64,000 nt of DNA from a virus (taxonomy: Duplodnaviria > Caudoviricetes), in the IMG/VR virus record IMGVR_UViG_3300014205_000173. One strand, given 5' to 3'. The notes below the pieces were generated by a model that saw nothing but the letters and a program-made list of their open reading frames with translations, was not told where the DNA came from and did no database searches. The translations under genes and the position numbers were made by a program. Shown piece after piece: positions 1 through 64,000 of this stretch (the stretch's first letter is position 1; each line of letters begins with the position of its first letter).

Positions 1-44
1 TCAACACAAAGTTCATTTTCAAAATTAATTGTAAGCTTAACCAT
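1..44 (-). CDS. 5' end of a gene running off the window (MVKLTINFENELCV...)
   Basis: ATG at 44 with GGAG SD upstream and a GGCC-box promoter at 63-102. Confidence 0.55.
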   Translation of the reverse strand, partial: MVKLTINFENELCV

Positions 45-62
45 TTTCGAATTTCTCCTAAA

Positions 63-102
63 TATTTACAGTTCCTTTAACAATAGGACAAAAAACATGG
101 CC
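63..102 (-). promoter_or_regulatory. sigma70-like promoter with upstream GGCC box
   Basis: TTGGCC-N7-TTGTCC-N17-TAAATA on minus strand. Confidence 0.5.
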
Positions 103-160
103 AAATCAGTAAAGGTATCTGTAAGAGCAATTCGAAGAATTTCTTAAAACTCCTTTATTT

Positions 161-787
161 TTATATCTTATCAAAAAAGTTATTTGCTATTGGAATATCT
201 ATTTTTTTAGACTCTCCAATATTCAAGCAAATAAATCTACATCCATTCATCTCACAATCTATTGATTGATGATGGTGTCCAAAAATCCAAAGTTTTGGTT
301 TGAAACGATTAAAAATTACCTCTAAAGCTTTGTTGCTTGAGGCAAAGTTTTCATATACTTTATAAACTATTTCTTTTAATAAGAAATATGGACAATCATG
401 GGCTACTACAACTTCAATTTTCTTTTTAATATTTAAAATATTTTCAACTTGTTTTTGTGTTATTTCTTCTTCAGGAAACCAATCTCTACCTGCCAACCTA
501 AGTCTTTTATCAATAGAACCAGCCCCTCCAATAAACAAAACATTACCTGAAACATATCCACGAGGAATGTAGGTTAAATTTTTAACTATTTCATATGGTT
601 CTTTTGCGTCTGGATTTAATGCCGGGAAGCATTCATGATTTCCATCAATAAAAAAATGATTGCCACTATTAAATGTCCACTTAGAATAGTCTACTAAACA
701 CAAATCTCCAATTTGAATTGTGTTTTTTGTAAATCTTTTTTTAAAACATAAATCACAATGAACATCACCAAGAAATCTAACTTTCAT
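161..787 (-). CDS. calcineurin-like metallophosphoesterase
   Basis: motifs GDVH, IGD, GNHE, AHDCP, GHHH. Confidence 0.9.
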   Translation of the reverse strand: MKVRFLGDVHCDLCFKKRFTKNTIQIGDLCLVDYSKWTFNSGNHFFIDGNHECFPALNPDAKEPYEIVKNLTYIPRGYVSGNVLFIGGAGSIDKRLRLAGRDWFPEEEITQKQVENILNIKKKIEVVVAHDCPYFLLKEIVYKVYENFASSNKALEVIFNRFKPKLWIFGHHHQSIDCEMNGCRFICLNIGESKKIDIPIANNFFDKI

Positions 788-807
788 ATATTTTCCTATT
801 AATATTT

Positions 808-1143
808 TTATTCTATATCTTCACATGTTTCAATGCTTCTGAATCCAGAAAATCTTTCAACCCTAATATCAAGATCCGCATAGAATATTTCATTCTTTAT
901 ATTTGTACAAAGCAAATATTCTTTTTTATAAAATTGAATTGGTTCTTGCTTACTTTCTAAAATAAATTTCCAAATTAAAGTCTTTATATATTTTGGACGA
1001 TATTTTAAACTAAAAATATTTGAAAGACAATTTTCAGAAAAAGAAAATGCAAGAGACTCATTAAGTGTTGAAAAAACAAACCTCTTTTTTATCTCTTTAT
1101 TATAATGAATCTCTTCTTCTACTACATAACAAAACTCATTCAT
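808..1143 (-). CDS. hypothetical protein (start probably MNEFCY at 1143)
   Basis: ORF; ATG overlaps stop of the upstream gene. Confidence 0.6.
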   Translation of the reverse strand: MNEFCYVVEEEIHYNKEIKKRFVFSTLNESLAFSFSENCLSNIFSLKYRPKYIKTLIWKFILESKQEPIQFYKKEYLLCTNIKNEIFYADLDIRVERFSGFRSIETCEDIE

Positions 1144-1406
1144 TTTTTTATTTTTCCAGAGGAAAATAAATATGCAATAATTATTATCAATAACGAAATT
1201 AACGGCCAAAAAACCAACATAAAAGATAGGTTTAAAATAGAATAAAATATATTTCCATTTCTTTCCCTATCAAAACCATTTTTAGATAAATTGTTAACCC
1301 CAACACAATCAATTAGTGTTGAAATAGAAACTAACAAAAATGCCAGTCCAGTAAAGAACCAACAGCTCCAAAAAACTATTATGAAGTTTAAAAATTCCTG
1401 ATTCAT
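1140..1406 (-). CDS. small two-TM membrane protein
   Basis: two hydrophobic stretches, FWP motif. Confidence 0.7.
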   Translation of the reverse strand: MNQEFLNFIIVFWSCWFFTGLAFLLVSISTLIDCVGVNNLSKNGFDRERNGNIFYSILNLSFMLVFWPLISLLIIIIAYLFSSGKIKK

Positions 1407-1411
1407 TATGC

Positions 1412-2008
1412 TCAGATTTCTAGAAAGTCAAAAATATTACCTTCATTGACATTCTTTAAATTTTCTTCTTTACACTTTTCATTATCTAAAACATTTAGGT
1501 CTTTAATTAAATAACTATATTTTTTAGGAACATTTCTTCCCTTACCTACCCATAAATTCAATGCGATTCTGGTTAAAAAAGAATCTATTATTTCATTAAC
1601 TACCCTTTCAAGCCCAATTTCAAACTCTCCCGGATAAGTTTGAAAGGTTTGAATACGAAAAAGATAATCATTATAATTAGATACATATGCATCATATATT
1701 ATATTTAATGTTATAGTCGGAATATATGATTCTGTTTTATAGTAACCATTCTTAAAATAATAGAAACTTTTTCCTAATGATTTTATTAAATTATCTAAAC
1801 ATCGAAATATACTTGCGTCAAAAACAATATCAGCATCACGATAAATTTCTTTTTTATTTAAAATAAAAAGTTTTTCAAATGCGCCTTCTATTTCTAATAA
1901 TTTTTGATAGTCTGTATTCTGATTTAAAAATATTGATTGAAAATCATTATATGCATTTGAAAAAATAATTTTTTGATCAGGATCATATATTTTTTCTTTA
2001 AGAGTCAT
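1412..2008 (-). CDS. hypothetical protein, tandem paralog A, C-terminal FDFLEI
   Basis: shares IFSNAYNxF, FExLFILN, ALNLWVxxGRxVP and FDFLEI with 2027..2626. Confidence 0.75.
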   Translation of the reverse strand: MTLKEKIYDPDQKIIFSNAYNDFQSIFLNQNTDYQKLLEIEGAFEKLFILNKKEIYRDADIVFDASIFRCLDNLIKSLGKSFYYFKNGYYKTESYIPTITLNIIYDAYVSNYNDYLFRIQTFQTYPGEFEIGLERVVNEIIDSFLTRIALNLWVGKGRNVPKKYSYLIKDLNVLDNEKCKEENLKNVNEGNIFDFLEI

Positions 2009-2026
2009 ATTTAACTTCCTAAAACT

Positions 2027-2626
2027 TTAAATTTCTAAAAAGTCAAAATCATTAACATCATCATCTTTTTTCTGTACTTTATCAATATTTTTGTCTAACA
2101 TTTCTATATTGTTATCAATTAAATGGAGATATTCCGAGGGAACACTTCTTCCTGCTTTAACCCACAAATTCAAAGCAACTTTTAATAAAAAAAAGTCTTT
2201 TTTATTATGGAACACTTCTTCATCGGCAAAATTTATTTCAGGATAAAGATCCCTTGAGGTAAAAAAAACACCTTTAACATAATCATAAGCGGAATATAAA
2301 TTATAAATGGTAACAACTGGATTGTCATAATCGCTATCATAATATCCATTATCTAAACAATTCCATAACCATTCTTTAAGACCATCCAATGATGGAAATG
2401 AATGCACATTAACCATATCATGAACAACTTCACTGTCCTCATAAATTTGATTTTGATTTAAAATAAAAAGGTTTTCAAAAACCTCTATAGCCCTAATTTC
2501 CTTTTTATAAATATCTGAAGTTGTTTCTTCAAAAAAAACTTTTTCAAACTCATTATAGGCATTTGAAAAAATGTTTCTTTGAACTATATCAAGCCCCAAC
2601 TCATCTAAAGCCGATTGACTAATCAT
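2027..2626 (-). CDS. hypothetical protein, tandem paralog B, C-terminal FDFLEI
   Basis: paralog of 1412..2008. Confidence 0.75.
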   Translation of the reverse strand: MISQSALDELGLDIVQRNIFSNAYNEFEKVFFEETTSDIYKKEIRAIEVFENLFILNQNQIYEDSEVVHDMVNVHSFPSLDGLKEWLWNCLDNGYYDSDYDNPVVTIYNLYSAYDYVKGVFFTSRDLYPEINFADEEVFHNKKDFFLLKVALNLWVKAGRSVPSEYLHLIDNNIEMLDKNIDKVQKKDDDVNDFDFLEI

Positions 2627-2673
2627 TTATTATTCCAATCATAATACTCAATTAAAATCCAATCTTAGTAACA

Positions 2674-3222
2674 TTAATATTTTACAGAATAGCCATCAGA
2701 GCATTCTTTTTTAATTAATTTATTAGTTTCATTATACTCACATTTTTCCCAATAACCAGTAGAATCTTCAAATTTAATTCTATTTTTGTTTTCATCATAT
2801 TCGTATTTTGACCAACAACCATCAGAATCTTCTCTTTTAATTAAATTACTTTCTTCATCATATTCATACTTTTCCCAATAACCATCAACCATTAAATATT
2901 CACTAAGCTTACCGTTACTATTAAACTCATATTTTTTACCGTTTTTTTCTAATTTTAAATTAGAAAGATTAACCTCTTCTAATATTTTTAGTTTGTTAGC
3001 TATTGACTTATCATCATTAGTTATAGTATCTTCCAAAGATTCTACTTTAAAGACTTTAAGATTCTTATTTGGAGGATAATAATTAAATATATCAAATAAA
3101 TCTTGACAAAAATGAAACCCATTTACACACATTACTAATTCACCATTTAAAGTATATGTTTGACCAACCTCATAAAACTGACCTAAACACCAACCATTAT
3201 ATGTAGCCTTATAACCTATCAT
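2674..3222 (-). CDS. MIGYKAT/GFHFC-head (DUF7666-like) protein with 21-aa YD-like repeats, copy 1
   Basis: IGYKAT..C..GFHFC head plus about 4 YEYDExxNxIKxExSxGxWxK repeats. Confidence 0.8.
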   Translation of the reverse strand: MIGYKATYNGWCLGQFYEVGQTYTLNGELVMCVNGFHFCQDLFDIFNYYPPNKNLKVFKVESLEDTITNDDKSIANKLKILEEVNLSNLKLEKNGKKYEFNSNGKLSEYLMVDGYWEKYEYDEESNLIKREDSDGCWSKYEYDENKNRIKFEDSTGYWEKCEYNETNKLIKKECSDGYSVKY

Positions 3223-3247
3223 TATAAATTCCTTATTAAATAAAAAA

Positions 3248-3324
3248 TGGTGGAACAGACCAGAGTTGAACTGGCATTTAAATGAGTGAAGGTCATTTTT
3301 CCTAAACCATTAGAAGACTGTTCC
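3248..3324 (-). tRNA. tRNA-Glu(TTC), atypical C33
   Basis: acceptor GGAACAG/CTGTTCC, anticodon arm AATGA-CCTTCAC-TCATT, T arm GCCAG-TTCAACT-CTGGT, encoded CCA. Confidence 0.85.
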
Positions 3325-3333
3325 ACAAAATAA

Positions 3334-3374
3334 AAACTAAAAAAAATAAGGATTAAAGTCAACTATATTCGGCC
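3334..3374 (-). promoter_or_regulatory. sigma70-like promoter with GGCC box, upstream of tRNA-Glu
   Basis: TTGGCC-N8-TTGACT-N17-TAGTTT. Confidence 0.7.
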
Positions 3375-3790
3375 AATTTCTTAAAAACTCTAGAAACAGT
3401 TTGATGAGTTATCAAAATTGCTCTTTCTAAAGGAACCCAAGCAAAATCATCATGCTCCGGTTTTCCCCTAAATGGACCATCTTCAATATAGGAGATACAT
3501 TGAAGTTGTTCTTTTACCAAATCAATATTTGACTCCAATAAAAATGCTATTAATTCCTTATGTTTCCCATAATACTTAAACTTACCTAAAATAGAAAGAT
3601 CGCCCTCAACCTCCAATAAATTAAGTCCTGTCTCTTCTTTCATTTCACGAAAAGCTGTTTCTAATTCAGATTCACCTTCTATCATATTCCCTTTAGGAAT
3701 ATCCCAACAGGTGTTTTTTGGAGCACCTGTTGGGTGACATAATAAATATAAATTAGAATATTCAACAACTAATCCACAGCTAGTTTGCAT
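3359..3790 (-). CDS. Nudix hydrolase
   Basis: Nudix box PKGNMIEGESELETAFREMKEETGL. Confidence 0.92.
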   Translation of the reverse strand: MQTSCGLVVEYSNLYLLCHPTGAPKNTCWDIPKGNMIEGESELETAFREMKEETGLNLLEVEGDLSILGKFKYYGKHKELIAFLLESNIDLVKEQLQCISYIEDGPFRGKPEHDDFAWVPLERAILITHQTVSRVFKKLAEYS

Positions 3791-3870
3791 AAAAACATTT
3801 CTCCAAGTATCAATAAGATACTATATTATTGGCCAATAAATTCTTAAAACACATTAAGTGTTTCTTAAAT

Positions 3871-4563
3871 TTATTGAACAATCAAATACTTTGGAGGAAT
3901 ACTACCTTTAACACACCACTGAGATCCATATCCGAAATCTCTTTGTTCAACATTAATTTTGTCATATTCAAGCTCTTCCTTATCAACACTAATAACTACA
4001 ATATCGGGATCACCATGTCTTTGAGCAACATTAATTGCTTCTGCCTGATCATCAAATAAATAAACATACTTTCTCTTACCCGATTGAAGTCCATTAGCCA
4101 AAATTGAAGCTACATTCACTCTTGCAGTTGCATGATAAAGCTTTTTGTTTGGCAAATTCAACATACTATTTACTTGCTGTACATTTAAAACAACTGGATC
4201 AGAATCATCATCATAATTATCATAAGTATCAATGCTACTTATACCATTATCTTCATCGTCAGTAATATTTAATAATTCCGTACAAAGAGCTTCATGAATA
4301 CCAACTTCTTTTCTAAGCAAATCTATTTTTTTATCAATTGCTAAATAAATAGTCTCATAAAGTTTTTGCCTAATTTCATCACTTGAAACATTATCCCAAA
4401 TAAAAGCTGGAGATTGTTGGTTATCAAAAATCAACTTCAAAATTAAAACATTATCAACAGAATTATTAAAGGTATCAAAACACGAAGAAATAACAAGGTT
4501 TCGATACTTCTTAAACATCTCTACAAACTTCTTTCTTTTCTTTTGTGACTGATCAAATTTCAT
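3871..4563 (-). CDS. unknown N-terminal domain fused to Tpt1/KptA-like ADP-ribosyltransferase domain
   Basis: LYHAT..VASILANGL...RKYVYL..AINVAQRHG..IPPKYL resembles KptA C-lobe. Confidence 0.7.
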   Translation of the reverse strand: MKFDQSQKKRKKFVEMFKKYRNLVISSCFDTFNNSVDNVLILKLIFDNQQSPAFIWDNVSSDEIRQKLYETIYLAIDKKIDLLRKEVGIHEALCTELLNITDDEDNGISSIDTYDNYDDDSDPVVLNVQQVNSMLNLPNKKLYHATARVNVASILANGLQSGKRKYVYLFDDQAEAINVAQRHGDPDIVVISVDKEELEYDKINVEQRDFGYGSQWCVKGSIPPKYLIVQ

Positions 4564-5134
4564 TTTGATCTCCTTTATTTTTTAGGGTTTCTTTTTCTAA
4601 TTCTTTTTTTAGTTTATCTAATGAGAATGGAGTACACTTTGTTTTTAAGAATGTTTCCATTTCAGACAAAGTAATTTCAGTAAACTCTGCATCTTTTGGA
4701 AATTCCGGATTTTCTCCAACGTAACCAACCACACCACATACAGCTTCATTATTTCCAAAAAATGAATGACTATAACAATAGTTACCATCAAAACACAATC
4801 CCAAACCCAACCTTTCTTCAACATTATCTTCAGAAGGTATTCCTAAACTTTCTAATTCTTTTGAAATACTTTTACCTTCCTTAGTCTTTTTGTTTGGAAC
4901 AAACATTTCACTATTTCTTTTATCTTTTTTCCAAAACTTAGAAAACTCATCAGAAATTTTTGGTAAACCTCCAATTGAAATTTTTCCTAACAACTCTTTT
5001 TCATACCAACTTTCAGAGCCATAAGTCTTAGCAAATAAATACACCTTTTTGTAAGCTTCTTTCTTTAATTCAACATCTCTCTGATAAGCTTCAAGTGTCT
5101 TTGAATCTTCAAATCTAAAATATTTAACTTTCAT
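4553..5134 (-). CDS. hypothetical phage protein
   Basis: ORF with SD; PNKKTKEGKSI motif recurrent in phage proteins. Confidence 0.65.
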   Translation of the reverse strand: MKVKYFRFEDSKTLEAYQRDVELKKEAYKKVYLFAKTYGSESWYEKELLGKISIGGLPKISDEFSKFWKKDKRNSEMFVPNKKTKEGKSISKELESLGIPSEDNVEERLGLGLCFDGNYCYSHSFFGNNEAVCGVVGYVGENPEFPKDAEFTEITLSEMETFLKTKCTPFSLDKLKKELEKETLKNKGDQNEI

Positions 5135-5145
5135 ATAATTTATCC

Positions 5146-6234
5146 TTATGAAATTTTAGCTTTCTCACTAACAACCTTACTAAAATACGTAGAACCAATA
5201 AGATCTAATAGATTTTTTAAAGAGTTTTTATTTTCATCAAACAAAGCTTTATCAATCATCAATGACAAAGTATCATCTAGATTTGTTGATCCTCCACCAC
5301 TTCCTTCTCTTCCACCAAATTCAGGACCAAAAACAGCTTTCATAAAATCATTTGTATCAATAACATCCCCGGTATTTCTAAAGCTTACAGACAATGCTTT
5401 TTTCTGATTCTCTCCGGGATTTATAATAGATATAATACAACAATGTTTGATTGTTTCAATTCTCAATATTTCATCTGCTATTTCGGCAACAAGACTTCTT
5501 TGTTCTGGCAATATAATGCCAGAATTACAAAACGCAATATCTCCTTCCTTCTTTAATGAACTATAAATATTACTTCTCAAACAAATTGTTGAAACTGGTT
5601 TTGGATAATTTATAATTCTAAGATATTTTTCTGGATCAATTTTTTCCATCAATTCATCACGAATTTCTTTATCGGTTTCTGTTGTTCCCTTTTTTCTAAG
5701 GTTATCGGTATCTGAATCAATACCAATAATAAATGCTGTTGCTAGGGTTCTGTTTATTTCAAGACCATAACTCTTTATAAGTTCATAAACTGTTGTTGAA
5801 CAAGACCCATGATTTTTGTTAAAATAAACACCTTCTTCACAACAACCAGAATGATGGTCAATAACTAAATCTCTTGACCTTCCACTAAAAAAACTACCAA
5901 TTCCAGTCATATTTCCAGTTCCTAAAGGATTTGAAGAATCAACAACAATTATCTTACTTCCTTTAGATTTTTCTTCTATAATTTCTGCTTGTTGGCTATT
6001 TGTTTTAATGGCATCTATTTTTAAAACATTGTAGAGGATTCTATTTTGAATATGAGTTAATTCACCATGCCAAAAAATTTGAGAATTATGACCAAAACTT
6101 TCCAGTAAAAATCTAACCCCCATACCACAAGCAAGGGCATCTGGATCTGGATTATCATGTAAAAGAATCGAAAAAGTCAAAGACTTCTTTTTCTTTTTTA
6201 ACTCATCAAAATATTCTACAATTGTTTTATTCAT
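5146..6234 (-). CDS. DHH/DHHA1 phosphoesterase
   Basis: HDNPDPDA, VVD, IDHH, SDT and GGxxxSGGG motifs. Confidence 0.9.
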   Translation of the reverse strand: MNKTIVEYFDELKKKKKSLTFSILLHDNPDPDALACGMGVRFLLESFGHNSQIFWHGELTHIQNRILYNVLKIDAIKTNSQQAEIIEEKSKGSKIIVVDSSNPLGTGNMTGIGSFFSGRSRDLVIDHHSGCCEEGVYFNKNHGSCSTTVYELIKSYGLEINRTLATAFIIGIDSDTDNLRKKGTTETDKEIRDELMEKIDPEKYLRIINYPKPVSTICLRSNIYSSLKKEGDIAFCNSGIILPEQRSLVAEIADEILRIETIKHCCIISIINPGENQKKALSVSFRNTGDVIDTNDFMKAVFGPEFGGREGSGGGSTNLDDTLSLMIDKALFDENKNSLKNLLDLIGSTYFSKVVSEKAKIS

Positions 6235-6266
6235 AGTTTGTTTCCAGTATAAAGTTTTTTTCTATT

Positions 6267-6294
6267 TAAAGAATGGTCTGTAAAGAATGGTCTG
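6267..6294. repeat. 14-bp intergenic tandem direct repeat x2
   Basis: taaagaatggtctg taaagaatggtctg. Confidence 0.8.
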
Positions 6295-6309
6295 TAATGA
6301 CTATTCTAC

Positions 6310-6741
6310 TTAATTCCAATACTGATTCATATACAATTCTATTGGTCTTCTTTCAAATTCAGGATACTTTTTTAATTCTTCTTTAATTTCTTCTAGAATA
6401 CAATTTAGTTTTACATATGAAAATGAAGTTGGCTTCGTATTATAACTATCAATTTTAATTAAATATGCCCCTAAAACATATCTCTTTGCCTTAGAAAAAA
6501 AATCATCAAGAGAATATATCCCAAACTGACCAGAATCAATACCGTAAACTTCTTCTTCAATTATTGGAAGATATTTTTCATTAACATTAAAATCTTCTTT
6601 TTTTCCAAGACCGCATTCAGGACAATGCTTAAAATTTTTATCATATTCATGATTACATTTTGGTATCATTATATTTTCAATAATTTCAGACCTTTTTAAT
6701 TCAACTCCTAAAAACAATTCAGTACAAACTTTGTCTCCCAT
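6310..6741 (-). CDS. hypothetical protein with zinc ribbon
   Basis: CxH...CPECG. Confidence 0.65.
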   Translation of the reverse strand: MGDKVCTELFLGVELKRSEIIENIMIPKCNHEYDKNFKHCPECGLGKKEDFNVNEKYLPIIEEEVYGIDSGQFGIYSLDDFFSKAKRYVLGAYLIKIDSYNTKPTSFSYVKLNCILEEIKEELKKYPEFERRPIELYMNQYWN

Positions 6742-6742
6742 T

Positions 6743-7237
6743 TTATTTTACCTTTTTTAATGAATTCTCTAACTTCTCAATCTTTTTCTTAGCCACTTCC
6801 AATTTCTTTAATCTCTTTTGCTCTTCCCTAATTTCTTTTGCTTCTTCTTCATGCTTAATCTTTAGTTTAGCTTTCTCCATTAAAGAAGGACAAACAGAAT
6901 TGGGATCAATCTTTCTTACAATATAGGCAGTTCCATTTACAAGATTCCTAGCATCACCAATATTTATTTTTTCAGAATTAATATTAGAAATACTACAAGA
7001 ACTAAATCCTCCTACACCACTATTAACAATCATAAAATCTTCTAATTCAACAGGCTTAATTCCATTTGGAAGTTTTTTATAATATCCCAATAAAGACAAT
7101 GTTGTTTCAAGGCTTGATATGTTTTCTCTTAAAAAGTCTTCGGCAGAATCATATGTATTAACATCTAAATTAACATCTTTACCTTCAGGATAATAGGTAT
7201 AGTTCGTATCAACTACAATTATTTTCTTTTCACTCAT
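6743..7237 (-). CDS. hypothetical coiled-coil-tail protein, paralog of 31537..32076
   Basis: shared KIIxV N-terminus, GxxxIxxKxDxxSV and C-terminal KxxExAKK. Confidence 0.65.
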   Translation of the reverse strand: MSEKKIIVVDTNYTYYPEGKDVNLDVNTYDSAEDFLRENISSLETTLSLLGYYKKLPNGIKPVELEDFMIVNSGVGGFSSCSISNINSEKINIGDARNLVNGTAYIVRKIDPNSVCPSLMEKAKLKIKHEEEAKEIREEQKRLKKLEVAKKKIEKLENSLKKVK

Positions 7238-7279
7238 TTTAATTGTCCCTATATTAGTTTTATCATGGTAATTTTAAAG

Positions 7280-8512
7280 CTATCCCATTAATTCTACAAG
7301 ATATTTAATGGTTACTTGATCTGGTTTGTATACAATGAATTCGTCATTTCTAAGATCTGCACCCTTAACGCCATATGCAGAATGAAAATCTCCCTTTTTT
7401 CTCAAAACATTCCAATTTAAATCATAACACCAAGAAGAATGCTTATGGATCAAAAGTTGATTTCCAACATGAAAATCAAACAAAGACATAAAACATCTAC
7501 TAGAAGAACCTTTTGCCCAATAAGAACCCTTTGCACTTGTATAACCATATGATTTACGAGAAAGTGATGCCCCATAAATACCATCACCGTACATCGAACC
7601 TGTATATACTGCACTTGAAGGTCTAATCATAAGACCACTATCAATAATAGACCACCAATTTTCATTTCTAGAACCATGCCAAAACAATTCAGTCTTTTTG
7701 TTTGAGACTGTTGAAACAAAGTTATTAAACTTCTCTTGAGTTCTATTGTTTACAATTTTCCATGCTGACGTAAATTTATCTTTAATTTCACCAAGTTTGC
7801 TTTTAATAACCTTAACGTCATCATCATCTGCAAGAGAAAATTTAATTCCCATTGCATCAAGAATATTTAGATCAGAAGAATCGTCTTGATTTTTTTGAAC
7901 ATTAGAAACGTTAACTTGTCCTCTCATAATATCCAATGACGATTGTTCTTCAACTAATAGCTTGTTCGTAAAATCAAATTTATCTGGACTATTAAAAGTC
8001 CCAAATTGCAAAACTGCCTCTCTTGTATTTGCAATTCTACGAGGAACTGTTGTCCAAAGTTTAATAAGACAATCGTTAAATCTACTTGTTGAAGAATCAT
8101 TTTTAACTAAAGACGAAAGCTCATTTAAAATTAATTGAGCCGTATCAATTTGTTTTTGTGTAACCTGATCTGTTGTTACTGTATAGTTTGCAGCTACAGA
8201 CTTATTTGCGAATGACTGCAAATCACGTACAATTAAAGCAATACTAGAGTCTTTAATCCCAATAAAATCCCTTTTATTGCTAGCAACAACAAATAATTCT
8301 GTTTGATCTTTATATCCCTTTTTTAACTTCTCTCTATACTTACTTTCCCATTCATTCATTGAATATATTTTTTTACTTGAAGTAACTCCTACTCTTCCCC
8401 ATGTAGCTTCCCACTCACTACTATTAAGTTGTTGCATATCATAATATTTATTATTATTATCTAAGGTTACACAAACTAGTTTTTTTGTTTTATATCCAGA
8501 TTTAACGTCCAT
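7280..8512 (-). CDS. PARP-like ADP-ribosyltransferase (WGR + helical regulatory + catalytic domain)
   Basis: NNNKYY..WGRVG..KLKKGY (WGR); FWHGS, GSMYGDGIYGA, SYGY, NDEFIVY (H-Y-E triad). Confidence 0.92.
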   Translation of the reverse strand: MDVKSGYKTKKLVCVTLDNNNKYYDMQQLNSSEWEATWGRVGVTSSKKIYSMNEWESKYREKLKKGYKDQTELFVVASNKRDFIGIKDSSIALIVRDLQSFANKSVAANYTVTTDQVTQKQIDTAQLILNELSSLVKNDSSTSRFNDCLIKLWTTVPRRIANTREAVLQFGTFNSPDKFDFTNKLLVEEQSSLDIMRGQVNVSNVQKNQDDSSDLNILDAMGIKFSLADDDDVKVIKSKLGEIKDKFTSAWKIVNNRTQEKFNNFVSTVSNKKTELFWHGSRNENWWSIIDSGLMIRPSSAVYTGSMYGDGIYGASLSRKSYGYTSAKGSYWAKGSSSRCFMSLFDFHVGNQLLIHKHSSWCYDLNWNVLRKKGDFHSAYGVKGADLRNDEFIVYKPDQVTIKYLVELMG

Positions 8513-8547
8513 AAAAATCTCCTAGATGCTTAGATCAACCTAGATAT

Positions 8548-8587
8548 AGGTTATCACAACCAGCCCTTATGTCAATGGTAGCTGGCC
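8548..8587 (-). promoter_or_regulatory. sigma70-like promoter with GGCC box, upstream of PARP
   Basis: TTGGCC-N8-TTGACA-N16-TAACCT, with TG extended -10. Confidence 0.65.
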
Positions 8588-9424
8588 AAAAATCTCAATT
8601 CCAAATTTCTTTTCTAATTTTTTATCTAACTCAATTAAATAGTCTCCCCCGAATTCTCCATTTTCAAAACAAAAAAGATCTTGACTAAATGGTGCTCCAT
8701 ACTGATTTTTTGAAACGGAAGCACAACCCATTGCTACTGCTGCTACAGAATCAGTATCTCCTGTTAATGCAACAGAATTAATAAGTATGTCTTGAAATGA
8801 ATCACTTTTTTCTAAAACCATTAAAGCTGCCCTAACAACGTGTTCTGCTTTATTTAAAACTTTACCATCCCACCGAACACCCCAATTAATTCCCGGTACT
8901 TTTTCTAAAAGCAAATCTTTAATATCTAACGGGTCTAAGTTGTCATATATAAATCCATGAGAAATCAAAGCAACTGCTTTTGTTGATAAAATTGCAATTT
9001 CTGGAGTATGAGTAATTTTTGCTTGAATTTCTGTTTTTTCTAAAAGTTCATCAATATTTTTTATTAGTCCTAATGGAACTGCCCTCATTACACATCCGCA
9101 ACTATCTCTAGATGGATCAATTTTTTTAAGAAAATCTTCACCATTAGAAACTTCTGTAAATAACTGAAAAAGCCTTTTAGAATATCCAAATCTAGGATCT
9201 CTCTTAAATGTATTAACAAACCTTTCTGACAAACTTTCTGGAGTCCACAAATCATCCTCAAGAAGAGCTTCTGCTATTGCTAAAGACATTTGTGTATCAT
9301 CTGTATAGATACCAACCTCATTAGGATAGTATGATTTTCCACTATTATATTTTTTTATATATTTTTCTTCTGCGAATTCAAATTCACTACCATAAGCATC
9401 ACCAATTGCAATTTCAAGTAACAT
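8567..9424 (-). CDS. ADP-ribosylglycohydrolase (ARH/DraG family)
   Basis: AIGDAYG, YTDDTQM, GCVMRAVP, GDTDSVAA. Confidence 0.93.
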   Translation of the reverse strand: MLLEIAIGDAYGSEFEFAEEKYIKKYNSGKSYYPNEVGIYTDDTQMSLAIAEALLEDDLWTPESLSERFVNTFKRDPRFGYSKRLFQLFTEVSNGEDFLKKIDPSRDSCGCVMRAVPLGLIKNIDELLEKTEIQAKITHTPEIAILSTKAVALISHGFIYDNLDPLDIKDLLLEKVPGINWGVRWDGKVLNKAEHVVRAALMVLEKSDSFQDILINSVALTGDTDSVAAVAMGCASVSKNQYGAPFSQDLFCFENGEFGGDYLIELDKKLEKKFGIEIFGQLPLT

Positions 9425-9433
9425 TAGTATATC

Positions 9434-9694
9434 CTAGCTTCTGGGTACTAAAATTAATGCAGATACATCTGTTTTCTTATCATAAACAGATTCTTCTGTA
9501 AATCCATCTTCAATATCTTGCTTTTCCAGACTTTCCAATCCAACTTCTCCAGAATAATCATTATAGGCTCTATATGCTCCAATATTACATTGAGATAATG
9601 GAGAATACCCATTTCCTTCTCCGTCTTTTTGAATTATAATTTCTCTATTTTGATCTACATTTTTCAATAACTTAATGAGGTCTTTTACTTTCAT
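9434..9694 (-). CDS. hypothetical phage protein
   Basis: MKVKDLIKLL..DGEGNGYSPL motif common in phage ORFs. Confidence 0.7.
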   Translation of the reverse strand: MKVKDLIKLLKNVDQNREIIIQKDGEGNGYSPLSQCNIGAYRAYNDYSGEVGLESLEKQDIEDGFTEESVYDKKTDVSALILVPRS

Positions 9695-9717
9695 TTTTAA
9701 TACACCTTTATTTGTAT

Positions 9718-10164
9718 TTAGTCTTCTAATATCGTTACAACAAACCCACCCTTCATTCTAGCAAAAAACTCTTTTTTTGGTTTAAAGTCTTTTCTAATTA
9801 AGGACTCTACCCTTTCTACTGCAAACGGAAACTTCCCTGTATTTCCAGTTGTTTCTATAACTTTTTTTGTTTTTTCAGTAATAATCAAATTCTTTACCAT
9901 ATCTATGTCATATCCTAAACATCTTTCAAAAAACCTAACAATTGCATGATCCATTACATCAGATCCTTCTTTAGAAAGAGTTTTAATTTCTTTTTCAACA
10001 ATTTTTTCCTCTTCAAGTAAATTTTTCATTTCGCTTTCCACCCTTTCTTTTTCTTGAAATAAAATTTGTTTCTTAAGTCCAATCTCTTTTCTTTTTCTTT
10101 TTAGTTCTTTCAATTCTTCATATGCTGTTTTTTGCCTTACCTTAAAGTTTTTTTTACATGTCAT
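9718..10164 (-). CDS. coiled-coil plus putative BECR/RelE-like RNase domain
   Basis: DHAIVRFFER...VVTIL C-terminal pattern. Confidence 0.5.
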   Translation of the reverse strand: MTCKKNFKVRQKTAYEELKELKRKRKEIGLKKQILFQEKERVESEMKNLLEEEKIVEKEIKTLSKEGSDVMDHAIVRFFERCLGYDIDMVKNLIITEKTKKVIETTGNTGKFPFAVERVESLIRKDFKPKKEFFARMKGGFVVTILED

Positions 10165-10193
10165 ATGGTTATCCTTCCACAGAACTTATAGGA

Positions 10194-10233
10194 AGAATAC
10201 CTGCTATGTCCATAACTGTCAAGTGTTTGGGCC
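10194..10233 (-). promoter_or_regulatory. sigma70-like promoter with GGCC box
   Basis: TTGGCC-N7-TTGACA-N17-TATTCT. Confidence 0.75.
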
Positions 10234-10240
10234 AAAAAGG

Positions 10241-11239
10241 TCAGGTGTTCTTTATTGGATTTGCAACAAAGACTTGTACCTTATAATTTCTTTGAGCGAA
10301 ATTTTCTATTTCTTTTTTATAATCTTCCCACTTACCTCCGCCCATATTACATCCAATACCGTGTGGGAATGCGACACTTTTTATGTCTTTAATTAAAGAA
10401 ATATCTTCTAAACATTTTCTAAAGTATACTAATCTATTTGTTCTACTATCTATTCCATCTTCAAATCTTGGTTTACCCGGAAAGACCTGAGACAACATAT
10501 TAATAACCTTCTCTCTTACAATAATTTGAGAAGGTTTTTGTTCCTTAGGAAGATCTTTTACTGTTGTATTTTTATTTCTAGTCTTATATATATCCGCCTC
10601 TGGATATCTCGTAAAGACTTTGTTTGCGAAACCGGCAGAATTAGATGTTAAGCAATTACATTGATGGGCAATATATTCTACATCTAAATCAAAAATATCT
10701 CCATCAACATATCTTACTTTATTTATAGGATAAGCCTTTTTCTTATTTTTGTCGATATATAATATAGTTGCTTTATTATAAGAAATATTTACAAAAGTAT
10801 CTTCTCTTTTGCCTCCATTCCCATCGGAAGAAATTCTTGTTTCATATTCTTTATTTTCAAAAGCAGCAAATATGTCTTTGGTATCAATTAAAATAACATG
10901 AAACTCATCATTTTTTCCCATTATGAAATATTTGTCTGAATCATTTTTGTTTTTTATTTTTCTATATGGGATATGAATCGTTGGAAATATTTTCTCAACT
11001 ATCTTATTGAATGCGTTTTTGTTTCTCATTTCCAATTCAATTTTAAATAGCTTTCCGTCACTCTTCCTTTTTAATAAACCATCATTTTTTTTATTTTCTT
11101 TCATTTCAACTAATTCATAAAAATTATAAAAAATATCAAGCTCTTGATCGAAAAAAAGTTTAAATCTTTCTTTTGCCTCTTTATCATTCTCATAAAGAGT
11201 CTCTGTGAATAATAATGTATCTTCAACTATTTCTGTCAT
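10241..11239 (-). CDS. putative PD-(D/E)xK-like domain fused to macro domain
   Basis: N-term D..IELEMR; C-term DGDIFD..IAHQCNC..GFA..VAFPHGIGCNMGGGKW macro signature. Confidence 0.8.
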   Translation of the reverse strand: MTEIVEDTLLFTETLYENDKEAKERFKLFFDQELDIFYNFYELVEMKENKKNDGLLKRKSDGKLFKIELEMRNKNAFNKIVEKIFPTIHIPYRKIKNKNDSDKYFIMGKNDEFHVILIDTKDIFAAFENKEYETRISSDGNGGKREDTFVNISYNKATILYIDKNKKKAYPINKVRYVDGDIFDLDVEYIAHQCNCLTSNSAGFANKVFTRYPEADIYKTRNKNTTVKDLPKEQKPSQIIVREKVINMLSQVFPGKPRFEDGIDSRTNRLVYFRKCLEDISLIKDIKSVAFPHGIGCNMGGGKWEDYKKEIENFAQRNYKVQVFVANPIKNT

Positions 11240-11396
11240 TTTCTTTTCTTTTTTTTAAAGTTTCTATTAAAAAGATTTTGTCTTCTTCAGATAAATTTGA
11301 CCATTCTTTTATCTCATCAATAGTTCTTCCGCAACCAATACAAACATTGCTTTTTAAAATACAATTATTAACACATGGAGAATTATTCTTTTTCAT
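11223..11396 (-). CDS. DUF1289/YdhL-like small Cys-rich protein (57 aa, missing from ORF track)
   Basis: MKKNNSPCVNNCILKSNVCIGCGRTIDEIKEWSNLSEEDK. Confidence 0.85.
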   Translation of the reverse strand: MKKNNSPCVNNCILKSNVCIGCGRTIDEIKEWSNLSEEDKIFLIETLKKRKENDRNS

Positions 11397-11823
11397 ACTC
11401 TTCCTTAAGTTTTAAGTAAAGCTTTCTCCTATTTTCTTCTGACTGTTTTTTCCTTTCATTATCAAGCTCAATATGTCTTTGTCTAAGTCTTTCTTCTTCA
11501 ATTTCTTTTTCTTTTTTTATTTCAATATTTGCTTTTTCCATAGAAGTTGTAACTAAATCTTTAAAAAAGTCAGAAGACTTTATTTCATAATTCAAGGCAG
11601 CATCACAATAAGGAATATTTCCATTTTCGCTAATAATACAAAAATCAACACTTCTATTATACTTAATAGCATTCATTTGTTCTTCAAGTAAAAGTTCTTT
11701 TAACTTTTCAAAGTCTAAATTATTATACACAGAACAGTCACAAAAACAGCTATCGCTACTAAAGCGATCATAATCTTCAGTAACATAAGAGACCAATATA
11801 TATGCCATATTAAAAAACTCCAT
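11383..11823 (-). CDS. hypothetical protein with C-terminal coiled coil
   Basis: ORF, RRKLYLKLKEEYE tail. Confidence 0.65.
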   Translation of the reverse strand: MEFFNMAYILVSYVTEDYDRFSSDSCFCDCSVYNNLDFEKLKELLLEEQMNAIKYNRSVDFCIISENGNIPYCDAALNYEIKSSDFFKDLVTTSMEKANIEIKKEKEIEEERLRQRHIELDNERKKQSEENRRKLYLKLKEEYEKE

Positions 11824-11834
11824 TTACAATATTC

Positions 11835-12326
11835 TTAAAACATTCTTTCTGTTTTCTTACCACCAATTATATTCATGGACTCTTCACTTAGAACATGAAA
11901 CCAATGTCCACAAAGGCAATGAAAACCCTTCCCCCCTGTTTCCTCACAAGTTTCTCTTGATATTGAAATATATTTCCCTATAATAGAATACACTTCTTCT
12001 TCAATTTCTTTTGGAATTTCTGATACATAAAACCTAAGTTCAGCCCATTTTTCTTTAACTTGAAAACAAACTATTGGTTTCTCATTTCTTTTAATTAAAC
12101 TTACATTTATTTCTTCTAATTCTTTAGAAAGATTATCTATTAATTTTAACCATCCAACGGGAGGATTAAAACCACATTTAACATTACTGTAAAGCAATGG
12201 ATATTTTTCCAATATTGCTTTATAAGACAATTCTGAATTAGCATATAACTTATCACATACAACTTTGTTAAATATTATTTCTTTTGAATTGTTTTTTAAA
12301 CTATTTATTGAGTCATTGTTTGTCAT
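11835..12326 (-). CDS. conserved phage hypothetical protein
   Basis: GWxxLI..QVKEKWAELRFY..CEETG motif. Confidence 0.7.
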   Translation of the reverse strand: MTNNDSINSLKNNSKEIIFNKVVCDKLYANSELSYKAILEKYPLLYSNVKCGFNPPVGWLKLIDNLSKELEEINVSLIKRNEKPIVCFQVKEKWAELRFYVSEIPKEIEEEVYSIIGKYISISRETCEETGGKGFHCLCGHWFHVLSEESMNIIGGKKTERMF

Positions 12327-12345
12327 GATTAAGTCTCCTATAATC

Positions 12346-12774
12346 TTAAAGAGACTCTTTTACAATTGAATTTGCTTTTTTCCCATCATATTGTCCATTG
12401 AAATTTTCAACCAAATACTTCATAACTAAGCCAATTGATTTTGGTCCCTTTTTTTCTAATGGAATAGTAGAAATAAAATCTAAGATTTTACTTCGAAGAT
12501 CGTCATCGGTTAGTTGTGTAGGTAGATATTTGTTTAAAATAGAAATTTCAGTTTCAGCTTCTTTGCTTCCAGTAATATCAAGATTTTCTTGCACATTCTT
12601 TTTCAATCTTTTAACTGCCTCTAAAACCTGAACATCAGAAGGAAGCTCAACCTTACTTTCTTTAGCAATTAATTGTGCATTAGATATCAATAACGAAAGT
12701 AAGTTCTTCTTTATAACATCTTTATTCTTCATAGACTGAATGAAGTCATCTTTTAACTCTTTAATTAGGCTCAT
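12346..12774 (-). CDS. GatB/YqeY domain protein (start MSLIKEL)
   Basis: AMK/SMK..D..LL, EISILNKYLPTQL, IGLVMK, DGK. Confidence 0.85.
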   Translation of the reverse strand: MSLIKELKDDFIQSMKNKDVIKKNLLSLLISNAQLIAKESKVELPSDVQVLEAVKRLKKNVQENLDITGSKEAETEISILNKYLPTQLTDDDLRSKILDFISTIPLEKKGPKSIGLVMKYLVENFNGQYDGKKANSIVKESL

Positions 12775-12814
12775 TTGAATTCTCCATTTTTTAATTTTAG
12801 TAATACTAACATAA

Positions 12815-12857
12815 TTAGTACAGAAACAGTATGTTTTAGTCAACTATAAAATAGGCC
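12815..12857 (-). promoter_or_regulatory. sigma70-like promoter with GGCC box
   Basis: TTGGCC-N10-TTGACT-N17-TACTAA(T), TG extended. Confidence 0.65.
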
Positions 12858-12864
12858 AAAACAA

Positions 12865-13464
12865 TCAAGATAACTCTGTTGGGTTAATTTTTAAAAAAAT
12901 TTGGTTTAATTCCAATTCGCTTTTTCCATCAAGAGACCATTCTCCATCAAGATCTACTTCATTCCAAAAAAAGCCACTTTCTTCCATCTTATATTTTATT
13001 TTATTCTTCAAGGAATTACAACGCATTTCATCAACTTCAGTTGTATCTAAAGAAACTTCTTTACCGCAAATATAATCATATATATCTTCTGTTAAAAAAG
13101 TATAAGCTTCATCATTCCTGTTACATGGATTTATTTTCGACGGAGTGTAATTTAAAAAAGTAAAACTTTTAGATTCTTTATTGAAAGCTAATATTGGAGT
13201 TACAGTTCCATCATTTTCATTAAAAAAATCATGAGTTCTACAAACTTCTTCAAGAATTTCCTTGTAAGTAAAACCTTTAAGTGCGAACTGATCTTTATTG
13301 TCATTTCTAATAAATAACTTAAATCTTAATCTATAGAGAATTTGAATTGCCTCAGGAAGATATTCATCCTTTGGAGCACCCATTGCCCTAAATTTAGATA
13401 TATCGTGTTTGTACAAAATTGCTGATATCATTTCTTTTGTTTCTTTGGACTTAAGCGATCTCAT
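12865..13464 (-). CDS. hypothetical protein (N-terminus DUF1871-like)
   Basis: D...GAPKDEYLPEAxxI. Confidence 0.55.
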   Translation of the reverse strand: MRSLKSKETKEMISAILYKHDISKFRAMGAPKDEYLPEAIQILYRLRFKLFIRNDNKDQFALKGFTYKEILEEVCRTHDFFNENDGTVTPILAFNKESKSFTFLNYTPSKINPCNRNDEAYTFLTEDIYDYICGKEVSLDTTEVDEMRCNSLKNKIKYKMEESGFFWNEVDLDGEWSLDGKSELELNQIFLKINPTELS

Positions 13465-13471
13465 AAATTCC

Positions 13472-14686
13472 TCAATATTTTGTAATATATATTTTTGTTT
13501 TAAGACAGAATTTGTTTACTATTTCTAATTCTTTTCCTGTTGGTGCTCTATTTGCCTTACCTGCTGCCTGAACAATTGCGTTACCTCTTATCTCTAATGT
13601 CAATATCCTTTCTCCATTTTTAGTCATTGACCAAATAGAACAATCTCCTCTTACACAAGATTCCAAATAACTTATTACACAGTGTCTTAAAGCCATCCCT
13701 TCACGTTTCAAATTTTCACCACATAGTATTTGTTTGATTTCCCATATAGTATAATTAGAATCTTCAATATGTTCTTCAAAAATAAAGTCAGGAACATTAA
13801 TCCCATTCCAATTTACCTTGCTGTTTATATTTTTAATTTTATTCATATCGTCATGCCATTTTACAGCTTCTATCAATACATTTTCTATTGTTCTTCCTTT
13901 CATTGTAAAGTTTTCATTATGAAAAACATTATTCCTGTTAAATTTTCTATCAAAAGCCCAATCAAAAATTTCAATAAATTTATTTGGGTCAAGCATTCTA
14001 TGTGGAACAAACCATCTCATAAGATCTATAAAAAAGTCTTCTTCTTCTTTTGTTGATTTAATTGTTGATCTAATCATTCTTTGAAGATATAAAATTCCAC
14101 GAGAACTAGCCATATTTCCACCCAAGCTAACAAACTGAGCAATTCTAAGTGCTTGTGATGGATGATATTTTGAATTTGATTTAGAAAACAAATGAGCTTG
14201 TCTTTTAGTTATTGGTATTGGTGAAGTCTTAACTATGCTTTCTCCTCTTGCAAGCATAAAAAACCAAACAAACCAGCCTTCAGTATAAGCAGTTGCAAGC
14301 GATGAATCTTCCCAAATATTTCTCCAGAAAAATGGCATTTTATACTCAACAAATAAATGATCCACAAGTTGAAAAAAATGAGAATCAGGACTTTTACCAC
14401 AAAAAACAACATCTTCCAAATTTCTTATATAATAATCTTTGTATTTAACTATACGTTCCAATCCTTTAAAAAAACGTGAATACATTGGAAGTTTAGTTCT
14501 TTTTTTTTCTAAAAACTTAATAAGATCAAAAAAATCTGATCTATACTTCGAATCTAACAATAAGGATGGATATTTCCTATAAAAAACCTTTTCAATGTCT
14601 TCTTCTTTAACAAGAATATTTCTGAAAAGATTTTTCGCTTGTATTTCTTTTATCCTTTTTTCTTCTCTAAGTGTTTTGTTAGTCAT
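13472..14686 (-). CDS. PcfJ-like domain protein
   Basis: WH..; LKREGMALRHCVISY..CSIWSM..TLEI..IVQAAGKANR. Confidence 0.85.
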   Translation of the reverse strand: MTNKTLREEKRIKEIQAKNLFRNILVKEEDIEKVFYRKYPSLLLDSKYRSDFFDLIKFLEKKRTKLPMYSRFFKGLERIVKYKDYYIRNLEDVVFCGKSPDSHFFQLVDHLFVEYKMPFFWRNIWEDSSLATAYTEGWFVWFFMLARGESIVKTSPIPITKRQAHLFSKSNSKYHPSQALRIAQFVSLGGNMASSRGILYLQRMIRSTIKSTKEEEDFFIDLMRWFVPHRMLDPNKFIEIFDWAFDRKFNRNNVFHNENFTMKGRTIENVLIEAVKWHDDMNKIKNINSKVNWNGINVPDFIFEEHIEDSNYTIWEIKQILCGENLKREGMALRHCVISYLESCVRGDCSIWSMTKNGERILTLEIRGNAIVQAAGKANRAPTGKELEIVNKFCLKTKIYITKY

Positions 14687-16697
14687 ATTTTTTCACTATA
14701 AAGTTGTTAAAATGACCAAGACCTAAATTCTTTCTTCTACTATTAAAAGCTCTTTTGCTTAAATAAAAACAAACGTTTAAATCTAAATTCTTCCATGGAT
14801 TTTCAATTTTTTCATCCATTGGATCTAACCTATTTAGAATGTGGTTTCCATTATAAGGATCTTCTTTATAAAAGTTTTGCAAAAAAACAGGTAACTCATC
14901 TATTTTTTTATTACAAATTTTAGAAATAGATTCTGCTGTAGATACATAAAAGAATCCGACGATAGAAGCTTGCGTTTTGTTTTCAAAACACAATCTTTTA
15001 TTATGTTCCTTTGTATAAAAAGAAATCGGGCTAGGGAAAAATAAACTACTATGAGAAATAGAAACAACTTCTAGTATATTTCCTGTTACTTTTTTAGAAT
15101 GATCAAACCTACATACATCATCTGTCTCCTGAGTTACGCCTTCAAAGTATAATTTTGCAATAGAATTTAAAATATTTTCTTTATTCTCTAAGATACACTT
15201 TTTATACCAATCTACTATCTCTTCTCTCTTCTCTTCAAACTCTTTTTTTGCTAGTTCATAAACTATTTGTGACTGATTGTATCTGGCAATATATCTTACA
15301 TCTTTTTCCATATTTCTTTTTTCTGAAAATTCTGTTACATTAAAAAATTGAATTTCATTTAAAGAATCTTTGTTACCAAACAATTTAATTGACTCTTCTT
15401 GCAAAAAAGTTAGAGGGCTTTCTTTTTTATCACAAGAAGAAATAAGTCTCTCATTGTTAAATCCGATTAGATTTAATAGATTCTCTGGAACCTTATCTGA
15501 GTATCTTTCTTCCATCCAACTATTAAATCTTTTTGGAGCATGTTGATAGTCTCCATCGTGCTCTTCTAATCCCAAATCTTCTGATTTGAATTTTTTAATT
15601 TCAATAAAATCATTTTTATTAATTTTAAGAGAAGTTCTTTCTTCTAATGTTGTTGGATTTAAAACCATTTCTCCAGTATATGACAATTCTTCACATTGAA
15701 AATCTTTTTTAAAGAATTTTTCTCTAATTAGTTCAAACATCATTACTATCCAAATAAATTGTTCTGGTTCACTATCCTTTATTGTTGCCAAAGGAAAGGC
15801 GACTGTATTGTATGGAACCAATCCGTTCTGATCTTTTACTACATATTCGAATGACGAATTACCAGTTGGAGAATATTCTAAAAAATGATATGGAAAATGA
15901 TATTTAAACGCCCTTTCTCGAAACAAGCGATCAGGTCTTCTTAAAATATATTTCTGCCCGGGATAAACAAAATTCTCTTTATCAGAAATAACATAAATAT
16001 TTTCTCCTGATTTTATTAAGAATGCAAAATAAGAAAAAAGCCCTTCTTCTAAATCACGAATTAAACAAAGTGTAACCCCAGACATTTTTTGATTAGCAGC
16101 AGAAACAATTGCAGAATTTATATTCCAAAACTGAAAAACAGTATCTTGATAAGAAAAATTGTCTTCATTTTTACCTTTAGAAAACTGAGAAGTTGTAAGT
16201 TTGTCAAGAGCCAAAAGAGCATCCTTTCTCAAGTATGCCATTTCTGCCGGATTTTCAATATATTTTAAAAGATTATTTTCCCATACAACTTTTTCTTCCT
16301 TGGAAAGCTTAGAATCACCAACACTATATGTTTTTGTAACATCTTTTATCTTAACAATAAAAGAATCTACTGCTTCTTTTATATTAGGAGAATTTATTTT
16401 AGAAATTAAACTTGAAATCTCATTTATTTTATTAATTGAGGCTTTGTCTTTATTTATTATATCTAAAACTGAAATTTTTGTCTCAACAGATACTTCTTCA
16501 AAAAATGCCATAAGAATCATGGCGGTTGTAAGCCCAGTAAAATCCAAATCCTGAGTATTCTTTAAAATTTTATAGCTTTCTTCAATTTCATATCTTTTAA
16601 TTTTAGAACCTTCACAAAATTTTACCCACATTTCGAGGCATTCGTTTAATGTCTCATTAATATTTTTTTCACGATTATCTTGTTCTATAAATTCCAT
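14679..16697 (-). CDS. large hypothetical protein (672 aa)
   Basis: long ORF, no motif recognised. Confidence 0.7.
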   Translation of the reverse strand: MEFIEQDNREKNINETLNECLEMWVKFCEGSKIKRYEIEESYKILKNTQDLDFTGLTTAMILMAFFEEVSVETKISVLDIINKDKASINKINEISSLISKINSPNIKEAVDSFIVKIKDVTKTYSVGDSKLSKEEKVVWENNLLKYIENPAEMAYLRKDALLALDKLTTSQFSKGKNEDNFSYQDTVFQFWNINSAIVSAANQKMSGVTLCLIRDLEEGLFSYFAFLIKSGENIYVISDKENFVYPGQKYILRRPDRLFRERAFKYHFPYHFLEYSPTGNSSFEYVVKDQNGLVPYNTVAFPLATIKDSEPEQFIWIVMMFELIREKFFKKDFQCEELSYTGEMVLNPTTLEERTSLKINKNDFIEIKKFKSEDLGLEEHDGDYQHAPKRFNSWMEERYSDKVPENLLNLIGFNNERLISSCDKKESPLTFLQEESIKLFGNKDSLNEIQFFNVTEFSEKRNMEKDVRYIARYNQSQIVYELAKKEFEEKREEIVDWYKKCILENKENILNSIAKLYFEGVTQETDDVCRFDHSKKVTGNILEVVSISHSSLFFPSPISFYTKEHNKRLCFENKTQASIVGFFYVSTAESISKICNKKIDELPVFLQNFYKEDPYNGNHILNRLDPMDEKIENPWKNLDLNVCFYLSKRAFNSRRKNLGLGHFNNFIVKKYD

Positions 16698-16774
16698 AAA
16701 ATCTGTCCAATAAAAATAGGGAGATCTAAATCAAATCTCCCCACAGTATTCCAATTTTAGATAACCAAGTAAAG

Positions 16775-17623
16775 CTATAAGGCCACTTTCTTTCGCAAAT
16801 CAAGAATCATGTAATATTTTTCGTACTCTTCTTGTACTAAATAAACTAATATGTTTTTAGAATCCGATTTACAAGTAAATGGACCTCCTGAAATAAACCC
16901 TGAGTTTTCAAAATCTTCACTACAAATACTAACAAGACTTTCAGACCAAAAAATACTCTCCTCTTCAGAAGACTCACACCAATAATTTTCAGTTTTATCA
17001 ACAAAAATAACTTTCTCTGCCGGGTTATAAGTTATTCCAAACAAATCACATAACCCATGAATTGATGTTGAATATTCTGTTATTAACTTTTTTACTTTCA
17101 TATTTTCCTCTTTTTCTTTATATAACCTCAATGTTTCAGTAGACGACAAATCTAAAAGGCCAAGAATATGACTGTCTGAAAATTCATTTGCATTAATCTC
17201 TTCCTTTAAAGTTCTTTTTGAGTTGTAATATACACCTTCTATTGGTATTATTATTCTCAAGTCTGGATTTTTATCCAATAAACAAATAACAGTGTTTCTA
17301 TAACAAGCTCTATAGTATCCTCCAATTAAATAAATACTTTCTTTACAATAAATATCTACAATTCCACCGGGACCATAGACAGAATAATCATACAATACAT
17401 TATATTCCCACTTATCTTTTGCTGATGATTTAATCCAAATTACTGTGTCTTTATTTTCTATAAAAGAATTTATAAAAGAATCTATCTTTTTACTTCCTTC
17501 ATAAGATGAAGGATGTACTACAACTATAACCCTATTTTTAAAAGGCTCAAAAATACGATACGGCAACTCTGAAGAAAAACAAAGGAAGGGAAATATTAAG
17601 AATATTATAAACAACAGTTTCAT
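16775..17623 (-). CDS. exported hypothetical protein; probably two genes or internal start at 17101
   Basis: signal-peptide-like N-terminus; internal GAGG-N4-ATG (MKVKKL). Confidence 0.55.
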   Translation of the reverse strand: MKLLFIIFLIFPFLCFSSELPYRIFEPFKNRVIVVVHPSSYEGSKKIDSFINSFIENKDTVIWIKSSAKDKWEYNVLYDYSVYGPGGIVDIYCKESIYLIGGYYRACYRNTVICLLDKNPDLRIIIPIEGVYYNSKRTLKEEINANEFSDSHILGLLDLSSTETLRLYKEKEENMKVKKLITEYSTSIHGLCDLFGITYNPAEKVIFVDKTENYWCESSEEESIFWSESLVSICSEDFENSGFISGGPFTCKSDSKNILVYLVQEEYEKYYMILDLRKKVAL

Positions 17624-17696
17624 AAAAACACCTTAACTGTTGTTTACATTAATTACATAAAATATCCTTTAAAATTAATTTTTCATTTATATAATA

Positions 17697-18251
17697 TTAG
17701 TTTACCTCTAAACAACCATGTGTATAATAAATTCTATTATTATTTTTATCATGTTCATATTTATACCAATTACCATTAGAATATTCTTCTTTAATTAAAT
17801 TGTTATTTGAATCATATTCGTATTTTATCCAAGAACCATCATGACCTTCATATTTAATTCTATTGTTATTTTTGTCGTATTCATATCTTTCCCAAAAGCC
17901 ACTAGAAGTTTCATATTTAATATAATTGCCTTTATCATCAAAATATTTCTTAAAATATTTCTTACTATTATATTTTTCTACAATTAAATTAGATAAATTA
18001 ACTTCTTCCAAAATCTTAATTTTATTTGTAACAGACTTATCCTCTCTACTATCAATATCCCCTAAAGCTTCTACCTTAAATATTTTAAGATTTTTATTTG
18101 GAGAATAATAGTTAAACACATCAATTAAATCTTGACAGAAATGAAACCCATTTTTACATATTTCCAATTCACCATCTAAAGTATAGGTTTCTCCAACTTT
18201 ATAGAGTTGGTTCAAACAATATCCATTATAAGTTGCCTTATAGCCAATCAT
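17697..18251 (-). CDS. MIGYKAT/GFHFC-head protein with YD-like repeats, copy 2
   Basis: same head, about 4 repeats. Confidence 0.8.
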   Translation of the reverse strand: MIGYKATYNGYCLNQLYKVGETYTLDGELEICKNGFHFCQDLIDVFNYYSPNKNLKIFKVEALGDIDSREDKSVTNKIKILEEVNLSNLIVEKYNSKKYFKKYFDDKGNYIKYETSSGFWERYEYDKNNNRIKYEGHDGSWIKYEYDSNNNLIKEEYSNGNWYKYEHDKNNNRIYYTHGCLEVN

Positions 18252-18264
18252 ATACTTATCCTTA

Positions 18265-18714
18265 TCAAAATTCTAACATTTCAAAAAAATCGTAGCTATC
18301 ATTTGTTTTAAAATAAATATTATTTTCTTTTTTAATATTAAATCTTTTTACATTTTCTTTACTGTTGCATTCATGATGAAAATATGATCCACAAGACGAA
18401 TAATTATAACATTCATTTCTGTTTCTAAAAACAAGCAAATAACAGTTACATTTAGAACAAATTTTATTTTCAATTATTAAAACTGAATTTTCATATATAA
18501 AATTTAAAAGGTTTTTTCCAAAATCTTTTCCTATTAATTCTACTGGCTCTTTAAATTTAATACCAAAACGATCTATCTTTGAAATTTTCCAGTATCTTTT
18601 TATTATTTCAACGTCATCTTCTTTTAATTTTTCTGTTAAGAAAAGAATTTTCCCACTATTTTTTAAATCTTTAGAAAAATTAAGGTTTTTAGCCAAATTA
18701 GATAACATTGCCAT
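18265..18714 (-). CDS. hypothetical protein, possible Zn finger, acidic-aromatic tail
   Basis: CSKC...HHEC; ends YDFFEMLEF. Confidence 0.6.
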   Translation of the reverse strand: MAMLSNLAKNLNFSKDLKNSGKILFLTEKLKEDDVEIIKRYWKISKIDRFGIKFKEPVELIGKDFGKNLLNFIYENSVLIIENKICSKCNCYLLVFRNRNECYNYSSCGSYFHHECNSKENVKRFNIKKENNIYFKTNDSYDFFEMLEF

Positions 18715-18726
18715 ATTTTTTCCATT

Positions 18727-19209
18727 CTATTTTATTCTATCTGTACTACCAAATCCATTTTCTCCACGGTCAGTAGCTTCAAATTCTTCTACAATTTCAA
18801 ATTTTGGAAGATACACCATTTCAAATAAAAGTTGAGCTATTCTATCTTCAACCTTTATTTCAACAGAATTATCTGTAGTATTGTGTAAAATAACTTTCAA
18901 TGGACCAGTATAGTTTTGGTCTACTATACCTGGAGAATTTAAAACTTCAACACCATTTTTTGCTGCCATTCCAGACCTACAACAAACCTTACATACTAAA
19001 GCAGTTTTTTCGAATTCTTCAGTATCTTCATAGACAAATCTCCAAAGATTTATATTAATACCAGTGTCTACTACAACAGTAGAATGTGGTAGAATTATAA
19101 CATTTTCAATAGAAAAAACATCATATCCAGCATCATTACTATGAGACTGTTTTGGTAGTTTTGCTTCTGAATGTCTTTTTTTTACTTTAACAATATAATC
19201 AAAATTCAT
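18727..19209 (-). CDS. dut: trimeric dUTPase
   Basis: AGYD, RSG, PGIVDQNYTG, RIAQ, RGENGFGST. Confidence 0.95.
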   Translation of the reverse strand: MNFDYIVKVKKRHSEAKLPKQSHSNDAGYDVFSIENVIILPHSTVVVDTGININLWRFVYEDTEEFEKTALVCKVCCRSGMAAKNGVEVLNSPGIVDQNYTGPLKVILHNTTDNSVEIKVEDRIAQLLFEMVYLPKFEIVEEFEATDRGENGFGSTDRIK

Positions 19210-19499
19210 TTTAATTTCCTTGGTTGGTCTATTCCATCAGTATCATTTGTAGCAAAAAATTCTTCCCAATGTCTAACTCTCCACTCAAAACCAGCAGAAA
19301 TAAGCTGGTTTTCTGGGCTTAAAGTTTCATAAATATTTATATTGTGATTTTCACAATCAATCCATTTGAACTTAAAAACCTCCTCTAAAATTCTATCACG
19401 AACTCTTATGCTTGGTTTGTAATTCATTATTCCAAACACAATATTATCTTTCTGCTCTTCAGAAAGCTCATTTAAATTTTGTATAGTAATATTTTTCAT
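19206..19499 (-). CDS. hypothetical protein
   Basis: ORF coupled to dut. Confidence 0.6.
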   Translation of the reverse strand: MKNITIQNLNELSEEQKDNIVFGIMNYKPSIRVRDRILEEVFKFKWIDCENHNINIYETLSPENQLISAGFEWRVRHWEEFFATNDTDGIDQPRKLK

Positions 19500-19510
19500 T
19501 TAAACTAAAT

Positions 19511-20047
19511 TTATCCTAACGTAATAATATCTTTTTTATCAACAAGAGAAAGCGAAATATCTTCATCAAAAAAATCTATTTTCCAAAATGTATTTAAAAC
19601 AACCAAATCTCTCTTAGTATCAAAACCATCTTTTAAATTAAACATTAATCCTGTAGACACTACTTTTTTTGCAACAACAAGGAGTTCTTCTGTAGCTAAA
19701 GATAAATCAAAATAATTTTGTTCTTTAATTTCACTATATGACCAACTAAGACGATCTTTTGTTGAATTATATATTCCTTCAATTGGAATATTATCTATAT
19801 TAAGTATTACTAAATAATCCTTATTATTATCAAGACCAGATAAATCATCTTCATAAAACATGAATTTATCTTTAACAATTATTTTATAGTCATTCATTTC
19901 ACAAAAGAAATCATAAACAGGAAGACCTACTTCTTTTTTATTTTTGTTTAAATTATCGTTTTCTTCTAGCTTTCTAAAACATTCTTTTTGTAGATCTTTT
20001 AATTCTAATCCTGATAGTATTTTTGTTATTAATAGTAAATTTAACAT
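19511..20047 (-). CDS. hypothetical protein (start probably MLNLL at 20047)
   Basis: ORF; earlier starts overlap the upstream gene. Confidence 0.6.
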   Translation of the reverse strand: MLNLLLITKILSGLELKDLQKECFRKLEENDNLNKNKKEVGLPVYDFFCEMNDYKIIVKDKFMFYEDDLSGLDNNKDYLVILNIDNIPIEGIYNSTKDRLSWSYSEIKEQNYFDLSLATEELLVVAKKVVSTGLMFNLKDGFDTKRDLVVLNTFWKIDFFDEDISLSLVDKKDIITLG

Positions 20048-20060
20048 TTTGTTATCTTTC

Positions 20061-20345
20061 TTAAAAGGAAGGAAATTCAAATCCATCTTTTTCCGCACTA
20101 TCATAATTCACAATTCCTTCAGGATAGTTACAATTTCCTAAAGATCTAATTTTAACCTTAAAATAATCTCTTACATCTGTATGATTACAATGTTTTTTAT
20201 GATAAAAATATTTTGCTTTACTTCTTGTTTCTGCTGCAATAAACAAAACATCTCGCCCAAGATATGTTGGACCAGAAAATTCTGGATATCCTAACTCAAT
20301 TTCCTTATATTCATATTCTTCAGATAGAAGAGCAAATAATTTCAT
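20061..20345 (-). CDS. hypothetical phage protein
   Basis: AETRSKAK motif. Confidence 0.6.
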   Translation of the reverse strand: MKLFALLSEEYEYKEIELGYPEFSGPTYLGRDVLFIAAETRSKAKYFYHKKHCNHTDVRDYFKVKIRSLGNCNYPEGIVNYDSAEKDGFEFPSF

Positions 20346-20617
20346 AATAGCTTTTCCTTTTTAGCAACAATTGCACGAATACAAACAAATGAAACATCCA
20401 GAATCTCGGATTCAAAACATAACACATCTTGCAAATGAGCCTCTTCACAGGCTTCACCATATTCCTCAGTGAGCTTACCTACAGCCTCAGACAATGAGAC
20501 AAATGGATATTGAGAAGATTTCTTTTTTGATATTTTTTCCATTGCTCTCTTTTTCATCTTAAGAAGAGCAAAATCAATATCGCTTTCTGTCAACTCTTTG
20601 ATTTCTATTTTTTTCAA
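20342..20617 (-). CDS. MazG-like NTP pyrophosphohydrolase fold
   Basis: LTEEYGE...EILDV. Confidence 0.6.
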   Translation of the reverse strand: MKKIEIKELTESDIDFALLKMKKRAMEKISKKKSSQYPFVSLSEAVGKLTEEYGEACEEAHLQDVLCFESEILDVSFVCIRAIVAKKEKLL

Positions 20618-20650
20618 TAAAGATCTTCCAATAAGAGATTATATTAAAAC

Positions 20651-20698
20651 AGAATATTTTGTCATACTTTTAAAGTCAACCACCATTTAAATTGGGCC
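20651..20698 (-). promoter_or_regulatory. sigma70-like promoter with GGCC box
   Basis: TTGGCC-N15-TTGACT-N17-TATTCT. Confidence 0.7.
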
Positions 20699-20708
20699 AA
20701 ATAAAACA

Positions 20709-21110
20709 CTACAACAAACTAAATGACTGAGTTTCAAAATCAACATTCCATCCATTTCTAGAAAGAATGTCGTAAATTTCGTCATTAGTAACAAAAATAT
20801 CTTTATATTCCAATATTACCCTAACTTCCTCAACCCTTACCCATTCTGACTCTCTTCTCTTTGTATTTGATGCAATTTCTTTAATGGAAATTAAAACATA
20901 AGGATAAATATTATTATCCAGATACTTTTCTCTTTCTACTATTGAGTTTTTATATATTTCAGCAACTTCCTTCATAAACTTATTTGGTAATGGACTTGTA
21001 AGCTTAACATATATAAGCATGGAAACAATAAACGCAAACACCACAACTGTACCAATTTCAATTGGACCCATTACTGTAAGAATTTCAATTAGACATTTTT
21101 TGGGTTTCAT
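20709..21110 (-). CDS. single-TM hypothetical protein
   Basis: N-terminal hydrophobic helix. Confidence 0.6.
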   Translation of the reverse strand: MKPKKCLIEILTVMGPIEIGTVVVFAFIVSMLIYVKLTSPLPNKFMKEVAEIYKNSIVEREKYLDNNIYPYVLISIKEIASNTKRRESEWVRVEEVRVILEYKDIFVTNDEIYDILSRNGWNVDFETQSFSLL

Positions 21111-21141
21111 AAAATTTCATCTCAACAAATAAACATTATAT

Positions 21142-21900
21142 CTACCATTTTATATTTTCAATACACATCAAAATCTTTTGAATATCAGCACAATAAAATC
21201 CCGCACAATTAATACATCCACATTCAATGATTTTACATCCTTCATCCGTTAACGCAATATCCATTACAAATGCCTTTGCAAGCTGATAGACATCAACCAT
21301 TTTTTGGCAAAAATTTGCTGATTCTTCATCAACCATATCTATAATAGATACTCTTCCGTTCATTTTATATTGACTTCCAGTAATTACTTTACCATCTACA
21401 ATATAAAATCTAAATTCCCTATAAATTTTTTTTGGAGAAGAAATCTGAATCATAGTTGATTTTCTTGCAAAATCATTATTCCAATGAATATCACGGGACT
21501 TAATCCATTCATCTTTCGTAAAAAATACTTTACCATCAAATTCTTTAGTGTCCAAAGTTGGCCTAATGAATTTTGGACCATCCCATTCCCACTCATCATC
21601 CATTCTACAAACAATGGAATCGTAATTTAGTAGATTAGATCCATATTTATCTCTATAAATTTCAAAATTATGATTCTCAGTCATGAGAGAACCCGGAATC
21701 CAATCGTACTTCTTTGCTAAACGAGCAAGTTTAATTGCTCCAAATACAAATACATCTTTTCTATCTGTTTGAAAATCTAATTCTTCAATAAAATGACGAA
21801 CATTGATAAATTCATGATCCAAACCTAGTCTTTCTAGTGACGCAACAAGATTCCTATATCCATTTTCACAAAAAAGATTATTCTGTACTAGATAAAACAT
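21142..21900 (-). CDS. ATP-grasp (DUF4343/R2K-like) protein
   Basis: FIRP..KEFDG, EFRFYIVDGKVITGSQY, FVMDIA..KIIE..N..GFY; start MFYLVQ avoids overlap with tRNA-Cys. Confidence 0.85.
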   Translation of the reverse strand: MFYLVQNNLFCENGYRNLVASLERLGLDHEFINVRHFIEELDFQTDRKDVFVFGAIKLARLAKKYDWIPGSLMTENHNFEIYRDKYGSNLLNYDSIVCRMDDEWEWDGPKFIRPTLDTKEFDGKVFFTKDEWIKSRDIHWNNDFARKSTMIQISSPKKIYREFRFYIVDGKVITGSQYKMNGRVSIIDMVDEESANFCQKMVDVYQLAKAFVMDIALTDEGCKIIECGCINCAGFYCADIQKILMCIENIKW

Positions 21901-21937
21901 ATCAAATCTTCCTATACATATCTTTATATAAAAAATA

Positions 21938-22022
21938 AGCACATGGAGGGATTCGAACCCCCGAAGAACTTTCGTTCAACTGCTTTGCAGGCAGCTTCAA
22001 TTGACCACTCTGACACATGTGC
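21938..22022 (-). tRNA. tRNA-Cys(GCA) with long variable arm, no encoded CCA
   Basis: GCACATG/CATGTGC-U73; GCTGC-CTGCAAA-GCAGT; V arm GAAC-GAAA-GTTC; GGGGG-TTCGAAT-CCCTC. Confidence 0.85.
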
Positions 22023-22044
22023 AATTCAAACAACTATTATATTT

Positions 22045-22272
22045 TTAATAATCTATCTTTATATTAGGCTTTAACTCTTCTGCATATTCACAACACCTTA
22101 CCCATCTTGCCCAACTCAACGGCTTAATGCGAAGAAGACCTAATCCAACTGGAGCATCTTTCATTTTTTTTAATTGTTCCATTTTATACAAAAAAAATGG
22201 ATAGGTTACATATTGATTAATCCATAAAACAAAAACTCTACAATACCACAACTTACTTTTTTCTATTTTCAT
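22045..22272 (-). CDS. small hypothetical protein within tRNA cluster
   Basis: ORF with AGGAG SD. Confidence 0.6.
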   Translation of the reverse strand: MKIEKSKLWYCRVFVLWINQYVTYPFFLYKMEQLKKMKDAPVGLGLLRIKPLSWARWVRCCEYAEELKPNIKIDY

Positions 22273-22302
22273 TATTATCTCCTTTTTTCATCTTTTATAA
22301 AG

Positions 22303-22378
22303 TGGTCAGGATGGTCAGGATCGAACTGACGACATCTCGCTCCCAAAGCGAGTGCTCTACCATCTGAGCTACACCCTG
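22303..22378 (-). tRNA. tRNA-Pro(TGG)
   Basis: CAGGGTG/CATCCTG, CTCGC-TTTGGGA-GCGAG, A73, CCA. Confidence 0.95.
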
Positions 22379-22393
22379 ACAATTCAAAAACTA

Positions 22394-22538
22394 AGGTAAG
22401 AAAAGTGAGATTCGAACTCACACAAATAGGTCTTCCCTGTTTCGAGAAACAAGCAATCACGTTAATTGCCTGTTTTTATCTCTCTCGTCCTTTTTATTAT
22501 AAGGCAAACGGCTATACCAATAACCGAATATTCTTACC
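22394..22538 (-). ncRNA. oversized tRNA-like RNA (Sec-like scaffold, no defined anticodon)
   Basis: GGTAAGAA/TTCTTACC closing stem, CGGTTAT-TGGT-ATAGCCG D arm, GTGAG-TTCGAAT-CTCAC T arm. Confidence 0.7.
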
Positions 22539-22548
22539 AAATTTAAAA

Positions 22549-22625
22549 TGGGGTGGCTGAAGAGGTTCGAACTCTCTACCTTCTGACTCACAATCAGACG
22601 TTCTTCCAAATGAACTACAACCACC
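22549..22625 (-). tRNA. tRNA-His(GTG) with encoded G-1
   Basis: G-GTGGTTG/CAGCCAC-C-CCA, TCTGA-TTGTGAG-TCAGA. Confidence 0.95.
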
Positions 22626-22655
22626 ATAAAATTTTTTGCTCCAATTAAAAAAATT

Positions 22656-22731
22656 TGGCTCCCCCACATGGGCTCGAACCACGAACCTACGGATTAACAA
22701 TCCGCCGCTCTACCGATTGAGCTATAGGGGA
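22656..22731 (-). tRNA. tRNA-Asn(GTT)
   Basis: TCCCCTA/TGGGGGA-G-CCA, GCGGA-TTGTTAA-TCCGT. Confidence 0.95.
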
Positions 22732-22754
22732 ACATTAAACAGAGCACCTGATTA

Positions 22755-23171
22755 CTTACTACTACGATTTTCATCGCCAACTTTTAACCTTGGATGAATC
22801 ATCATCTGTATTAAAATGTTGTTTGTAGTCTGGACCATGCCATAACCATGAGTCCTTGCTTGAAACCCATTCCATCCTTAGTAGAAGTTGGTATTTCAAT
22901 AGGATTTCTTTTAGGTCCCTACCGTCTGGCCTCTACACATTCCATATTTCCTAATTCCGAATGGGAATTCAGCCCATTATCTTCTCTTTTGGAGGGAGAC
23001 GCTCTAACTTAAGCTACTTCACAGAAATATGTTAGCTCGGCGTTGTCTCAATGCTAGCTAGTTCATTAGGGAGTTCACCGCAAATATAGAATTTTTTACC
23101 AGAAAATTTATATTTGTTTGATTTGATAGGTTTTTCAATCATAGTTTCCTATGAAAGCTGCTATTCAGTTT
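22755..23171 (-). mobile_element. group I self-splicing intron, 417 nt, no homing-endonuclease ORF
   Basis: P1 exon CTGT/IGS GCAG with U-G at splice site; P4 CGGTG/CGCCG; J6/7-P7 GTAGAGGCCA with GGCATGGTCC; P9 CGAT-GAAA-ATCG; terminal G; P10 CTGAATA/TAATCAG. Confidence 0.85.
22953..23023 (-). other. tRNA-Trp(CCA)-like cloverleaf nested in intron P6 region
   Basis: TA-GCTT-AAGTTA-GAGC-G-TCTCC-CTCCAAA-AGAGA-AGATA-ATGGG-CTGAATT-CCCAT; acceptor stem degenerate. Confidence 0.6.
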
Positions 23172-23237
23172 ACAGTCAGGTGCTCTGCAAATTATTAATG
23201 CAAGAGCAAAAAATCTTATTAGTTTTTCAAAGAACAA

Positions 23238-23357
23238 TTTGGTTTGGCAAATTCTATTGTGCTGGATAGTTAGTTTCGTTTACTCGATATCTGACGAATA
23301 CGCAGCGACCCTTGAGACGTTATCTCTTCGAATTATACAACTATCTCTCAAACCAAA
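23238..23357 (-). ncRNA. unassigned multi-stem structured RNA candidate
   Basis: TTTGGTTTG/CAAACCAAA and GATAGTT/AACTATC nested stems enclosing GAGAT/GTCTC and TATTCG/CGAGTA hairpins; strand assumed from neighbours. Confidence 0.45.
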
Positions 23358-23367
23358 AACACTTCAG

Positions 23368-24000
23368 TTACACCTGAATTAATTTATCAGCCAAACTTTC
23401 ATTTCTAGGAACAATAATTTCAAAGTATTTCTCATTAGTTTTAATTATGTGTTCTTTGTCATTAAGTTCCTTATCTGAGTTAACGATATTAATAGCATAA
23501 TCTTTCTTGGAAAAATATTCTGGATTAGACTTAAACAAAGCAACAATCTTTGGATTACTTCTAAATGCAATAGTTTTTTGATTAAAAGTAATAAAAGCTT
23601 TAGTTGGTCCATCGTTGGTTTCAACCATTCCACAAACATTAAAGTTAGGAAATGTCCAAACATTGTCAGAACAAAACTGAAAAAGATAGTGATTAAAATA
23701 CGTATTTTCTTTTTCAAAATGTTCTTTTGTAAAATTATCAAAATTATTTTCAATTTCAAATTCAAGTTTGTTAAAAACATATCCTCTAAAATCAATACCA
23801 GAAAAATCTAAAAAGTCTTTAATTACAAAGCTATTTTTTATGTGAGAAACAATATATTTATCAACCGTTTCTTTAACAAATTTTTTAACAGTCATATAGG
23901 AATATAAATGTTTTTCAGACTTAATTACTTCAAAAACCTTTATCGGGTTTTTAATAATACCCATATTGTCGTGGCAAATATGACCTAACAAAATTTCCAT
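23368..24000 (-). CDS. hypothetical protein
   Basis: ORF with SD. Confidence 0.65.
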   Translation of the reverse strand: MEILLGHICHDNMGIIKNPIKVFEVIKSEKHLYSYMTVKKFVKETVDKYIVSHIKNSFVIKDFLDFSGIDFRGYVFNKLEFEIENNFDNFTKEHFEKENTYFNHYLFQFCSDNVWTFPNFNVCGMVETNDGPTKAFITFNQKTIAFRSNPKIVALFKSNPEYFSKKDYAINIVNSDKELNDKEHIIKTNEKYFEIIVPRNESLADKLIQV

Positions 24001-24108
24001 TGTGATTTCCCTTTCAATATTTAGCTATACAGCTAAAGTTGTAAATTATTCTGAGTCATACAACTCACAGTTAAAGTATATTCTAATTCAACATATTATC
24101 TTTTAAAT

Positions 24109-24588
24109 CTAACTTGAAACTGCTTCATTCTCTTCAGAGGGCTTGAAGGAAAGTCCATGAATAGCCTTGTATCGACTAATAGCCTTTAGGTCTCCGATTG
24201 CAAAAACCCTAATCTTTCTACGAAGAGACTTGTCTTCAGTAATACTTTCAAGAGCACGATTTAATGAGATAATTCTACCGCTACGCTTAGTAAATGGATC
24301 GGAAGGACTACAGTAAGCTGTTGCAACTGCAAGTGGTGTGTAACCATCCTTATTAACCTGTTCAATTCTACATTCAACAAAACGGCAAGAAATTACCTGC
24401 CCATTACTACGACGAATTTCCTTAGTATAACTTAGCTTAGGATTTTCTTCGTTTTTCTCACCATAAAAGAATCTAACAGAAATTTCTTTCCCTAACTCTT
24501 CTACCATGAATTTACGCTTCATTGATTTACGCTTCATTGAGGTTTCCTGTTCTTTGTTTAGTTTTTCTGCTCTGTGTTTACTTTTCAT
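24109..24588 (-). CDS. conserved phage hypothetical protein
   Basis: AYCSPSDPFTKRSGRIISLNRAL motif; own promoter; 15-bp repeat encoding SMKRK x2. Confidence 0.7.
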   Translation of the reverse strand: MKSKHRAEKLNKEQETSMKRKSMKRKFMVEELGKEISVRFFYGEKNEENPKLSYTKEIRRSNGQVISCRFVECRIEQVNKDGYTPLAVATAYCSPSDPFTKRSGRIISLNRALESITEDKSLRRKIRVFAIGDLKAISRYKAIHGLSFKPSEENEAVSS

Positions 24589-24642
24589 TGGAATTTCCTT
24601 TTCTTTGATAGTTTTTGGTGTTTCTTTCGCTCAACTGTTTTT

Positions 24643-24682
24643 ATTCTACACACCCAACTTTACAACACAAGCCCTTTTGGCC
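24643..24682 (-). promoter_or_regulatory. sigma70-like promoter with GGCC box
   Basis: GTGGCC-N8-TTGTGT-N16-TAGAAT, TG extended. Confidence 0.55.
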
Positions 24683-24714
24683 ACTATTTACGACAATTTC
24701 TTTACAACTTTCAC

Positions 24715-25215
24715 CTAATTAATTATACTATTATATTTTACACAATAACCATTAGAATTTTCTGTTTTAATTAAATTATTATTTGAATCATATTCAAGCT
24801 TTTCCCAATAACCACCAGCACCTTCTTCTTTAATTAAATTATTATTGGAATCATATTCAAACTCTACAAAATAACCACTACTACATTCTTGTTTAATTAA
24901 ATTACCTTTATCGTCAAAATGTTTTTTATAACCCTCTTTTTCTACAATCAAATTAGATAAATTCACTTCTTCTAAAATCTTAATCTTATCAGTTACTGAT
25001 TTATTTCCTTCTGTTTTAATTTCTCCTAAAGCTTCTACCTTAAAAACTTTAGTGTCTTTCTTTGGATAGTAATATTCAAATACATCATATAAGTCTTGAC
25101 AGAAATGAAACCCATTTTTACACATTATTAATTTACCGTCTAAATTATATGTTTGCCCAACTTCATAAAGTTGGTCTTTACATTTACCATTTTCTGTTGC
25201 CTTATAACCAATCAT
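24715..25215 (-). CDS. MIGYKAT/GFHFC-head protein with YD-like repeats, copy 3
   Basis: same head, about 3 repeats. Confidence 0.8.
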   Translation of the reverse strand: MIGYKATENGKCKDQLYEVGQTYNLDGKLIMCKNGFHFCQDLYDVFEYYYPKKDTKVFKVEALGEIKTEGNKSVTDKIKILEEVNLSNLIVEKEGYKKHFDDKGNLIKQECSSGYFVEFEYDSNNNLIKEEGAGGYWEKLEYDSNNNLIKTENSNGYCVKYNSIIN

Positions 25216-25220
25216 ATTAA

Positions 25221-25946
25221 TTATCCTTTACCATATTCTATGTCAATACATTCATTGTTTTCATCATATTTAAATTTTACCCAATTACCATTAGAATGAT
25301 CTCTTTTAATTAAATTATTATTTGAATCATATTCATCCTTTTCCCAATCACCATCAGAATTTTCATATTTAATTAAATTATTGTTTTCGTCATATTCAAA
25401 CTCTTTCCAATATCCATTAGAATATTGTTCTTTGATTACATCATTATTTGAATTATATTCCTTTTTTGCCCAATTACCATAAGAATATTCTTTTTTAATT
25501 AAATTGCTATTTAAATCATATTCATATTTCTCCCAAGAACCTCCAGAACATTCTGTTTTAATACAATTATTATTTTCATCATATTCAAACCTTTCCCAAG
25601 AGCCCTCAGAAGAATCTTCTCTTTTAATATAATTTCTTTTATCATCAAAATACTTTTTAATACCATATTTTTCTATAATCAAATTAGATAGTTTAACTTC
25701 TTCTAAAATCTTAATTTTATCAGTTACTGATTTATTTCCTTCAGTATCAATATTACCTAAAGCTTCTACATTAAAAACTTTGATATCTTTATTTGGATAG
25801 TAATATTCAAATACATCATATAAGTCTTGACAGAAATGAAACCCATTTTTACATATTTTCATTTTACCATCTAAAGTATATATTTCCCCAACTTCATAAA
25901 GCTGGTTTTTACATTTTCCATTTTTAGTTGCTTTATAACCAATCAT
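25221..25946 (-). CDS. MIGYKAT/GFHFC-head protein with YD-like repeats, copy 4
   Basis: same head, about 7 repeats. Confidence 0.8.
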   Translation of the reverse strand: MIGYKATKNGKCKNQLYEVGEIYTLDGKMKICKNGFHFCQDLYDVFEYYYPNKDIKVFNVEALGNIDTEGNKSVTDKIKILEEVKLSNLIIEKYGIKKYFDDKRNYIKREDSSEGSWERFEYDENNNCIKTECSGGSWEKYEYDLNSNLIKKEYSYGNWAKKEYNSNNDVIKEQYSNGYWKEFEYDENNNLIKYENSDGDWEKDEYDSNNNLIKRDHSNGNWVKFKYDENNECIDIEYGKG

Positions 25947-25968
25947 ATTTATTTTCCTTTTTACCCAA

Positions 25969-26499
25969 TCAACATAAGGATTCTGTTTTAATTAAATTAT
26001 TGTTTGAATCATATTCATATTTTTCCCAATAACCCTCAGAATCTTCATATTTAATTAAATTATTGTTTTCGTCATATTCCCATTTTTCCCAAGAATCACC
26101 AGAATATTCCGCTTTAATTAAATTATTATTTTCATCATACTCAAACTTTTCCCAAAAACCATCAGAATATTCTGTTTTAATATAATTATCTTTGTCATCA
26201 AAATACTTTTTAATACCGTATTTTTCTACAATCAAATTGCTTAAACTAACTTCTTCTAAAATCATAATCTTATCAGTAACTGATTTATTTTCTTCTGTTT
26301 CAATATTACCTAAAGCTTCTATTTTAAAAACTTTAGTGTCTTTATTTGGATAGTAATATTCAAAAACATCAATTAAATCTTTACAAAAGTGAAAACCTTT
26401 TTCACACATTTTCATTTTGCCATCCAAAGTATACGTTTGCCCAACTTCATAAAGTTGGTCTTTACATTTACCATTTTCTGTTGCTTTATAACCAATCAT
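25969..26499 (-). CDS. MIGYKAT/GFHFC-head protein with YD-like repeats, copy 5
   Basis: same head, about 4 repeats. Confidence 0.8.
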   Translation of the reverse strand: MIGYKATENGKCKDQLYEVGQTYTLDGKMKMCEKGFHFCKDLIDVFEYYYPNKDTKVFKIEALGNIETEENKSVTDKIMILEEVSLSNLIVEKYGIKKYFDDKDNYIKTEYSDGFWEKFEYDENNNLIKAEYSGDSWEKWEYDENNNLIKYEDSEGYWEKYEYDSNNNLIKTESLC

Positions 26500-26975
26500 A
26501 TTGATAGTCCTTTACCATTTATTAATTTAATAGGATTGCTATTTTCGTCATATTCACATTTTTCCCAATAACCCTTGGAATCCTCACGTTTAATTCGATC
26601 ACCATTTTCATTATATTCATATTTTACCCAATAACCATAAGAATATTCTTCTTTAATTAAGTTGCAATTATTATCAAAATATTTTTTATAACCATTTTTT
26701 TCTACAACCATATTACTTAAATTAAGTTCTTCTAAAATCTTAATCTTATCTGTTACTGATTTGCCATATACGGTTTCAGTATTTCCTAAAGCCTCTACTT
26801 TAAAAACTTTTATATTTTTATTTTCTGGATAATAAAAAAATACAGTATATAAATCTTCACAGAAATGAAATCCTCTTTTACATATTTCCATTTCACCATC
26901 TAAAGTATATGTTTGGCCAACTTCATAAAGTTGGTTTATACATTTCCCATTATAAGTTGCTTTATAACCAATCAT
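26496..26975 (-). CDS. MIGYKAT/GFHFC-head protein with YD-like repeats, copy 6
   Basis: same head, about 3 repeats. Confidence 0.8.
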   Translation of the reverse strand: MIGYKATYNGKCINQLYEVGQTYTLDGEMEICKRGFHFCEDLYTVFFYYPENKNIKVFKVEALGNTETVYGKSVTDKIKILEELNLSNMVVEKNGYKKYFDNNCNLIKEEYSYGYWVKYEYNENGDRIKREDSKGYWEKCEYDENSNPIKLINGKGLSI

Positions 26976-27002
26976 ATAAGAGTGTCCTTTAATTTAAAAA
27001 AA

Positions 27003-27091
27003 TGGAGGTGAGAGTGAGATTCGAACTCACGAAACCTTTCGGTTTGAAGGTTTTCAAGACCTTTGCAATAATCCATCTCTGCCATCTCACC
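27003..27091 (-). tRNA. tRNA-Ser(TGA)
   Basis: GGTGAGA/TCTCACC-T-CCA, AAGGT-CTTGAAA-ACCTT, long V arm AAACC-GAAA-GGTTT. Confidence 0.95.
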
Positions 27092-27118
27092 ATAATTTTA
27101 ATTAATATTTTTTAAAAA

Positions 27119-27367
27119 CTAATAACCTAATCCATACAAATTATACTCTAAAATTCCTTCTCTTTCTTTAATGATTGACTTCTCTTCCTGTAATGTTATT
27201 TTTTTCCAAAACTTTCTTGGATTTCCACACATAAAACAGCTACAAACTTTAGGTGTATTTGCAAGAACTCCAATTCTTTTTGAGTCATCATGTAACCAGT
27301 TAAAATTTTTTAAAACTGATTTCTTCCTTTTCTGATAAACGAATCTACGCAATGCTCTTTTTGACAT
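27119..27367 (-). CDS. small basic Cys-motif phage protein
   Basis: TPKVCSCFMCGNPRK..TLQE. Confidence 0.75.
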   Translation of the reverse strand: MSKRALRRFVYQKRKKSVLKNFNWLHDDSKRIGVLANTPKVCSCFMCGNPRKFWKKITLQEEKSIIKEREGILEYNLYGLGY

Positions 27368-27369
27368 AT

Positions 27370-27423
27370 AAAACTCCTATCATTGGAAGTGGGCGTCACC
27401 CACTTGTAAGTGATAAAAGTTTT
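27370..27423 (-). promoter_or_regulatory. SD-sequestering leader hairpin (fourU-like)
   Basis: AAAACTTTTATCA pairs with TGATAGGAGTTTT, capped by AAGTGGG/CCCACTT. Confidence 0.6.
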
Positions 27424-27442
27424 TAAGTCAAAATATTCCATT

Positions 27443-27823
27443 TCAAAAAATATCCTTAGACACTATATTCCCAGAAAAATTAAATAACTTTTCTTTAATT
27501 TTCTCTAATTGTTCGTCTGTTGAATCTGCAATTTCTGCTAATACTTGTCCGTGACAAGAAGCATTTTTTTGACAATAACATCCCAAAACCTTTCCCTTTA
27601 GCAGTCTTATTTGCTCTACAGTTGGTGGTTTCATTCCCTTTATTTCAATAATATTTAAAACCCAAAGTCTATAATTATCAACAGCTTGACTTCTGCTAGA
27701 ACATTTAACTATTGCCTTAGTTTCTAGTAAATTTTCATGCGTAAACGGATTCCCATAAATTGTTCCTCTTCCGATTCTAATATCATAATATTCTTCCCTA
27801 AGGTTTACAACAGTTGTTTTCAT
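27443..27823 (-). CDS. DUF4326 family protein
   Basis: YDIRIGRGTIYGNPF..LKGKVLGCYC..CHGQVL. Confidence 0.88.
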   Translation of the reverse strand: MKTTVVNLREEYYDIRIGRGTIYGNPFTHENLLETKAIVKCSSRSQAVDNYRLWVLNIIEIKGMKPPTVEQIRLLKGKVLGCYCQKNASCHGQVLAEIADSTDEQLEKIKEKLFNFSGNIVSKDIF

Positions 27824-28190
27824 CTAAACCTTCTTGTAAAATATATTTAAATTGTTCTATTCTTCTTTTGCACTCAATACATCTGTCACACAAATCATTA
27901 TTAGAAATATCTAGATCTACATTTAAGTCAAAATATTTTGGGTAAGTTTTCTTTAAATCAGGAATATTTAACAGAGGACTTTTGTGGGACATTCCTCTTT
28001 CAATCATTTCCTTAGCCAAAATATCATGTCTTTCTAAGATGGCATTTAACTGAATTTGCACTACTGGAATAAATCTTTTATCTACACGAAACCCCTTCCT
28101 AAAGCTTGGTAAAAATTTATGCAATTCTCCATGTTCACCAATAAGGTGTTTGTTGCAGAGTTTTTTTGGATCTATCATCCACATTCTCAT
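27798..28190 (-). CDS. pyrimidine-dimer DNA glycosylase / endonuclease V-like
   Basis: MRMWMIDPKKLCNKHLIGEHGELH..RHD.LAKEM..RG..HKSP. Confidence 0.8.
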   Translation of the reverse strand: MRMWMIDPKKLCNKHLIGEHGELHKFLPSFRKGFRVDKRFIPVVQIQLNAILERHDILAKEMIERGMSHKSPLLNIPDLKKTYPKYFDLNVDLDISNNDLCDRCIECKRRIEQFKYILQEGLDENNCCKP

Positions 28191-28209
28191 ATGAAATCCA
28201 TTCTATTTT

Positions 28210-28287
28210 TGGTTGGGGAGGCAGGATTCGAACCTTTGCGACATTCGGTTTCAAGGACCGACGTTCCACCAACTGAACTACTCCCCA
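28210..28287 (-). tRNA. tRNA-Gln(TTG), atypical C33 and 2-nt T-stem bulge
   Basis: TGGGGAG/CTCCCCA-A-CCA; TCGGT-CCTTGAA-ACCGA; GC(AA)AGG-TTCGAAT-CCTGC. Confidence 0.8.
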
Positions 28288-28325
28288 AAAATTTCTACAT
28301 TTCAATAAATAAGATACGATTTTAT

Positions 28326-28772
28326 CTAATTGCTTGTTTTGTTTCCTTTTTTTGCATTGCAAATAATACACATTGGTTGATAATTAGATATTTTATTTTT
28401 TCCGCCCTTTGATTTAGGAACTATATGATCTTTGGTAATCATAATTTCTTGACCATTTTCATTAACCCCATATAAATTAAAGTGATAAGTTAAAACATTC
28501 TTTGTGTTTTTTTCTAAATGAAATTTAGTTCCTACAATTCCACAACAAACACAAACAACACCCTTTGTTTTAAATAAAATATATCTTTCACTAGTCATTT
28601 TAACTTCATTCCCATCAAAATACATAATGCCTGTTTGGCAATTTAAAGAAGAAAAAACCTCTTCAATATCATATGTTCCAACTCTTTCATATTTCTGATA
28701 TCCATAAGAGCCATCGGGACGAATAAAATTAATTACATCAACCTCTACTAACTCTTTTGGATGTTTAGCCAT
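28326..28772 (-). CDS. HNH endonuclease
   Basis: CVCCG..TKDHIVPKSKGGKN..NYQPMCIICNAKKGN. Confidence 0.9.
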   Translation of the reverse strand: MAKHPKELVEVDVINFIRPDGSYGYQKYERVGTYDIEEVFSSLNCQTGIMYFDGNEVKMTSERYILFKTKGVVCVCCGIVGTKFHLEKNTKNVLTYHFNLYGVNENGQEIMITKDHIVPKSKGGKNKISNYQPMCIICNAKKGNKTSN

Positions 28773-29287
28773 TTTTCAAACCTGTTTTTTGTTTCAATTT
28801 TACCCAAATTTAAAATTTCTATATTGAACTTCTTTGCAATTCTAATTGCCCACCTTGTTCCTCCAACTTCTTGTGCGTTTGTTGTGTAACATATTACAGA
28901 TTTAACAGGCTTTTTTAAATCTTCTCCTAATATTTGATGCATATTCCTTCCTAAAAGAAGCCAATACCAATCATTACTTTCCTTTAAATAATCACCATAT
29001 TCATTAGCTAAATCTTTTACCAAACTAATTGCTTCTTTTGAAGGAGAACAAATATCTGAAGAGCATGATTTTCTTTTCCACTTTTTCCCAAAATCTTTCC
29101 AAGGAAGAAAAATTTTCTTTTTACCACAAACATCATCACAACCATTTTCAAAAGTAAAATCGCAACCAATTGCTCCGCCACTAAAAAGTGTCCAATCTTC
29201 TAAAGCTAACTTTCTAGATATTTTAAATATTAGTTCCTGAATTTCTTTAGGAACTTCTCTAGATCCAATTCCAGCATATGATTTCAT
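28748..29287 (-). CDS. SLOG/DprA-like nucleotide-binding protein
   Basis: YAGIGSRE..SGGAIGCD..RN..QILG..GGT..AIRIA. Confidence 0.82.
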   Translation of the reverse strand: MKSYAGIGSREVPKEIQELIFKISRKLALEDWTLFSGGAIGCDFTFENGCDDVCGKKKIFLPWKDFGKKWKRKSCSSDICSPSKEAISLVKDLANEYGDYLKESNDWYWLLLGRNMHQILGEDLKKPVKSVICYTTNAQEVGGTRWAIRIAKKFNIEILNLGKIETKNRFEKWLNIQKS

Positions 29288-29293
29288 ATTAAG

Positions 29294-30106
29294 CTACCAA
29301 TCAACTTCAAATAAAATAAACTCTCCATCACAAGCTTTACTGCATTCTAAATAGTAAATTTCTCTAATTTTTGCAAAAATTGGATCTTCGTCTTTTACAT
29401 ATATACTCATGTAATTTTTACCACCACGTTTTAATTCTACAAAATCTTCATTCAACAAATAATGCCAATGATCAATATATGGAATTACTGGAATTGTATG
29501 TCTCCAACGTCCACAAGAACCTATATAATGACTAAATATAAAGAAAATTCTTGCTACATCATTTTCTTCTAAAGGAGGAGTATTGTAGCCTATTTTATAT
29601 TCTTCTTTAGTAAATCCTAATTCCAATATGTTTTTCTTCACAATATCTGTTTCTAAATTCCCATATATTCCCCTGAAATTAAAACCATATGTTTTTTCAA
29701 GAACATGAGTTGCCTTATTAAAATCATAAAGATAGTTAGTTATTCCATTCCTTTTTACTTTTATTAAACAGTCCTTTAAATTTGCTCTTTTCTTACTTAA
29801 ATCAAATCCTAAAATTTTTTCATTAATTTTATCAACTTCGTCTAAACATTCTTTAATTATTTTTCGCCCAACAAAAGAAATGTTATATTTTTCATTTTCA
29901 AAAATATCATACATATAAAAACATTCATCTTTTTCGAATGTAGAAATAGTACTTAAAATAGATGCCCCAAGAATAGGATCTTTTTCTATTAAAGAAGCTG
30001 TTCTCTCACAAATTTCAAAATTATTTTTTTCTTTAAAATTTTTAATGAATTTTATTGAGTCTTTTTCAATATCATTCACTGTTCTTTTTATTATATTTTT
30101 TTTCAT
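29294..30106 (-). CDS. hypothetical protein
   Basis: ORF; YIDHWHYL motif. Confidence 0.65.
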   Translation of the reverse strand: MKKNIIKRTVNDIEKDSIKFIKNFKEKNNFEICERTASLIEKDPILGASILSTISTFEKDECFYMYDIFENEKYNISFVGRKIIKECLDEVDKINEKILGFDLSKKRANLKDCLIKVKRNGITNYLYDFNKATHVLEKTYGFNFRGIYGNLETDIVKKNILELGFTKEEYKIGYNTPPLEENDVARIFFIFSHYIGSCGRWRHTIPVIPYIDHWHYLLNEDFVELKRGGKNYMSIYVKDEDPIFAKIREIYYLECSKACDGEFILFEVDW

Positions 30107-30131
30107 AATGTCTCTTTATGATATTATTTGT

Positions 30132-30608
30132 TTAAAAAATTTCCTTAAGCCTAACTTCTTTTTCATTTAGTTCTTTTCTTAATTCCATTAATAGTTTTCC
30201 TAAATTATTTTCTCCAACACCCTTACAAACTCCCCAGAAGGTATCTCCCCAGTAATTACCTTCAATTAGTGTTGAATCTCCAGTTTCTATTAGCTTTTGA
30301 GACATTTTATTTCCAAAACAAAATTTCATTCTCAATGCTTTTTTCATAACTTCAATTTTAATAGAATCCCAATCAGACCTTAATGTACATGACTTTCCAA
30401 GATACTTTACTGTCTTTTTATTTTCTTCTGTTTTAGTTAGTGGTGCCAAACGGATCTCTTCTTGTTCTTTTTTGTTTAATGTTTTCATTGCTTGATAATA
30501 GTGTTCTGTTGAATCCCAATGAATTCCATTTTCATCAACAATTTCAAACAAATAAAAATTTGAGAGAAACCGATAAACTCCGTCAAATTTATCAATTACC
30601 TTTTCCAT
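30132..30608 (-). CDS. NADAR/YbiA family ADP-ribose/N-glycosidase (start MEKVID)
   Basis: FLSNFY, STEHYYQAMK, LRSDW, KF, LIEGNYWGDTFWG, GENNLGKLLMELR. Confidence 0.93.
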   Translation of the reverse strand: MEKVIDKFDGVYRFLSNFYLFEIVDENGIHWDSTEHYYQAMKTLNKKEQEEIRLAPLTKTEENKKTVKYLGKSCTLRSDWDSIKIEVMKKALRMKFCFGNKMSQKLIETGDSTLIEGNYWGDTFWGVCKGVGENNLGKLLMELRKELNEKEVRLKEIF

Positions 30609-30650
30609 TTTTTTCCTCTTAAAATAAAAGTGAGCTTGAAATACAAGCTC

Positions 30651-30689
30651 ACAATATACAAGGAACCACACAATGTCAATAAATTGGCC
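30651..30689 (-). promoter_or_regulatory. sigma70-like promoter with GGCC box, followed by leader hairpin GTGAGCTTG/CAAGCTCAC
   Basis: TAGGCC-N6-TTGACA-N17-TATTGT. Confidence 0.75.
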
Positions 30690-30692
30690 TAA

Positions 30693-31037
30693 TTATTTTA
30701 ACAGACTAAAAAGCCTTGTTATTAAAGTGCTAAAAACATTAAGGGCTAAATTCATTGTTATCTGCTTAAATGGATCTTCTAGTTTTGAAATTCCAGATAT
30801 AATCGTACTTAAAAGTGCTGAAATAGTATGATTTAAGCTAGTAGAAACTCTTGAAATATCATTTTGATTACCAGAAACCTTTGCAACAATAAGATCTTTT
30901 GAAAGCTTAACAATAAGTTTAAATGAGCTTTCTGCTAAATTCTTATATTCAGAAGGTAGTTGAGACCATAACATTTCAAAAGCTGGTTTTAAATCTTCAA
31001 ACAAACTATCAAGAACATCTTTTATATTTGGTTCCAT
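30693..31037 (-). CDS. amphipathic helical hypothetical protein
   Basis: ORF coupled to upstream lipoprotein. Confidence 0.65.
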   Translation of the reverse strand: MEPNIKDVLDSLFEDLKPAFEMLWSQLPSEYKNLAESSFKLIVKLSKDLIVAKVSGNQNDISRVSTSLNHTISALLSTIISGISKLEDPFKQITMNLALNVFSTLITRLFSLLK

Positions 31038-31039
31038 TA

Positions 31040-31468
31040 TTAATTCTCCTTAATTGTTTGATCAGACCAAGGTGCTACACCAAGTCTTTCTTCAAGATTT
31101 AGTTCCCAAGACTGAACATTTAAATCTCTCGATTCTACATCATTCCCTGTTAGATAGTCATCTGTTTTGTAATAAACAGAATAAGATCCTGTATTCCCAT
31201 CTTGACCAACTAAAACTTCGTATGTTGACCAAGAAGACCCATTTAAAGACCATTCATCAACAACCTTTGTCTTTAAGGTTTTTGTTTCAGAAGTAAGACT
31301 ATCATCATCTGATACATACCTTACGTATTCTGTTCCAATTGTATCTAAATGATACTGATCTGCTGTTGTTAAATTATATGGAAGAGTTCCTGTGTTAGAA
31401 CCAAACCACTTACAGGAAGTTATTCCAAGCAATGTAACTGCAATTAACGCAATTCCTATTTTTCTCAT
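31040..31468 (-). CDS. putative lipoprotein
   Basis: MRK + hydrophobic core + ITSC lipobox. Confidence 0.75.
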   Translation of the reverse strand: MRKIGIALIAVTLLGITSCKWFGSNTGTLPYNLTTADQYHLDTIGTEYVRYVSDDDSLTSETKTLKTKVVDEWSLNGSSWSTYEVLVGQDGNTGSYSVYYKTDDYLTGNDVESRDLNVQSWELNLEERLGVAPWSDQTIKEN

Positions 31469-31493
31469 TTCTTTCTCCTTAAATTAGTCTACA

Positions 31494-31522
31494 AGTATAA
31501 GTACGTTTTTGCTGTAGGCCAA
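31494..31522 (-). promoter_or_regulatory. promoter in which TTGGCC itself sits at -35
   Basis: TTGGCC-N17-TATACT. Confidence 0.55.
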
Positions 31523-31536
31523 AACATAAATCTCTA

Positions 31537-32076
31537 TTATTTATCTAATTCTCCTGCTTCCAATAGAATCTTTTTTGCCTTTTCTATTTCTTTTAATTTT
31601 ATTTTCTTTTCTAGTTCTTTTTTCCTAGCCTTTCTTGTTTCTTCACTTTTAAGAAATTGTTTTCTTTTTTTACAATAAGTATCCTTTCCTTTTTCAAATA
31701 AAACACTTTCAATATCTACCTTTTGAATAATAAATGATTTGCCACTTGCAAAACTACCACTATAATAATCGTCATCTCTTCCGGGAACAAACTCTGAAAT
31801 AAATTCTTCTTCATTTTTATTAACAACAAAAAATTTATTTTCTAATTTTATTTTTTTATTAGTAAAAAAACCTCTTTTATTCAACTCAATAATAAATCTT
31901 TCGTTTTCTAGCAATATATCTAAAGCTTCAGTAAAAATTTCTACAAACATAAAACAATTATTTTTCATTATGTTTTTTATATAATCTATAATCCCTCCAG
32001 CAAAAACATCTGCTGCTAGTTCCAAGTCTTCATCTTCACCGTATCTTTCTGCCTTGACAATAATAATTTTTTCCAT
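31537..32076 (-). CDS. hypothetical protein, paralog of 6743..7237
   Basis: shared N-terminal strand and C-terminal coiled coil motifs. Confidence 0.65.
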   Translation of the reverse strand: MEKIIIVKAERYGEDEDLELAADVFAGGIIDYIKNIMKNNCFMFVEIFTEALDILLENERFIIELNKRGFFTNKKIKLENKFFVVNKNEEEFISEFVPGRDDDYYSGSFASGKSFIIQKVDIESVLFEKGKDTYCKKRKQFLKSEETRKARKKELEKKIKLKEIEKAKKILLEAGELDK

Positions 32077-32080
32077 TTTA

Positions 32081-32368
32081 CTATCTACCTTTCAACACTC
32101 TAAAATTTTTAAAATTTAAAACAGCTTCTCTAACATAACCTACTCTTTCTTTTGTTTTAAAAAAGAATTTAAAGTAGTAATATACAAAAAACAAAACCCA
32201 TCCAACAAAAACAAATAAAAAATTATTTAAATAATTTCTGTAAGTATTGTTTTGCAAAAACACAATTCCAAATCTTTTATAGAATAGTTTTTGAAGTCTT
32301 ACTGTATAAACAACTCCAACCAAATACATAAGCATTAAAAAAACTATAAAAAACAAAAAGACATTCAT
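32081..32368 (-). CDS. two-TM membrane protein
   Basis: two hydrophobic helices. Confidence 0.65.
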   Translation of the reverse strand: MNVFLFFIVFLMLMYLVGVVYTVRLQKLFYKRFGIVFLQNNTYRNYLNNFLFVFVGWVLFFVYYYFKFFFKTKERVGYVREAVLNFKNFRVLKGR

Positions 32369-32373
32369 TTTAT

Positions 32374-32673
32374 TTACTCAAAAAGTTTATATATAATACC
32401 TGAGAAAAGTCCAGAAATACCAGTAACAACTAGCCAACAAAGCGTAAACATTAAGGGTTGTTTTATTATTGAATTATCTAAATATAAAAACACACAAAAA
32501 ATAGAAAACCAATGTCCCAAACAATACGAACATGAAACAAAATGTCCCCAAAAATCACCAAATTTATTTTCAATAAAATTTCTAAATTTTAGAAATGGAA
32601 GTCCACTTGCAATTGTAGTGGATAAAGTACCACAAGCTATTCCAAGAATAATGAAATCAAATATATTTAACAT
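32374..32673 (-). CDS. DUF1360-like membrane protein
   Basis: PF..FR..; SCSYCLGHW. Confidence 0.7.
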   Translation of the reverse strand: MLNIFDFIILGIACGTLSTTIASGLPFLKFRNFIENKFGDFWGHFVSCSYCLGHWFSIFCVFLYLDNSIIKQPLMFTLCWLVVTGISGLFSGIIYKLFE

Positions 32674-32824
32674 TCATATTGTTCTTTCTTTTCTTTTTTT
32701 TAATTTCTTTCTTATATTCTTTCAATATTGTTTTAATTTCAAAATTTTCCAATCTTCTTTTTTTTCTTGTTTCTCTAAGTTTCTTGTCTCTTAAGAGTTT
32801 TCTTTCTTCTTTATTTAATCCCAT
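32657..32824 (-). CDS. small highly basic protein (start MGLNKEE)
   Basis: GAGG SD; K/R-rich; longer ORF-track start overlaps tRNA-Trp. Confidence 0.5.
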   Translation of the reverse strand: MGLNKEERKLLRDKKLRETRKKRRLENFEIKTILKEYKKEIKKKKRKNNMNVKYI

Positions 32825-32839
32825 AACATCCTCATTTAT

Positions 32840-32925
32840 TGGCAGGAGCGGAAGGATTCGAACCCCCATAAGGCTGACGCCCACAGATTTGGAGTCTGCT
32901 GTCTTTCCAGTTAGACGACGCTCCT
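32840..32925 (-). tRNA. tRNA-Trp(CCA) with long variable arm
   Basis: AGGAGCG/CGCTCCT-G-CCA; GCAGA-CTCCAAA-TCTGT; V arm GGGC-GTCA-GCCT. Confidence 0.88.
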
Positions 32926-32940
32926 ACAATCAACGAAAAC

Positions 32941-32982
32941 TATCTACGTTTTACCCGTCACGTTATCAATAGTATTTTGGCC
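32941..32982 (-). promoter_or_regulatory. sigma70-like promoter with GGCC box, upstream of tRNA-Trp
   Basis: ATGGCC-N9-TTGATA-N17-TAGATA. Confidence 0.55.
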
Positions 32983-33411
32983 ATCAGAAAAATACGAGCC
33001 AACTATTTCTATTATTTTTAATAACCCTAAAGCAGCAGTTGGATTCCCCGTTAATGTTGCGGACAACCCAACACCAACCAAAACAAGAGACGCATTTGTT
33101 GCTGCTTTAATTTTTCTCTCATATTCAAGAGCTTCAGAAATTATTTTATCAATTTCCTCAGAAGTAACTTTGGGGAAATATTTAGTCCAATCAACAGAAT
33201 TCCCAGTAAAACCTCCTTCACTGTTAACAGAGCCATAACTATCTCCCGGTCTTCTAAGACTGCCTTTTCCAAGTCTTTCTTTATAGCCCTTTATTTGATT
33301 AAGAGTTTTTGCCCCACCTACTATAAGTTTGTCAAGTTGTTCGTTTGTAACTGTAACTTCAAATTCTCCAATAGAGTCTGAAACTACTTTAATTTTATTG
33401 TAATTAATCAT
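32944..33411 (-). CDS. hypothetical protein with C-terminal hydrophobic hairpin
   Basis: ASLVLVGVGLSATLTGNPTAALGLL. Confidence 0.65.
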   Translation of the reverse strand: MINYNKIKVVSDSIGEFEVTVTNEQLDKLIVGGAKTLNQIKGYKERLGKGSLRRPGDSYGSVNSEGGFTGNSVDWTKYFPKVTSEEIDKIISEALEYERKIKAATNASLVLVGVGLSATLTGNPTAALGLLKIIEIVGSYFSDGQNTIDNVTGKT

Positions 33412-33424
33412 TTGTCAACCTTCC

Positions 33425-33916
33425 TTAGCTAAATAGCTTTTTAAAAACATCAAAAAAACCGCTTAAAAAACCTGTCTCAGTTTCAGTTCTTTCTTTTTCT
33501 ATCTTATCAATAGCTTCCATAAGTTTTGGATCTTTTGCCCTACTTATTTGTTTATAAAACTCTGCATAAGACTTCAATATCTCAACCCTTCTTAACTCTC
33601 TATCTTTCTCCACAACTACCTTATGCTCTTCTAACTCATCTAATGAAAGGAATGGAATTTCTGAAACCTTATCAAATGGTTCTCCGGTTATTTCAACATA
33701 AGCTTTAACTACAAGGTCATAGTCACTTTGCAAATCAATAAACTGATTTTCAAGATCTAATCTCTCTACTTTTGTTCTATATAAAGCTTCGTCATAAGCT
33801 TCGACCAATCCCTTTCTATTTTGTGCATCAATATCTTTGAGTGTATCTAACTGTTGGTTTGCGCAACCAACAAAAAAAACACAAACCATCAATAACAATA
33901 TTATTCTTTTTTTCAT
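33425..33916 (-). CDS. putative coiled-coil lipoprotein
   Basis: MKKR + hydrophobic + FVGC lipobox. Confidence 0.75.
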   Translation of the reverse strand: MKKRIILLLMVCVFFVGCANQQLDTLKDIDAQNRKGLVEAYDEALYRTKVERLDLENQFIDLQSDYDLVVKAYVEITGEPFDKVSEIPFLSLDELEEHKVVVEKDRELRRVEILKSYAEFYKQISRAKDPKLMEAIDKIEKERTETETGFLSGFFDVFKKLFS

Positions 33917-33927
33917 TTATTTCTCCT

Positions 33928-34935
33928 TTAACAGTGTTTACATAAAAGATTTTGTCTTTTAAATCCTATAAATTCTTTTCTTAAGTTTTGTATTTCTTCA
34001 CCATTCCATATTTCTTGCAATGTATTCCTGTGTGTATTACCAACGTTTATTTTCCCTTCCACATCTTTACAGCATACCGTAACATCACCATTTGCTTGTA
34101 CGATTAAATTTCTCCATGGAAAATCACAAACCAACTGATGTTGTCCTAATTGTTCTTTTGTTTTTCTATCACCTATCTGTGCAGCCCAATCATCAACATC
34201 TTTAATATATACTAAGATTTTTTCACTAATTTCCCTTCTCGAATGTCCTTTTTCGTATTCTTCGTAATATATTTTTATAAACTCATCTATATCTTTTTTT
34301 GTAAACTTCTTGCCAATTTCTGTCCAAACTTTTTGTAAAAAAACTTCTAAAAAATTGTTTACCTTTTGTGGATTTTCATTCTTTTCTATAAGCCCAATAG
34401 TGCCAAACTTTTCTGGTATCCAATTATATATTGCTTGAATAATTAGCTCTGGTTTATTTTTTTTTCTAGTATGTTCCCTAAGTATCCAATGAAAATTTTG
34501 ACATAGTTTTTCATATGATCCTCCAATTCTTATTTTTTCATAATCTTCTTTTGAAAAAGCATCTAAAGATAAAACTATTTTATCTTTTTCATCCAACATA
34601 CTTATCCATGTGCATATTTGATCTTCAGTTAAGGCTAATAAGTTCGTGCTAAAATGTATTTCTATTCCAATGTTTTTACAATAACCAATCATTCCTAGTG
34701 CATTTTTATGAACAAAAGATTCTCCAAAAAAATAAAAATTAAGTCTTGTTTTACTACCAAAAATCTTTATTTGATCAGCAATGTCTTTAAAGTGTTTAAA
34801 GTCCATGTTGAAATTTTTTCTTTCCATATCTTTCAACGGACACATAACACATTTTAGATTACATATGTTAGTGTTTTCTAGAAATATTATTTCTGGAGGA
34901 TTGTTTGTTATTAACTGATCTGTTCTAAATGTCAT
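33928..34935 (-). CDS. radical SAM / SPASM(twitch) protein
   Basis: CNLKCVMC; CDFPW..NGDVTVCC..GN..LQEIWNG..CKHC. Confidence 0.92.
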   Translation of the reverse strand: MTFRTDQLITNNPPEIIFLENTNICNLKCVMCPLKDMERKNFNMDFKHFKDIADQIKIFGSKTRLNFYFFGESFVHKNALGMIGYCKNIGIEIHFSTNLLALTEDQICTWISMLDEKDKIVLSLDAFSKEDYEKIRIGGSYEKLCQNFHWILREHTRKKNKPELIIQAIYNWIPEKFGTIGLIEKNENPQKVNNFLEVFLQKVWTEIGKKFTKKDIDEFIKIYYEEYEKGHSRREISEKILVYIKDVDDWAAQIGDRKTKEQLGQHQLVCDFPWRNLIVQANGDVTVCCKDVEGKINVGNTHRNTLQEIWNGEEIQNLRKEFIGFKRQNLLCKHC

Positions 34936-35978
34936 TTACTTTTATTCTGAATGATAATTTCTTTTTTTAATTCACTTTGAGAATAAGCCCTTAATTCTCT
35001 AGCATCAAATTTTTTTACTAGATCAATATATGCTTTTGTGTCTTGCATATATCTTTTAGAATATCCATCTGGAGGTGTTATCGTTGTTGTTAGCTCAACT
35101 TTAACTCCTAGTTCTTTACTTTTTTTATATAAAAAATCCAAACTACTATCACTATCACACCACTTAAATAAAATATATTTCCAAAGAACTTCTGGACCTA
35201 CCTGCATTTTGCTTCTCAAAGAACATAAAATTTCCATATTTTTCTTTACTTTTTCCCAGCATCTTAATTTGTAGTATTCGTAAAACTCTTCATCATTTGT
35301 TCCATAAATTGCCATTTCTATTCTGTTAATACCACACTCTAAAAATTTTTTAGCCTTTTCTTCACTATCAACATACCACATATTTGTGCAAGATGTTATA
35401 AATACGTTTGGAAGTTTTTCTCTAATTCTTCTTACAAAATCAAAAAACTTAGGATGAGCCAAAGACTCTCCTTGACCATATGTAACGACAGTTTTAGTGT
35501 CATCTGTTAATCCGTTTAAAAATTTCTCAAATATATCCTCACTCATATCCAATCTCTTTAAAACAGTTTCCGGAGAACGAGTTCTATGGCACTCACTGCA
35601 CTTATAAACACACTTTGTTGTTAATTCTAATTGGACGTATTTTGGGCTTCTTAAATTATTTAAAGACGAAAATATTTCTGATGGATTATCAAAAGAATTT
35701 TTATATAAATTAATGTTATATTTTAACGGACATTTAGAGCATGTTTCCAAATATCTTCCTTCTTGATTTATAAAATTATTTCTTAATTCTTTATAGTTTT
35801 TTCCATTCCATAAATCTTCAAAAGAATCAAAATCCTTTAAAAAACCCATGCTCATTATTCTTTTACCGTTTTCATCAAACCAAAGTTCTGGCAAACAATG
35901 ACAAATAACTTCTCCATCACATAAAATATGTGTATGCATAAACGGTCTATCACAAAAAATACTGTTCTTATATTGCAT
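34932..35978 (-). CDS. radical SAM protein with N-terminal SPASM-like domain
   Basis: N-term CDRPF..DGEVICHC..LWNG..CSKC; CVYKCSEC. Confidence 0.88.
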   Translation of the reverse strand: MQYKNSIFCDRPFMHTHILCDGEVICHCLPELWFDENGKRIMSMGFLKDFDSFEDLWNGKNYKELRNNFINQEGRYLETCSKCPLKYNINLYKNSFDNPSEIFSSLNNLRSPKYVQLELTTKCVYKCSECHRTRSPETVLKRLDMSEDIFEKFLNGLTDDTKTVVTYGQGESLAHPKFFDFVRRIREKLPNVFITSCTNMWYVDSEEKAKKFLECGINRIEMAIYGTNDEEFYEYYKLRCWEKVKKNMEILCSLRSKMQVGPEVLWKYILFKWCDSDSSLDFLYKKSKELGVKVELTTTITPPDGYSKRYMQDTKAYIDLVKKFDARELRAYSQSELKKEIIIQNKSK

Positions 35979-36816
35979 TTTTAAAAGTTCCTTGAAATAT
36001 TATTTTATCTTTGTTAAAAATATCTTTATTAAAAATATTTTTTTCAATAAAACATTTTATTAAACTAAAAAAAAGTTTATGCCCATCTCCATTTAAGTGA
36101 GCTACATCAAACGTAAAACCACCCCTTTTAAGTTCCATCATATCTTTGGTTTCCAAAAATAAAATATTTTTATTCTTACAAAATTTTTTTATTATCCTAA
36201 AATGACTTTTACTAAAATCATCTAGCGAAACATGCGCTATGTACCTATACAAAAGAACTACGGGAATTATATTTTTATTTTTTAAATATTCACAAAACTC
36301 AAATAAAACTTCTACTGATTTACTTATCATTTCATGACTTTTGTTAATATATTCATATTCACTTATTACATCTTCTTCACTAACTATCCATTTATTTTTA
36401 TCTGAAAATTTAGAAGCAAAAATACTTCCATATTCAGAACAATGGTGAATCCTTATATCTTCCATTAATTCTGGCAAAGGTTGTCTTATATAATCTGGAA
36501 CTTGAATCATTACATATTTTATATTGTTGTAAAATTTTTCATAACACTTAAACCATTCAAAACAATTTTTTATACCAAAAGAACTTCTTCCCATATTTAT
36601 AAATTCTATTTTTTTATTTTTATAATGTTCAGAAAGAAGTTTTGTAAAATCATTGCTTCCATCTGGGACATATCCATAGGTTATTGAACATCCAACACAT
36701 ACGAACTTATCCCAAGTATCATTTTCTACAGGATATTTTGAACCACAAAAATTAAAATCATTACAATGATTTGGAAATCCAAGTTGATCTTTTATGAAAT
36801 TATTATTTAATTTCAT
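35968..36816 (-). CDS. SGNH/GDSL-fold protein
   Basis: GCSITYG, NMG, DVAHLNGDGH. Confidence 0.8.
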   Translation of the reverse strand: MKLNNNFIKDQLGFPNHCNDFNFCGSKYPVENDTWDKFVCVGCSITYGYVPDGSNDFTKLLSEHYKNKKIEFINMGRSSFGIKNCFEWFKCYEKFYNNIKYVMIQVPDYIRQPLPELMEDIRIHHCSEYGSIFASKFSDKNKWIVSEEDVISEYEYINKSHEMISKSVEVLFEFCEYLKNKNIIPVVLLYRYIAHVSLDDFSKSHFRIIKKFCKNKNILFLETKDMMELKRGGFTFDVAHLNGDGHKLFFSLIKCFIEKNIFNKDIFNKDKIIFQGTFKNAI

Positions 36817-36917
36817 TTAAATTTACCAAAGTGGATAAATGTTTTTACTATTTTCTTTTTTAAAAATAGATTTAACTTTAAATTTCATATATACATACAA
36901 GCAAAATATTTTTTTTA

Positions 36918-37907
36918 TCATTTTTCATTTAACTCATAGTCTACCATCGTTTTAACTAGATCTTTAAATGAAACTTTTGGTTCCCACTTAAGTTTATTTT
37001 TTGCTTTTGAAAAATCCCCAACAAGTAGATTTTCTTCTTTGGGTCTCATAAATTTAATATTTTGTTCAATATATTTCATATAATCAGCAATACCAACATG
37101 AAGAAATGCTTCTCTCAGAAAATCATTTACTGTATGAGTTTCTCCTGTTGCAATGACATAATCATCAGGACTAGATTGTTGCAGCATTAGCCACATTGAC
37201 TCACAAAAATCTCCTGCATATCCCCAATCTCTTGAAGACTCAATATTGCCCAATAATATTTTTGGGACGTTACTATCTCCATATTTTTGAATATGTTTAA
37301 AAATATTTACAACACCAGTTGATATTTTTTTTGTTACAAAATCAGAACCTCTCCTACTTGATTCATGGTTGTACATTATACCATTACAACAAAACATTCC
37401 ATAAAAATCCCTATAGTTAACAACTGCATAATGAGCGGCTGTTTTGGCTACTCCGTATGGATTTCTTGGATTTATTTTAGTTTTTTCATTTTGTGGAGAA
37501 TCAGTTACATTACCAAATATTTCACTTGAAGATGCCTGATAAACCTTTATGTCTTTTTTAACCACTCTTACTGCTTCAAGACAATTAAAGCATCCCTTTG
37601 CAACTACGTCAAACGTTAATAACGGTTGATTCCAAGACTCTCCAACAAAACTCATTGCAGCTAAGTTATAAAGTTCATCTGGCTCTGCTGTTTCTATTGA
37701 GTTTATTAATGAAGACATATCCGTAACGTCTCCATATAATATTTTAAAATTACTATTGTTTAAAATACCTTTTATTCTTTGCAAATTATCATTAGATGTT
37801 TTCCTTGCAATTCCATAGACCAAATAGCCTTTGTTTAAAAGAAATTCGGCTAAATATGAACCATCTTGCCCCACAACCCCAGTTATTAATGCTGTTTTTT
37901 TATACAT
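36918..37907 (-). CDS. gmd: GDP-mannose 4,6-dehydratase
   Basis: ALITGVVGQDGSYLAEFLL, YNLAAMSFV, QASSSE, PYGVAK, NHES.RRG..FVTKK, RDWGYAGD. Confidence 0.95.
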   Translation of the reverse strand: MYKKTALITGVVGQDGSYLAEFLLNKGYLVYGIARKTSNDNLQRIKGILNNSNFKILYGDVTDMSSLINSIETAEPDELYNLAAMSFVGESWNQPLLTFDVVAKGCFNCLEAVRVVKKDIKVYQASSSEIFGNVTDSPQNEKTKINPRNPYGVAKTAAHYAVVNYRDFYGMFCCNGIMYNHESSRRGSDFVTKKISTGVVNIFKHIQKYGDSNVPKILLGNIESSRDWGYAGDFCESMWLMLQQSSPDDYVIATGETHTVNDFLREAFLHVGIADYMKYIEQNIKFMRPKEENLLVGDFSKAKNKLKWEPKVSFKDLVKTMVDYELNEK

Positions 37908-37925
37908 TTTTTAACGCTTCCTTTA

Positions 37926-38714
37926 TTAATTGATACTTTCCATAAACTTAACACTTTCAATTATTTTTTCAGGAGTCGGATTCCAACCATTTTCAGTCAA
38001 ATATTTAACTTTTACATTAAATGGATTCCAATCATTTATATACCTATTTTCCAAATGATCACTACCCCAAACCAACTGAGGGCATTCACAAAGTGTTGCA
38101 AAATGCATAAGACCAGCAGACGGACCTATTATCATTTTACTAGAAGATAAAATATTAGAAACCATTTCAATTCCAATATCCATACGATCTATTGTTCCGT
38201 CTATATATTCTGAAGACTCTCTTAAACCTAATGAAGTTACTGTATATCCCATATTCAATATACAATCAACAGTCTCTCTACATTTTTTTAAATTCCAGTT
38301 CCTTTCTCTTTTTGTATAAACACCCTCATTAAATCTTCTTGCACAAATACAAATATTTTTATCTTTAACAATATTTTTATTGTATGAAATAAATTTTTGT
38401 TTCATTTGTTTGTTAAATGTATTTAAATGGGTTTTTAAATCTAAAACTCTTATCACTCTTGTAGGACTATACTCTTCGTGTATATTTGGTACGTTATTGT
38501 GTCCTATACATTCATATCCATCACAGTTAGTAGAATTTGTATCATATGGAATAAATTTTGTACAAAAATCTTTATAAATAAATTCGTACATACTTCTACT
38601 TGAAATAATTACTTCGTCATAGTCTTTTGCTATTTCACGAAGATATCCTTGCCATTCAAATAGCTCCATTCCAAATTCACCAATAAATGGTCCTGCAAAA
38701 AGTTTTTTCCCCAT
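37926..38714 (-). CDS. GT-B (GT9-like) glycosyltransferase, paralog of 47852..48670
   Basis: FAGPFIGEFG..WQG; IGPSAGLMHFATLC. Confidence 0.7.
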   Translation of the reverse strand: MGKKLFAGPFIGEFGMELFEWQGYLREIAKDYDEVIISSRSMYEFIYKDFCTKFIPYDTNSTNCDGYECIGHNNVPNIHEEYSPTRVIRVLDLKTHLNTFNKQMKQKFISYNKNIVKDKNICICARRFNEGVYTKRERNWNLKKCRETVDCILNMGYTVTSLGLRESSEYIDGTIDRMDIGIEMVSNILSSSKMIIGPSAGLMHFATLCECPQLVWGSDHLENRYINDWNPFNVKVKYLTENGWNPTPEKIIESVKFMESIN

Positions 38715-38715
38715 T

Positions 38716-39513
38716 TTACTGACACAAAGCACAAATTCCAAATGACTCATACTTTCTCATAACATCACGCTCCTTAATCAGCATTCTATCAACCTTTTTC
38801 TTACATACCGGACAATCATTTTTTGTTCTTCTAATAAGAACTTGTTTGTTCTCTTCATCTAAAGGTAATTTTAATAAAATATCTAAATCTTCTTCATGCC
38901 AAAGTCCAACAATGCTAGGATCAATCTTTCCTGACCTTAATAGATTTATAAAATTAACTATATGATCATGGTATGTATTTTCTGATTTTATGCTAACTAT
39001 TTTAGCACCATCATTTTTTGAATTTACAGTTTCAAAACCCCATACAGATGTATTTGTATTTAGGTATTTCATAAAATAATCAGTCTTCCAAATAGCAGTG
39101 TGTATGCTCGTTCTATATTCAGAATCTTGATTTATCAATAAAACATTATCGTGAAATGGAGCAGAATACACATTAAGATGAGCATGAAGCATTGCCTTGT
39201 CCGCACCATTCTTTATTTCATTCTCCATAATTTTTAATTCATCTAATTTTACATATTCAAATAAAAAATGATCTTCTAAGTGCATTACAAAATATTCGTC
39301 TTTAAAACACGAAAAAAATTTTCTTAAGTTCGTAGTCCAATATCCTGAATCTTTACCTAAAGATATTATTTCAAAATTACTTGGTAATTTAATTGGAATC
39401 TTATTAAAGCATAAAATAATACACTCTTGATTTTTCCAATATTTATTGAATAACTCACAAAAAACAGGAATTATATACTGATATTTATCTGATACCGGAA
39501 TTACTACTTTCAT
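38716..39513 (-). CDS. GT-A-like glycosyltransferase
   Basis: SDKY..F..YW; LEDHFL; AIWK..WGFE. Confidence 0.65.
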   Translation of the reverse strand: MKVVIPVSDKYQYIIPVFCELFNKYWKNQECIILCFNKIPIKLPSNFEIISLGKDSGYWTTNLRKFFSCFKDEYFVMHLEDHFLFEYVKLDELKIMENEIKNGADKAMLHAHLNVYSAPFHDNVLLINQDSEYRTSIHTAIWKTDYFMKYLNTNTSVWGFETVNSKNDGAKIVSIKSENTYHDHIVNFINLLRSGKIDPSIVGLWHEEDLDILLKLPLDEENKQVLIRRTKNDCPVCKKKVDRMLIKERDVMRKYESFGICALCQ

Positions 39514-39533
39514 TTTTATTTTCCTTAATATTA

Positions 39534-40184
39534 TTACCTACTTACATATAATTCGTTTGATTTTACGTTCTGTTCTTCTACTTTAAATTTATGAAATGAA
39601 AATCCCAAACTATAAAGTTTTTTCAAAAGTATATCTTGTTCTTTTTTTTCAAAGTGTATTTCCATAGAAATTTGACTTATTTTTTTTGCAGTTTCTTCGT
39701 TCATGTCGGTAACAATATCATACTCAGTTCCTTCTGTGTCTAACTTCAAATAGTCTATACTATCTATTTTTAAAAAATTTAACAGACTATTTATCTTCAA
39801 TGTTTTTACCTTGTATTTTATTGTTTTAATAAATTCTGAATCGTGCATCAAATAATTTTCATATAGCCCTTTTACATTGCCCCACTCTTTAAACTTATTG
39901 TTATTAGAAACTACTTCCATAAACTCAATTTCTTCTTCTTCATGCTCTCCAACTAACGCATTTTCATAATAGGTAATTATTTTGTTGTTATTTTTTTCTA
40001 AAAATTTAAAATTTGATTTACAACACTCAAAACCATATAAACGATAATCAGTCCCACTTAAATATGGAGTTAAACTTTCATTTAACTCACCCATACACGC
40101 ACCGCCATCAACAATAATAAACTTAGACTTAATTTTATCAATATCAATATAGTGTCCAAATACTTGTTTTATATTTTTATTCAT
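39534..40184 (-). CDS. FkbM-family methyltransferase
   Basis: IVDGGACMG, IDYLKLDTEGTEY, QISMEIH. Confidence 0.88.
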   Translation of the reverse strand: MNKNIKQVFGHYIDIDKIKSKFIIVDGGACMGELNESLTPYLSGTDYRLYGFECCKSNFKFLEKNNNKIITYYENALVGEHEEEEIEFMEVVSNNNKFKEWGNVKGLYENYLMHDSEFIKTIKYKVKTLKINSLLNFLKIDSIDYLKLDTEGTEYDIVTDMNEETAKKISQISMEIHFEKKEQDILLKKLYSLGFSFHKFKVEEQNVKSNELYVSR

Positions 40185-41430
40185 AATTTACTTCTTGCTG
40201 TCTTTCGCACATTATATGCTTATACTTTTCTTTTAGTCTTTTTTGATGATCTTTTAATTGATTATTCGTAAAATGATCAGTATTCCAAAAATCATTAGAA
40301 TATTCGTCTGTATTTTTCCAATCAATATTCTTATATTTTTCTGGATTTTTTGCATAAATAGCGCATCCGGGATATGGGCAAAGAATTGTAAAACCAACAA
40401 AATCTGGTTTTATTTCATCAATTAATGACTCGGTTAAAGAAATATCTTCTTCCGTTTCATTTGGCATTCCAAGAATAAAAAAACCTCTTCTATAAATTCC
40501 AATATCTTTAGCCCATTTAAAGGCTCTTTTTAAAATTACAGTATTAACACCCTTACCTACATCTTTTAATATTTTGTCACTCCCGCTTTCACAACCTATA
40601 TTTATTTGATTACATCCACTTTTTTTCATCCAGTAAAACATTTCTTCTGTTGCAAAAGAAGCATGTATTAATGCTTCCCATTTTGTATCAATACCATACT
40701 CTATCTTTTTTTTACAAAATTCTATTACATAATCAGCAGAATTGTCAAAAGTTGCATCAACAAATTTAAAATAATCTAAATTATATTCTTTAGAAACATA
40801 AAGAATTTCTTTACACAAATCATCAATATCTCTTCTTCTTATTGGATTTGTTTTACTATTAAATTTACCTGTCATTATTTTTTCTGAGCAGAAAAAGCAG
40901 GACACAGGGCATCCTCTACTTGCCTGAAAACTAGCAGTTCTCTTCCCGTTTATACTTTGACACAAGGCAATTGTTCTTTCGTTTTTTATTGCCTTTCTAT
41001 CAGGAAATGCAAGCTCTTCAAAATTCATTTTCCTTCCTAAAACAACTTTATCTCTATTACCATTTAATATATCTAAAATTGCCGCTTCTCCCTCGCCAAC
41101 AACAACTTGATCTACACCGTCAATTAATGCCTCTCTATTAACAGAAGTAGTATGCCATCCACCGAAAACACTTATAACTTTTTTGTTTTTTAATTTAATT
41201 TGTCTTGAAAGGTTTACCCCATGACTAAAACAAGGAGAGGTACATGAAATAAAAATAAAATCAGAATCTAAAGATCCATTTATAATTTCTTCATCAGTAT
41301 CAAAGTTTGCATGAAAGAAATTGATATCAATTTCTTTTTTATACTCTTTTTTTACATAAGAAATTAAATATGCAAAACCCAAACACTCCCATGTATTATG
41401 ATAATATGGTTGAATGAAAGTTATTTTCAT
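40177..41430 (-). CDS. B12-binding radical SAM protein (class B)
   Basis: GGWHTT, VVGEGE, ASRGCPVSCFFC, GCESGS, FILGMPNET, PYPG. Confidence 0.92.
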   Translation of the reverse strand: MKITFIQPYYHNTWECLGFAYLISYVKKEYKKEIDINFFHANFDTDEEIINGSLDSDFIFISCTSPCFSHGVNLSRQIKLKNKKVISVFGGWHTTSVNREALIDGVDQVVVGEGEAAILDILNGNRDKVVLGRKMNFEELAFPDRKAIKNERTIALCQSINGKRTASFQASRGCPVSCFFCSEKIMTGKFNSKTNPIRRRDIDDLCKEILYVSKEYNLDYFKFVDATFDNSADYVIEFCKKKIEYGIDTKWEALIHASFATEEMFYWMKKSGCNQINIGCESGSDKILKDVGKGVNTVILKRAFKWAKDIGIYRRGFFILGMPNETEEDISLTESLIDEIKPDFVGFTILCPYPGCAIYAKNPEKYKNIDWKNTDEYSNDFWNTDHFTNNQLKDHQKRLKEKYKHIMCERQQEVNYE

Positions 41431-42458
41431 TTTTTTAAATATCCTATTTTTTCCATATAATTTTTTCCAGGAGCCTTTTTCTTTAGATAAGATTCTACTG
41501 TTGTATTTATTATATCTATAAGTGTATCTTGAGCTTTAATTATATTTGGATGTGTTGGAAGAGGCAAAATATGATCATATACATAATCTGTATTCGGCAA
41601 ACCAAAAACTAAAGGTTCGTAATAAACTTTTGATTCAAATCCATTTTCAACAAACGCATTTGCTACAGCATTTCTCATGCCATTACTGTCTAACAAAATA
41701 GCATAAACACTATGATTTGTGTTTTTTAAAACCTTTTGTTCCTTAAAACTAAAATTTAATTTATTTCTATATTTTTCAATAATACCACCATGAACATTCT
41801 TATATTCATTGTCGTAATATTCTATAGATTTCTTTGCAATAAAAGCATTTATTTCAGACATTCTACCAGAAAGTCTTCTAAGTTCTGTTGCTGTTTCTGC
41901 AACAGAGTCATTTTGGGTTAAAATCATTCCACCTTCAGTTGCAGTTACTATTTTTGTAAAAGACAAAGAAACAACTTCGACAACACCTCTATGTCCTAGT
42001 TTTGGTAAATCAAAACCATGCGCAGCATCAATTATTGTTGGAATTTTTTTACAAGAATCTGATTGATTTCCAAAAATATCAACAGGAATAGCAACGTCGC
42101 AATGCTCTTCATCTACATTTTCCATTAACCATGTATCTTTATTTATATCGCAAAAAACTGGAGCATTTCCCAAACAAGATTCCAATGCATAGAGAGTGCT
42201 AGGCCAAGTAAATGCAGGGAGAGCTATTTTTTTATTTGAAAAACCACAAGATTTAATAGATATTATTAATCCAGTAGTTGCATTTGAACATGCAATTGCA
42301 TGTTTCACATTAAATCTTGATTTAAATATAGACTCCAATTCATTCATATGTTTACCAATACTAACCCAACCACTATTAAGTATATTTTCTATCTCGCTAT
42401 AGTCTTCTTTTTTTAAAACTATATTTGGTGTAGAAAAACCATATTTGAAATTATTCAT
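41427..42458 (-). CDS. DegT/DnrJ PLP sugar aminotransferase (perosamine synthase-like)
   Basis: SNATTGL, PAFTWPST, IDAAHG, SLSFTKIVTATEGG with Lys retained. Confidence 0.85.
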   Translation of the reverse strand: MNNFKYGFSTPNIVLKKEDYSEIENILNSGWVSIGKHMNELESIFKSRFNVKHAIACSNATTGLIISIKSCGFSNKKIALPAFTWPSTLYALESCLGNAPVFCDINKDTWLMENVDEEHCDVAIPVDIFGNQSDSCKKIPTIIDAAHGFDLPKLGHRGVVEVVSLSFTKIVTATEGGMILTQNDSVAETATELRRLSGRMSEINAFIAKKSIEYYDNEYKNVHGGIIEKYRNKLNFSFKEQKVLKNTNHSVYAILLDSNGMRNAVANAFVENGFESKVYYEPLVFGLPNTDYVYDHILPLPTHPNIIKAQDTLIDIINTTVESYLKKKAPGKNYMEKIGYLKK

Positions 42459-43632
42459 ATGTATACCCTATTGTCTTTTCTATTAAATTAAATAATAAAT
42501 CTAAATGTTTTTCATTTATAAAATGACTATTCCCAATATAAAATCCGTTAGAATTTAATATATCTGAATTGTTATAAACAGTACCAATTTCCACATATTT
42601 TGAAAGAAATGGCTGTATCGTTAAGTTGCCACCAACAACTGGTCTTGTTTCTATTTTATTTTTATTAAGGATTTCTTGTAGTCTATTCTTAAAGTTACTG
42701 TCTTTGCAAATAACCGGCAAACAAAAGCTTGAATTTCCATTTACTTTTGGTATGTAAAAATATTGTGGATATTTTTTTATAAAGTTTACAAACTTTTCAT
42801 AATTTGATTTTCTTATTAAATTGTTTTCACTTAAATGTTTTAGTTGTGAAATTCCTAAAACTGCATTTATTTCTGTATTTCTAAAGTTAAAACCATCTGT
42901 TAGAAACAGAAATTTTGAATCTATTTCTGGATGTTTTTTTGATTCTTTAATATACTCTTCTTTGGGAAGCTCTCTAGCCAAGCCATGACTTCTTTTTACC
43001 TTCATTAAACAATATAAATCATAGTCGTTTGTACAAACAACGCCACCTTCGATTGTGGTACAATGGTGCCCAAAATAAAAACTAAAAGTAGAGCCTTCAG
43101 AAAAATTACCAACCTTTATATTGTTTATTTCAGCACCATGACTTTCACAACAATCTTCTATAAATATAGCGTTTGGTAAAATATTTTTATATAATTCTAT
43201 ATCTGCTGGAATTCCAAGCAAATGAGTAACAAAAACTACTTTTATATCCGTATTTTTCTCAACAATTTTTTTCAAACATTCAACATCAAAACTAAAATCA
43301 TATAGGTTTATATCACAAAAAACAGGCTTTAACCCCATTTGAATTATTGGAGTTATATTTGTTGACCATGTACAACATGGAACTAAAACTTTATCATTAA
43401 AATTTAAATTATATTTTTCTTTTATTGCAGAAACAAGAAGTAAATTTGCAGTGCTTCCAGAAGAAACATATAAAGTATGTTTACACCCCAACCATTCTGA
43501 CCACTTTTTTTCAAACTCAATAACCATATCACCATTAGTAAATTTATCAGTATTGTTTATAAAATCAATCATACTATCTTTATCTTCTTTAGTAATTGCA
43601 TTACCCATTAATGTCCAAAAAACTTCTTCCAT
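42451..43632 (-). CDS. ColD-like GDP-4-keto-6-deoxymannose 3-dehydratase (DegT family)
   Basis: SSGSTANLL, EDCCESHG, SFYFGHHCTTIEGG with His in place of Schiff-base Lys, GFNFR. Confidence 0.82.
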   Translation of the reverse strand: MEEVFWTLMGNAITKEDKDSMIDFINNTDKFTNGDMVIEFEKKWSEWLGCKHTLYVSSGSTANLLLVSAIKEKYNLNFNDKVLVPCCTWSTNITPIIQMGLKPVFCDINLYDFSFDVECLKKIVEKNTDIKVVFVTHLLGIPADIELYKNILPNAIFIEDCCESHGAEINNIKVGNFSEGSTFSFYFGHHCTTIEGGVVCTNDYDLYCLMKVKRSHGLARELPKEEYIKESKKHPEIDSKFLFLTDGFNFRNTEINAVLGISQLKHLSENNLIRKSNYEKFVNFIKKYPQYFYIPKVNGNSSFCLPVICKDSNFKNRLQEILNKNKIETRPVVGGNLTIQPFLSKYVEIGTVYNNSDILNSNGFYIGNSHFINEKHLDLLFNLIEKTIGYTYE

Positions 43633-43648
43633 AAAAAATACTCCGTTT

Positions 43649-44002
43649 TTAAGTAAACCCTTTATATAACTTTATATTTGGTTCAGAAAAATTTTTATGA
43701 TGATTTTTATCTATATAGTTATCTAGGAAAAAATTTATTGCCCTTATTAACTTTGGTCTTCTATCTTTAAAACAATAATCAATTTTTCTTTTTAATTCAG
43801 CTACTTCACTATCTGTATTTGCTTCAGATACTGCATCTTCAAGCTTCCAAGTTCTTATATGTAGTACAATAAATCTATCTAATATCTCAGCGAAACTTTC
43901 ACTAAATTCAAGCCCATCAATAGAAAGAGGCTCGTTCTCAAATCTTTCGCTTATTTCTTCAAGAAGTAATTCGCTTATTTTTAAAATTCTATTTTCAGAC
44001 AT
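43649..44002 (-). CDS. DUF4254-like helical protein
   Basis: ES.AEILDR..LHIRTWKLED..KRKID..R..LI. Confidence 0.6.
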   Translation of the reverse strand: MSENRILKISELLLEEISERFENEPLSIDGLEFSESFAEILDRFIVLHIRTWKLEDAVSEANTDSEVAELKRKIDYCFKDRRPKLIRAINFFLDNYIDKNHHKNFSEPNIKLYKGFT

Positions 44003-44004
44003 TT

Positions 44005-44916
44005 TTATATTCCTAGTTTTATTTTTACAGTTTCAATAAATCTTTCAATACATATATTATCACATCCATTTTTTTCAAAAATAGAAACCCCGTTTATATT
44101 TACAGGAGTTAATGCGTCAAAGTTTCTATTATGATTTGGCAGCCAGTTTGTAATAAGATAAATACAAGATTTAGAATATGCACCTAAAACCCAACCAGAA
44201 CCACTATCGGTAGTTACACACAAATCTGACTCTAAAGAATATTTTATTTGGTCAAAAAAACTTAAATCTATAAATTTTTTATAATTCATAGAATTAGACA
44301 AAGTAGGCTCATTCCCGTATCCGTAATGATAAACATTAATTCCTAAATCAGTAATTTTTTTTATCGAATTAGACCACCATTCCTCAGACGGAGAACGTCC
44401 TGTCTTATCTCCATATCCAGCAAAAGGCCAAATTGCTATACTATTCTTAAAAATAATATTCTGAGAAGAATCATACTCTGTTGTATATGCAGTACTTTGA
44501 ATTGGTTTTATTCCAGATTCAAACCATTTATATAAATTTGGATAAAAATCTTGTGGAGATAAAACTCCATTCAAATCTGTTATTCCCGCAATTCTTGCTG
44601 TTTCCTCAATACAATTTCTTTCATTATACCAGTGTACGCAATCATGATTTTGATTTAGTTTACATTTAAAGTCACAAGAATTAAATATTTTTAAATCTTC
44701 TTCCCCAAAAGAAGACCAGTTATCAGTTATTTTTATTTTGTCTATAAGGGGATGATTTATAAATAAATCTAAAGCTTGAGAACACTTTTTTTCTATAACC
44801 CAAAACTTATAACTATCAGGATATTTTTTTTCAAAATAAGTCAATACAGGCAATGCCATTATTAAATCACCAATAATGCCATAACTTACTCCCCAAATTT
44901 TGAAATTTTTATTCAT
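44005..44916 (-). CDS. GT9-like glycosyltransferase
   Basis: IGDLIMALP, VTTDSGSGWV. Confidence 0.8.
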   Translation of the reverse strand: MNKNFKIWGVSYGIIGDLIMALPVLTYFEKKYPDSYKFWVIEKKCSQALDLFINHPLIDKIKITDNWSSFGEEDLKIFNSCDFKCKLNQNHDCVHWYNERNCIEETARIAGITDLNGVLSPQDFYPNLYKWFESGIKPIQSTAYTTEYDSSQNIIFKNSIAIWPFAGYGDKTGRSPSEEWWSNSIKKITDLGINVYHYGYGNEPTLSNSMNYKKFIDLSFFDQIKYSLESDLCVTTDSGSGWVLGAYSKSCIYLITNWLPNHNRNFDALTPVNINGVSIFEKNGCDNICIERFIETVKIKLGI

Positions 44917-45591
44917 TTAAATACCTAATGTTTTAATATCTTCTCTAATTTGATCTGTTCTATTTTGCTGATCATAAGTTCCCGCACCAGCATAATGAAG
45001 GACATACGACTTAAATCTATCATCACCAAACATAGTCATATGGTTCCATTTATAATCTAATTGATGTATTTTATGCCCATACTTATGAATATGATAACAC
45101 AAATGAACATCATCCATACCAAAAGACATAAAATAATGTTTCCCATCTATTGGAGTAAAAATATTTTTATGAATTTTTGAAAAAACAGCAAATCCAGTAT
45201 TTATATATCCTTCAGTCCATCCTACATCGCCAAATTGTGCCTGAACTAATTTTATTTGCCCCCTTCTATGTTCTGCACTACTACCAACATCTTCATATAT
45301 ACTTCCAACACACTCTTCTGGAACCTCTTCAAAAATATTTGGACAATTATCATTTATAATAACATCTGAATCTACAGATAAAATTCTATCATAAGTATTA
45401 AACAAATTATAAAATTCCATAATTCTATAATGAGGTCTTGGAGGGTATTCATTTGTCCAAATTGGCGGTTCCTGATCTAAAACCTTAAAATCCGCACCAC
45501 ATCTTTTGGCATATTTTTCTATTATTGGAAAAGTCATTTGAGTCATTTTATTTATTTTACTATCAGCCCTTGTTGCCATTAAAAGTTTCAT
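44917..45591 (-). CDS. GT8/GT34-like GT-A glycosyltransferase
   Basis: YDRILSVDSDVII..CPNIF, NTGF, WN, HYAG. Confidence 0.75.
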   Translation of the reverse strand: MKLLMATRADSKINKMTQMTFPIIEKYAKRCGADFKVLDQEPPIWTNEYPPRPHYRIMEFYNLFNTYDRILSVDSDVIINDNCPNIFEEVPEECVGSIYEDVGSSAEHRRGQIKLVQAQFGDVGWTEGYINTGFAVFSKIHKNIFTPIDGKHYFMSFGMDDVHLCYHIHKYGHKIHQLDYKWNHMTMFGDDRFKSYVLHYAGAGTYDQQNRTDQIREDIKTLGI

Positions 45592-45640
45592 AAGTTTATA
45601 ATATTCCTATATGTCGTAGTCTTGGGTTTCAATTTTTTCC

Positions 45641-46579
45641 CTATACATTTTTTATGTCGCCTAACACTTGTTTCATTCTCTCTTTAAATGTATGTTCTTT
45701 TATTGTACGTTGATAACCTCTCTCGGCAATTTCCTTTCTTTCATCTTCATTTTTTAAATAATATTGTATTTTATTATAGCAGTCTTCGGCACTCGTGTAT
45801 GTGGCACATTCCTTACCTACTTCAAAAAGTTCTTCTATACCTTTAACATGTTCTGTCAAAAGAAATCCTCCCGCTCCTGTAACTCTAAAATCTCTTGCTG
45901 AATTAGCCAAATCAACATCAGACCAGCCACAATGTCCTAATACAATTTTTGAACATTGGCACATTTTATTATGATCTTCTCCAAGGTATTTTTCAAGCCC
46001 ATGAATGTTGAAACTTATTAAATTTAAATTAACACCCTTTTTTTCTAAAAACTCCATAAGACCAATTCTACCATATGGTCTTGGTGTTTGATAGATTGAA
46101 CTTTTTGATCCAGCAAAGCATACTTCAAAACCATATTTAACATAATCTTCATCTGTTAAAATTTCTTTTTTGTGTATTGTTGGGTCTATTCCCTCTTGCA
46201 AGTATTTTACTATTGTATTCGGACAATACTTCTGAGATTCTGCAACATTACCTCTTGGTTTGCAATAATATATATCCATTAGATTAAATAGATTTAACAA
46301 TCCACCCCATTCTTTTACTGAATATCTTGCATCAACATTATAGCAAACGGTTTTTACTTTTGGAAATAGTTTTTTATAATTTTTCATAACTTCCAAAAGT
46401 TCTATTTCCCTAGAACAAAAAAGAAGATCTGGTTTAAAACTTTCAGTCTCTGGAATAACACTATTGTAATCAGTTTTTGCATCAACAACTCTAACTTCGC
46501 AACCTAATTCTTCAAAAGCATTTTTTATATAAACCCCAGTCTGACCATCAGACACAGGGAAAGCCAATAAAACCTTCAT
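45641..46579 (-). CDS. CgeB-like GT-B glycosyltransferase
   Basis: GIDP..H, FAGS, SKIVL, R.F...G.GGFLLTE, ER..IAERG..HT...R. Confidence 0.85.
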   Translation of the reverse strand: MKVLLAFPVSDGQTGVYIKNAFEELGCEVRVVDAKTDYNSVIPETESFKPDLLFCSREIELLEVMKNYKKLFPKVKTVCYNVDARYSVKEWGGLLNLFNLMDIYYCKPRGNVAESQKYCPNTIVKYLQEGIDPTIHKKEILTDEDYVKYGFEVCFAGSKSSIYQTPRPYGRIGLMEFLEKKGVNLNLISFNIHGLEKYLGEDHNKMCQCSKIVLGHCGWSDVDLANSARDFRVTGAGGFLLTEHVKGIEELFEVGKECATYTSAEDCYNKIQYYLKNEDERKEIAERGYQRTIKEHTFKERMKQVLGDIKNV

Positions 46580-46593
46580 ATTTTTCTCCTTGT

Positions 46594-47862
46594 TTATCTT
46601 TCACATAATATTAATGGACGCCCTTCTACGCTGTTCCCAATTATTTTTGATGATTTAAAATTTCCTATACCTTTTATAAAATTAGAAAAATCATAAAAGC
46701 TACCAATATCTAATGCCGAAAAAACATCAGAAGAAACTTCTATAATAAAATATTTTTTTGCCTTTTTACAAACTTCAGCCATTAATTCTATCCAACTTTC
46801 TTTACTATATTTATGTTGAGTAAAAAATAAATGGAAAATACTAAGTCCCAAAACAATATCATAAGATTGCATTTTTTTTACAGAGTCCAGACTTATTTCC
46901 ATAAACTCAAAAACACAATCTACATTAAATTTTTCTGACAAAAATGTATTAAACTTTATTTTGTTTAAGTCAAAATCAACACCCTTTGTTTTCATTCCTA
47001 AATCATTAAAATAATAGCAAAACCAACCAACATTAGTGCCAAAATCAAAAAGAGTTTTACCTTTAATATCAATTTCAATATTTTCTTTAATTAAAATGGC
47101 TCTATCTGTACATGTCCTGTTTGCTGGTACTAGTTTTCCAAAATTAGAATCATTTGGATCTGTTTCTTTCTTAAAAGTATCTTTTAAACTTGTGAAAAAT
47201 ATAGGTTGATGAACATTGTCTAAACTCTGATACTCATCAACAATTACTTTATTAATACTATCACTTAAAATCATTTCTATTTCCTTTTTTGTTAGTTGTG
47301 TTCCATGCTCAAAAATAAAATTTTTCAAAAATACACTATAGTCATAACAGTCATTTGAATTCAAAAAAGATTTTTTAAAATCATTATCGTCATTAAAATC
47401 TATTATTTTTATGTCCCCATTTTTATCACAAAGTATATGATTTTTATTTGTTGTCCAATTTAAATTTTTTAAATATAGCTTTCTTGTGATATAAAAAACT
47501 TTATAGCATATTTCTTTAAATTTATTATCTATATTTTCAGTAATATGGTTAAGCATTTCAATTACCATAAAATGACTGTTATCAAAATCATCACCCCATC
47601 CGTAATAATATACCATCCCATAATACTGAAGCTCCAATGCACCTAAATCTTGAGAAAACTTTTTAAAATTTTCTTTTTGCTGATTTTTATCCTTCAAACA
47701 TCTTGTTTTAATCGACTTTATTATAACATTATTATTTTTATATTTTCCAAAATAAATATTAAAATTACTTGCGCCCTGTTCATCAAATAAAGAAATATTC
47801 TCTACTTCGTTTATTTTTATTTTTTTGTTTTCATCAAAAACAGTCTCTATATCACAGTCCAT
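46594..47862 (-). CDS. kinase-like domain fused to class I methyltransferase
   Basis: VIIK, VIEML, IKIIDF; KTLFDFGTNVGWF, GVDFD, YDIVLGLSIFH. Confidence 0.75.
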   Translation of the reverse strand: MDCDIETVFDENKKIKINEVENISLFDEQGASNFNIYFGKYKNNNVIIKSIKTRCLKDKNQQKENFKKFSQDLGALELQYYGMVYYYGWGDDFDNSHFMVIEMLNHITENIDNKFKEICYKVFYITRKLYLKNLNWTTNKNHILCDKNGDIKIIDFNDDNDFKKSFLNSNDCYDYSVFLKNFIFEHGTQLTKKEIEMILSDSINKVIVDEYQSLDNVHQPIFFTSLKDTFKKETDPNDSNFGKLVPANRTCTDRAILIKENIEIDIKGKTLFDFGTNVGWFCYYFNDLGMKTKGVDFDLNKIKFNTFLSEKFNVDCVFEFMEISLDSVKKMQSYDIVLGLSIFHLFFTQHKYSKESWIELMAEVCKKAKKYFIIEVSSDVFSALDIGSFYDFSNFIKGIGNFKSSKIIGNSVEGRPLILCER

Positions 47863-48670
47863 TTTCTAAATTCTCATAAAACTTCATAAATTTTTCATAA
47901 ACAAAATTCACTTCAGGGTCCCAACCGCCATCATCATATATATATGTTTTTGTTGAAAATGGATTCCAAAACTTTTCGTAATTACTTCGATTTTGATTTC
48001 CAATACCATGAACATTTGATGTCCAAACGAACTGAGGACATTTGCAAAGTGTTGCAAAATGCATTGGTCCACTTGAAGGTCCAACAATAACTTTTGAACT
48101 AGATAAAACATTAGATAATTTTTCTAAATCTAAATCCATAAAGTTTTTAGTTCCTTCTATATATTCAGAAAATCCACTAACGCCTATAGAACCAATAGTT
48201 AGTCCGTTTGCTTGTATTTTTTTAATCAAACTTTCCCATTTTACTTTAGACCAATTTCTACTTAATTTATAAGAATCGTTCATAGATAAAACCATTCTTG
48301 CATGTATTATAATATCTACTTTAAAATCTAATATTTTTTCTCCATATGAAATAAACTTAGGAACAACTCCTTTAAAAGTTTCATTTGCATCTCCTTCGTT
48401 ATCTATATATATGATTTTTGTTGGTCTAAATATTTCATGAAGACCTCCCTTGTACTTGAAATCATAGTTTGTCCAACCAGCACACTTACGTAACTCCGCA
48501 TCAAATGGAACAAACTTCGTACAAAAATCTTTATATATAATTTCGTGTTTTGTTCTACTTGAAATAATTACTTCATCGTAATCTTTCGCCATTTCACGAA
48601 GATACCCTTGCCATTCAAACAATTCAAATCCAAACTCTCCAACAAAAGGTCCTGCAAATAAAGTACTCAT
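47852..48670 (-). CDS. GT-B (GT9-like) glycosyltransferase, paralog of 37926..38714
   Basis: near-identical N-terminus; VGPSSGPMHFATLC. Confidence 0.7.
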   Translation of the reverse strand: MSTLFAGPFVGEFGFELFEWQGYLREMAKDYDEVIISSRTKHEIIYKDFCTKFVPFDAELRKCAGWTNYDFKYKGGLHEIFRPTKIIYIDNEGDANETFKGVVPKFISYGEKILDFKVDIIIHARMVLSMNDSYKLSRNWSKVKWESLIKKIQANGLTIGSIGVSGFSEYIEGTKNFMDLDLEKLSNVLSSSKVIVGPSSGPMHFATLCKCPQFVWTSNVHGIGNQNRSNYEKFWNPFSTKTYIYDDGGWDPEVNFVYEKFMKFYENLENGL

Positions 48671-49707
48671 AAATTAAATTCCTTGCTAAATTCAACTATA
48701 TTATTTGCAACATTATCCCATGAAAAATTTTGAATCGTTTCATACCCATTCTGGGCTAATTCGTTTCTAAGTTTTTCGTTATTGGCTAACAGTTCTATCT
48801 TGTCTGCTAAAATCCTTGGACTATTTTCTTCTCCCTCTTGGTAAATAAGACAATTTTCATTATTTTTTGCAAAATCTGCTACACCGGGGGTACTACAAAT
48901 TACTGGTTTTTTACACGACATCGCTTCTGACATACAACAATTAAATGCAGATACATAATCTGGAGCAATATAAATATCACAAATAGAATATACATCCGCT
49001 AAAGTATTTTGATTCCCTATGGTCGGTATACAGGAAAAATTTTCTGGAAAATCCTGTTTTGTTAAATCAAAATATATAAAATTATATTTATCTTGATCTA
49101 AAAATTTAGTCGCCTCTATAATATCATAAGTTCCTTTGTTTGATCTTCTAGCCCCACCACGAGACCCACAACAAAGTATATTTATTTTACTTGTATTTCT
49201 AAACTTTTTATAAATAGAAGAGTTTACATCTTTTGGATAAAACTCTTTAAAGTTAACACCTTGACTGATAAATTTCTTTTTATATTTATTTTCTTTGTCG
49301 TGTTTTTTTGAAACCTCATACAAGTCTTTGCTACAAGAAGTTCTAGCCATATCTAAATCTGCAAACTGTTCATAACACGCACCATTAGCACAACAATAAT
49401 GCATTACATGAACTTTAGATTTTGTATATTTAGAAAATGACATAGTTACAGGGTCTTGATTAAATAATAAATCAAAACCATCAATAGACCTTAAAAATCT
49501 TTCTATATTTTCTTCTTTGTCATATATGTTAAATGGAATATTATTCTTTGATGGGATATTGTCCTCACAAAACGACGCTTTGTGTTTTCCGACATTGCCC
49601 AATAAATAAAAATCATGCCCTTGTCTTATTAATGCATTACCTGTCTCTATAGAACTTCGTACACCACCTAAAGGTCCTTTTGTTGTTAAAAACCATCCAA
49701 TTTTCAC
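48667..49707 (-). CDS. GT4 glycosyltransferase
   Basis: GG.R, GVN..F, KG, SEAMSCKKPVI, FSWD. Confidence 0.85.
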   Translation of the reverse strand: MKIGWFLTTKGPLGGVRSSIETGNALIRQGHDFYLLGNVGKHKASFCEDNIPSKNNIPFNIYDKEENIERFLRSIDGFDLLFNQDPVTMSFSKYTKSKVHVMHYCCANGACYEQFADLDMARTSCSKDLYEVSKKHDKENKYKKKFISQGVNFKEFYPKDVNSSIYKKFRNTSKINILCCGSRGGARRSNKGTYDIIEATKFLDQDKYNFIYFDLTKQDFPENFSCIPTIGNQNTLADVYSICDIYIAPDYVSAFNCCMSEAMSCKKPVICSTPGVADFAKNNENCLIYQEGEENSPRILADKIELLANNEKLRNELAQNGYETIQNFSWDNVANNIVEFSKEFNL

Positions 49708-49716
49708 CAGAATCTC

Positions 49717-50538
49717 CTATAGTCCTATTGACTCGTAATCTAAACCATAATGACTGTTAAGTGGATATCTTATTTTGGCACCTATCCTAGACCTCACCCA
49801 CGCCCCTCCCTCCATACTTTTTTGCTTCATTTCGCCACTCCATTTTTCATGAAAATAAATATTGTTTTTTGAAATTTCTGGATTTTTTACAATATTTTGA
49901 GTTGCACTAAAAGTATGATAAACCAAACCACAAGATATTTTTCTACACGAAACAACTCTTCCAACATTTAACTGATTATAAAAATCATGATCTTCATATA
50001 GTGGCTTCCTAAACTTTTCATCAAATCTAAAGTTATTAAAAACATTCCCTTTCATACAGAAAAAATAAAAACAAAAAGAATCGCCGATATTATCTTCCCA
50101 CATAATTTTTGCTTTATTGTAAATTTCATTAAGTCTTTCTTGACTCATAAGCTCTTTTACGGAATTCGAAGGAATATTTATACATTCTGGTGAAACAATA
50201 GAAATATCACTATTCTCTTCCAAAAAATTAACACAATTATCTATTGTATTTTCCGAAACAATTAAATCGTTCTGTGTTAAAATAACATAATCACATTTAT
50301 TTTTCTTACACTCATCAATACCTTGATTCCAAGCAATAGCACAAGATAAATTTTCAGAATTCTTTATAACTTTTATATTTCTATATTTTTTTAGATTTTC
50401 ATATGAACCATCATTGCTATTGTTGTCAACTACAACAACAAAAACTTCATTCTTACTATTATTTTTAAATATGGAATCCAAACACCTTTCCGTATATTTC
50501 CAATTATTATATATGGCAAATGTTATTCCTATTTTCAT
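49717..50538 (-). CDS. GT2 glycosyltransferase
   Basis: YN..CLDSI, VVDNNSNDGS, WNQGI, QND, YEDHD. Confidence 0.9.
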   Translation of the reverse strand: MKIGITFAIYNNWKYTERCLDSIFKNNSKNEVFVVVVDNNSNDGSYENLKKYRNIKVIKNSENLSCAIAWNQGIDECKKNKCDYVILTQNDLIVSENTIDNCVNFLEENSDISIVSPECINIPSNSVKELMSQERLNEIYNKAKIMWEDNIGDSFCFYFFCMKGNVFNNFRFDEKFRKPLYEDHDFYNQLNVGRVVSCRKISCGLVYHTFSATQNIVKNPEISKNNIYFHEKWSGEMKQKSMEGGAWVRSRIGAKIRYPLNSHYGLDYESIGL

Positions 50539-51153
50539 TTAAATTTTTCTACCTTTCACACAAAGACTATAGTTACATAAAGATGTGTCTGACACAGTAT
50601 TAACATACCTTTCTACATCAACTATCCCCTGTTCCTCTAATAAGCTTTTTAAAAAAGAATAGTTAAAAAAAGCTTTATGATGACCATTTAGATATAAAAG
50701 TTGAAAAAGCGCCATTTCCTTAATTTTAAAAGGCTCTTTCTCTGGAGTATCCCACCATAATCCTCTATCATTTTTTGTCTCTTCCCACCACTGATCCCAT
50801 TCACCAGTTTTGTCATAATATCTACCTACTATTTGATCAAAATCAGGAACTACAATATCAATAGTTCCACCACTACTCAGAATTCTTGTCCATTCTTTTA
50901 GAATAGACCTTGTTTTTGAAATACAAAAATGTTCTAAGGCATGAGAAGATCTAACATAAATAAAAGAACCACTAGGAATATCTTTTAAATTAGTTACATC
51001 CATATATACGTCTGGAGTTCTATATGTAACCTCTTCACTTACTTTCTTTGAAACAATATTATCTAAATGCCCGGGAGGCCAATCTATATTTAAAAATCCA
51101 TTTAAAGACATACTTCCACTAGCTAGATTAACTTTATCAAATCCCTTGTACAT
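50539..51153 (-). CDS. class I SAM methyltransferase (type 11-like)
   Basis: VNLASG..GFLNID, SHALEH, EWTRIL..GG..IVVPD. Confidence 0.88.
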   Translation of the reverse strand: MYKGFDKVNLASGSMSLNGFLNIDWPPGHLDNIVSKKVSEEVTYRTPDVYMDVTNLKDIPSGSFIYVRSSHALEHFCISKTRSILKEWTRILSSGGTIDIVVPDFDQIVGRYYDKTGEWDQWWEETKNDRGLWWDTPEKEPFKIKEMALFQLLYLNGHHKAFFNYSFLKSLLEEQGIVDVERYVNTVSDTSLCNYSLCVKGRKI

Positions 51154-52141
51154 TGTAAGTTCCTTTTAAGTTTTCTATAATTATTTTTGCCCAACTATCC
51201 CAGCTTAAACTTCTTAATGCAAAATCTTTTCCATTTCTTCTTACGACATCATATTTTTCTTTATTATTTAATATTTCTATAATTTGACCCTTTAAACTTT
51301 CAACTGAACTTAAATCAAAAATCACACATTTATTTTCTCCCAAAACTTTTTTTATTCCGTTTACATCATCAACCATTAAAAGACCACCACTTCCAAGTAT
51401 TTGTGCAACTCTTTCATTTATATATTTATATCCATCTGGTCTAATGTGTGTACATATATTTATTTTACTATTACTAAAAACCTTCCTACTTTCATTAAAA
51501 TTTATCCACCCCTTATAATTATTTGGATAATGATTTCCCAATTCTTTTGTTCCGTATATCCTTATATCTAAATTTGGAAAGTTTCCAATAATTGTATCCA
51601 TTAAAATTTTTCTTGATAAATGATGATGTCTTGTAATAGAAGCTCCGTGATAAAGATTCGTACAAACCAAACTTATATCACATATATATTCTTCGCTCTC
51701 TTCAAAGTAATGTACAGAAGGATCAAATCCCGGCGGACAATAAATAGCTCTTCCAAAACCACTATCTAAGTAATCGTTAATGCTTCCTTCGCAACAAGTA
51801 AAAACGGTATCAAAAATTTTTGACTTATTCTTTATATTGTTTATTTTATCCTCAAACTGATTAGGATCATCCCAAGAATAAAGTATAAATGGCTTTTTAA
51901 AATTATCCTTTATGTAAGAAAGATTTGCTTCACTTAAAGTTTCCGATCTCCACCACAATACAATATCAGGATCTTGTTTTTTTAAATCATTTAAAATCAT
52001 ACTTACTTGTGTTTTTGGAAATTCTGAAAAATAATAATGCGCAGGAATAAAATCTACTTGAACACCGTTTCTTTTTAGCGCATTTGCCGCACCCAAATAT
52101 CCATCAGCAAGGTTATATGAGCCAACTAAAGTTATCTTCAT
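51137..52141 (-). CDS. CgeB-like GT-B glycosyltransferase
   Basis: WDDP, GFDPSVH, SKINI, NERV..ILGSGGL. Confidence 0.85.
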   Translation of the reverse strand: MKITLVGSYNLADGYLGAANALKRNGVQVDFIPAHYYFSEFPKTQVSMILNDLKKQDPDIVLWWRSETLSEANLSYIKDNFKKPFILYSWDDPNQFEDKINNIKNKSKIFDTVFTCCEGSINDYLDSGFGRAIYCPPGFDPSVHYFEESEEYICDISLVCTNLYHGASITRHHHLSRKILMDTIIGNFPNLDIRIYGTKELGNHYPNNYKGWINFNESRKVFSNSKINICTHIRPDGYKYINERVAQILGSGGLLMVDDVNGIKKVLGENKCVIFDLSSVESLKGQIIEILNNKEKYDVVRRNGKDFALRSLSWDSWAKIIIENLKGTYNVQGI

Positions 52142-52147
52142 TAAGAA

Positions 52148-53164
52148 CTATCCTATCACATTTTTTATATTGTTTTCTAAAATACTTTTATTTTTTTTTG
52201 AAAACTCCACAATAACTTCACGACAATTTTTTGACATTTTTATATAAAATTCCTTATCGTTACATAACTTTCCAATTATTCTTGAAATTTCAAAAATATT
52301 TTGATGATCATCAACAACCAGTTGACTTATCCTGCTGTCGGAAGAATATGGAACTACTTTAGAAAGTATTGTTGGAATCCCATAATACATATGTTCAGCC
52401 GCTACATAATTAAAACTTTCAGAAAGAGAAACTTGCATACAAAAATCAGATTCTTGAATTTTTTTAAGGTATTCTTGCCTATTCATCCAATCAAAATTTT
52501 CAAAATTACTTAAAATCCTACTAGCAGCATCTATATATTGTGAATTGTTAGAGGAATTTTTATAGTTTATATGAAGTTTTGCTTTATCCTTATGATGAGA
52601 TAAAGCAATCATTTGTGCTAAAATATTTTTTCTAGCACAAGGAGCACAAAACATATCTACAATGAATTTTTCATTATTTTTTTTATTTTCAATCTTATTT
52701 AATTTTAAGTCTTGATCATCCATATACACTGGAAAATATATAACTTTTTTATTTAAAATTTTAAGTGATTCATAATCAGTTTCTAATGGTATTGCCAAAA
52801 AATCAATTTGACCAGTCTCCAAACAATTCCATACATCAAAAAATCTGTTAGTTTCTCCGCTTAATTCTATCTGAGTTACAGGAGAACACCACATTAAAAT
52901 TACCTTTGTTTTTTCTAATGTGTTTTGAACCAAAGTTTTAATCCTGCTATCCCACCCGCCAACAAAAAGATAGTCAGGAGGATCTGACTTTAATTCTTTA
53001 ATTGAAGTAAAAGATATATTTTGTGTATCGAAATTTCTTACAACAATATTTGCCTCTGGATATTGCTCTTGAACAACACTCTTAATGCTATCCAAACAAG
53101 TAACTACTCCCGGCCAAAAATTAAAAGTTGAAAAAACAATTTTCACTAGCAATCTCCTAAACAA
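52148..53164 (-). CDS. GT4-like glycosyltransferase
   Basis: RKN..Q, MQVSLSESFNYVAAE..GIP. Confidence 0.8.
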   Translation of the reverse strand: MFRRLLVKIVFSTFNFWPGVVTCLDSIKSVVQEQYPEANIVVRNFDTQNISFTSIKELKSDPPDYLFVGGWDSRIKTLVQNTLEKTKVILMWCSPVTQIELSGETNRFFDVWNCLETGQIDFLAIPLETDYESLKILNKKVIYFPVYMDDQDLKLNKIENKKNNEKFIVDMFCAPCARKNILAQMIALSHHKDKAKLHINYKNSSNNSQYIDAASRILSNFENFDWMNRQEYLKKIQESDFCMQVSLSESFNYVAAEHMYYGIPTILSKVVPYSSDSRISQLVVDDHQNIFEISRIIGKLCNDKEFYIKMSKNCREVIVEFSKKNKSILENNIKNVIG

Positions 53165-54263
53165 TTACTTATTAGTTTATTAAACTTTTCCATCTCTATT
53201 TCAGGAAGATATTTTTTAGAAACCTCTAAGCCTTGTTCTGAAATTTGTTTATAAAATCCACTATCCTGATTTAACATATTAATTGCGCTTTCCCATCCAT
53301 CTATATCATCTATAGGCAAATTAAAACCACCACCACCAATTAAGTACGGTAAATTCCCATAATTTGAGGCCAATACTGGGATTCCGTTAAACATAGCCTC
53401 CAGAGCAACCATGCTAAACGTCTCATCAACTCTAGATGGAATTAATAAAATTTTAGTTTTAGAGTAAATCTCTGAAACATTGTCATTAGAACTAACTAAT
53501 GTTACGTTTTTCAATAGACTTAATTCTCTATTTATAATTGCGTTTGGATGATGCTGTTCATTTCCTTTGCCGACACAAATAAATTTTAAATTAGGAAGTT
53601 TTTTTGCTATTTTTATAAAAATATCTCCTCCCTTACCCTCATCGGGATTAATTAAAGTAATATATTCTTGTTTTTTTTCTTTTGCAATAATTCTACCTAA
53701 GTCTACTATAGGATGAATAATATTTTCACATTCAATTCCAGTATATTTTTTTAAAGCAATTTTCATAAACTTAGAATTTACATAAAGCTGATCCGCTTCA
53801 GAATAACATTTAGATGCTTCTTTTAAAAGTTTAACAGACGTAATTTCTCTTGTTAACATATTTACAAAGTTAGAATCAACCTCACAAATATTTCTCCAAA
53901 AATGAACACCTATAATGGTTTTTGCATTATTCTTTTTTGCTGCCCTTATAATTCTTAAAGAATCAAACGATTGAGTTATAACAATATCTGGTTTTGTTTT
54001 TTCAATAAATTTTTCAATAAAATCACCTTCCGGTTTTAATCTAAAAACAGGAATCCCATCCCATTCAACATATTCATCTTTTTTAAAGAAAACATCATTG
54101 GGATTACAGTAACATGCCGAATAAACAAAAAAACCTTTTTCTTTTAAATTCTTTAAAACTGATAGATGAAAAAACTCACCCCCACCTAAAGCCGGAAAAT
54201 AAAAAAAAATTTACCAAGAAATAAAATTTTCTTAGCTGATTTCTCAGTACTTTTTATAGTCAT
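53146..54263 (-). pseudogene. GT4 glycosyltransferase frameshifted at a T9 tract (54201-54209)
   Basis: ATG 54263 MTIKSTEKSAKKILFLGKFF stops at TAG; other frame YFPALGGGEFF...VDSNFVN is open into ORF 53146..53859 (KGG, ETFSMVALEAM..GIPV). Confidence 0.8.
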
Positions 54264-54299
54264 ATTATATGTTAGTCTCCTAAAAGTCCTAATTTCATT

Positions 54300-55484
54300 T
54301 TAGTTCCAATTAACTCCAAAAAAACCTTTAAACATATCATTAAAATTGCTATTTACACTTTCTATATTGGCTTTTTCGTTTATTCCAAACTCTTCTTTTA
54401 AGATTTTTATTCCGTTTTTTGGATCATAAGATCTTTTGTAAGAAGACACAATGCTTTCATTTATTATCAAATCTTTTGCCTTATAAATAGCATCATTCCA
54501 ATCCCAAATATCGCAACTTTCAACGATAAAACCAGTAATTCCCGGAATAATCAAATTAGGTAAGTTTCCTTTACGACTTCCAACAACAGGTGTTCCTGAA
54601 AGAATAGCTTCACATGCAACCAAACTAAATGTTTCGTCCATAAAAGTAGGGATTATAACAACATCAGATTCTTTATAAAGCTTTGACATTTCTTCTCTAG
54701 AACTTTTACCTAACAATCTTACATTTGAGCACCCGGAAAAGAAAGATTTATCTACTTCTTTTGTATCTACTACTATAAATTCAAAATTTCCCATTTGCTG
54801 AATGAGGTTAAAAACAATATTTCTTCCTTTTGTAAAATTAGAATTTACAGTAAGAATTCTATTTCTTATAACCCGATCTGTTTTTTCAAAAAACTTAAAA
54901 TTATTAACGTCAACAAACGGATATAATAAATCCAACTTATTGTTTTTAATTAAACTTGGAAAAAATCTCTCAAATATAGATTTAGTAAAGGTAGAGTTGC
55001 AGAAAATCTTCTTACAAGAACTATATTTTTCTAAAGACCTTTTAAGCCCCATCCCATTGGGGCATTCATTTCCGAATTCACAATTTATAAGGCTATTATA
55101 TCTACATTTATCTGTTAAATGTAGTTGGCAAATATCTTCAAATAGTCCATGTGCAAAATAATAACAAGGAATTCCGTATTTTGCTGCAATAGAAACTACA
55201 GGATCTGACCATAAAAGTTGTGTTCCAATAAAATCTGGTTGATTTGAATTTATATAGCTTAAAACGCACTTTTCAATAGACTCTGCACTTTGTATTATTT
55301 TTACACCATTTTTTATTAAAACATTTGTTCTAGTAAATTTTTTACCACTTTCATCTAAAAAGCAAAAGACATTTATGTTAATAAAAGAAGATAATTCTTC
55401 AAAATATTGCTGCATTGAACGTTCTGCTCCACCAATAGGTGGAGTGAAGTGCAAACAAAAAAACCCAAAATTTTTCATTAACAA
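54300..55484 (-). CDS. GT4 glycosyltransferase
   Basis: PPIGGAE, KG, ETFSLVACEA..GTPVV. Confidence 0.88.
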   Translation of the reverse strand: MLMKNFGFFCLHFTPPIGGAERSMQQYFEELSSFININVFCFLDESGKKFTRTNVLIKNGVKIIQSAESIEKCVLSYINSNQPDFIGTQLLWSDPVVSIAAKYGIPCYYFAHGLFEDICQLHLTDKCRYNSLINCEFGNECPNGMGLKRSLEKYSSCKKIFCNSTFTKSIFERFFPSLIKNNKLDLLYPFVDVNNFKFFEKTDRVIRNRILTVNSNFTKGRNIVFNLIQQMGNFEFIVVDTKEVDKSFFSGCSNVRLLGKSSREEMSKLYKESDVVIIPTFMDETFSLVACEAILSGTPVVGSRKGNLPNLIIPGITGFIVESCDIWDWNDAIYKAKDLIINESIVSSYKRSYDPKNGIKILKEEFGINEKANIESVNSNFNDMFKGFFGVNWN

Positions 55485-56779
55485 ATCTCTTTTAATATTT
55501 TTTCAGCTTTATCTATACATTTACTCCAAGTGTACTTTTCCTGTATTAAATTTTTCATATTTTTATTTTTTTCAATAGCAACGCCATAATTCTCCATAAT
55601 ATCTCGCATATACCCCCTAACAGCATCAATTGTTTTTTTACCAAATCTAGGAAATTTTTGTCCAAAAAAATCTCTAGTTATCCATCCCTGCCACTCTGGA
55701 ATATCATTACAAACGACCCACTCATCAACACTAATTGGATATGAATTTTTACTATCTATATAATCAGTAAATCCAGTGTGAAATGGAGCAACTAATGGCA
55801 GCCCCATTTGACTAGCTTCAAGTGCAGGAAGACAGTATCCTTCTCCTCTGCTTGTGCTAATAAAGACATCTCCAAGTTTATATAAACTTGGCATTAATTC
55901 TTGATCAACATAATCACTACACCAATATATTGGCGCATGATTCTTATTTCCCAATTCATTTAATATTCTTAAAATATCATTTTCTATTGCGTCTTTAAAT
56001 TTTTGTTCATGAGACATGGATGCATGACGACTAAAAATTACTAACGAAACATTGTCTTTTTTAGAGAATTCTTCTATGTAAGACTTTAACAAAACATCAA
56101 ATCCTTTTCTAAAACTCCATCTAAATACTGATAGAAATTTAAATCCTGTAGGTTGATCAGGAACCTCATTTAGTTGAGCAACTGATTGGTTTAAAAAAAC
56201 TTTAAAATTAAAACACATATTTTTAATTACATAACTTTCATCAAAATAAATATCATCGACACCTATAGGCATAACTTCTATTGGTAATTTCATACCATTT
56301 CTTAAAAAATCATTTTTATTATATTCCGTTGGTGTCCAGCAAAGATCATAGTAATGATTGCACCTTTCAATAAAAGGTTTGTTCGTATCTTTTGATTCCA
56401 TCATAGAATATATGATGTTCTTTTTAAATTTAGGAATATTCCAAAGAGGTAAATGTGCAACAACACTAATTTGATTTGGATTTAAATATGGAATTCCTTT
56501 ATGTTGACCTTTATTATCTTTTATAATAATTCTTTTACTATTTAAAAATTTTTTTTCTTCTTCAGAAATTTCACAACTACCCCTAATCGCTTCAAATCCA
56601 ACCCTCCAACCTCTATCTGTAAGTCCCCTTATGTAATTTCTAGACATTAAAGCATATCCACCATAATCAAAACCAGTTGAAGTCCATACCACTTGTGGAT
56701 TTTCAACCCCCGGATTTATAATTTCATATGGAATTTTTATATTCGGAATTCTAGGTCTTTCACAATCTAAACTTTGCAT
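55478..56779 (-). CDS. GT4 glycosyltransferase
   Basis: GGYA, RKGFDVLL, SRGEGYCLPALEA..G.P, YTW. Confidence 0.9.
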   Translation of the reverse strand: MQSLDCERPRIPNIKIPYEIINPGVENPQVVWTSTGFDYGGYALMSRNYIRGLTDRGWRVGFEAIRGSCEISEEEKKFLNSKRIIIKDNKGQHKGIPYLNPNQISVVAHLPLWNIPKFKKNIIYSMMESKDTNKPFIERCNHYYDLCWTPTEYNKNDFLRNGMKLPIEVMPIGVDDIYFDESYVIKNMCFNFKVFLNQSVAQLNEVPDQPTGFKFLSVFRWSFRKGFDVLLKSYIEEFSKKDNVSLVIFSRHASMSHEQKFKDAIENDILRILNELGNKNHAPIYWCSDYVDQELMPSLYKLGDVFISTSRGEGYCLPALEASQMGLPLVAPFHTGFTDYIDSKNSYPISVDEWVVCNDIPEWQGWITRDFFGQKFPRFGKKTIDAVRGYMRDIMENYGVAIEKNKNMKNLIQEKYTWSKCIDKAEKILKEIC

Positions 56780-56790
56780 AAAGTTCCTTT

Positions 56791-59700
56791 TTATAATAAA
56801 AACTCAGGAATCCAATTAAACCTAGAATAAAAAACATCTTCAGAAATATTACTTCCACTAGAATCTATATTCCTATAAATAGAATACCAATTTGTCTGGG
56901 AATTTTCTGAAACCTTAAACGGATGAAAAAAAACTTTTCCAGAAAGAGATGGTATGTTTTTTACCTGAGTTAAATCAAATTGTCTAAAAACCAACTTACT
57001 AACATCATTTGAATATAAGATACCTGTACCGGGATTATCTTGGCCAATATAAATTTTAGAATCAATTTGGTTCATATAGTTAAAAAACGCATAAAAATCA
57101 CCGCCATCTTGCTGAACAACACTTAACCATAGCCATCTAGAAGCATATGCGGGATGAGTTTCAAACCAAAAATCACTATTAAAAGCATCTTCCCTTATAT
57201 CTGATGGGAAAAAATTATTAGATTCAAACGATGATCGTCTTGGAGAATATGATTTAGGTAGTTCTTCAGAACTATTCGTAAAAGCAAATGTCAAAACATT
57301 AGATCCCGTAGTATCTAAATTATTAATATCTGAAAATCTATAACAAAAAAGTCCTAAAACCGGTTTTTTACTATTACTTTGACCGTAAAACCAACCTAAA
57401 TAATAAATTCTATGATCAGTATTTGAAATTTTTATATAATTTGGGCAATACGAATAATATATCGTTGTTCCGTTTGCAGTTCCTCCAAAAGTGTTTGGGA
57501 CTACATTTTTTTTGAAAAAGTTTCTTGTATCAAAACCGTCATCATTAGCATACATGATTCTTATATTTTCGCCACCAGACATTGAATTAGATTCTGATGT
57601 ATTAATTAATCCTAAAAACTCTTCTCTTTGATTTAACTCACGAACAGTGTCCGGCAAACTTGAAACGATTGTAGATTGTGACAAAAGATATTTATTATTT
57701 AACACATCTTTTTGTAATGGATATTTTCCTGAGTGTCCAGAGTAAAATAATTTATAATCAGCACCGTCTCTATAGATAAACGGATCTTTCACAACAAATG
57801 CATCTGGTATTAAAGAAGAAAAAATTGATGTTTTTTCTAAGGTGTATCCAAATCTAAAATTAGAAGAAGAAATATATTGCCACATAGTTCCAAAAAACCA
57901 GTCTCTATACTTCTTACTTCTTTCTGTTGGAATAATGTCTGATTCAGAGTTTAAAAACTTATATTTTTCGTCATAAAATCCTTGAACTGTATCTCCATTG
58001 AGATTTGATATTTTTGAATCATTTAACGATATAATATTCTCAGATTTATAATCATCTTCAGAACCAATTGTTTTCATGTAATGAGTACCATAGAAAATAT
58101 TGAAATCTGAATAGTTTGATACTCTAAATCCTGAAAATGAACATCTTTTGTCTGAAACCATTAGTGAAACATTGCTACTTTCAGGTGTTATGTACGGGGT
58201 TACTCTTGTATCTTTTGGTGTAAAACTGGGTCTTAAAGAAATTATATCAAAATGATTTAATGGGAAACCTTCTGAATTTTCTTTTAAAGGAGCGTTTGAA
58301 ACAATACCAAAATTGTTAGAGCTAGAGGCATCTTCAATAAGAGCTATTTTATATATTTTATTTTTTAAAGAATCCTCACTATTCCTTATTCCAGATTCCC
58401 TGCCGAAATCAATCCAAATAGGAGAACTCCATGCTACATGTCCATTAAATTGTGTGACTTTCAGGTAATATACATATTCTTTACCACTAACTCCTTGATT
58501 TGATATTTCTGTTTCAATAAAAGTAAGGTCTCCTGAATCACTACCAAAATCAACCTTATTTAACTGTGTTTCTGATGTTGAGAATGTATCTAAAATATTT
58601 TTAAAACTATTAAAGTTATCAACTTCAAGCTTAACTATTTGAAATCTACTAATATTAGAATTATCTCCAGCCGCTCTAAACTTAAAAGAAATAGATTTTA
58701 ATGGTGTTAAAGTTGTTGTGTCTGTTGACGTATCTTTAAATTGTTTTCCAATTCCAATTGGTATATCTCCATAAAATGCCTGAAACTCTAAATATATTCT
58801 TGCACCTGTTGTTGCATAGCAAGATCTGTTTTTCAACGCATTAAAAACATTTTCTCTAGATATATTAGAGGTTATTACTGCCGTTATACCTCTGTTGTTT
58901 CCTGAAGATATAGAAGGTAAAGTAACCTTACTTGATCTATCTCCAAGATAGTATCCTGGGCGAGAAGAATATCCACCAGAATTTGAAATAAACGCAAACT
59001 TTTTACCCATCTGAAGAGCATAATTAACATATTGTGAATTTTGACTTATAGAAAAATTTTCATTGACAAATTCTGTTTGATTCTGTATTCCTCCATGATC
59101 TGAAAAAATTTCAATAGCAGATTCTTTTATAGAAATAAAGTCACTTGAATCTGAAACAGGAGAATAAGACATTATTGTTCTGTAATTTTCAAAATCAAAT
59201 CCCCTAGAATTAAATATTGTACTAGACTGATCATTTTCATAAGCAGTATGAACTGGATAAGAAATTACATCATAGTCTCTTATGTCGGAAATCAATTGTT
59301 CGATCTGTGATTTTGCACTAGACAAGTCCTTGGGGCTTGTTGGCTTAGTGTCTGGAATATCATCAAAATTACCAAATAGCACAACTCTCTCACCGAAGTA
59401 ATCTTGCGATCTATGTCTAATTCCGGGTATTAAAATAATTTCATCAGTACTCTGATCTAAAGTTTCTTTTTTTATAAAATCCCATTCTTCTTGATCTATG
59501 CTGTCTATATCGTCAGAAGTTCCTAAAAAACTAATTTGAGAAATATTTTTTGAATAATTTTTAATAAACTCTATAGATTGTCTACCATCAGAATGTATTG
59601 TTGGTACATTAAAATCACCCCAATATATATTCGTTATAGATCCCATTGGTTGTACTTTTATTGGATTGCTCTTGTATTCAGAACCATTAAATTTCAATAA

Positions 59701-62700
59701 AATTCTAACAAAACCAGAAGAAGATTCTTGAGTTGAAACTGTTATTACCTTACTCCCATTATCTTCTTCCAAAAATTCATAAGAACTTTGATCAAAACTT
59801 CCAAATCCAGAACTATCAAATTCCAAATTTACTGTTCCCAAATAAGATCTAGATATTAAACCCAAAGAATCTACAGCTAAAACATTTATTTTAAATGGAG
59901 TTCCAGCAGAAACCGTTGTAGGAGCAATAACAACACCCTTTACTGCCACTGATCCACAAAAACTTAAGTTAGGAGATAATGGTTTATCAAAACCATTAAA
60001 ATCACTATCATTTGCTGTGACATCTGAGTTTTCAGAACCCTCAACTAAAGATACAGAAGGGATTGTTCCTATGTCGTTTGAATCTCCGATAATAAATGTC
60101 GTTTCTATTTCTCCAACAACTTTTTCTGTTTTATCAAACAATAAATTTTCTTGATAAAAATAAGTATTAATACCAGTTCCACCAAAAGAGGTGTCACCAA
60201 GAATAATTGTCATAGACCCATTTGATTGAAATATTTTTGACGAGTAAGTGGTATTTATTTGAAATAAAAGTTCTTCTGAATCAGAATTTGATATAGAAAA
60301 GTTATCAGTTTCAACGTTTATAGATACATAATTTTGACCTGATGGAGAAATAACATTATATGGTTCTAAAAACAAATTTTGTTTATAAAATTTAAAACTA
60401 TTTAAATCTTCATCTGTACTTAAATTAATTCTAAGTCCATTTGTTAAAGAAACAACACCGTTTGAAAAACTATTTTCAGATCTATTTATATATTGAGCTG
60501 TTATAATGCCTGTTGAATTTAGTGTCGAAGATAAATTTGATGGAGAAATTCTACCAAAAACATCACCTTCACCTAATTGAGAAGAAACCAGAGGAAGAGG
60601 ATTCCTTTGAGTAGTAGTTGTCCTTGGATCATCATAATATGTCCATGCAATATCATGCATTTTGAATGTTTTATCTTCGTCTGTATAGTTTGTAACTTTT
60701 GCACCAACCCTATATACAGAATTTGTGTTTGTAAATTTAGATTTATAAATCTTTGATAATCCTTGTTTTTCAAAGAAAATAATACGACCAAGACTTGGTA
60801 TACAAAAATATTTAGAAGAAGAAATTGGTTCGGTAAGATCTTGTATCCCTTCTGTTGCGTCAAAAACGCTTATTCCAAAATCTTGTGGCCAAGCACCACC
60901 CTCCAATACATAAAAGAATCCGTCTTCAGTTATTAAATTTTCCCAGTTCTTTCTCTTAACAATCATCCTTTTACCATGAGGAAGTTCTTTGTAAAAATCA
61001 TAATTAGTAGAATCGGATTCTAAAAATCCAAAATTTAAAACAACTTCTTCTGTTGTAAAATTTCCAAGCAAACAATCATCTATTGAGTTTATTTGAAATT
61101 CAAAAATTTCTTTTTCTGTATCCGTTTCTTTAGATTTATAAAAAATAAAACTTTCTTTTGGATTTATATGAGTTATTTGTATTTGTTTTATTTCAGGAGA
61201 GCACGAAGATAAAATTGTATTTAGAGTTATTTGTATTTGAAAATATTTCCCAAATAAATCAATAATATTATCCTGATTTGAAGTAAGATTTTCTATCCAA
61301 TCAGTCCAAATATCTTTGTCCTTTGAGGCTCTAATCTTATAAGTAACTGTTGTTTCTGGAGGAATATTTGAATCTATTTTTATTTTTGTAAAGTTTTTAA
61401 ATTCATCATATTTTATTATTTTATTCCAAGATCCAGTTCTTTCTCTATACTGTTCTTTTTCCAAAAAAATATCAGATATTTCAGAAAGTAAGTTTTCACT
61501 AAATCCAGCCAAATAAACATTAACATTTTCTCTAGACTGTTTTATTGAATTTAAATATTCATAATTTATATTATAACCAACTGTAACTATATATATTTTG
61601 CTTCTAAGATTTTGAAACTCAGAGTTATTTTGTATTAAATATTCTATAGATTTACCTACAGTTGAATTAAATCCATCAGTAATTATAAGCAATATTTTAT
61701 CTGACTCACTAAATCTTTTAGATATTATATTCCCTATTTGATATTCAAATTCTCTATTTTCATAAGAAAAATCAGAACCGCCATGATTTATAGATTTTGA
61801 AATTAAATTAATAGCTTCATTTAATGGTGTTTGATTGCCTTGAAAATTTATACTTTTTAAATTTTCCAATTCACTTAAAACAAAAGTGTCACTTGATGTA
61901 AACCCTTCTGTTATGTTAACAATTCCAGAAATGCTAAACTCATCCTCTAAAAGTCCACGTCCTTGTGCGTAGTTTTTTATTTTTTGATATTCAGAGTCAG
62001 AAAGACCAAATGTAACTAGCTGATAAAATGGTGTTGATGTTGCTGTGCTTGAAATTTGAGAAACAATCTCCTTTGCCATATCAATTCTTTTAAAATCAGG
62101 ATCATTGGAAGACATACTTCCAGAGCAATCTAAAAGAATGCTAACTGCTGCATTTGAAAATTTAGTAGATTCAACAAAGGCATATATAATTCTACTATTT
62201 AACGGATTCGTCAATATGAATTTTACTCTTTTTTCATCAAGCCTACTTGAAATATTGCTAAAATTTCCACCACCATTACTTGATATAAACACTCCTCCAT
62301 GTTGAGCAACAAACAGTTCTTGTGAATTTGAAATATTTGGAAGGATTCTTGTTGTTTTACTTTTAAGAAGTCCCTGAGAATAGAAAGTATCATACTCACT
62401 CATTCCTTCAAATTCAAAACTATCAACAAAAATATCACCAGAATCTGTAGACCTAAAAAATCCCTCGTTATTTCCAACATAAACCTTGTTGTTTTCCAAA
62501 AGAATTGTATTGGCTTGAGAAATAGTTTCTCCACCAACTTGTGACCAAAAAGAACCATTAAATCTATATATTCCATTTTCTGATGCTATAAAAATTAATG
62601 AGGTAAAGCTATCACCTTCAGAAGTGTATTCATACCCATATCCATATCCGTAAGAATTATAAAAATCTATTTCAAAGCTATCAAAACCATATCCTATTGA

Positions 62701-63999
62701 ATATCCATCAACATTAAGAACATCAAAATAATCTAATCCACTACCATAGCCATACCCATATCCATATGTTATTCCTGAAGTTCTATCTCCAGAAATCTGA
62801 TTAACAACTATTCCATCAGGCAATCCGTCATTAATAGATGACCAAGACAAACCCTGATCTAAGCTTCTATAAACACCATTATCTGTTCCAACTAATATCT
62901 CTGTATTTGACAAGAAAATGACATCATTAATAATTCTACCCTTCAATCCTCCAGAACCAAAAGGAAGATCATTTACAAGGACCCATAAAACAGAGTTTGA
63001 CTCAATCAAACCTTCGGTTATTGTTGCAACATATACGCATCCTTTTTCGGAAGAATTTGTGTTGTCAAAAGCTATTGCAATATCTCCATCTAAGCTAAAT
63101 TTGACGGAACTAATATTTCTTACAGAATTATCATCAAGTAATAGTCCAGATATATTTTCATTCCAAGTAGATCCTGAATTTGTACTAAAATAAACTCCAG
63201 AATAATAATTTGAAGATACCAGCCAGCACATTGCACGGTTCGTATTTCCTGCTGGATTTATTATATCTGCATAATTACAGTCATTAACAGATAAATAAAA
63301 GTTACTTTCTGACCAGTCTACCTGATAGGATTTAGATCCTTCTACAAAAAGAGAAGAAATATCTGCACTATAAATTCTTTTTCCAGAATCACTTATTGAT
63401 ATATAATTTCCAGAAACATCTACTGAATTTCTTGATGCGATAATAAAGTCTTGTCTATTTGATAAGGTTGAAACCTCTTCCAAACCACTTGGAAGATTTA
63501 CAAAAACTGTTTTACTATTTTCTTGATCTGTAAAATCAAAAACATCATCAAAAACAATATCGTTAAAATTGCTATATATTTTAAAGTTTCTCTTTATATT
63601 TATATCTGAAATAAAATCTACAGTTTCAAATCCATATGCATATTCTGCCGATGATGAATTTGATTGTATGTCAAAACCATACCCCAACAAATCTCCCTCA
63701 AAGCCTAAAACGTTAAAGTAATCTAAAGGATCGTCATAACCATACCCGTATCCATATCCATAAACATAAGATTCATTATATGCATTTCCTTCAGATGGAA
63801 ATGTTGTAAAAGAATAATCCGAAGAAAAAGAGTAAACTTGTTTATTCGTGGTAATATTTGAAGAAAAAACCCATTCAACAAAATTCTTTTTAAAAAACTC
63901 TTCGTCTGGTAATTCGTCATTTTTCCTTTGAGTCAAAACCATTGAGTAGTAATCTGGATCTAATAATAAGCTTCCAAAATCAAAAACGTACCACCCCTC
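56791..63999 (-). CDS. giant multidomain probable virion protein, 5'-truncated by the window
   Basis: frame open upstream of ATG 63942 (EGWYVFDFGSLLLDPDYYS); Asp-boxes SxDxGxxW/F; vWA MIDAS LDCSGSM..TPL..ITDG; PHP/DUF3604-like YWGD..SDG, CYATTGARI, AWSSPIW. Confidence 0.8.
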   Translation of the reverse strand, partial: EGWYVFDFGSLLLDPDYYSMVLTQRKNDELPDEEFFKKNFVEWVFSSNITTNKQVYSFSSDYSFTTFPSEGNAYNESYVYGYGYGYGYDDPLDYFNVLGFEGDLLGYGFDIQSNSSSAEYAYGFETVDFISDINIKRNFKIYSNFNDIVFDDVFDFTDQENSKTVFVNLPSGLEEVSTLSNRQDFIIASRNSVDVSGNYISISDSGKRIYSADISSLFVEGSKSYQVDWSESNFYLSVNDCNYADIINPAGNTNRAMCWLVSSNYYSGVYFSTNSGSTWNENISGLLLDDNSVRNISSVKFSLDGDIAIAFDNTNSSEKGCVYVATITEGLIESNSVLWVLVNDLPFGSGGLKGRIINDVIFLSNTEILVGTDNGVYRSLDQGLSWSSINDGLPDGIVVNQISGDRTSGITYGYGYGYGSGLDYFDVLNVDGYSIGYGFDSFEIDFYNSYGYGYGYEYTSEGDSFTSLIFIASENGIYRFNGSFWSQVGGETISQANTILLENNKVYVGNNEGFFRSTDSGDIFVDSFEFEGMSEYDTFYSQGLLKSKTTRILPNISNSQELFVAQHGGVFISSNGGGNFSNISSRLDEKRVKFILTNPLNSRIIYAFVESTKFSNAAVSILLDCSGSMSSNDPDFKRIDMAKEIVSQISSTATSTPFYQLVTFGLSDSEYQKIKNYAQGRGLLEDEFSISGIVNITEGFTSSDTFVLSELENLKSINFQGNQTPLNEAINLISKSINHGGSDFSYENREFEYQIGNIISKRFSESDKILLIITDGFNSTVGKSIEYLIQNNSEFQNLRSKIYIVTVGYNINYEYLNSIKQSRENVNVYLAGFSENLLSEISDIFLEKEQYRERTGSWNKIIKYDEFKNFTKIKIDSNIPPETTVTYKIRASKDKDIWTDWIENLTSNQDNIIDLFGKYFQIQITLNTILSSCSPEIKQIQITHINPKESFIFYKSKETDTEKEIFEFQINSIDDCLLGNFTTEEVVLNFGFLESDSTNYDFYKELPHGKRMIVKRKNWENLITEDGFFYVLEGGAWPQDFGISVFDATEGIQDLTEPISSSKYFCIPSLGRIIFFEKQGLSKIYKSKFTNTNSVYRVGAKVTNYTDEDKTFKMHDIAWTYYDDPRTTTTQRNPLPLVSSQLGEGDVFGRISPSNLSSTLNSTGIITAQYINRSENSFSNGVVSLTNGLRINLSTDEDLNSFKFYKQNLFLEPYNVISPSGQNYVSINVETDNFSISNSDSEELLFQINTTYSSKIFQSNGSMTIILGDTSFGGTGINTYFYQENLLFDKTEKVVGEIETTFIIGDSNDIGTIPSVSLVEGSENSDVTANDSDFNGFDKPLSPNLSFCGSVAVKGVVIAPTTVSAGTPFKINVLAVDSLGLISRSYLGTVNLEFDSSGFGSFDQSSYEFLEEDNGSKVITVSTQESSSGFVRILLKFNGSEYKSNPIKVQPMGSITNIYWGDFNVPTIHSDGRQSIEFIKNYSKNISQISFLGTSDDIDSIDQEEWDFIKKETLDQSTDEIILIPGIRHRSQDYFGERVVLFGNFDDIPDTKPTSPKDLSSAKSQIEQLISDIRDYDVISYPVHTAYENDQSSTIFNSRGFDFENYRTIMSYSPVSDSSDFISIKESAIEIFSDHGGIQNQTEFVNENFSISQNSQYVNYALQMGKKFAFISNSGGYSSRPGYYLGDRSSKVTLPSISSGNNRGITAVITSNISRENVFNALKNRSCYATTGARIYLEFQAFYGDIPIGIGKQFKDTSTDTTTLTPLKSISFKFRAAGDNSNISRFQIVKLEVDNFNSFKNILDTFSTSETQLNKVDFGSDSGDLTFIETEISNQGVSGKEYVYYLKVTQFNGHVAWSSPIWIDFGRESGIRNSEDSLKNKIYKIALIEDASSSNNFGIVSNAPLKENSEGFPLNHFDIISLRPSFTPKDTRVTPYITPESSNVSLMVSDKRCSFSGFRVSNYSDFNIFYGTHYMKTIGSEDDYKSENIISLNDSKISNLNGDTVQGFYDEKYKFLNSESDIIPTERSKKYRDWFFGTMWQYISSSNFRFGYTLEKTSIFSSLIPDAFVVKDPFIYRDGADYKLFYSGHSGKYPLQKDVLNNKYLLSQSTIVSSLPDTVRELNQREEFLGLINTSESNSMSGGENIRIMYANDDGFDTRNFFKKNVVPNTFGGTANGTTIYYSYCPNYIKISNTDHRIYYLGWFYGQSNSKKPVLGLFCYRFSDINNLDTTGSNVLTFAFTNSSEELPKSYSPRRSSFESNNFFPSDIREDAFNSDFWFETHPAYASRWLWLSVVQQDGGDFYAFFNYMNQIDSKIYIGQDNPGTGILYSNDVSKLVFRQFDLTQVKNIPSLSGKVFFHPFKVSENSQTNWYSIYRNIDSSGSNISEDVFYSRFNWIPEFLL

Positions 64000-64000
64000 T

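Follow-up and report, generated by a model that had tools for sequence, protein, structure and literature searches.

Group I introns are a familiar feature of tRNA genes in bacteria and phages, and in the textbook account they persist since precise splicing restores an essential tRNA. The locus described here lies on the 287,662-bp contig of a jumbo phage (IMG/VR record IMGVR_UViG_3300014205_000173); its ribozyme core is apparently intact, yet splicing would restore nothing but a hairpin. In the window, by which we mean the whole stretch of 64,000 nucleotides that was analysed, the element lies on the minus strand, as do all genes in this part. It consists of a 5′ exon of 16 nt (CAGAGCACCUGACUGU, 23187-23172), a 417-nt group I intron (23171-22755) and a 3′ exon of 15 nt (UAAUCAGGUGCUCUG, 22754-22740). 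Exon sequences, coordinates and splice sites, all read from the sequence, agree with those of the original prediction made for this DNA. The element is known from this one metagenomic contig.

The exon hairpin and its surroundings

The 5′ arm of the exon stem (CAGAGCACCUGA, 23176-23187, minus) is identical to real tRNA-Asn genes and corresponds to tRNA-Asn positions ∼20-31, that is, the D-stem 3′ strand GAGC, A26 and the anticodon-stem strand CCUGA. It is followed by CUGU (23172-23175, minus), which provides anticodon-loop positions 32-35 and also the 5′ strand of P1, with U-1 at 23172. The 3′ exon contributes UAA (loop positions 36-38), UCAGG (3′ strand of the anticodon stem) and then UGCUCUG, a non-tRNA-like terminal 7 nt that is the exact complement of CAGAGCA. 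As predicted, the ligated exons form a perfect 12-bp stem (12/12 pairs) with an Asn (GUU) anticodon loop, which the intron splits between positions 35 and 36 (CUGU↓UAA; the arrow marks the splice site). Exactly two copies of the 12-nt arm CAGAGCACCTGA, one per strand, are present in the 64 kb, against a chance expectation of 0.03, and the outer seven Watson-Crick pairs beyond the anticodon stem have a chance probability of ∼6e-5. A 458-nt stretch folded better than all 100 shuffles (z = -4.5), and its minimum-energy structure contains both the 12-bp stem and the CUGU/GCAG pairing. Using ARAGORN with intron search on the genomic and the in-silico spliced sequence, at relaxed thresholds too, we detected no tRNA across the junction. 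Although tRNA-hosted introns are marked by a complete tRNA around them, neither the spliced nor the unspliced form has an acceptor, D or T arm, which confirms that the exon is a hairpin only.

This hairpin lies in an ORF-free stretch of ∼1.1 kb (23367-22273), where G+C is near 40% versus ∼27% in the flanking coding DNA and where tRNA-Asn, tRNA-His and tRNA-Pro are encoded. The intact intron-less tRNA-Asn(GUU) that had been placed 8 nt downstream of the 3′ exon was recovered there (22731-22656, minus); it has an encoded CCA and an anticodon arm, GCGGA-UUGUUAA-UCCGU, unlike the exon arm. Between tRNA-His and tRNA-Pro, a tRNA-like RNA of ∼140 nt (22395-22535, minus) carries a perfect T arm (GUGAGUUCGAAUCUCAC); ARAGORN called it at relaxed threshold only, as a tRNA with a 51-nt insert, and it had no Rfam match. 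The 180-nt leader separating the upstream ORF from the exon hairpin (23188-23367, minus) contains an extended -10-like sequence (TGTATAAT, ∼23343-23336). The leader also has a small hairpin, GCUCU-U-GCA...UGC-AGAGC, as a competitor to the 12-bp stem's 5′ arm.

Neither the intron nor its immediate surroundings contain a homing endonuclease ORF, and we found no RNA-repair or anticodon-nuclease-related genes by Pfam family matches among the 27 neighbouring proteins scanned. Families matched by the neighbours include dUTPase, PARP-like, radical SAM, sugar enzymes and DUF7666/RHS-repeat. One phage ORF (7280-8512, minus) combines WGR and PARP catalytic domains (E 1e-20). Five small paralogous ORFs of 159-241 aa (17697-18251 and 24715-26975, minus) share an N-terminal DUF7666, to which 4/5 add a weak RHS-repeat match, and four stand in tandem just upstream of the tRNA/intron cluster.

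Identification of the intron

The Rfam group I model (RF00028, Intron_gpI) gave no match at the gathering threshold or at E<=10, and tRNAs were the only Rfam matches. We attribute this to the weakness of the model, whose seed is non-bacterial, and to three large insertions in the intron. The Rfam group I seed indeed holds no bacterial intron, and a curated alignment of 26 bacterial tRNA/tmRNA introns is available (Williams 2020, bioRxiv 10.1101/2020.01.27.920355), with which the phage intron aligns by eye, block for block.

Relatives for a dedicated model were collected as IMG/VR loci with the core motif GTGTAGAGRCYAGACGG (120 loci), 85 of which ARAGORN placed in intron-split tRNAs. From an alignment of 26 non-redundant natural phage tRNA introns (A1) we built the covariance model R1, which includes helices P1, P2, P3, P4, P5, P8, P9.0 and P9. 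Whereas Rfam Intron_gpI had missed the element, R1 matched it with 55.4 bits (E 6e-13) at 22753-23017 (minus), its sole match in the 64 kb. The 3′ half aligned cleanly through J6/7, R, P3′, P8, J8/7, P7′, P9.0 and P9a with GAAA, and the end of the alignment, ...GUAGUAAG↓UA, sets omega-G at 22755. As the large insertions misplaced the 5′ half of R1, a second model, R2, was built from the 5′ half alone; its best match in the window (23179-23093, 20.8 bits, E 0.017) spans exon, P1, P2 (GAAA), P3 and J3/4. A profile HMM of A1 (nhmmer) yielded three more colinear blocks, namely P4-P5-Q (CGGUGAAC...CAACGCCGAGCUAAC), R-P3′-P8 and J8/7-P7′-P9-omegaG. The R1 match and the fully paired helices P1 to P9a bear out the complete group I core of the original prediction, and judging from these alignments the intron is almost certainly a genuine bacterial tRNA-type (IC3) group I intron.

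Other identities were considered for the element and set aside. Among other large RNA classes, the candidates GOLLD, ROOL, RNase P RNA and tmRNA gave no Rfam or ARAGORN matches, and the group I alignment accounts for the entire element. A twin or tandem ribozyme was likewise rejected, as the second 'R-like' motif, GGUCCAGACUAC, is P7 3′ plus P9.0 of the same intron.

Architecture of the ribozyme

All helices from P1 to P9a are fully canonical where the consensus predicts pairing (helix table). The internal guide sequence (23158-23163, minus; helix table) consists of UA, which pairs with the UA of the 3′ exon as P10 (UA/UA, 2/2 pairs), and then GCAG, the 3′ strand of P1. P1 (CUGU/GCAG) has 4/4 pairs, with the wobble U23172.G23161 at the 5′ splice site. 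P2 (CAUAG-GAAA-CUAUG, 23140-23153, minus), identified as 5 bp in the sequence, by R2 and by seed comparison, ends in a GAAA tetraloop as in Azoarcus-type introns. The P3 5′ strand CCUAUC with J3/4 AAAU (23121-23130, minus) matches the invariant C-AAA-U of the seeds, and P3 forms 6/6 pairs with GGUAGG at 22923-22918. Between J3/4 and P4 stands an AU-rich hairpin of ∼36 nt (23081-23116, minus; 12/14 pairs), an insertion absent from all 52 seed introns compared (26 A1 + 26 Williams). The nhmmer block and the helix table locate P4 (CGGUG/CGCCG), P5 and the Q element CAACGCCGAGC at 23038-23080 (minus). P5 reads CUC-bulge CCU-AAUG...CAUU-GAG, with 3/3 + 4/4 pairs; P4 is canonical at 5/5 pairs but retains only five of the usual seven.

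P6 (CAUAUUUC/GGAAAUAUG, 22943-23031, minus; 8/8 pairs) encloses a tRNA-like insertion of ∼72 nt, and the R element, GUGUAGAG-GCCA-GAC, with the P3 3′ strand GGUAGG (22918-22938, minus) keeps all A1 invariant positions. P7 forms 5/5 pairs between GGCCA and UGGUC, the latter following J8/7 (AUGGCA) at 22833-22843 (minus; R1, helix table). P8 (GACC/GGUU, 4/4 pairs), together with an insertion of ∼66 nt in L8, was placed by R1 at 22844-22917 (minus) and carries a CCUAAA/CAUGG tetraloop-receptor-like motif. The remainder (22755-22829, minus; R1) comprises P9.0 (ACUAC/GUAGU, 5/5 pairs), a P9 extension, P9a (CGAU-GAAA-AUCG, 4/4 pairs) and AAG with omega-G, G22755, following the consensus ...GUAGU-AAG. 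GAAA tetraloops are present in both L2 and L9.

Compensatory changes relative to the consensus were seen in three helices: P7 (GGCCA/UGGUC versus GACUA/UAGUC, U-A to C-G), P9.0 (ACUAC/GUAGU versus ACCAC/GUGGU, C-G to U-A) and P3. The P7 variant also occurs in bona fide tRNA introns (L006, L033, L121 and L129 in our collection). At the core positions that are invariant in the 26 seeds, the phage intron departs once, by A to U in J8/7 (AAGG to AUGG), and this AUGG variant is natural in the Williams set, including Pam37.Asn.4Ug.

The insertion in L6 (22952-23023, minus) resembles a tRNA in that a D arm, an anticodon arm reading CCA (Trp-like) and a T-like arm can be recognised, and at 22961-23016 it reaches 29.7 bits with the Rfam tRNA model, just above gathering. 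An acceptor stem, the D-loop GG and a canonical T loop are missing, and the T arm has a rival in an alternative hairpin, AAUUCC/GGAAUU.

Because of its three insertions, in L6 (∼72 nt), in L8 (∼66 nt) and as the J3/4-P4 hairpin (∼36 nt), the intron is about twice the usual length. Judged by this anatomy, the ribozyme core could be impaired by the J3/4-P4 hairpin and the shortened P4, and this combination is the chief structural ground for doubting full activity. The shortness of P1 (4 bp) and P10 (2 bp) also speaks against it.

Origin of the exon

One genome per prokaryotic species was scanned with GAGC-N-CCTGACTGTTAATCAGG, which represents the ligated exon minus the outer 7 pairs, and this returned at least 120 loci. 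The 22-nt exon core GAGC-A-CCUGACUGUUAAUCAGG is identical at 22/22 positions to tRNA-Asn genes in at least 120 species; the matches listed are mostly from Bacteroidales, with others from Clostridia, Lactobacillaceae and elsewhere. All of the matches listed (129/129) are ordinary tRNA-Asn genes in which the sequence makes up the D-stem 3′ strand, position 26 and the anticodon arm, with A at position 26 in 127/129 of them, as in the phage exon. The matching genes have ...GGUUA before the core and GGGUCGU... after it, where the phage has UGCUCUG. Since its 22-nt core is identical to real tRNA-Asn genes, the phage exon descends from such a gene: it is a tRNA-Asn relic in which the 3′ side was remodelled to pair with the tRNA-derived 5′ side, and this remodelling into a complement is confined to the outer 7 nt of the 3′ arm. 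A GCUC 18 nt upstream of GAGC might conceivably be what is left of the D-stem 5′ strand, with a swollen D loop in between. CUGU↓UAA, the insertion site, belongs to the known Asn.4Ug class, which has been catalogued together with Tyr.4Ug, Asp.4Ug and Lys.4Ug (Williams 2020, 10.1101/2020.01.27.920355).

Three other accounts of the palindrome were rejected. Derivation of the 3′ arm from a variable loop by point mutation finds no footing in the 3/7 identity to real tRNAs, which is uninformative because any exact complement would yield the same. A MITE-like element with terminal inverted repeats disagrees with the single copy and the tRNA-derived arms, and a role of the stem as an intrinsic terminator or RNase III site is a distant prospect given the weak U-tract and a 12-bp stem that is too short.

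Relatives of the locus

Searches for relatives of the whole locus returned none. The phage GenBank collection matched the neighbouring tRNA-Asn and nothing else of the locus; IMG/VR, searched with neighbouring proteins, exon patterns and core patterns, contained no relative; and subfamily-specific core patterns in IMG/VR and metagenome contigs gave only unrelated tRNA-Leu/Met introns or chance coding matches. A search of 5.8 billion proteins yielded no homologue of the upstream 210-aa ORF. On the downstream side, at a distance of 0.8 kb, an R2K ATP-grasp gene has its nearest relatives at 77% and 58% identity, neither of them with synteny to the locus.

The 58% relative comes from a 207-kb contig (L134; ENA ERZ27283032), which on the basis of this protein belongs to the same phage lineage. 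At 953-1629 of L134, a 437-nt IC3 intron interrupts, at CUCAU↓AA, a full tRNA-Met(CAU), which ARAGORN mislabels Arg(acg), and an intron-less tRNA-Met follows 87 nt after it. The sister intron and the window intron share an unusual P5 (CUC, bulge CCU, helix, GAG), the Q element CAACGCCGAGC and large peripheral insertions. In contrast to the window intron, the sister is hosted by a full-length tRNA, lacks the J3/4-P4 insertion and has a different neighbourhood. The tRNA-Met layout of L134 indicates that the lineage keeps tandem pairs of intron-bearing and intron-less tRNAs, and the window shows this layout for Asn too, except that its intron-bearing copy has eroded.

Another 36 IC3 introns in viral contigs were orphans, with no tRNA assigned to them by ARAGORN; most of them lie within protein genes. 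An exon hairpin of more than 6 bp was found in 0/36, and the hairpin-exon arrangement is therefore an uncommon class. In IMG/VR viral contigs, IC3 introns also repeatedly interrupt one conserved non-tRNA sequence, ...gatttTAACaCGGT↓AAAGGCaCTtGTaCAaGGTGA... (L004, L016, L029, L048, L049, L076, L085, L090, L105, L109 and L120), presumably one repeatedly hit protein-coding gene.

A model for the cassette and its alternatives

Together, these data suggest a model where the phage element is probably a tRNA-Asn(GUU) relic reduced to a self-splicing cassette that is still splice-competent. Its ancestor would have been an intron-containing tRNA-Asn(GUU) gene with an IC3 ribozyme between anticodon-loop positions 35 and 36. 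With Asn codons decoded by the intact tRNA-Asn 8 nt downstream, the intron-bearing copy would have become redundant and thus free to erode. Acceptor stem, T arm and D loop/5′ D stem would have been lost and the D-stem 3′ strand, A26 and anticodon arm left behind, while an exact complement on the 3′ side would have turned the 5-bp anticodon stem into a 12-bp helix. As P1 is merely 4 bp, this intron class needs an exon helix, and the 12-bp helix would hold both splice sites together as the anticodon stem does in a whole pre-tRNA, which may account for the stem extension. Inferred from homology, guanosine would then attack after U23172 (P1 CUGU/GCAG, U.G wobble), omega-G 22755 would dock, P10 (UA/UA) would align the 3′ exon and the exons would be ligated. 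The predicted junction is ...CCUGACUGU/UAAUCAGG..., i.e. CUGU/UAAUCAGG, and the products would be a 31-nt hairpin, CAGAGCACCUGA-CUGUUAA-UCAGGUGCUCUG (-20.4 kcal/mol), inside the tRNA-operon leader and a free 417-nt intron. The original prediction of a 'rebuilt minimal splicing substrate' fits this anatomy, but the exon has the marks of a tRNA-Asn relic and not of a de novo construct.

The seven extra pairs, at ∼6e-5 by chance, call for either selection for paired exons, in which case splicing or the closed stem would matter, or one templated mutation. The templated route would fit a dead relic, in which a redundant tRNA-Asn copy is decaying, the ribozyme is inactive and nothing has a function, and in which the palindrome arose not by selection but by strand switching or quasipalindrome correction during deletion of the tRNA 3′ half. 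We consider this unlikely. Several features agree with it: the intact tRNA-Asn lies 8 nt downstream, the tandem intron-bearing and intron-less tRNA-Met of L134 is the presumed ancestral state, the J3/4-P4 member of the three large insertions is unknown in other introns of the family, the intron has no homing endonuclease ORF in or beside it, and a jumbo phage is able to carry ballast. However, all core motifs, tetraloops and receptors match the consensus fully or nearly so, and with an intact core and fully paired helices that carry compensatory changes, long neutral decay is not expected. Moreover, without a templated event the seven Watson-Crick pairs would be left to chance, and template switching over a 417-nt spacer is possible but uncommon. 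If the element does not splice, it would be a dated snapshot of intron decay following tRNA gene duplication.

Selection might instead have extended the stem for the sake of a product, either a decoy hairpin or a trans-acting excised ribozyme, which we regard as improbable. The decoy would be aimed at enzymes recognising the U33-G34-U35 loop, for instance anticodon nucleases or the queuosine-inserting tRNA-guanine transglycosylase. In favour of this reading, the perfect 12-bp stem is not a random feature. Compatible with it, without supporting it, are the identity of hairpin arm and loop to bacterial tRNA-Asn, from which the phage tRNA-Asn differs (U32), and the complementarity of the guide GCAG + UA to CUGU↓UA of bacterial tRNA-Asn. 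Against it, the 27 neighbouring proteins scanned included nothing related to RNA repair or anticodon nucleases, and the cassette stands alone, lacking conserved relatives, with no comparable exon hairpin in any of the 36 orphan IC3 introns. An RNA weapon or decoy kept by selection, with a hairpin that soaks up a host enzyme or a ribozyme that, its guide matching host tRNA-Asn, reverse-splices into that tRNA, is a long shot; the phage's own tRNA-Asn, given its distinct arm and U32, would then be spared. It is scarcely credible that the element is an artefact of assembly or chimera formation, or a rearrangement that happened once in the population sequenced: although the contig is a metagenomic singleton, the 12-bp repeat sits exactly 4 nt and 3 nt from the splice sites of a colinear intron, which is atypical of assembler error, and the flanks run on normally into the tRNA cluster.

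Overall, we favour the splice-competent tRNA-Asn relic, and the cassette is plausibly a snapshot of intron survival after host-gene loss. What appears to be new here is a group I intron with a tRNA-derived palindromic mini-exon; its family and insertion site were already known. If splicing occurs, the cassette would show a route for a tRNA intron to outlive its host gene, or to turn, within a phage tRNA operon, into a free-standing ribozyme or a generator of RNA hairpins. It would also parallel, in nature, what has been found in the laboratory, namely that exon pairing beside the splice sites is all that these introns need from the tRNA.

Comparison with known systems

The closest known introns are those of the Asn.4Ug class, which share insertion after loop nucleotide 4, U-1/omega-G, a CUGU-pairing guide and an IC3-type core (Williams 2020). 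Whereas these introns split complete tRNA genes, the phage copy keeps the anticodon arm and D-stem 3′ strand, with a 12-bp stem, and through its three insertions is about twice as long. The IC3 introns of Azoarcus tRNA-Ile and Anabaena tRNA-Leu share the core blocks, GAAA in L2 and L9, the P8 receptor and a very short P1, and they also depend on exon-exon pairing beside the splice sites. As cited in PMC3895272, Zaug 1993 showed that IC3 tRNA introns require exon pairing in the anticodon stem, and according to the discussion there of Zaug et al. 1993, constructs retaining the anticodon stem alone splice well; the 12-bp helix of the phage provides just this pairing with the remainder of the tRNA gone. 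The minimal-exon or 'anticodon stem design' forms of the Azoarcus and Anabaena introns are laboratory constructs, whereas the phage form is natural and known from sequence alone. Group I ribozymes with non-coding or arbitrary exons also exist outside conserved genes, as in the c-di-GMP-II riboswitch-ribozyme of Clostridioides difficile, which controls a downstream ORF. IStrons are a further case and carry a transposase (PMC4227781). Unlike the phage cassette, neither of these two systems has tRNA-derived palindromic exons.

Follow-up and report, generated by a model that had tools for sequence, protein, structure and literature searches.

A tRNA-shaped insert at the P6 tip of a predicted IC3-type group I intron in a phage tRNA gene cluster

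Introduction

The td intron of phage T4 carries I-TevI in P6, and in some group I introns the P4-P6 domain serves as a binding site for synthetases such as CYT-18. Among phage-associated non-coding RNAs, GOLLD is a large representative with an embedded tRNA. The presence of open reading frames in the peripheral loops of group I introns is textbook knowledge (PMC3984707), and IC3 introns residing in tRNA anticodon loops are well catalogued, with classes such as Leu.3Ug, Arg.5Ug, fMet.2Ug and Ile2.5Ug (Williams 2020, 10.1101/2020.01.27.920355). For the pre-tRNA intron of Anabaena, splicing is reported to need pairing of the anticodon-stem exons (Zaug, McEvoy and Cech 1993, as quoted in PMC3984707). 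In the literature searched we found no description of a tRNA-shaped module inside a helix of a group I intron. Here, we analyze such a module on a stretch of 64,000 nucleotides (the window) that stems from a virus of the Caudoviricetes (IMG/VR record IMGVR_UViG_3300014205_000173).

Results

Genomic neighbourhood and exon hairpin

The window has a low GC content (about 28%), and its minus strand carries all long open reading frames together with the eight tRNA genes. The window belongs to a contig of 287,662 bp (ENA assembly ERZ27247358), and the encoded proteins are nearest to those of the uncultured huge phages LR756500-LR756503, with identities of 38-47%. A neighbouring R2K/ATP-grasp protein has many relatives, synteny not being maintained, and no relatives at all were found for the 210-aa protein encoded upstream. 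The element studied here stands at the head of a cluster on the minus strand, in which it is followed by the genes for tRNA-Asn, tRNA-His, tRNA-Pro and tRNA-Cys. Long variable arms are present in the tRNA-Cys(GCA) (21938-22022, minus strand, 85 nt) and the tRNA-Trp(CCA) (32840-32925, minus strand, 86 nt) of the window, which is unusual for both isotypes.

Odd tRNA genes were also noticed in the huge phages. A tRNA at 7380-7515 of LR756500.1 (locus L002) has its 5' acceptor strand GGGGGAA split from the D arm by an insertion of about 64 nt; its Rfam match covers model positions 6-65 only (38.7 bits), and its 3' end reads UUCCCCC-G-CCA. LR756501.1 (locus L001) contains an odd tRNA-like gene of 99 nt with a long insert at 106-204 (38.6 bits) and another one with an enlarged D region and the anticodon loop CUUCCAA at 336-401 (30.7 bits).

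The exons flanking the element in the window are short:

23172-23187, minus strand: 5' exon with CUGU at its end, forming one side of a 12-bp hairpin
22740-22754, minus strand: 3' exon, UAA and the partner strand of this 12-bp hairpin

Within 22740-23187 (minus strand), the host of the intron consists only of this perfect 12-bp hairpin with the loop of tRNA-Asn(GUU), and ARAGORN with introns allowed found no tRNA body around the intron. An intact, intronless tRNA-Asn gene starts at 22731, that is 8 nt downstream of the 3' exon. The 5' flank of the exon retains the sequence GCUC...GAGC-A, and as this resembles a D stem, the intron host looks like the hairpin remnant of a tRNA-Asn. The anticodon stem is the sole part of the host that has been kept, and this fits the need for its exon pairing reported for Anabaena. 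Just upstream of the 5' exon (23190-23215, minus strand) a further hairpin, UGCUCU(U)GCA-UUAAUAAUU-UGCAGAGCA, is possible and rivals the exon hairpin for the GCAGAGCA strand of the latter.

The enclosing group I intron

The intron of the window is related to an intron that splits a complete tRNA(CAU) gene on a 206-kb phage contig, L003 (nhmmer, E 4.8e-8). With the core blocks of these two introns about 130 copies were retrieved from IMG/VR, JGI metagenomes and two bacterial MAGs; the family copies sit in complete tRNA-Asn, Lys, Arg, Leu and CAU genes. A covariance model, R1, was derived from 32 diverse family members with the window and L003 left out. In its alignment, which yields P3, P4, P5, P6 and P8, 16 of the 26 pairs show compensatory changes, and the model matches the window at 23100-22822 (minus strand) over its full extent with 44.3 bits (E 2.9e-8). 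P7, the guanosine-binding helix that forms a pseudoknot with P3, reads GGCCA/UGGUC in the window, GACU(A/U)/(U/A)AGUC in the family and GACUG/CAGUC in L003, the changes being compensated on both strands. By sequence, the carrier is a real IC3-type tRNA group I intron, for which the following parts are predicted:

22755-23171, minus strand: IC3-type group I intron, 417 nt (model R1, nhmmer match to L003 and family covariation)
at the 5' splice site of the intron, minus strand: P1 with U.G
23154-23139, minus strand: P2 with a GAAA loop
23091-23086 and 22922-22917, minus strand: P3
23080-23076 and 23042-23038, minus strand: P4
23073-23047, minus strand: P5
22931-22927 and 22837-22833, minus strand: P7
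22755, minus strand: terminal G of the intron

The splice sites were assigned by analogy. CUGU and, beyond the 5' splice site, AAACUGAAUAGCAG give a P1 of CUGU/GCAG with U-1 in the U.G wobble, while the intron would end with ...GUAGUAAG, its last nucleotide being the terminal G, and be followed by UAAUCAGG, so that the predicted exon junction consists of ...CCUGACUGU joined to UAAUCAGG. The complete tRNA-Asn(GUU) genes of loci L010 and L011 have the same two sites, CUGU on the 5' side and G before UAA on the 3' side. In the notation of Williams (2020), the insertion site corresponds to Asn.4Ug (CUGU/.../UAA). The 3'-terminal GUAGUAGUAAG pairs with AGACUAC, the equivalent in the relatives being GUGG with CCAC. 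A segment of L1, CUGAAUA, is complementary in six of seven positions to UAAUCAG of the 3' exon; P10 is fitted to this exon. In L003, the intron-bearing tRNA(CAU) gene (953-1466) is followed after about 90 nt by an intronless tRNA(CAU) gene of similar sequence (1553-1626), which is the same pairing of paralogues as that at the tRNA-Asn of the window.

The Rfam model for group I introns (RF00028, Intron_gpI) has no match in the window even at E<10. It gives 31.5 bits for the L003 homologue, which is below 50, and 50-62 bits for short-form members of the family. The window intron is missed by this model because of its large insertions, which R1 places at the P6 tip (89 nt), in P8 (53 nt) and in P5 (18 nt). 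It has the lowest score among 50 family matches. It keeps 41 of the 46 columns that are conserved to at least 95%, and its five deviations tie for the maximum in the family, the median being 0; the deviating columns include J3/4 (AUU for AAA), the closing pair of P4 (G for U) and one position in P7, where the change is compensated. Furthermore, about 45 nt of AU-rich filler are located between P2 and P3 (23092-23138, minus strand), where relatives have about 6 nt. The filler and the changes in J3/4 suggest that the ribozyme core may be relaxing, and since the window intron is the most divergent copy of the family, its own activity would not seem assured.

Architecture of the P6 insert

An initial annotation of the window had described a tRNA-like cloverleaf nested in the peripheral loop of the intron between the Q and R blocks. 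The 89-nt insertion that R1 places at the P6 tip lies exactly there, and every arm listed in that annotation is present on the minus strand:

23023-23031, minus strand: 5' strand of the P6 extension, CAUAUUUCU, pairing with 22943-22951
23017-23022, minus strand: 5' linker GUGAAG, 6 nt, unpaired, in the place of an acceptor strand
23001-23016, minus strand: D-arm-like hairpin UA-GCUU-AAGUUA-GAGC (Rfam tRNA alignment, ARAGORN -mt)
22983-22999, minus strand: anticodon-arm-like hairpin UCUCC-CUCCAAA-AGAGA (Rfam alignment, ARAGORN -mt)
22978-22982, minus strand: variable-loop equivalent AGAUA, 5 nt (Rfam alignment)
22961-22977, minus strand: T-arm-like hairpin AUGGG-CUGAAUU-CCCAU (Rfam alignment, ARAGORN -mt)
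22952-22960, minus strand: 3' linker UCGGAAUUA, 9 nt, unpaired, in the place of the 3' acceptor strand and CCA
22943-22951, minus strand: 3' strand of the P6 extension, GGAAAUAUG, closing a 9-bp helix with CAUAUUUCU

The insert is a non-coding, tRNA-like segment of 73 nt without an open reading frame, in which the D arm, the anticodon arm (with a 7-nt loop, U33 and a purine at 37), the variable loop and the T arm follow each other at canonical tRNA spacing. A single G separates the D-like from the anticodon-like arm. Equivalents of U8, A9, A14 and A21 accompany the D-like arm, the loop of which, AAGUUA, contains a single G. The only mismatch in the anticodon-like stem is a C.A at its last pair, beside the loop, and the loop itself, CUCCAAA, is the canonical one of tRNA-Trp and also that of the window's own tRNA-Trp. 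In the T-like arm, the equivalents of G53-C61 and A58 are kept without those of U54 and C56, and the loop reads CUGAAUU, not UUCRANY. When aligned with the Rfam tRNA model, the insert retains U8, A9, A14, A21, G26, U33, A37, A44, G45, G53-C61 and A58. Of the elbow-forming nucleotides, neither G18 and G19 of the D loop nor T54, Psi55 and C56 of the T loop are kept, and in the ARAGORN -mt drawing acceptor positions 1-7/66-72 form two Watson-Crick pairs and one G.U pair out of seven, the discriminator and CCA being absent. What is present is therefore the core of a tRNA body only.

In agreement with this, the view that the acceptor stem is degenerate, that CCA is missing and that the fold cannot be charged was borne out, and the three nested layers that had been proposed, anticodon hairpin, intron and pseudo-tRNA, do exist as DNA. 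One could imagine that the insert is a functional tRNA gene whose product is released from the surrounding intron by processing, as its anticodon arm and body are tRNA-like. We give this next to no credence: two of seven possible acceptor pairs are of the Watson-Crick type, neither discriminator nor CCA is there, and the linkers of 6 and 9 nt part the body from the P6 stem, which leaves no minihelix for RNase P. Moreover, the phage already possesses the tRNA-Trp(CCA) mentioned above. Standard ARAGORN detects no tRNA at the insert even when its thresholds are lowered to 70%, because the acceptor pairing is limited to those two Watson-Crick pairs and one G.U. A real tRNA gene was rejected as a candidate on account of the missing acceptor stem.

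Significance of the tRNA likeness

The Rfam tRNA model RF00005 matches the insert unprompted at 23016-22961 (minus strand) over model positions 8-63, with 29.7 bits and hence only 0.7 bits above the gathering cut-off of 29. The E value of this match is 0.039 when the whole 64-kb window is searched with 4227 families, and it falls to 0.0005 when the search covers the local 800 nt. The initial annotation had called for ARAGORN at relaxed settings and for shuffled controls. The former gave a divided answer: the metazoan-mitochondrial mode, which is permissive, arrives at this very cloverleaf and labels it mtRNA-Trp(cca), whereas the standard mode, as stated above, reports nothing. In the mitochondrial mode, any call was obtained in only 2 of 1000 dinucleotide shuffles, and a sequence-only HMM built from 73 phage tRNAs gives the insert 10.5 bits, a score reached by none of 2000 shuffles. 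In all three independent tests, Rfam, ARAGORN -mt and HMM, the likeness of the insert to tRNA goes beyond chance, and it is statistically real. No matches to GOLLD, ROOL or any other Rfam family were found at the element.

When the 96-nt P6 segment is folded in isolation, the minimum-energy structure is a stem with three hairpins (-19.3 kcal/mol). A competing hairpin, GAAUUCC/GGAAUU, is about as stable as the T-like arm and replaces it in a slightly longer context. Such an equally stable competitor is what might be expected if the insert were a chance or convergent look-alike, that is an idiosyncratic multi-hairpin expansion of P6 which happens to have tRNA spacing and was never a tRNA, and the Rfam score barely at the threshold as well as the silence of standard ARAGORN point in the same direction. 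On the other hand, the E value of 0.039 already spans the whole window and all 4227 families, the shuffles hardly ever match the insert, and pure pairing would explain neither the unpaired tRNA-specific U8, A14, A21, G26, U33, A44, G45 and A58 nor the perfect Trp anticodon loop. Since the likeness is real and extends beyond the needs of pairing, it favours descent from a tRNA fragment, for and against which we see the arguments as evenly balanced, over coincidence, which appears rather unlikely to us.

The P6 tip across the intron family

Among the 131 copies surveyed, the gap between Q and R comprises 13-25 nt in 123, where it often forms a GNRA-capped hairpin. It is enlarged to 69-96 nt in nine distinct, unrelated forms (the window, L003, L161-L166 and L078) and to about 480 nt in two copies (L075 and L104). 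The P6 inserts of the latter two contain, antisense to the intron RNA, a gene for an HNH endonuclease of about 160 aa, in line with the suggestion that P6 is a place where homing-endonuclease genes are often inserted. The P6 tip is an insertion hot spot of this intron family.

The homologous introns show no conserved tRNA cargo at this position, and the other eight enlarged tips are not tRNA-like: neither ARAGORN -mt nor the tRNA HMM scored any of these medium-sized inserts as a tRNA, and the Rfam tRNA model found no tRNA likeness in the P6 inserts of L003, L064 and L078. A tRNA shape is consequently not required of the P6 domain. For the question of a chance look-alike this cuts both ways. 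Eight other lineages have acquired unrelated P6 expansions, that of L165/L166 likewise has three small hairpins set on the P6 stem, and the insert of L003 has the same length of 96 nt and carries hairpins of 4 and 5 bp, the first and the last, at offsets similar to those in the window, without any tRNA sequence. A chance resemblance to tRNA that arose from a generic ancestor with two hairpins therefore stays a rival. Against it stands the fact that all eight score nothing as tRNA.

The L003 insert, the one other insert of this length, shares no sequence with that of the window, which lends no support to a functional cargo. Homology of the two inserts was considered and rejected, given that 327 of 1000 shuffles align as well; the core of the window intron is no closer to L003 than to members with a short P6. 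Common descent of both inserts is therefore not supported.

The window and about 170 fetched loci yielded neither a donor tRNA nor any further copy of the insert. A blastn search of 50,697 phage records with the element gave no match, the exact D-arm pattern does not occur in IMG/VR, and the huge-phage records LR756500 and LR756501 contain no copy of the Q block. A pattern search for Q-R gaps of 75-105 nt in IMG/VR and metagenomes found no match. A corresponding search for gaps of 99-129 nt, which would offer room for a full tRNA, led to a single false match in GC-rich coding DNA (L170); a full tRNA nested in P6 was not found in this intron family.

These comparisons also bear on the proposal that the insert is a functional cargo, an unchargeable tRNA mimic displayed on a stable ribozyme scaffold. 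As a decoy, a selected mimic on the intron RNA could soak up an anticodon nuclease of the host or another tRNA-binding defence protein; as a handle, it could recruit a tRNA-binding protein, for example a synthetase, that helps the enlarged intron to fold. The anticodon loop does not differ from the one in tRNA-Trp, the tRNA-Trp of the phage itself included, the core nucleotides of the D stem and variable region are well kept, the element lies on the transcribed strand within the phage tRNA cluster, and the binding of CYT-18-type synthetases to P4-P6 of some group I introns would offer an analogy for the handle. Nevertheless, we hold a mimic to be improbable. No conservation can be demonstrated, the window having the only tRNA-like tip among the nine enlarged ones; the D-loop/T-loop elbow, which is read by most tRNA-binding proteins, is lost; and the anticodon stem is mismatched next to its loop. 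The scaffold itself is the most divergent copy of the family, with changes in J3/4 and in the P4 closing pair and with 45 nt of AU-rich filler, and this looks more like decay than like a refined device. As it stands, the proposal of a functional cargo found no support in the comparison.

Discussion

The cloverleaf body of 56 nt, flanked by unpaired linkers, folds as a tRNA-like unit at the tip of P6, resembles tRNA to a significant degree and is unique within its intron family. It may well represent a degenerate tRNA-derived fragment, a pseudo-tRNA, that is tolerated as a peripheral domain of P6, although it could about equally well be something else. The absence of acceptor pairing and CCA, the lack of the D-loop GG, the altered T loop and the C.A mismatch are signs of decay that lead to the reading as a degenerate tRNA. 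This reading is weakened by the fact that we deal with a single example shared by no relative, that no donor tRNA was found in the window and the fetched loci and that the Rfam score is so close to the cut-off; sequence analysis by itself would also leave room for a function.

We infer a tRNA origin, a capture event and the lack of a specific function along the following lines. The P6 tip points away from the catalytic core and is the place where this family tolerates insertions; elsewhere it holds a short hairpin, an unrelated fold of 45-75 nt or an antisense HNH endonuclease gene. In a phage genome rich in tRNA genes, a piece of such a gene could have been captured at this tip, possibly by break repair that followed endonuclease cutting or the loss of an endonuclease gene. 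The captured fragment would then have lost its acceptor stem and elbow nucleotides and may have persisted because it folds by itself and is harmless to the core. It would be transcribed within the intron without being excised by RNase P, provided with CCA or charged, and its present role would be structural at most, as a peripheral domain of P6.

An extended version of the mimic would be a selected device, in which the intron, once spliced out, presents a tRNA-Trp look-alike that cannot be charged, as one case of a wider, undescribed habit of jumbo phages and thereby either titrates a tRNA-directed defence enzyme of the host or recruits a tRNA-binding protein that aids folding of the oversized ribozyme. 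We consider this highly improbable. If tRNA-shaped modules should turn out to recur, and to be conserved, among large phages, mobile introns would have to be credited with an additional class of cargo, made of RNA, and perhaps with a novel type of tRNA decoy; a single, decayed and unconserved example does not establish such a class. The value of the decayed tRNA-like fragment described here is that of a data point and of a pointer to a rich family of phage tRNA introns with an insertion hot spot at P6.

The intron of the window resembles known IC3 introns, such as those in Azoarcus tRNA-Ile(CAU) and Anabaena/Nostoc tRNA-Leu(UAA), in its core blocks, P3-P8, U-1, the terminal G and the anticodon-loop site, and we take the core blocks of the whole family to be those of the Azoarcus and cyanobacterial IC3 introns. 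Unlike these introns, which comprise about 200-250 nt, it reaches 417 nt through insertions between P2 and P3 and in P5, P6 and P8, escapes the Rfam Intron_gpI model, is hosted by a 12-bp hairpin instead of a tRNA and holds a tRNA-shaped fold at the tip of P6. With GOLLD it has in common a tRNA-like unit in a larger structured phage RNA near tRNA genes; GOLLD and ROOL differ from the element, which has no match to their Rfam models and in which the carrier is a group I intron. The insert is similar to tRNA pseudogenes and tRNA-derived fragments in that D, anticodon and T arms match while the acceptor stem and the loop consensus are lost. Free tRNA pseudogenes are intergenic, whereas the insert of the window, for which no parent gene was found, lies inside a ribozyme helix. 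Finally, introns with a homing-endonuclease gene in a peripheral helix, including the HNH-bearing L075 and L104, likewise accommodate foreign sequence in a loop that protrudes from the core, but the cargo in the window is a non-coding, tRNA-like RNA.
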